From Candidatus Heimdallarchaeota archaeon (GTDB lineage Archaea; Asgardarchaeota; Heimdallarchaeia; Heimdallarchaeales; Heimdallarchaeaceae), in assembly GCA_016839945.1 (NCBI GenBank), contig JAEOTE010000141.1, forward strand, positions 1 to 19,235: a stretch of DNA of 19,235 nucleotides. Direction: 5' to 3'. Of this stretch, positions 1 through 19,235 are shown in pieces (within the stretch, counting starts at the first letter, position 1; the number at the start of each line of letters is the position of its first letter). The translations under genes and the position numbers were made by a program. The notes under the pieces are model-generated. The model saw nothing but the letters and a program-made list of their open reading frames with translations, did no database searches and was not told the DNA's origin.

Positions 1-1122
1 ACTTTTGTTCGACGTGTGGAAAAATTAAAATCAAAGGATATAATTCGTGAAGTACATTCTTCACTTAATCCTGAAAGTTTACTATTAGAGAGATATATTG
101 TTTTTTTTATAACTACATCTATAGAACAGATAAAATTTCTTGAATTATCATGTGATGTTTATCCGTACACTGCATCAAGAAGTAGAATATTTGGTCAAGA
201 ATATGGACTCTATGCAGTATTTGATATTCCTAAGGAATCATATGATCTCCTTAAGTCCTTTCTTGAATTCATGCTAGGGAGGGAGTTCTATTATAGCTCC
301 CTTATGTACAAAACAACAGGGTTGAGAATCGCATATCCTCAGCCATTTTACAACAATATCGTTGACATTGATGAATTTGATATAGAAGGCTTTTTTTCCC
401 AAAATGTCTCAAAAACCAGAAAAGTAGGGAGAGAGTCTACGCCTTCTACTCTAGAGTTTCATCCTATTCAGCTACTGATTTTGAGAGATATTACTACAAA
501 TATGCGAACACCAATGAGTCAACTCCTAAAGAAGTATAAAAACTACCTAGAATTACCAAAAGAGAAGGAAAAGCATTATAGCTTGCCAGAAGGTTTCAGA
601 CCTTATCTTAGAGATTTTTTTTCCAAAGAAAGAACCGAAAATGCAATATATATCGAGTTTAAGAAAAAATATCATTCAGCTATAAATAATCATGTTGAAA
701 GATATTGGTTGGGTGTTAACAGAAAATATTTCGAAATGTTTGTTAGATTTGGCTATATTATTCATAATATAACAAAAAGTGAGAAAGAGAATTTATTTAA
801 TTTATTAAAAACTGAACAACCTCCGTTTGGCATATACTTAGAAGATTTGGGTGATAATGTTTTTCTAATTTTATCTTTACCACCATATTATCAAACTAGA
901 TTTGCTTATTTTATGAAAGAAACTTTCGAAAAATTCTCATCTTACTTATTAGATAGTTTTGGTTATAATGCAGTGATATATAGATTTTATGTTCATAATT
1001 ATGATATTGAGAATCATAAATGGAAAGATGATAGGGAGTGGATGCTAGAAGGGATTGCTAAAGGCATTGATAGTGATCTATCAAAAAAACAGTATCGAAG
1101 GGTATCAAATATAATAGGGTAA
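1..1122 (+). CDS. Winged-helix transcriptional regulator, Lrp/AsnC-like, probably two tandem units; 5'-truncated by the window edge
   Basis: Frame 1 is open from base 1 (TFVRRVEKLKSKDII, resembling the Lrp recognition helix 'TVxRRIxxLxxxGII'). The internal segment FHPIQLLILRDITTNMRTPMSQL resembles the Lrp N-terminus 'LDxxDxxILxxLxxNxRxxxxEL'. GTG at 16 is probably not the real start. Confidence 0.6.
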   Translation, partial: TFVRRVEKLKSKDIIREVHSSLNPESLLLERYIVFFITTSIEQIKFLELSCDVYPYTASRSRIFGQEYGLYAVFDIPKESYDLLKSFLEFMLGREFYYSSLMYKTTGLRIAYPQPFYNNIVDIDEFDIEGFFSQNVSKTRKVGRESTPSTLEFHPIQLLILRDITTNMRTPMSQLLKKYKNYLELPKEKEKHYSLPEGFRPYLRDFFSKERTENAIYIEFKKKYHSAINNHVERYWLGVNRKYFEMFVRFGYIIHNITKSEKENLFNLLKTEQPPFGIYLEDLGDNVFLILSLPPYYQTRFAYFMKETFEKFSSYLLDSFGYNAVIYRFYVHNYDIENHKWKDDREWMLEGIAKGIDSDLSKKQYRRVSNIIG

Positions 1123-1127
1123 TAAAG

Positions 1128-1514
1128 ATGGTGAGAATATATTTAGTAGAAGATGATGAAGTTTTACAACAGTTATATCAACTTTATTTATCTAAAATGG
1201 GTCATAGAATCGTAGGTCAATCTACTAATGGTATTGAAGCTTTAATTGATCTATACTTTAATCATAGAAATAATCCGCCTGATATACTAATTCTTGATTA
1301 TAAGTTACCAGGGAAGAATGGATTGGAATTGTTGGAGGATTTACACAAACTAGATGCAATTAAACAAACCAAAATCCTATTTGTAACTGGAATGGATAAT
1401 CTCCAACTTCAGGCATTCAAATTAGGAGTTTCAAAATATATCCAGAAACCATTAAGTTTCAATATCTTAAATCAAACTATTAGTGAAATTGTGAGTTTAA
1501 TAAGTAAATCTTAA
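1128..1514 (+). CDS. Stand-alone response regulator receiver (CheY-like REC) protein
   Basis: Acidic pocket LVEDD, phosphoacceptor Asp in ILILDYKLPG, conserved Thr (FVTG) and Lys-Pro (IQKP); 128 aa with no output domain. Confidence 0.93.
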   Translation: MVRIYLVEDDEVLQQLYQLYLSKMGHRIVGQSTNGIEALIDLYFNHRNNPPDILILDYKLPGKNGLELLEDLHKLDAIKQTKILFVTGMDNLQLQAFKLGVSKYIQKPLSFNILNQTISEIVSLISKS

Positions 1515-1584
1515 GTTAGTATGTAAAGGAAGAGAGAAAGAAAAGCTTGAATTCATTTGGTACTATAATTACTGACTGAATTTC

Positions 1585-1597
1585 TAAAGCTTTTAAC
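1585..1597 (+). promoter_or_regulatory. Putative archaeal BRE/TATA promoter element (TAAAGCTTTTAAC)
   Basis: Purine run followed by TTTTAA upstream of the 1664 CDS. The same 11-mer TAAAGCTTTTA occurs at 15206-15216 upstream of the 15261 CDS. Confidence 0.4.
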
Positions 1598-1649
1598 TTT
1601 AACTAATATCAATCTAATAAATGTTAGTAGAATGTAAAAAAAGATTAAA

Positions 1650-1657
1650 GGAGGTGA
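1650..1657 (+). promoter_or_regulatory. Strong Shine-Dalgarno sequence GGAGGTGA
   Basis: Full archaeal consensus SD located 6 nt before the TTG at 1664. Confidence 0.85.
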
Positions 1658-1663
1658 ATTTGT

Positions 1664-1939
1664 TTGCCATATCAGAAAACAATTACAGAATCATATTGGA
1701 CAGTATGTTGGAAATGGATATTCCCTTACCCTTGTAAGAAAACCAGAAAAGTAACAAAATGGTGCTATGATTTCGAATCTATTCATATCTATCATTGGCT
1801 ATTCTTCTGCATTTTCTATGGATGTGAAAATAACATTGAATATAGATGGGCTGAATTTTGTATAGGGATAGGATCAAGTTGGGTTTACAATAAAACAGTA
1901 TGTAAGAAAAAGAAACTTAAAGTTTCAGGAAAATGTTAG
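1664..1939 (+). CDS. Small cysteine/aromatic-rich cationic protein of unknown function
   Basis: 91 aa ORF with a perfect SD and TTG start; 8 Cys, 7 Trp, net charge about +9; no hydrophobic signal peptide; followed by T-tracts. Confidence 0.8.
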   Translation: MPYQKTITESYWTVCWKWIFPYPCKKTRKVTKWCYDFESIHIYHWLFFCIFYGCENNIEYRWAEFCIGIGSSWVYNKTVCKKKKLKVSGKC

Positions 1940-2064
1940 ATATTAATTGTTAACCATTTGAAAAGTAAGAATAAACTCTATATAATTCATGAATAATATT
2001 CAGAGAATAGTGAAATACCAAGCTAGCCTATTGTACTAAAAACATTTAATTTCTTAATAAAACA

Positions 2065-2112
2065 AAAAATATTTTTCTTTTTTTATTTCTATTATTTTAT
2101 TAGTTTTTCTTT
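2065..2112 (+). terminator. T-rich archaeal-type terminator region
   Basis: AAAAATATTTTT palindrome at 2065-2076 followed by several oligo-T runs, downstream of the 1664-1939 CDS. Confidence 0.4.
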
Positions 2113-2160
2113 CCTTAAATTAAATTCTTTTGACAAATATTTTAAAATGAATAAACATAA

Positions 2161-2433
2161 TTGTATTTAGTGACAAAATTGACTAAAGAAAAAATAGGTG
2201 AAGTTTTCAATTTTTTTGTAAAACCTAGTGTTGCAGCTATAGATATTTCAGGAGAGATAAATGTTGGTGATAAACTACAGTTTTTAGGTGCTACAACAGA
2301 TTTTGAAATGGTAATAAAATCAATGCAGATAGAAGGAGAAGACGTAGAAACTGTTAAGAAAGGTCAGAAAGTTGGAATAAAGGTTCCTGAAAGAGTTCGA
2401 CCTACTGATGAAGTTTATAAAATTGTAGAATAG
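2161..2433 (+). CDS. Translation elongation factor-like protein (stand-alone EF-Tu domain II / U32 C-terminal-type beta-barrel); true start may be 2170 (GTG) or 2179 (TTG)
   Basis: Pattern IGEVFNFFxKPSVAAI...VGDKLQFLGATTDFE..IKSMQIE...V....KGQKVGIKVPERVRPTDEVYK is characteristic of this ~85 aa family. Confidence 0.82.
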   Translation: MYLVTKLTKEKIGEVFNFFVKPSVAAIDISGEINVGDKLQFLGATTDFEMVIKSMQIEGEDVETVKKGQKVGIKVPERVRPTDEVYKIVE

Positions 2434-2457
2434 AAATTTCCTAGATTTGATTACAGT

Positions 2458-3024
2458 TCACATTTTATCCATTTCTAGCTGATTTACTAACCAAGTAAAA
2501 GCAGCTAATACTCCTTTACCAGTTAGAGCACTACAATCAAAAACTGCAAAAGTTCTATCTTTCATATCAAGATGTAAACTTAACAGCTGAATCATTAAAG
2601 GTGCTTGAATCGCGCTAGGAAGATCTTGTTTATTAGCAAGAATAAGAGTTGGTACTTTTTCAACAAGTGGGTTGTCAAATACATGAATTTTAAGTATATC
2701 TCGAGCTTCAGGAAGACGTTCTATATCCGCTGCATCTATGACAAAAATTACTGCACTACAACCAGGATAATGTATATCCCACAGAAATCTGAATTGTTGT
2801 TGACCTGCTACGTCAACTGTTGTGATATCCCAACCTTCATAGTTTATAGTTTCAATGTTTTGACCAATTGTTGGAGTTAGTCCTGCTTGAAAGTATCCTG
2901 TGTTAACGTACTTAGTTAAAGTAGTTTTACCAGCAGCATCGAGACCCAAAATAAGTATTTTAGCCCTTTTTTCTGCTCGTAATTTCTTTATCAACCATTG
3001 AGAAAAGTTGGACATAAAGCTCAT
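2458..3024 (-). CDS. Arf/Sar-family small GTPase (Asgard Arf-related)
   Basis: G1 GLDAAGKTT, G2 PTIG, G3 DVAGQ followed by FRFLW, G4 ANKQD, G5 CSA. ATG at 3024 gives an amphipathic N-terminus, MSFMSNFSQWLIKKL, and is more plausible than the ORF-track start at 3048. Confidence 0.95.
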   Translation of the reverse strand: MSFMSNFSQWLIKKLRAEKRAKILILGLDAAGKTTLTKYVNTGYFQAGLTPTIGQNIETINYEGWDITTVDVAGQQQFRFLWDIHYPGCSAVIFVIDAADIERLPEARDILKIHVFDNPLVEKVPTLILANKQDLPSAIQAPLMIQLLSLHLDMKDRTFAVFDCSALTGKGVLAAFTWLVNQLEMDKM

Positions 3025-3162
3025 GTAATTTCTCCGTCTGTTTAACACATCTAATTGTAGCTTGATAATATTTCTAATTTGATTTATGTAAGTTTTGTTA
3101 TGAAGTCATATGGTTTTAGCTTAAAAAATCTATACTAAAATCTTCCTTAAAATGTTGTAATT

Positions 3163-3177
3163 AAAAAAATAAAAAAA
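3163..3177 (-). terminator. Oligo-T terminator (minus strand) for the 3884-3213 gene
   Basis: A7-T-A7 on the plus strand (T-tracts on the minus strand) about 35 nt past the stop codon. Confidence 0.5.
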
Positions 3178-3212
3178 GAGAATTTTTGTTGTTTTTGTTT
3201 GTCCATTAGCAT

Positions 3213-3884
3213 TTAATGTTCTGGTGGTCCTTGTGCTTTCATTCTTTCTAGGAACTTCTTATTAGGTCCAAGTTGCCATTTAAGGAATATTAGTAAGAAT
3301 ACTATGATGATGATTGCTAATATCCAAGCTTTCCAATAAGCATCCCAGAAATTAATCCAAGTCCAAGCATAAGACCATGCAACTGCTGCAGGAGCTCCTT
3401 CTAAAACAAGAAGATTGAAGAAAGGAACGAATCCTGATAGTGGAATAACAATCATTGTATCTACTAAGAGACCCCAAATCCAAAACTTCCATGATTTCTT
3501 AGAAAACATGAGTTCTCTTGGACTAGATGCTCTAAAGTCTGCTCTGAAATCATATTGTGCCATGCTCATTGTTAATGGTCCTATTATGAAAACAAAGAAG
3601 ATCCAAGCAATTATGAATGAAACTAAAAAGCCCCATCCTAGATACGCAAAATATCTTCCTACCGGATTGGGAAGTAGTGTCCACCAATCTCTTACTGCGA
3701 AAACTATAGCAGTGACAATCGCTGTCATGAGTAAAGCAAACCAAAATATTAACCATTCAGCAAAGTAAGTTGTTGCCATAAATTTACCTTTTGCTCCGTT
3801 TGCAAAGATAGTTCCGCGTCCTTTGGTTTGAAAGTGAAAATAGTCCCATGGCCATTTAAATCCTTTTTTTTCTTGATCTGTCAT
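3213..3884 (-). CDS. Trp-rich integral membrane protein, about 4 TM helices, possibly two tandem DUF2798-like units
   Basis: Hydrophobic segments FALLMTAIVTAIVFAV, LGWGFLVSFIIAWIFFVFIIGP, WIWGLLVDTMIVIPLSGFVPFF and YWKAWILAIIIIVFLLIFL; 18 Trp in 223 aa; SD-like AAGTGA upstream of the ATG. The DUF2798 resemblance is from memory. Confidence 0.75.
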   Translation of the reverse strand: MTDQEKKGFKWPWDYFHFQTKGRGTIFANGAKGKFMATTYFAEWLIFWFALLMTAIVTAIVFAVRDWWTLLPNPVGRYFAYLGWGFLVSFIIAWIFFVFIIGPLTMSMAQYDFRADFRASSPRELMFSKKSWKFWIWGLLVDTMIVIPLSGFVPFFNLLVLEGAPAAVAWSYAWTWINFWDAYWKAWILAIIIIVFLLIFLKWQLGPNKKFLERMKAQGPPEH

Positions 3885-4177
3885 TTAAATCACTTTTGAT
3901 TTTTTTATGAAATCAATTTTTTTAATCGTCAGAAATTCTGTTTATAGCTGAAATAGATATTATTGTTATATTGTATTGTGATGAATTTCAAAGCAAACAC
4001 ATTTCATTAAGACGATAAAACGTTGTCTCTTTTTGCATTTATAAAAACTTTATCTCAATCTATTTCTTACTTCACAGAGATATGTTTACATGGATATGGA
4101 ATATGAGTAACGATTTTTTTCCTTATGAATTAAAGACAAAATCATGAAGAGAAAAGAGAAAAGAATGTGTTATGGAA

Positions 4178-5011
4178 TCAAGTAAGTTTTTCTTTAACTA
4201 CATCAAATGTTCGATTTTTTGATCTGTTAAAAAGAAGTTCAAAGTTATCATAAGGTTCATAGTCTAATATTGGAAAATCTTTAGCTTTTTCAAGATCTTC
4301 TTTCTTTTCTCCTTTATTGACAAAATTCTCTACCCATTTAACACATTTTTCCATATAATCAAGTTGTTCTTGCATCGCTTCAATATCAGATACAGGTCCA
4401 TGTCCAGGAACAATTATCTTAGGTGATAATTTTATCATTTCTTTGTAAGCTTCAATCCATAAATAAGGATCAGCTGTATCATCTCCAAAATATGGTACTT
4501 CTTTTGCGAATAGTAAATCTCCTGCAATAAGCACTTCCTCTTCAGGTATGAAAATAAAACTAGAACCATTGGAATGACCATTGGTTTGTTTGATTTTCAA
4601 AGTTAGATTGTCATCAGTTATAGTATACTCTCCTTCAAATGTCTTGTTAGGTAAAACAATTTGTAATTCTGAAAATGATTCAGGTTCTCTTTTTCTTAGG
4701 TTTTCAGTATTGTCTTCAGTCCAATATGCACTTAGGATTTTTAAAACAGGCTTTGATGAGATTATTTCACAGTCTTCAAACACTTGATTACCAAGAATAT
4801 GATCGCCATGGTGATGAGTGATTAAAAGCTGTTTCACAGTTAAACCTGTAAGCTCTTCTGCTTTTTTTCTAGCTTCTTCTATAACTTTGGGATAATATCC
4901 AGAATCAATAAAGACAAGTCTATCCTTTAGCTTAACAAAAGCTACATGACCGAAAGTATCTCCTTTGGTGTGTGCCCAAACAGATTCTGTAATTTTTTCA
5001 AATTCAAACAT
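4178..5011 (-). CDS. Metallo-beta-lactamase-fold hydrolase (cyclase-like subgroup)
   Basis: FIDSG, THHHGDHILGN (HxHxDH), GHS, AGDL and PGHG motifs. Start at ATG 5011 (MFEFEK) removes the overlap with the upstream gene. Confidence 0.92.
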   Translation of the reverse strand: MFEFEKITESVWAHTKGDTFGHVAFVKLKDRLVFIDSGYYPKVIEEARKKAEELTGLTVKQLLITHHHGDHILGNQVFEDCEIISSKPVLKILSAYWTEDNTENLRKREPESFSELQIVLPNKTFEGEYTITDDNLTLKIKQTNGHSNGSSFIFIPEEEVLIAGDLLFAKEVPYFGDDTADPYLWIEAYKEMIKLSPKIIVPGHGPVSDIEAMQEQLDYMEKCVKWVENFVNKGEKKEDLEKAKDFPILDYEPYDNFELLFNRSKNRTFDVVKEKLT

Positions 5012-5066
5012 ATTAATCGCGATTACTTCTTTAGAATACTTATATGGATTATGGAGAAAACTACCT

Positions 5067-6449
5067 CTAAATAGAAAATTGAGGTGTGATAAACTTTCCA
5101 TAACCTTGATTTACATGGAATTGTCCTTCACCATAAACAATTTCTCCTCTAACAATTGTTGTCTCTATTTTCCCTTTTAGTTTCCATCCATCAAAAATGG
5201 TAATTTTTTGTTTTGTAAACATATTCTCATTTCTCAAGATATATTCTTTATTCATATCTACAATGAACATATCAGCATCTGCATTTATTGAAATTGTACC
5301 CTTTTTAGGGAATAAACTAAATCGTTTTGCTGGTGTTGAGGAAGTCACCTCTACTAATCTCTGTAAAGATAATTTCTTCTCATTTACAGCGTTTAATAGA
5401 AGAGGAATCATGGTTTCTAATCCAGGAGTACCAGAACCAACCCCGAAAATCCCTTTATTATCATCTTTGGTTTCTTTCTCTTCATGGCTATAGGGTGAAT
5501 GATCTGTTGCTACAATATCAATAGTTCCATCATTCAGTGCAATCCAAGCAGCTTCCATATGTTTCTTTGATCTTATTGGTGGATCAGATTTTGCCCATGA
5601 ACCTATTTTTACGGCATCATCAGATGTTAAAAACAAATGATGTGGAGTAATCTCACATGTTACATCCCACCCTTTTTGTTTAGCTTTTCTAATAAAATCA
5701 AAAGCATTCTTTGAACTCATATGTACAAGATTTAACTTCGCTTCTGCACTATTCGCTAATTCTATAGCTCTAGTACAAGCTTCATCTTCTGCAATTGATG
5801 GACGAGAGTCAGTATGTGCTTGAAAGTCTATTCTCCCTTGAGATATCACCCTTCCTATTTCGTTTTGTATTATAGAATCATCTTCTGCATGTACACTACA
5901 AACTAGTCCTACACTAGATATTTTTTCTAGTATTTTAAGAAGATATGATTCATTTTTTGCTGAAAGGTCTTTAAGTTCATACATCTCATCTGGTGCATCT
6001 AACATGAATGTCTTGAATGCAATAGCTCCCTTTGAAACTAATTCATCTATTGAATCAATACTAGTATATCCACCTGATCCAATAAGTCCAAAATCGACAA
6101 TACTTCTTTTATTCATAGCATCTAATTGAATATCAAAAGATTCAACAGCTGTTTTGCCTTTGATTCCCATTGGCATTTCTAAAAATGTGGTTATTCCTCC
6201 AGAAGAAGCTGCTTGAGTTCCTGTATTGAAGTCTTCTCTATAAGAAAATTCTAAATCTAATATATGTGTATGGACATCTATTCCACCAGGTAGAATAATT
6301 CGATTATTTGCATCAATAGTTTTCTCTGCCTTTGGTAGTGTACTTGTTTTCCCAATAGCAATTATTTTATCATCATCAATACTTATTCCTGTTTCGATCA
6401 ATCCATCTTCTAGGAATACTTTACCATTGATGATGTTCAAATCAGCCAT
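5067..6449 (-). CDS. Cyclic amidohydrolase (hydantoinase/allantoinase/dihydroorotase family), closest in appearance to L-hydantoinase HyuH
   Basis: PGGIDVHTH, GGITT..EMP, carbamylated-Lys position AFKTFM, VHAED, LVHMS, PPIR, ATDHSP, KGTI..NADAD. It lacks the dihydroorotase HxHxR Arg and the MPNT Asn. Confidence 0.88.
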   Translation of the reverse strand: MADLNIINGKVFLEDGLIETGISIDDDKIIAIGKTSTLPKAEKTIDANNRIILPGGIDVHTHILDLEFSYREDFNTGTQAASSGGITTFLEMPMGIKGKTAVESFDIQLDAMNKRSIVDFGLIGSGGYTSIDSIDELVSKGAIAFKTFMLDAPDEMYELKDLSAKNESYLLKILEKISSVGLVCSVHAEDDSIIQNEIGRVISQGRIDFQAHTDSRPSIAEDEACTRAIELANSAEAKLNLVHMSSKNAFDFIRKAKQKGWDVTCEITPHHLFLTSDDAVKIGSWAKSDPPIRSKKHMEAAWIALNDGTIDIVATDHSPYSHEEKETKDDNKGIFGVGSGTPGLETMIPLLLNAVNEKKLSLQRLVEVTSSTPAKRFSLFPKKGTISINADADMFIVDMNKEYILRNENMFTKQKITIFDGWKLKGKIETTIVRGEIVYGEGQFHVNQGYGKFITPQFSI

Positions 6450-6537
6450 TTTTTTCTACCAAATGTATTTTTTTGCAGTACTTTTATTTTAAAGTAGAAT
6501 AATATATCTTTAAGTCTTCGTAAGGAATGAACTAATC

Positions 6538-7923
6538 ATGCAAAATAAAACAAATACTCCTATCTTTTCTGGTGCACATCCTGCTGAAGTAAAAAATGAT
6601 CTCCTACCACTTGTAAATTTCCAAAAAGAAGGAATTTCAACTGATAAACTTCGAAAAATGATAGAAGAGAGATTACTTCCCCATTTAATGAATTACAGTC
6701 ATCCAAGTTTCTTATCTATGTTTAATGATATTCCAGAAGAAGGAGCAAAAATAGGAGCAGAAATAGCACTAGAGTATAATCAAGGGGTTACTGATTGGCA
6801 TGTATCTCCAGGTGGAGCTATGCTAGAAGAATTATGTATCAAAGCTCTATGTTCTCTCTTCAAACTAGATGAGAACTCTGATGGTACGTTTATGTATTCG
6901 GGAACCTATGCGAATCAGCAAGCATTATATCTAGCACTTCATTGGAAAGCTGAACAGGAAGGATTTGATTTTGCAAAACTAGGATTGAAAGGATTTAAGA
7001 ATCCAGAACGATTAGTGGTTTTAACTTCAATTGATGCTCATTTCTCACTTAAACATGCAGTAAGAATTTTAGGTTTGGGAGATAACAATTTACTAACACT
7101 AGAAGTAAATGAAAAAAGAAGAATAGATATTCATCAGATGAAGAAAAGAATTCCTAAATTGCAGGAAAATTATGATATATTCTGTGTTACAGCAACTACT
7201 GGAACTACTTCAACTGGATCAATCGATAATGTTGAAGAACTCTCTAAACTTTGCAAAGAAATTGGTGCTTGGTTACATGTAGATGGAGCCTATGGTTTAG
7301 CATATTCATTAGTTCCGGAATATAGAGAGAGATTTGCCGGTATTGAATTGGCTGATTCTGTTTCTTGGGATCCTCACAAACAATTTGGAACACCTATTCC
7401 TAATTCTATTCTTTTTATTAGACGTAAGGAGGATTTTGATCGAATTGCATTGCGTAGTGATTATATTTATCGTAAGGGAAAAAGTGTACCTAGTCCTGGA
7501 TTAAAATCTCCTCCATCAACTAGACCATTTTCTGCATTACCTTTAGTTACCTCAATTTTATATCAAGGAATCACTAAACTTCAAGAAAGACTTAGGTCCC
7601 CTATTCAAGCAATAGAATCTATTTACAACTTACTGAGGACTGACTCAGAAATTGAACTCTGTAATAAACCAGAAACAGGGATTCTTTGTTATCGTATCAA
7701 ACACAATCAAATTTCTGATGACCAAATGAACCAATTTATGAAATTGGTTTACGAGGAAGTTATATCCGAAGGAAAGCATTCAATATCATTTACCAAATTA
7801 GGAGAAAAAGCTGTTCTTAGGTTAGTTGCAATTAAACCAACAGCAGCAGAAACTTTAATGAAAACTATTGATTATGTAAAAGAGAAAGCTAGATCTATTG
7901 CAAGCAGAGGAATTTCAAAATGA
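6538..7923 (+). CDS. Group II PLP-dependent decarboxylase (DABA decarboxylase Ddc / aromatic amino acid decarboxylase family)
   Basis: SGTYAN, AHFSLKHA, ATTGTTSTGSID, WLHVDGAYG and the PLP lysine in SWDPHK. Confidence 0.92.
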   Translation: MQNKTNTPIFSGAHPAEVKNDLLPLVNFQKEGISTDKLRKMIEERLLPHLMNYSHPSFLSMFNDIPEEGAKIGAEIALEYNQGVTDWHVSPGGAMLEELCIKALCSLFKLDENSDGTFMYSGTYANQQALYLALHWKAEQEGFDFAKLGLKGFKNPERLVVLTSIDAHFSLKHAVRILGLGDNNLLTLEVNEKRRIDIHQMKKRIPKLQENYDIFCVTATTGTTSTGSIDNVEELSKLCKEIGAWLHVDGAYGLAYSLVPEYRERFAGIELADSVSWDPHKQFGTPIPNSILFIRRKEDFDRIALRSDYIYRKGKSVPSPGLKSPPSTRPFSALPLVTSILYQGITKLQERLRSPIQAIESIYNLLRTDSEIELCNKPETGILCYRIKHNQISDDQMNQFMKLVYEEVISEGKHSISFTKLGEKAVLRLVAIKPTAAETLMKTIDYVKEKARSIASRGISK

Positions 7924-8591
7924 AGATATTAATTATTAATCCAAATAGTGATTTGGATATGACAAAAGCAATTCAGGAAACTGCTAATTCATTCATAGAT
8001 AGTGAAGTTAAGGTTATATGCAAACACACACTAAATGCACCAAAATTTATTGAAACCTATGAAAATCAAATCGAAGCTGCACCTGGTATGATTGATCTAG
8101 TGAAAAAAAATGAGAAAGAATATGATGGTTTTATTATTGCATGTCATTGTGACCCAAATCTCGATACAATGAAAGAAATAACAGAAAAACCTATTGTAGG
8201 TATTGGTGAAGCTTCCATGAAATTGGCTTCATTTTTAGGTCACAGTTTTTCAGTTATTTCAATGACAGAACAATCTATACCAAATAAAGAAGCTTTAATT
8301 AGGAAATATCATCTTCAAGATTCTTTAGCTTCAGTGAGAGCACCAGAGAAAGATATGAGTGGGAAAAGTGATGAAGAAATATTTTTTGAAGCATCAAAAA
8401 CTGCAATAGAGAAGGACAAAGCAGAAGTTATTGTGCTAGGTTGTGCAGGAATGACTGGATTGGATAAAAAACTAGAAAAGAGATTGGGTGTTCCTGTACT
8501 AGATGGAGTAAAATGTGCATTAATTATTTTAATTGGATTAATCAGATATGATGTTTCAACAAGCAAAATTCGTAGATATAAATCTTCATAG
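7920..8591 (+). CDS. Hydantoin/allantoin racemase (Asp/Glu/hydantoin racemase family)
   Basis: MKILIINPNS...MT, two catalytic Cys (IIACHCDP, VLGCAGM), PIVGIGEAS, GVPVLDGV, TSK. ATGA start/stop overlap with the decarboxylase at 7920-7923. Confidence 0.92.
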   Translation: MKILIINPNSDLDMTKAIQETANSFIDSEVKVICKHTLNAPKFIETYENQIEAAPGMIDLVKKNEKEYDGFIIACHCDPNLDTMKEITEKPIVGIGEASMKLASFLGHSFSVISMTEQSIPNKEALIRKYHLQDSLASVRAPEKDMSGKSDEEIFFEASKTAIEKDKAEVIVLGCAGMTGLDKKLEKRLGVPVLDGVKCALIILIGLIRYDVSTSKIRRYKSS

Positions 8592-8598
8592 CTTGAAT

Positions 8599-9975
8599 CT
8601 AATTCATCTCTGTTTCGATCTTTTCAATTGATTCTATACATATGTCAATCCCTGTTTCAGCTAATTTCTTTGTTATAATTAGCGGAGGTAAAAATCGTAG
8701 CACATTATCGTAATGACCACCTATTTCTATGATAACTCCTCTCTGAAACATTTCATCCCTAATTTTTGAACAAAGTTCTGATGAGGGTTTCTTTGTTTCT
8801 TTATCTACAACTATTTCAATTCCTATCATTAGTCCCTTTCCTCTAACTTCACCAACAATCAAAGAATCCTTTTCAACTTTTTCTAACTTCTTTAGAAGAT
8901 AGTTTCCTAGCTCTTTAACATAGCTTGCTAGATTATTTTCTAACATAAAATCTATAGATGCTGAACCTGCAGCCATAGCTGTTACATTCCCTCTGAATGT
9001 CCCTATATGAGCAGCTTTTGACCAAACATCTAAATCTGGTCTATATGCTATTGCAGAGAGAGGATAGCCTCCACCAAGAGCTTTAGATAAGGTAATAATA
9101 TCTGGTGAAGATCCTGAATGTTCAGATGAGAAAAACTTTCCTGTTCTGCAAAATCCTGCTTGGATTTCATCAAAAACTATAGGAATTTCATATTTATTAC
9201 TTATCCCTGCTATTCTCTTTACAAAACTATTATGTGGGATAATAGATCCACCTTCACCTTGTATTGGTTCTATAATTGTCATCGCTGGGTCAACAACACC
9301 TGAATGAGGATCTTCTAGAATGTGCTCATAATAATCTGCACAAGCATTTGCACAATCTTCAGCTGTTTTTGTTTTAAATGGGCATCTGTAAGAATAAGCA
9401 AAAGGAACAAAATGGACTTCGGGAATAAGTGGAAGGTAATTCTTTTTCCAAGATTTTCCAGAAGTTAACGCGAGAGCGCCTGATGTCATCCCATGATATG
9501 CTCCCTCAAAAGCGATAATTCCATGTCTTTTAGTGATAGTTTTTGATAATTTTATTGCACTTTCAACTGCATCTGATCCAGTTGGTCCACCAAAGACGAT
9601 TTTGGAGTTGTTTTTCAATTCTCCGGGTAGAATATTCTGTAATTTCTGCACTAGTTCTAAACGAATCTCTGTAGGAAAATCTAGAGTGTGTGTTATATTC
9701 TTTTGAATTTCATTTACTTTTTCTGCTATGGATGGATTACAGTGACCTAAAGCTAGAACACCAGCTCCACCAAAGAAATCAATGAAAATATTTCCATCAA
9801 CATCTTTGATTGTAGCTCCATGTCCTTGAGCAAAGGCAATAGGAGAACCTTTAGGATATGAAACAGGTTTTCCTTCAATCCTCTCTTGTAAATCTAATAT
9901 CTTCTTGGATTTAGTGCCAGGTATAGTTTCTTTTATAATTGGAGCTTCTTCAAAACTTAGTTCATCAAACTTCAT
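8599..9975 (-). CDS. Class III aminotransferase, diaminobutyrate--2-oxoglutarate transaminase (Dat/EctB)-like
   Basis: IDFFGGAGVLALGH, HTLDFPT, GPTGSDAVESAIKL, AYHGMT, EPIQGEGG, FDEIQAGFCRTG, PLP Lys in LSKALGGG, and HIGTFRGN (Dat/EctB-type signature). Start set at ATG 9975 (MKFDEL). Confidence 0.9.
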   Translation of the reverse strand: MKFDELSFEEAPIIKETIPGTKSKKILDLQERIEGKPVSYPKGSPIAFAQGHGATIKDVDGNIFIDFFGGAGVLALGHCNPSIAEKVNEIQKNITHTLDFPTEIRLELVQKLQNILPGELKNNSKIVFGGPTGSDAVESAIKLSKTITKRHGIIAFEGAYHGMTSGALALTSGKSWKKNYLPLIPEVHFVPFAYSYRCPFKTKTAEDCANACADYYEHILEDPHSGVVDPAMTIIEPIQGEGGSIIPHNSFVKRIAGISNKYEIPIVFDEIQAGFCRTGKFFSSEHSGSSPDIITLSKALGGGYPLSAIAYRPDLDVWSKAAHIGTFRGNVTAMAAGSASIDFMLENNLASYVKELGNYLLKKLEKVEKDSLIVGEVRGKGLMIGIEIVVDKETKKPSSELCSKIRDEMFQRGVIIEIGGHYDNVLRFLPPLIITKKLAETGIDICIESIEKIETEMN

Positions 9976-10048
9976 TCTGTGAAAAATTTTCTCTATTATA
10001 TTAAAATCTTGGGTGACATTAATATACACCATCGATTTTTCTTACTGT

Positions 10049-10900
10049 ATGAAAAACAAAATTGCAATTGTTACAGGTGCAAATGCAGGAATAGGAAAGG
10101 CAACAGCACTCAAATTAGCTGAAATGGGTGCTCATGTAGTAATGGTTTGCAGAAACAAAAAAAGAGGAGAAAAAGCTCTTCTAGAAATTCAAGAAATAGC
10201 AAACAAAAAGAATCTGGATTTAATGTTGTGTGATTTTGCATCTTTGAAATCAATAAACAATTTTGTGAAAGAATTCAAAAACAAATACCAGAGACTTGAT
10301 GTACTTATCAACAATCATGGTCTTGTTTCACTTATCAAGTCTAAAACTGAAGAAAAGATAGAAACCACTTTTGCAGTCAACCATCTAGGTTATTTTAGTT
10401 TAACTCTTCAATTACTGGATGTGCTTAAAGCTTCAGCTCCTTCAAGAATTGTCAATGTATCTTCTAGCGCTAATTACAGGATTAGAAAATTAGAGATAGA
10501 TGATTATAATTGTGATAAGAGAAATTATCAGTTCATGAAAGCTTATCAAGAATCAAAGTTGTATAATATTATGTTCTCTTTTCTCCTTGCAGAGAAATTG
10601 CAAGGAACTAACATTACTGTTAACTGTCTTCATCCAGGTTTTGTGAAAACACAAATAGGATTGAACAACTTTTTTCTCAAACTACTTACTCCGTTAGCTA
10701 AGTACAAAGGTGTTACTCCTGATGAAGGAGCTAGGACTTCTATTTATCTAGCTACTTCTCCTGAAATGGAAGGAGTTACAAGTAAGTATTATCATAAAAT
10801 GAAGGAAAGAGATCCAAACAAACTAGCATTTGATAAAGAAGCACAAAAGAAATTATGGAATTTAAGTTTAAAACTTACTAATCTTCAATTTAATATATAA
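10049..10900 (+). CDS. Short-chain dehydrogenase/reductase, retinol dehydrogenase-like (RDH11-14/WWOX-like subgroup)
   Basis: TGANAGIG, CRN, DVLINNHG, FAVNHLGYF, RIVNVSS, catalytic YQESK, LHPGFVKT, GARTSIYLATSP. Start set at ATG 10049. Confidence 0.93.
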   Translation: MKNKIAIVTGANAGIGKATALKLAEMGAHVVMVCRNKKRGEKALLEIQEIANKKNLDLMLCDFASLKSINNFVKEFKNKYQRLDVLINNHGLVSLIKSKTEEKIETTFAVNHLGYFSLTLQLLDVLKASAPSRIVNVSSSANYRIRKLEIDDYNCDKRNYQFMKAYQESKLYNIMFSFLLAEKLQGTNITVNCLHPGFVKTQIGLNNFFLKLLTPLAKYKGVTPDEGARTSIYLATSPEMEGVTSKYYHKMKERDPNKLAFDKEAQKKLWNLSLKLTNLQFNI

Positions 10901-10907
10901 TAGGTTT

Positions 10908-10921
10908 AAAAAAAATAAAAA
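10908..10921 (-). terminator. Oligo-T terminator (minus strand) between convergent genes
   Basis: A-tract on the plus strand 15 nt beyond the stop of the 12952-10937 gene. Confidence 0.45.
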
Positions 10922-10936
10922 TAGTAAGGGAAATCA

Positions 10937-12952
10937 TTACAGTTGAATTTCTATCCAGTAAGCAGGATGATCTGATTGTCCCCTTTCTATATACACCGCA
11001 TCAAGAACGGTGATTCCTGAACTGAGGAATATATGGTCAATTCTATCTGCTGCTGTTCCCCATTTCTGTACCCAGGAATCTTCTAAAACTCCTACTGTTA
11101 TATTATATGATTCTGAGTTAGGTCTGAAATTAAAATCTCCACCAAAAATAACGTTATCTAGACCAGAAGTTTGACTTAATATTTCTTCTATTTGGTATCT
11201 TTTAGCTTCATCACCTCTTGCAGCAGGATGGCTCGAAAAAACATTGAATGACAATGTAGAATTGAAAGTTATTTGTGCTTGGGTTGTGCTTATTTGTTGA
11301 TGGGTACTATAAACGAAGAATGCCTTTGCATTTGAGATAGGATATTTTGATAAGATTGCAGTACCATATGTATTTGTAACAGTCTTCGCTCCTCTGTAAG
11401 AATACATATTTAATTTATCAGCGAGATACCTAACAACATCCGAGTTTCCTCCTCCTATTCTAGCAGTATCGCTTTCTTGTAAACAAATTATATCAGGATC
11501 AACACTTCTAATTAGTTCCAGTTGTCCATCATAATTTTTTTCACCTGTGAGGTTTACTCCTAGCCTAATATTATATGACATAATAATTAGAGATGTTTTT
11601 CCTTCATCTGGTTCAACAGGATGGGGGGCTGTAACAAATGCACCTACAAATGTTCCTAAAAATATCAACCCGAGGATTGTAAGAATAATTGATTTGGATT
11701 TAATATCTTTAGCTGCTTTTTCAAAGCTTAATGTACTCTTCTTGAACAGAAAAACAGGGATTGTAACAAACAATCCTGGTATTAGAAAAGCTAACCAATA
11801 CATATCTCTGAATAAAGTACTGATTGGTGGCATATATCCCCATACATTTGGGAAGACTTGCAGGAAGATTACTATTATGGCATACAAACCTGCTCCTAAA
11901 GCAAAACTTCCTCCAACTTTTGCTGGCTTTGGTTTTATTCTTAGTAACTCTATTGATAAAAGAATAAAGTCTATGTAAATTATAGGGGATAGAAGTATCA
12001 TTAAAATTAAGGGGATTTGATGTGCAGAAGTAGTTGATGCAGCTATAATAGGATATAAAGTATGATTATCAGGGAAGAAAATTCCATAAGTCGGAATAAT
12101 TTGATGTACTAATACTGTCAAAGTAAGAGAGAGTGTAAATAATCCATTCCATACCCAAAGCATCCACGATTTGATTTCATTCAGCAAATTAGGTTTTAAT
12201 ACCATTACAATGATGAATAGAATTATCATCACTAAAACACCTAAAACAATTCCTATGTAATTACCCTCTGTCCATCTCGAAATAACAGTTGGACTCATAA
12301 AAGTAAACCAGACAATTATAAAGACACTTGACAAACCAAGAGTTAGAAGTAGTATGCGACCAAAGCTTGCAGTTTTTCCTTCTTCTAATGATTCTTTCTG
12401 AACAACCTTCTCACTTTTCAGTAACATACCAACTAACATAAATGACGCTACTATTCCTAGTATCCAGCCAATAATCTGAAACCATCTATAAATTGAAACA
12501 TCTAGTGTCGAGTTAATTGTTCTGAAAAGTAAAGATAATACTACAGCTAAAGCTAAAGATATTCCCAGCGTTACACCAGTTTGTTGCTCTTTGTTTTTAC
12601 CTCTTGTGAAATATGCAGGAAAGAAAATAAGAAAACTACTAACAGACAGTCCAGCTAATATCAGCAGAGCTTCTCCTTTAAGTAAAGGTTCTATTAATCT
12701 AGTTATAATGATCAGCTCTCCAACTATAAATAAAGTCTTATCTGATATTTCCTTTCTAAAGAAGAATAAACCTACTGAGGATAATAAGAATAATAATGCA
12801 AGAATATGTAATGTAGGTTTCAATCCTAGAATAGCATAATCAAAAATTCTTTCAGCTAAATCTGAAAGCATTTGAATGAAAAATAAAAAGATTACACTAA
12901 ACAGGATAAATTCTGAATAATTGTTCTTAATAAGATTCTTAAAATCAATCAT
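10937..12952 (-). CDS. Polytopic membrane protein with C-terminal endonuclease/exonuclease/phosphatase (EEP) domain; Cwh43/PGAP2-interacting-protein-like
   Basis: About 440 aa of closely spaced hydrophobic helices (roughly 13), then EEP motifs SYNI, DIICLQESD, YGTAILSKYPI, GGDFN, RIDHIF, SDH. The stretch ESDTARIGGGNSDVVRYLADKLNMYSYRG resembles Cwh43. Confidence 0.85.
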   Translation of the reverse strand: MIDFKNLIKNNYSEFILFSVIFLFFIQMLSDLAERIFDYAILGLKPTLHILALLFLLSSVGLFFFRKEISDKTLFIVGELIIITRLIEPLLKGEALLILAGLSVSSFLIFFPAYFTRGKNKEQQTGVTLGISLALAVVLSLLFRTINSTLDVSIYRWFQIIGWILGIVASFMLVGMLLKSEKVVQKESLEEGKTASFGRILLLTLGLSSVFIIVWFTFMSPTVISRWTEGNYIGIVLGVLVMIILFIIVMVLKPNLLNEIKSWMLWVWNGLFTLSLTLTVLVHQIIPTYGIFFPDNHTLYPIIAASTTSAHQIPLILMILLSPIIYIDFILLSIELLRIKPKPAKVGGSFALGAGLYAIIVIFLQVFPNVWGYMPPISTLFRDMYWLAFLIPGLFVTIPVFLFKKSTLSFEKAAKDIKSKSIILTILGLIFLGTFVGAFVTAPHPVEPDEGKTSLIIMSYNIRLGVNLTGEKNYDGQLELIRSVDPDIICLQESDTARIGGGNSDVVRYLADKLNMYSYRGAKTVTNTYGTAILSKYPISNAKAFFVYSTHQQISTTQAQITFNSTLSFNVFSSHPAARGDEAKRYQIEEILSQTSGLDNVIFGGDFNFRPNSESYNITVGVLEDSWVQKWGTAADRIDHIFLSSGITVLDAVYIERGQSDHPAYWIEIQL

Positions 12953-12998
12953 AAATAGTGTCTTTTATTAGCTTGTATAAAAATAATCTGAGTGTTTC

Positions 12999-13016
12999 TC
13001 ATATCAGAAGATATGA
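12999..13016. promoter_or_regulatory. Perfect 7-4-7 inverted repeat TCATATC-agaa-GATATGA, candidate operator
   Basis: Seen directly, 46 nt upstream of the start of the Cwh43-like gene. Confidence 0.45.
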
Positions 13017-13137
13017 AATCTGTCAATTCTTCGAAAGATAAGAACTTTAATCTTTTAAATATCTGAAAAGAATACACTTTGATTTTTTAAATATTAAATA
13101 ATAAAAGTGTTCATAGTACCATAAAACATAGAGAAAA

Positions 13138-13326
13138 ATGATAAAAGCAGAAGAAATCAAAAACAATAAAGATTGGAAAAAAGTAAAAGAAGTTGCAATC
13201 AAGAAAAAGCTAGAGAGAGAAATTGAAGAAATATTAGATAAGCAAATAAATGATAAAAAGGATAATAAAAAAGGGAGTTACCAAACAAGAAGAAATTCTA
13301 TTTTTCGAAAGGATAAAGGAAATTAG
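13138..13326 (+). CDS. Small Lys/Glu-rich hypothetical protein, possibly frameshifted
   Basis: 62 aa ATG-started ORF filling an otherwise long intergenic gap; highly charged helical N-terminal half; low complexity. Confidence 0.4.
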   Translation: MIKAEEIKNNKDWKKVKEVAIKKKLEREIEEILDKQINDKKDNKKGSYQTRRNSIFRKDKGN

Positions 13327-13364
13327 AATGTGTTTATGTTAACCTGCTAGAATAATAAGAGCAT

Positions 13365-13400
13365 CTCCTCTCAATGTTTTATTATTTCTTGAGATAGGAG
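13365..13400. terminator. Imperfect hairpin between convergent ORFs (CTCCTCTCAA ... TTGAGATAGGAG)
   Basis: 10-bp stem with a 2-nt bulge and a 14-nt T-rich loop, 15 nt beyond the stop of the 14105-13416 gene. Confidence 0.35.
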
Positions 13401-13415
13401 GGAATTCAAGGAATT

Positions 13416-14105
13416 TTAATTCTCTAGATTTTTCAGAAGCTTATCATATTTCTTTGAATTATTTGCTAATTCGATCATGCTGAGAGTTTGGATAACAGCA
13501 GTCACTTCTTCTAAAGAAAGGCTGTCTACCATCTGTACAAATTCATCTGATTTTTCGTTAAATAATATTGAAGTTATTTTTTTCGAACTTTCATTCATCA
13601 AACTAATAAATTGTTTTATATTAGATTTACCTGGTTGAGGAACATTGTAGACTATTCCTAATAACTGTCCTAAACTCTCAATGCAATTCTGATTCGCACA
13701 AATCATCTTTTCGTAATATGATTCAACAAAGAAAAACTTAGCAGTTCTAGCAAAGATTTTTTCTGTCATAGATTTCTCCATTGCCATCCTCTTTCCAACT
13801 AGAGCAACAAAACCTGCATCTATAAGATGCTGGATATATCGGTATAAGGATTTGTCAGAGCGTTTTTTCTTACTTACCATCTCTTTGATTTTTTTCTCAT
13901 CTTTAATCCCTTGTTTCATAAGATCTTTAATAATGAATTTTGAATAATCTTCTTCAATTTCTTTGACAGTTTTGTATCCTTCTCTAAGAGACATCAAAAT
14001 AGGATAGTAATTTGGATTGCTCATAATAAGCAGCTTTTCTTCATCTTTGATTAATATAACAGGCTTTTGTTTGAATTCAGGATCAATTATATCTTGAGTT
14101 TTCAT
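13416..14105 (-). CDS. ArsR-like winged-helix transcriptional regulator with an insertion in the HTH and a helical C-terminal domain
   Basis: NPNYYPILMSLREGYKTVKEI ... KRSDKSLYRYIQHLIDAGFVALVGKR ... EKIFARTAK. Start set at ATG 14105 (MKTQDI). Confidence 0.8.
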   Translation of the reverse strand: MKTQDIIDPEFKQKPVILIKDEEKLLIMSNPNYYPILMSLREGYKTVKEIEEDYSKFIIKDLMKQGIKDEKKIKEMVSKKKRSDKSLYRYIQHLIDAGFVALVGKRMAMEKSMTEKIFARTAKFFFVESYYEKMICANQNCIESLGQLLGIVYNVPQPGKSNIKQFISLMNESSKKITSILFNEKSDEFVQMVDSLSLEEVTAVIQTLSMIELANNSKKYDKLLKNLEN

Positions 14106-14165
14106 AGGAGACCCAATTCCCAATTTTTGTTTGCATATTAAAGAATTCCCATGCACTAATAAACA

Positions 14166-14223
14166 TTCTCATCTGATGAGAAGACTTATAAGTGTTCTTG
14201 AGAGCCTCTCTCATTGCTTGAGA
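14166..14223. promoter_or_regulatory. Divergent promoter/operator: two TCTCA-N5-TGAGA sites flanking a palindromic TATA (ACTTATAAGT)
   Basis: TTCTCATC-T-GATGAGAA at 14166-14182 (perfect 8-1-8), ACTTATAAGT at 14184-14193 (perfect palindrome), half-site TGAGA at 14199-14203, TCTCA-TTGCT-TGAGA at 14209-14223. Confidence 0.7.
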
Positions 14224-14261
14224 AAGCATGTTTTAATAAAAAATGTTCGAAGGTGCAAAAA

Positions 14262-15158
14262 ATGGAATTTAAAACATATGAAGAATCAAGGTTAGAAGAC
14301 CTTGGAAAATTAGTAAAAGATGTTGTCAAAGATTGGCCTGTTGATCCTTGGTATCCTACAATGAAGCAACTCAAAGAAGCTTATGATGGTAATGAAAACT
14401 TTACACCAGAGACTCGTCATTTCTTATATGATGGTGACAAATTAGTCGCTTTTCTAAGCAGTGCTTTAGAAGAGAAAGATGAAGAAAAAGGAATACAATG
14501 GGGTTCTATTCACATGCCATTCATCAGACAGGGATATGAAGGAGTAGAATCTAAACTTTATGATAAAACCATGGGAGTGCTAAAAGAAAAGGGAGCTCAG
14601 AAGATTCGCGTATATTCTAGACCTGAATATGGATATATCCCAGAATTATTGGAAAAATGGGGATTTAAAAAAGTGGAAGAATCAGGCAAAAGAGTCATTC
14701 TTTCTGCTAACAAATTCGTAGATAAAGAATTTGGCAAACCAGAACACTTCCATGAACTCGATCTAAATGATGACAAACATCTAGCTAAATTTAAGAAATA
14801 TTATCTCAAAGCTAGAACTGAAGTTGATGAGGAAAATTTTGATCAAACAATGAAGACTTTTAGAGAGAGAGATTTAACTATTTCTTGCGTTATAGCAAAA
14901 AAAGATGAAGTTTTGTCTTATGGATTACTCTACAAAGCTGATCAACCCAAGAGATCATTCTTGTCATCTATACCAGTTTTTAGTAAAGATCATGAGTATA
15001 TCTTAAAAGAAATGGTAGTTTTCATGGCAAATAAGGCTAAAAAAGAAGGTTACGAGGATATCTATCATGGATTAGTTGATCAAGAAAACGAAAAACTATA
15101 TAAGAAGATAGGTATAGAATTCACTCCATCTTTTAGATATGAGTTGAAACTTGATTAG
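14262..15158 (+). CDS. Tandem GNAT-fold protein (putative N-acetyltransferase, degenerate motifs)
   Basis: FLYDGDKLVAF strand, LKEKGAQKIRV, LLEKWGFKK, and a second unit AKKEGYEDIY...LYKKIGIE. SD-like AAGGTG before ATG 14262. Confidence 0.7.
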   Translation: MEFKTYEESRLEDLGKLVKDVVKDWPVDPWYPTMKQLKEAYDGNENFTPETRHFLYDGDKLVAFLSSALEEKDEEKGIQWGSIHMPFIRQGYEGVESKLYDKTMGVLKEKGAQKIRVYSRPEYGYIPELLEKWGFKKVEESGKRVILSANKFVDKEFGKPEHFHELDLNDDKHLAKFKKYYLKARTEVDEENFDQTMKTFRERDLTISCVIAKKDEVLSYGLLYKADQPKRSFLSSIPVFSKDHEYILKEMVVFMANKAKKEGYEDIYHGLVDQENEKLYKKIGIEFTPSFRYELKLD

Positions 15159-15172
15159 AAACCATATTACAA

Positions 15173-15196
15173 TTTTTTCTCTTTTTTTTCTTTTTT
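15173..15196 (+). terminator. Oligo-T terminator after the GNAT gene
   Basis: T6-CTC-T8-C-T6 beginning 15 nt after the stop codon. Confidence 0.6.
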
Positions 15197-15260
15197 AAAA
15201 ACACATAAAGCTTTTATCTATCTAGAAATACTTTCTCTTTAATCAAAGAGAGATGATTAT

Positions 15261-17288
15261 ATGATAAAAAAACACATAAAAATTTCTATTTTCATAGTTT
15301 TACTATGTTCAATTTTCAGTTTTCTACCAAATAATTCATTTCTAGTTAATGCTGGTTCAGGATTTTTCACTGAAGATTTCTCAACAACAACTTATCTTGA
15401 TGTGGTCAACACCAATGCTACAGGATGGGGATCTGGATTAGTTAAAAGTCCATACAAAGAGAATCTTGAACTTAAATCAATTTACAATAACACAAAAGAT
15501 CCAGTAGATGTTTTCGTAGATGGAGATTATGCTTATGTTGCCGATTATCATGGAGATTTATCGATATTTGACGTAAGTGACTCATCGAATCCAGTTAGTA
15601 TAAGTAACTATTCAATAGGAAATGGTGCGGGGACACCGACAGGTGTTTTTGTTTTAGATTCTGTATGTTATGTTGCCACTCGTCATTGGGGATTACAGAT
15701 AGTAGATGTATCCACTCCTTCAGTTCCAAACAATTTCAGTGCTTATTATACAATAGATCTTCCACATGATGTTTTTGTAGAAGGAGATTATGCTTATGTT
15801 GCAGATGAGGAAGGTGGAGTACAAATAGTTGATATTAGCAATCCATCTATTCCAACTAATGCTTCAGCAATTGATGTTGGTGGCAGAGGATATGGTGTCT
15901 ATGTTGAAAACTCCAAATTGTATGTAGCTGAATATTATGGCAAATTCTTAGTTTATGATGTAACAACTCCGACAGCACCAGTTCATCTTGGTAATGTCTC
16001 TACAACTTCGAATCCGAACGATCTATCTGTTGATGGTGATGTAGCGTATTTAGCAAATGGCTTTGGTGGTTTTTACACAATTAATGTTACTGATCCAAAT
16101 AATCCTAATGTTTTAGACAACTACTCCACAGGTAATCATATGAGAGATGCTAAGTTTAGAGAGAAAATTGTTTATGTAACAGATGCTATGTTAGGGGTTC
16201 TAGTTCTTGACATATGTGATCCAACAGATATAACTTTGATAACTTCGTATGACACGTATAACTGGCCTGAAGGTTTATTCGTTAAAGATGGAATGGTTTA
16301 TGTAACAGATTACATGGGAGGATTTCTAATTCTAGATCATAGAGGGTATGAGAATAGAGTTGTTGCACAATCAACAACTATTGTTTCAATAACGGATGAA
16401 GCGCAGTTTGCAAATGCAACAATGCTACTAACCAGCCATTCTACATTATGGTCTGGGATGGCAATAGGTCTCTATCTTTCAGCAGATGGAGGTGTAAATT
16501 GGCAACATGTAGATAATGGTCAAGAAACAATTTTAACTAATCCTGGAACAGATTTAAGATTCCAGTTAGTTCTGATTTGTCTCAATTTAGTCAATGTAAC
16601 TTGGATTTCAGAACTGGAAATAAGTTATACTACTAAGCTGAATGGTGTTGGTAAAAGTTCTCCTTCTCATCTTAGTGGAACAAATGATAACACAACTACA
16701 CTTACGTGGTTTTCTCTAACAGGTGCCGCAAGCTATTGGCTTCAAGTTGATAGTGCAGGTACATGGGTATCTCCAGAGATAAACGTAACGTTATCTGGAA
16801 GTGCTACAGATTATACTACGTCTGCCCTGCCTGACGGATTATATAACTGGAGAATCGCAGGTATTGATTCAGATGGAGATCTTGGTAGCTGGTCAACTGA
16901 ATGGATATTTACTATTGATACTATCAAACCTAATGTCACGGGACCTGATGATTTCACTTATTCCGAAGGTGAAATTGGTAACAATATAACTTTTGCATAT
17001 ACAGAAATCAATCCAAGTACTCTTACGATTTATTTAGATTATGCACCAATCGATCCAGGATTGATAACTTTTGGAACAAATCATTTCAATGTATCAGCAG
17101 ATGGTTTAGCAGATGGAAGTCATAATTTCACTTGTGTAATGAGTGATGTTGCAGGAAACACTGGGAGCTATACAGTAATAGTTACTGTAACACCAGTGAT
17201 AGAAGAATACATGCAAATTATAATAGCTCTACCTATACTGATGATTGTAGGACTTACAGTGATATCAATTTCAAAGAGACGTGAATAG
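15261..17288 (+). CDS. Secreted, C-terminally anchored surface glycoprotein with 7 LVIVD repeats (beta-propeller) plus FN3/Ig-like domains
   Basis: Signal peptide (MIKKHIKISIFIVLLCSIFSFL...VNA); seven ~42 aa repeats of the type DVFVxGDYAYVAD..GL.I.DVS.P..P; FN3-like LTW...A.SYWLQVD...LPDGLYNWRIAGID; C-terminal VIEEY + TM + KRRE; many N-x-S/T sequons. Confidence 0.9.
   Translation: MIKKHIKISIFIVLLCSIFSFLPNNSFLVNAGSGFFTEDFSTTTYLDVVNTNATGWGSGLVKSPYKENLELKSIYNNTKDPVDVFVDGDYAYVADYHGDLSIFDVSDSSNPVSISNYSIGNGAGTPTGVFVLDSVCYVATRHWGLQIVDVSTPSVPNNFSAYYTIDLPHDVFVEGDYAYVADEEGGVQIVDISNPSIPTNASAIDVGGRGYGVYVENSKLYVAEYYGKFLVYDVTTPTAPVHLGNVSTTSNPNDLSVDGDVAYLANGFGGFYTINVTDPNNPNVLDNYSTGNHMRDAKFREKIVYVTDAMLGVLVLDICDPTDITLITSYDTYNWPEGLFVKDGMVYVTDYMGGFLILDHRGYENRVVAQSTTIVSITDEAQFANATMLLTSHSTLWSGMAIGLYLSADGGVNWQHVDNGQETILTNPGTDLRFQLVLICLNLVNVTWISELEISYTTKLNGVGKSSPSHLSGTNDNTTTLTWFSLTGAASYWLQVDSAGTWVSPEINVTLSGSATDYTTSALPDGLYNWRIAGIDSDGDLGSWSTEWIFTIDTIKPNVTGPDDFTYSEGEIGNNITFAYTEINPSTLTIYLDYAPIDPGLITFGTNHFNVSADGLADGSHNFTCVMSDVAGNTGSYTVIVTVTPVIEEYMQIIIALPILMIVGLTVISISKRRE
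15507..15802 (+). repeat. Intragenic direct repeat between LVIVD blades 1 and 3
   Basis: 15507-15541 and 15768-15802 match at 33/35 nt, 261 nt apart (in frame). Confidence 0.8.
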
Positions 17289-17301
17289 CCTCTTCTTCTT
17301 T

Positions 17302-18387
17302 TCATTTTTTTATTCTTTTGTACAAATACACAAGAGGAATAATGACAAGGATTCCTGAGCTGAAAATTATTATGAAATATCCCCATAATGGAAAACTTCC
17401 AGTATAGTGTGATTTCATATAAGATTCTATTGTCTGTCCTATTATTTTCAAACTCTCAGAATCTATATTATCTAAATTATCAGAATGAGTATGGTGGTAA
17501 TTCCATTCACCATTCATAAAATCAATTATCAAATCTACTGCAGGTATTCCATAATCCTTGAAAGCTATATGATCATCTATTACTGATATTTCAGTTGGAT
17601 TAAGTGGAAATGCACTGCTGTATCCTAGCTTTCTGCCTTCCCTAAATATTCGATTATGTAAAATCAAATCCGAATTAGTCTCTCTAGTAAATATAAGATC
17701 AGTTCCTCCTACCATGTCAAGTAGAATGAAGCTGTTAATTTTTTCTGATTTTGAATCATAGAATTCTTCTATATCATCAACGAATTTCATAGATCCTTCA
17801 CACCAATCCCAGAATTCTAATCCATACATCCCTAGAGAATATCCTTGATCTTCTGCATCGAGAAAAAGAAACCAAATTTGACAATCTAAGTTGTCCTTGT
17901 AAAGTGAAAGAACTCTAGATAACTCTATAAGTACAGCTACTCCTGAACCCCCGTCATTAGCTCCAGGAATTGGTTGACTTTGATTATACGTATCTTTTTC
18001 CGCAACGTTTCGTGAATCCCAATGAGCTCCTAGAATAACAATTTTAGTTTTGTTTGTATTGATTTTTCCTAAAATATTTTGACAATAATAATTTGGTTGA
18101 CTTTCTTTTTGGATTGAGAAATCATGAACAAAAACTTCATCGGCATAAGTCTGCATTTGATCTACTATCCAATCTGCACAATTATTATGAGCAGTTGTTC
18201 CAGGAACCCTGAAACCAAAATCTAATTGTGAAGAGATATGATTATATGCATTAGACTCATTAAAAATTAGAGAATGGGATTTTGCAGAAACAAAAGGGTT
18301 TTGGGTAAAAGCTAAACTAAAAACGAATAAGAACAATAATGCTAGAGTTAAGTGAGTTTTATGATATTTCAAGTAGGCATTGCCCAT
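17302..18387 (-). CDS. M28-family Zn enzyme, glutaminyl cyclase-like, with signal peptide and C-terminal TM anchor
   Basis: FGFRVPGT, LGAHWDSR, GANDGGSGVAVL, LDAEDQG, LLDMVG, DDHIAF, HHTHSD; hydrophobic N-terminus; C-terminal TM followed by KRIKK. Confidence 0.9.
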   Translation of the reverse strand: MGNAYLKYHKTHLTLALLFLFVFSLAFTQNPFVSAKSHSLIFNESNAYNHISSQLDFGFRVPGTTAHNNCADWIVDQMQTYADEVFVHDFSIQKESQPNYYCQNILGKINTNKTKIVILGAHWDSRNVAEKDTYNQSQPIPGANDGGSGVAVLIELSRVLSLYKDNLDCQIWFLFLDAEDQGYSLGMYGLEFWDWCEGSMKFVDDIEEFYDSKSEKINSFILLDMVGGTDLIFTRETNSDLILHNRIFREGRKLGYSSAFPLNPTEISVIDDHIAFKDYGIPAVDLIIDFMNGEWNYHHTHSDNLDNIDSESLKIIGQTIESYMKSHYTGSFPLWGYFIIIFSSGILVIIPLVYLYKRIKK

Positions 18388-18448
18388 TAGTAATGCAAGG
18401 AAGATAGCAAATTATTAATCTTTCCAAGAATCAGATAATGTTGTTTTA

Positions 18449-19234
18449 TCATTTACTTCTATATCTCTTGTAAACTCTTATTGATGTCAGCGCAATTAGA
18501 GTAATTATGTTCATTATAAACAGATATGGACTTCTTGTTGTTCGAATTTTTTGTGGGTAAATATCTACTGATTCGGAAGGTCCATCTATTAGATAATCAC
18601 CTCTTCCACTGTAATCAGAATAATAATTTCCTATTTTACTTCCTTCATCATACCAAGTATTTGAAAATCCTTCATCATATGCTTGACTAGTTATTTCTCC
18701 AAAACGTTCATTATCAATATTATAAGTTTCTGCTTTTCCACAATCAATCAATGTGTTTTGATAAACATAGTTGAAATTAGAAAGACTAATTATAATTGCA
18801 ACTCCAAACATTGAACAGTTTTTAATCTCGTTTCCAATTATATCTGTTGAACTAGTGTAACGAATACCAATTCCATGGTAAAGACAATCACTTACTCTGT
18901 TACCTTTAATTGTAATATAATTTGCTTCATTTGTATGAATACTACATGCATGATTTGAACAAGTGTTGTTGATTATAGAACAACCTGTAGTACTAGAAAC
19001 ACCAATTCCTCCTCCCATATCAGTAGTACCTATGCATGTGTTGTTAATAATTTGTGCAGTATTAGAAGCGACAGCATGTACATTTATACCTATATATTCT
19101 GCAAGAAGATAACAATTCCTAATAATAAAATGTGCAGTAGTACCAGTAACATAAATACCATTTGAAAGGAAACCAAAAGATTCAATTCTATAATTCTCTA
19201 TAATATATGGCTCTTCTTCAGTACCAGAACCATC
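18449..19234 (-). CDS. Right-handed beta-helix (NosD/CASH/PbH1) surface protein with C-terminal TM anchor; 5'-truncated by the window edge
   Basis: The frame is open to the window end (DGSGTEEEPYIIENYRI...FIIRNC), followed by I.NNT/I.GN repeats, QAYDEG..NTW...GNYYSDY.G...YLIDG....DIYP, and a terminal SPY + TM + KRYRSK. Confidence 0.9.
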   Translation of the reverse strand, partial: DGSGTEEEPYIIENYRIESFGFLSNGIYVTGTTAHFIIRNCYLLAEYIGINVHAVASNTAQIINNTCIGTTDMGGGIGVSSTTGCSIINNTCSNHACSIHTNEANYITIKGNRVSDCLYHGIGIRYTSSTDIIGNEIKNCSMFGVAIIISLSNFNYVYQNTLIDCGKAETYNIDNERFGEITSQAYDEGFSNTWYDEGSKIGNYYSDYSGRGDYLIDGPSESVDIYPQKIRTTRSPYLFIMNIITLIALTSIRVYKRYRSK

Positions 19235-19235
19235 A

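Follow-up and report, generated by a model that had tools for sequence, protein, structure and literature searches.

In the window, as we call the whole analysed stretch of 19,235 nucleotides, four of six closely spaced genes appear to form a horizontally mobile catabolic cassette, consisting of a cyclic amidohydrolase, an amino-acid decarboxylase, a racemase and an aminotransferase, whereas a metallo-hydrolase (MBL) and a short-chain dehydrogenase/reductase (SDR) are neighbours and not conserved members. The cassette most likely serves the catabolism of a racemic cyclic ureide, which would be converted via a basic or ureido amino acid to an amine and further to an aldehyde. Taken as a whole, we hold this explanation to be probable by a modest measure. 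The association of the genes is directly observed: they co-occur, are lost and gained as a block, and give matching trees.

Gene layout of the window

All six open reading frames were confirmed, and the Pfam family assignments hold throughout, with E-values from 2e-22 to 3e-91. The features are as follows.

4178-5101, minus strand: MBL-fold metallo-hydrolase, probable start 5011 (Pfam Lactamase_B, 2e-22)
5067-6449, minus strand: cyclic amidohydrolase of the hydantoinase/allantoinase/dihydroorotase group (Pfam Amidohydro_1, 3.7e-25)
6450-6537: divergent intergenic region between amidohydrolase and decarboxylase, 88 bp, AT-rich (read from the sequence)
6538-7923, plus strand: group II PLP-dependent amino-acid decarboxylase (Pfam Pyridoxal_deC, 8.6e-46)
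7920-8591, plus strand: two-cysteine Asp/Glu/hydantoin racemase (Pfam Asp_Glu_race, PF01177, 1.8e-45)
8599-10032, minus strand: class III (omega-)aminotransferase, probable start 9975 (Pfam Aminotran_3, 3e-91)
10013-10900, plus strand: SDR, probable start 10049 (Pfam adh_short, 2.2e-38)

Using the probable internal starts, we reproduced the gaps of 55, 88, -4, 7 and 73 nt that an earlier note on this DNA had taken as a sign of tight packing. Such packing is ordinary for a compact archaeal genome; part of the block stands out above chance because it is conserved in other genomes, not because of its spacing. The 88-bp region presumably contains both divergent promoters. The decarboxylase stop codon overlaps the racemase start as ATGA at positions 7920-7923, as the earlier note had described. 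Its further suggestion that this coupling is the strongest physical link between the two halves of the cluster is not supported: the overlap is not conserved, and many bacteria carry a transporter gene between decarboxylase and racemase. The DNA was also found in four data sets, all of them marine-sediment metagenomes of a single study that is probably the source sample; no RNA data set was among them.

Conservation of the gene block

As informative we counted the 18 loci in which the orthologous decarboxylase gene is flanked by 3 kb or more in both directions. All 18 hold a cyclic amidohydrolase and 16 a two-cysteine racemase; the remaining two, both from Chloroflexota, have an AroM gene in the racemase slot, and a profile comparison of these AroM proteins with the racemase gave a probability of only 5%. 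Cassette loci come from the Heimdallarchaeia families f1, f5 and f6 and, among bacteria, from Aminicenantes, Acidobacteriota, Anaerolineales, Promineifilaceae and Gemmatimonadota. The connection that had been suspected between a "ureide half" and an "amine half" of the cluster is thus real and extends over two domains. The class III aminotransferase is present in 9 of the 18 loci, and its absence from the other half counts against a cassette of four genes. Within family f1 it is adjacent in 11 of 11 loci, and it is found at 52-56% identity in four further loci (L041, L044, L045 and L046); we count it as a cassette gene for the window's family and for some of the bacteria.

Within the window's genus, amidohydrolase, decarboxylase, racemase and aminotransferase are present or absent as one block between the same flanking genes, an Arf GTPase gene on one side and the unk246/unk314 pair on the other (L023, L031). 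In the congener G017, Arf directly adjoins unk246, and this empty site brackets exactly the four genes, without MBL or SDR. Another genome, G024, retains only residues 170-458 of the amidohydrolase, the other three genes of the block being missing. A comparison of gene trees, which had been proposed as a check, was carried out: the decarboxylase and racemase trees agree in the groups they recover, and archaeal clades fall in between bacterial ones. Identity to the proteins of an Aminicenantes locus (L041) amounts to 69% for the racemase and to 56% each for decarboxylase and aminotransferase. We regard this as a clear case of the transfer of a metabolic module across domains into Heimdallarchaeia.

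The synteny search, likewise proposed earlier, recovered the four-gene core across phyla; adjacency of MBL and SDR is not conserved. Apart from the window, the MBL gene is next to the cassette in a single genome, that of the closest relative G016; in G004 it is found on the far side of Arf, and it is absent from about 30 other cassette loci. The SDR gene adjoins it only in the window and in two archaeal relatives (G016 and G015), with a 32%-identical SDR in one Gemmatimonadaceae locus (L047). From a genomic point of view, the six-gene unit of the earlier note is therefore reduced to four genes. The MBL hydrolase is an incidental neighbour, and the SDR is a variable one with a possible role as aldehyde reductase.

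Predicted activities of the core enzymes

The amidohydrolase is a core member of the cassette and is predicted to be of the hydantoinase type. Its scores on the NCBIfam models for allantoinase, DHOase, ErtD and D-hydantoinase all lie at about 330-346 bits, each under the respective equivalog cut-off; the allantoinase models TIGR03178 (343.8 bits, cut-off 357.85) and PRK06189 (346, cut-off 631) are not reached. The best match in the PDB is 1GKR, the structure of HyuH, an L-selective hydantoinase from Arthrobacter aurescens (280 bits, 2e-82), while the best allantoinase scores 227 bits, and the ligands of the binuclear metal centre (HxH, carboxylated Lys, two His, Asp) align with those of HyuH. 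Archaeal and bacterial cassette amidohydrolases are only 28% identical and belong to different subfamilies, nominally L-type and D-type. This split is awkward for our reading, since the shared decarboxylase must read any stereocentre that is kept after ring opening. In both of these unrelated types the loop after the carboxylated lysine, which we take to be a substrate-gate loop from its location, is acidic (DAPDEMYELKD in the window, YREEGL in bacteria).

The racemase, also a core member, is assigned to the two-cysteine hydantoin/allantoin type. Its best PDB matches are allantoin racemase (5lfd, 9e-32) and a putative hydantoin racemase (3qvj, 1e-26), and Cys75 and Cys175 are invariant among 8 orthologues.

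Judging from its sequence, the decarboxylase represents a distinct orthologous group that is both core member and marker of the cassette. Orthologues are 46-84% identical, the next relatives at most 33%, and in the tree the group is split from the outgroups at 99% support, on a long branch from other group II decarboxylases. In the orthologue alignment A1, no variation is seen at the PLP lysine (HK at 280-281), at His168 and Asp249, or at the loop tyrosine Tyr309. The nearest solved structures are diaminobutyrate (DABA) decarboxylase (2qma; about 30% identity, as to Ddc) and the lysine decarboxylase DesA (5o5c); on the Ddc equivalog NF052646 the protein scores 142.6 bits at a cut-off of 900. 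With the amidohydrolase ligands, the racemase cysteines and the decarboxylase lysine and loop tyrosine all conserved, the core would be catalytically competent.

The aminotransferase passes TIGR00709, the "dat" (diaminobutyrate transaminase) family model, with 409 bits (cut-off 401.6) and stays below the cut-offs of all equivalog models, among them PRK06938 (473 versus 671) and EctB (323 versus 552).

Proposed pathway

Based on the chemistry of the families, we propose the following sequence of reactions. The racemase would equilibrate the C5 stereocentre of a racemic 5-substituted hydantoin or dihydropyrimidine, and the binuclear-metal amidohydrolase would open the ring, leaving a carboxylate beside the C5 carbon. 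A basic or ureido-bearing amino acid, similar to diaminobutyrate, diaminopropionate or albizziin, would then be decarboxylated to an amine; it may be released as such, or an unlinked or lineage-specific enzyme may first have to remove its carbamoyl group. The omega-aminotransferase would turn the amine into an aldehyde, its nitrogen passing to glutamate or alanine, and the aldehyde would be taken by a lineage-specific partner, an aldehyde dehydrogenase in Gemmatimonadota and possibly the SDR in the window. Three observations lead us to suggest a basic or ureido amino acid: diaminobutyrate and lysine are the substrates of the closest decarboxylases of known structure, the score of the aminotransferase exceeds the cut-off of the "dat" model, and the amidohydrolase loops are acidic. 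Further candidate substrates are hydantoin-5-propionate, which would lead to glutamate and the GABA shunt, the amino-lactams of DABA and of ornithine, and the ectoine or DABA derivatives named in the earlier note. A beta-alanine hub, fed by dihydrouracil and aspartate, was dropped as main reading: a beta-ureidopropionase is missing from the core, and the racemase does not belong with the aspartate racemases.

The product of a hydantoinase normally is N-carbamoylated on its alpha-nitrogen and cannot be used by a PLP decarboxylase, so that the lack of a carbamoylase in the core counts against our reading. The earlier note had correctly seen that the six genes include none. Neither an M20 nor a nitrilase-fold carbamoylase is found anywhere in the window, the sole protein of the M20 clan being an M28 peptidase (17302-18387). 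The classical carbamoylase family TIGR01879, which includes the allantoate amidohydrolase AllC, was found in 0 of 61 related Heimdall genomes, this genome (88% complete) included. Three CN_hydrolase genes are present in this genome, all of them nitrilase-like, and none reaches a carbamoylase model. Nor is any carbamoylase linked to the cassette in about 25 loci from several phyla.

A linked ureidohydrolase was found in just one of about 30 cassette loci, a Gemmatimonadaceae operon (L046). There, a single strand encodes an aldehyde dehydrogenase, the aminotransferase, a D-hydantoinase, the decarboxylase, a symporter of the Na+:alanine family, the racemase and a YgeY-family M20 protein (506 bits, cut-off 321). 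The order of chemistry sketched in the earlier note has its counterpart in this operon, which provides for ring opening, ureido cleavage, decarboxylation, transamination and processing of the aldehyde; it is one operon, and the core itself lacks the ureidohydrolase. YgeY is described as a ureido-cleaving hydrolase that acts after HyuA in the reductive urate pathway (10.1101/2025.05.19.654654; 10.1101/2025.04.24.650524), and the two reports disagree on which ureido group is cleaved. In our genome the best score on the YgeY model is 199 bits (cut-off 321), and neither YgeY nor YgeW is encoded in the window. Phylogenetic profiles give no tight link, with YgeY in 17 of 61 genomes and in just 7 of the 15 that carry the cassette.

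Known hydantoin and allantoin permeases belong to the NCS1 family. None is evident from the family annotation of the window's reading frames, and bacterial cassettes carry an AGCS symporter of the Na+:alanine family. The type of symporter counts against our reading, since it belongs to an amino-acid family and not to NCS1. No purine-catabolism genes were found around the long bacterial loci. Ten bacterial cassette loci were scanned with Rfam for a riboswitch that might reveal the ligand, and nothing reached the gathering score. A 155-aa protein matched only unnamed clusters in the ESM Atlas.

Alternative explanations

A route that needs no carbamoylase at all is an unlikely alternative, yet it would account for several of these observations. 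The substrate would be a cyclic ureide or imide that already bears an amino group beside the scissile carbonyl, e.g., 5-amino-5,6-dihydrouracil, possibly derived from reduced purines or pyrimidines, and ring opening would release a free alpha-amino acid. Albizziin (3-ureidoalanine) would be decarboxylated to 2-ureidoethylamine and converted via ureidoacetaldehyde to N-carbamoylglycine, from which a YgeY-type enzyme would form glycine in some lineages; we give this whole series of steps a small chance of being correct. The consistent lack of a carbamoylase is in good agreement with it, and alpha-amino cyclic ureides are the only class of dihydropyrimidinase substrates we can name that should yield a free alpha-amine. 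Every enzyme of the Gemmatimonadaceae operon obtains a role, with the YgeY-family enzyme acting last, and a small cationic ring compound would go well with both a symporter of the amino-acid type and gate loops that are acidic. HyuA accepts 5-ureido-dihydrouracil, and YgeY acts on albizziin in one preprint (10.1101/2025.05.19.654654). On the other hand, the cassette shows no linkage to genes for XdhD, SsnA or YgfK, and the yield of nitrogen and carbon would be poor without a final ureidohydrolase, which is missing from most loci. Moreover, we know of no natural source of 5-aminodihydrouracil, and the idea is wholly inferential. As far as we could find, such a route is undescribed, and it might, with the same low probability, represent a new branch of anaerobic nitrogen-heterocycle catabolism that is exchanged between Heimdallarchaeia and bacteria of sediments and soils.

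Rather improbable is the view that two unrelated functions lie side by side, namely a Dat/Ddc pair that supplies 1,3-diaminopropane to polyamine or siderophore synthesis, next to an independent pair for opening allantoin or hydantoin rings. It could draw on the "dat" match and the DABA decarboxylase relative as well as on allantoin racemase as best solved match of the racemase and on the 344 bits of the amidohydrolase on an allantoinase model (cut-off 358). Yet the decarboxylase stays with amidohydrolase and racemase where a Dat-like gene is missing (Heimdall families f5 and f6; L119, L120, L122, L129), and the four genes come and go as one block. HyuH matches the amidohydrolase better than any allantoinase structure does, and allantoate amidohydrolase was found in 0 of 61 relatives. 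The decarboxylase, with 143 bits against 900, is not the Ddc equivalog.

Still less probable is a pathway of all six genes, with the MBL hydrolase as the missing carbamoylase and the SDR as dedicated terminal reductase: the MBL gene is co-oriented with the amidohydrolase, 55 nt downstream, and three Heimdall genomes as well as one Gemmatimonadaceae locus have an SDR beside the cassette, but apart from the scattered occurrence of both genes, the cassette, as judged from the G017 empty site and from the gene orders of G021, G010 and G006, ends before the MBL and SDR positions are reached, and the best family matches of the MBL protein, SoxH-related hydrolases (113 bits in NCBIfam for the best) and beta-lactamases, remain far under the cut-offs.

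Significance and relation to known systems

Although hydantoinase-racemase systems are well known in biocatalysis, their natural substrates are, to our knowledge, mostly unknown. Here, in every informative locus, such a pair is joined by a dedicated decarboxylase and not by a carbamoylase, and this holds for Asgard archaea and for sediment and soil bacteria of at least four phyla. The pattern points to a cyclic ureide that occurs in nature and whose degradation is absent from the textbooks. If the carbamoylase-free route held true, nitrogen-rich rings would be opened and consumed under anoxia by an enzymatic logic that is new. As a defined set of three or four enzymes, the cassette lends itself to expression and screening. 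The searchable literature gave no relevant description of a cluster of hydantoinase, racemase and decarboxylase, nor of a hydantoinase in papers on Asgard archaea or Aminicenantes.

The hyu cluster of Arthrobacter aurescens consists of the permease hyuP, the racemase hyuA, the L-hydantoinase hyuH and the L-N-carbamoylase hyuC. Our cassette resembles it in pairing a non-ATP cyclic amidohydrolase, with HyuH as best solved relative, with a two-cysteine hydantoin-type racemase. Unlike hyu, it has neither an M20 L-carbamoylase nor an evident NCS1 permease, it always includes a group II PLP decarboxylase and often an omega-aminotransferase, and its bacterial versions use an enzyme of the D-hydantoinase/dihydropyrimidinase type.

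With the Dat/Ddc route to 1,3-diaminopropane the cassette agrees at the level of enzyme families, as judged from the TIGR00709 score of the aminotransferase and from the DABA and lysine decarboxylases as nearest structures of the decarboxylase. It differs in that the two genes are convergent and not co-transcribed, in the distance of the decarboxylase from Ddc, and in the constant partners of the decarboxylase, which are amidohydrolase and racemase and not the aminotransferase.

The only close precedent that we found was described in 2025: the reductive (2,8-dioxopurine) route of uric-acid breakdown, the lower half of which comprises HyuA, YgeW, YgeY and YgeX (10.1101/2025.05.19.654654; 10.1101/2025.04.24.650524). 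The cassette lacks XdhD, YgfK, SsnA, YgeW and YgeX, this genome has no YgeY above the cut-off, decarboxylase and aminotransferase replace the diaminopropionate ammonia-lyase, and a racemase is present. In the Heimdall relative G055, a paralogous racemase is paired with a hydantoinase of the D-type and with a carbamoyltransferase, and YgeY has as its neighbour an aminotransferase orthologous to that of the window. Common to the reductive urate route and, as proposed, the cassette are a hydantoinase that opens a ring from a nitrogen-rich heterocycle and a PLP enzyme that consumes a diamino or ureido acid, and the Gemmatimonadaceae cassette includes a true YgeY member.

Genes of the window

The window is one complete contig of 19,235 bp from a 3.0-Mb, 88%-complete genome, and its DNA is present in marine-sediment metagenomes. 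Near-identical public proteins carry names that put it within the Heimdallarchaeota. The six open reading frames and family assignments of the earlier note were confirmed. The gaps of 55, 88, -4, 7 and 73 nt between them were reproduced with the internal starts listed here, and the ATGA overlap of decarboxylase and racemase was read directly from the sequence.

Genes of the window under study (coordinates, strand, family)
4178-5101 (-), MBL-fold hydrolase, internal start 5011
5067-6449 (-), cyclic amidohydrolase
6538-7923 (+), group II PLP decarboxylase
7920-8591 (+), Asp/Glu/hydantoin racemase
8599-10032 (-), class III aminotransferase, internal start 9975
10013-10900 (+), SDR, internal start 10049

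The flanks of this block code for an Arf-family small GTPase (2458-3048(-); PF00025, 1e-43) and for a multi-pass membrane protein (10937-12952(-)) whose C-terminal endonuclease/exonuclease/phosphatase domain is like that of PGAP2IP (PF23226). Eukaryote-like proteins such as these two are typical of Asgard genomes.

Conserved association in Heimdallarchaeia

The racemase was used as a query against 60 related genomes, about 16 kb around each match were fetched, and all window proteins were mapped. Racemase orthologues (65-88% identity) were found in 15 genomes. Their distribution is patchy, since only 10 out of 24 congeners show any match. Amidohydrolase, decarboxylase and racemase occur together in every archaeal locus not cut by a contig end, including those of two other Heimdallarchaeia families, f5 and f6, in which the order is rearranged. 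Each of the 11 loci from the window's own family (f1) has the aminotransferase next to these genes, and none of the f5 or f6 loci does. Among the archaeal relatives mapped, G016, the closest one, is alone in having the MBL gene next to the block; in G004 this gene is on the far side of the Arf gene. The SDR gene borders the block in G016 and G015 and in no other archaeal relative. The six-gene pathway proposed in the earlier note finds no support in its full form. Its central idea, a ureide-opening pair joined functionally to a decarboxylase and an aminotransferase, is supported for a core of three to four genes.

Within the genus, the amidohydrolase, decarboxylase, racemase and aminotransferase genes have an Arf-like GTPase gene on one side and two uncharacterised genes, unk246 and unk314, on the other (loci L023 and L031). 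In genome G017, the Arf gene stands directly beside unk246 with nothing in between. Genome G024 carries an amidohydrolase remnant beside an EEP-domain gene (L220 14169-15041, contig G024:C39). It comprises the C-terminal 289 residues (170-458); the metal-binding N-terminus is missing, as are the genes for decarboxylase, racemase and aminotransferase. The four-gene block comes and goes as a whole. About 4 kb in place of the three missing genes of G024 hold unrelated small ORFs.

Association beyond the Archaea

The decarboxylase and many public proteins at 57-61% identity, some of them from Aminicenantes and Theionarchaea, form a tight group. The next relatives outside reach at most 33%, and the tree sets the group apart from the outgroups with 99% support. 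Loci with orthologues were obtained from Aminicenantes, Acidobacteriota, Anaerolineales, Promineifilaceae, Gemmatimonadota and metagenome contigs outside any bin. In bacteria, the hydantoinase gene is followed by the decarboxylase, often by a Na+:alanine-family symporter, and then by the racemase. Archaeal and bacterial orthologues share 51-69% (racemase), 46-59% (decarboxylase) and 52-56% (aminotransferase) identity. The bacterial amidohydrolase is of another subfamily, 28% identical to that of the window and above the TIGR02033 D-hydantoinase/dihydropyrimidinase cut-off.

Partners of the decarboxylase, counted in 18 loci that extend 3 kb or more to either side of it
Cyclic amidohydrolase, 18/18
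Racemase, 16/18
Aminotransferase, 9/18
Symporter, 4/18

Both loci without a racemase are from Chloroflexota. In the slot that the racemase takes elsewhere, directly upstream of the hydantoinase, they carry an AroM-family gene (PF07302; L042 5792-6454 and L043 4558-5229); profile comparison of AroM with the racemase failed to show a relationship. A 906-912-aa PPDK_N/PEP-utiliser protein is encoded nearby in both. A gene for a Cys/Met-metabolism PLP enzyme (PF01053) borders the cassette in two loci, one from Anaerolineales (L042 9554-10816(-)) and one from an unbinned metagenome (L119 7076-8254(+)). Four loci, one from Heimdall and three bacterial (L028 6341-6814(-), L044 2883-3356(+), L120 10096-10563(+), L127 2377-2874(+)), encode, within the cassette or next to it, a well-conserved protein of some 155 aa with the motif ISFQLGMINCFVEMV.CGVKKLA.SPP. 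This protein matches no Pfam family and only unnamed clusters in the ESM Atlas, and was not found in the window's genome.

The decarboxylase and racemase trees give the same groups, with archaeal clades interleaved with bacteria, and genome G006 holds two cassette copies of different lineages (L027 on G006:C76, L032 on G006:C110). Together, this suggests that the module has been transferred whole, also between domains. One G006 copy is of the type of the window's family f1, with an aminotransferase, and the other of the f6 type, without. As this genome has 8% estimated contamination, the copies could stem from a second acquisition event or from mixed binning.

Enzyme identities

The best solved relative of the amidohydrolase is the L-selective hydantoinase HyuH (1GKR, 280 bits, versus 227 bits for allantoinases). 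Every metal ligand aligns, and the protein scores below all NCBIfam equivalog cut-offs. The racemase has matches among the structures of allantoin and hydantoin racemases, and its two catalytic cysteines are retained. The decarboxylase should be a true decarboxylase, because the PLP lysine, stacking histidine, aspartate and loop tyrosine are all kept; the enzymes nearest to it in structure searches use diaminobutyrate and lysine as substrates, and its score is far below the Ddc equivalog cut-off. The aminotransferase exceeds only the cut-off of the 'dat' family.

In bacterial cassette hydantoinases, e.g., that of a Gemmatimonadaceae operon (L046 6346-7692), SDDAAYS replaces the SDH of archaeal and other hydantoinases, and the HxH motif is followed by FND.FMNT. 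At the sequence level, the two motifs are a distinctive subfamily signature of the cassette-linked bacterial enzymes.

Proposed pathway and the carbamoylase question

The cassette is most likely catabolic and would lead from a cyclic ureide via an amino acid and an amine to an aldehyde. The gene association is the observed part of this scheme, and we infer each chemical step from family chemistry. The ureide would be racemised at C5 and its ring opened by the amidohydrolase. The resulting basic or ureido amino acid would be decarboxylated, directly or after decarbamoylation in trans, and the amine converted by transamination to an aldehyde, which would then be handled by a lineage-specific step.

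The earlier note had read the cluster as lacking a carbamoylase, and none is found in the cassette core. The TIGR01879 model, which covers L-carbamoylases and allantoate amidohydrolase, has no match in 61 Heimdall genomes. Besides about eight further M20 genes, the window's genome has three nitrilase-like CN_hydrolases; not one of all these matches any carbamoylase model. Unlinked TIGR01879 genes occur in four out of five bacterial cassette genomes. Two 2025 preprints on reductive urate degradation show that YgeY cleaves ureido groups in a step that follows the hydantoinase HyuA (10.1101/2025.05.19.654654; 10.1101/2025.04.24.650524). YgeY-family genes above the cut-off are present in 17 of the 61 relatives, overlapping with only 7 of the 15 cassette genomes; the window's genome has none above the cut-off. 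One operon, that of L046, begins with an aldehyde dehydrogenase and ends with a YgeY-family gene.

Alternatively, the ring may already bear an amino group next to the scissile carbonyl, such that hydrolysis gives the decarboxylase substrate directly; 5-aminodihydrouracil, for example, would give albizziin. The constant absence of a carbamoylase throughout the core would fit this less likely alternative. An acidic loop after the carboxylated lysine, found in both unrelated amidohydrolase types, would suit a cationic substituent, provided that the substrate-gate loops lie there.

Related clusters in other Heimdallarchaeia

A congener locus (L217, G004:C107:96000-115000; genes at 1831-5862 and 8953-13000) encodes creatininase-family, MobA-like, XdhD-like molybdenum hydroxylase (877 aa), YgeY-family M20 (618 bits), OTCase-family (YgeW-like) and amidohydrolase proteins. 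The cluster resembles the reductive 2,8-dioxopurine urate pathway, described recently, and would be a Heimdallarchaeia version of it.

In G055 of family f5 (L036 6518-11328 and L216 7365-12593, contig G055:C9, about 614-637 kb), the neighbours of a racemase paralogue with 41% identity are a D-type hydantoinase, an OTCase-family gene and a PALP enzyme. Some 17 kb from there, an aminotransferase orthologue (65% identical) is convergent with YgeY, and this pair adjoins polysaccharide-deacetylase-family and ADI/DDAH-family genes. This neighbourhood suggests a general omega-amine role of the aminotransferase in the catabolism of ureido and guanidino compounds.

Comparison with known systems

No description of the hydantoinase-racemase-decarboxylase module was found in the searchable literature. 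The Arthrobacter hyu cluster has the hydantoinase-racemase pair in common with the cassette but differs in possessing a carbamoylase. Dat/Ddc systems share two enzyme families with it, but the Ddc equivalog assignment and the partner pattern disagree. The cassette is without the marker genes of the lower reductive urate pathway, but follows a similar logic.
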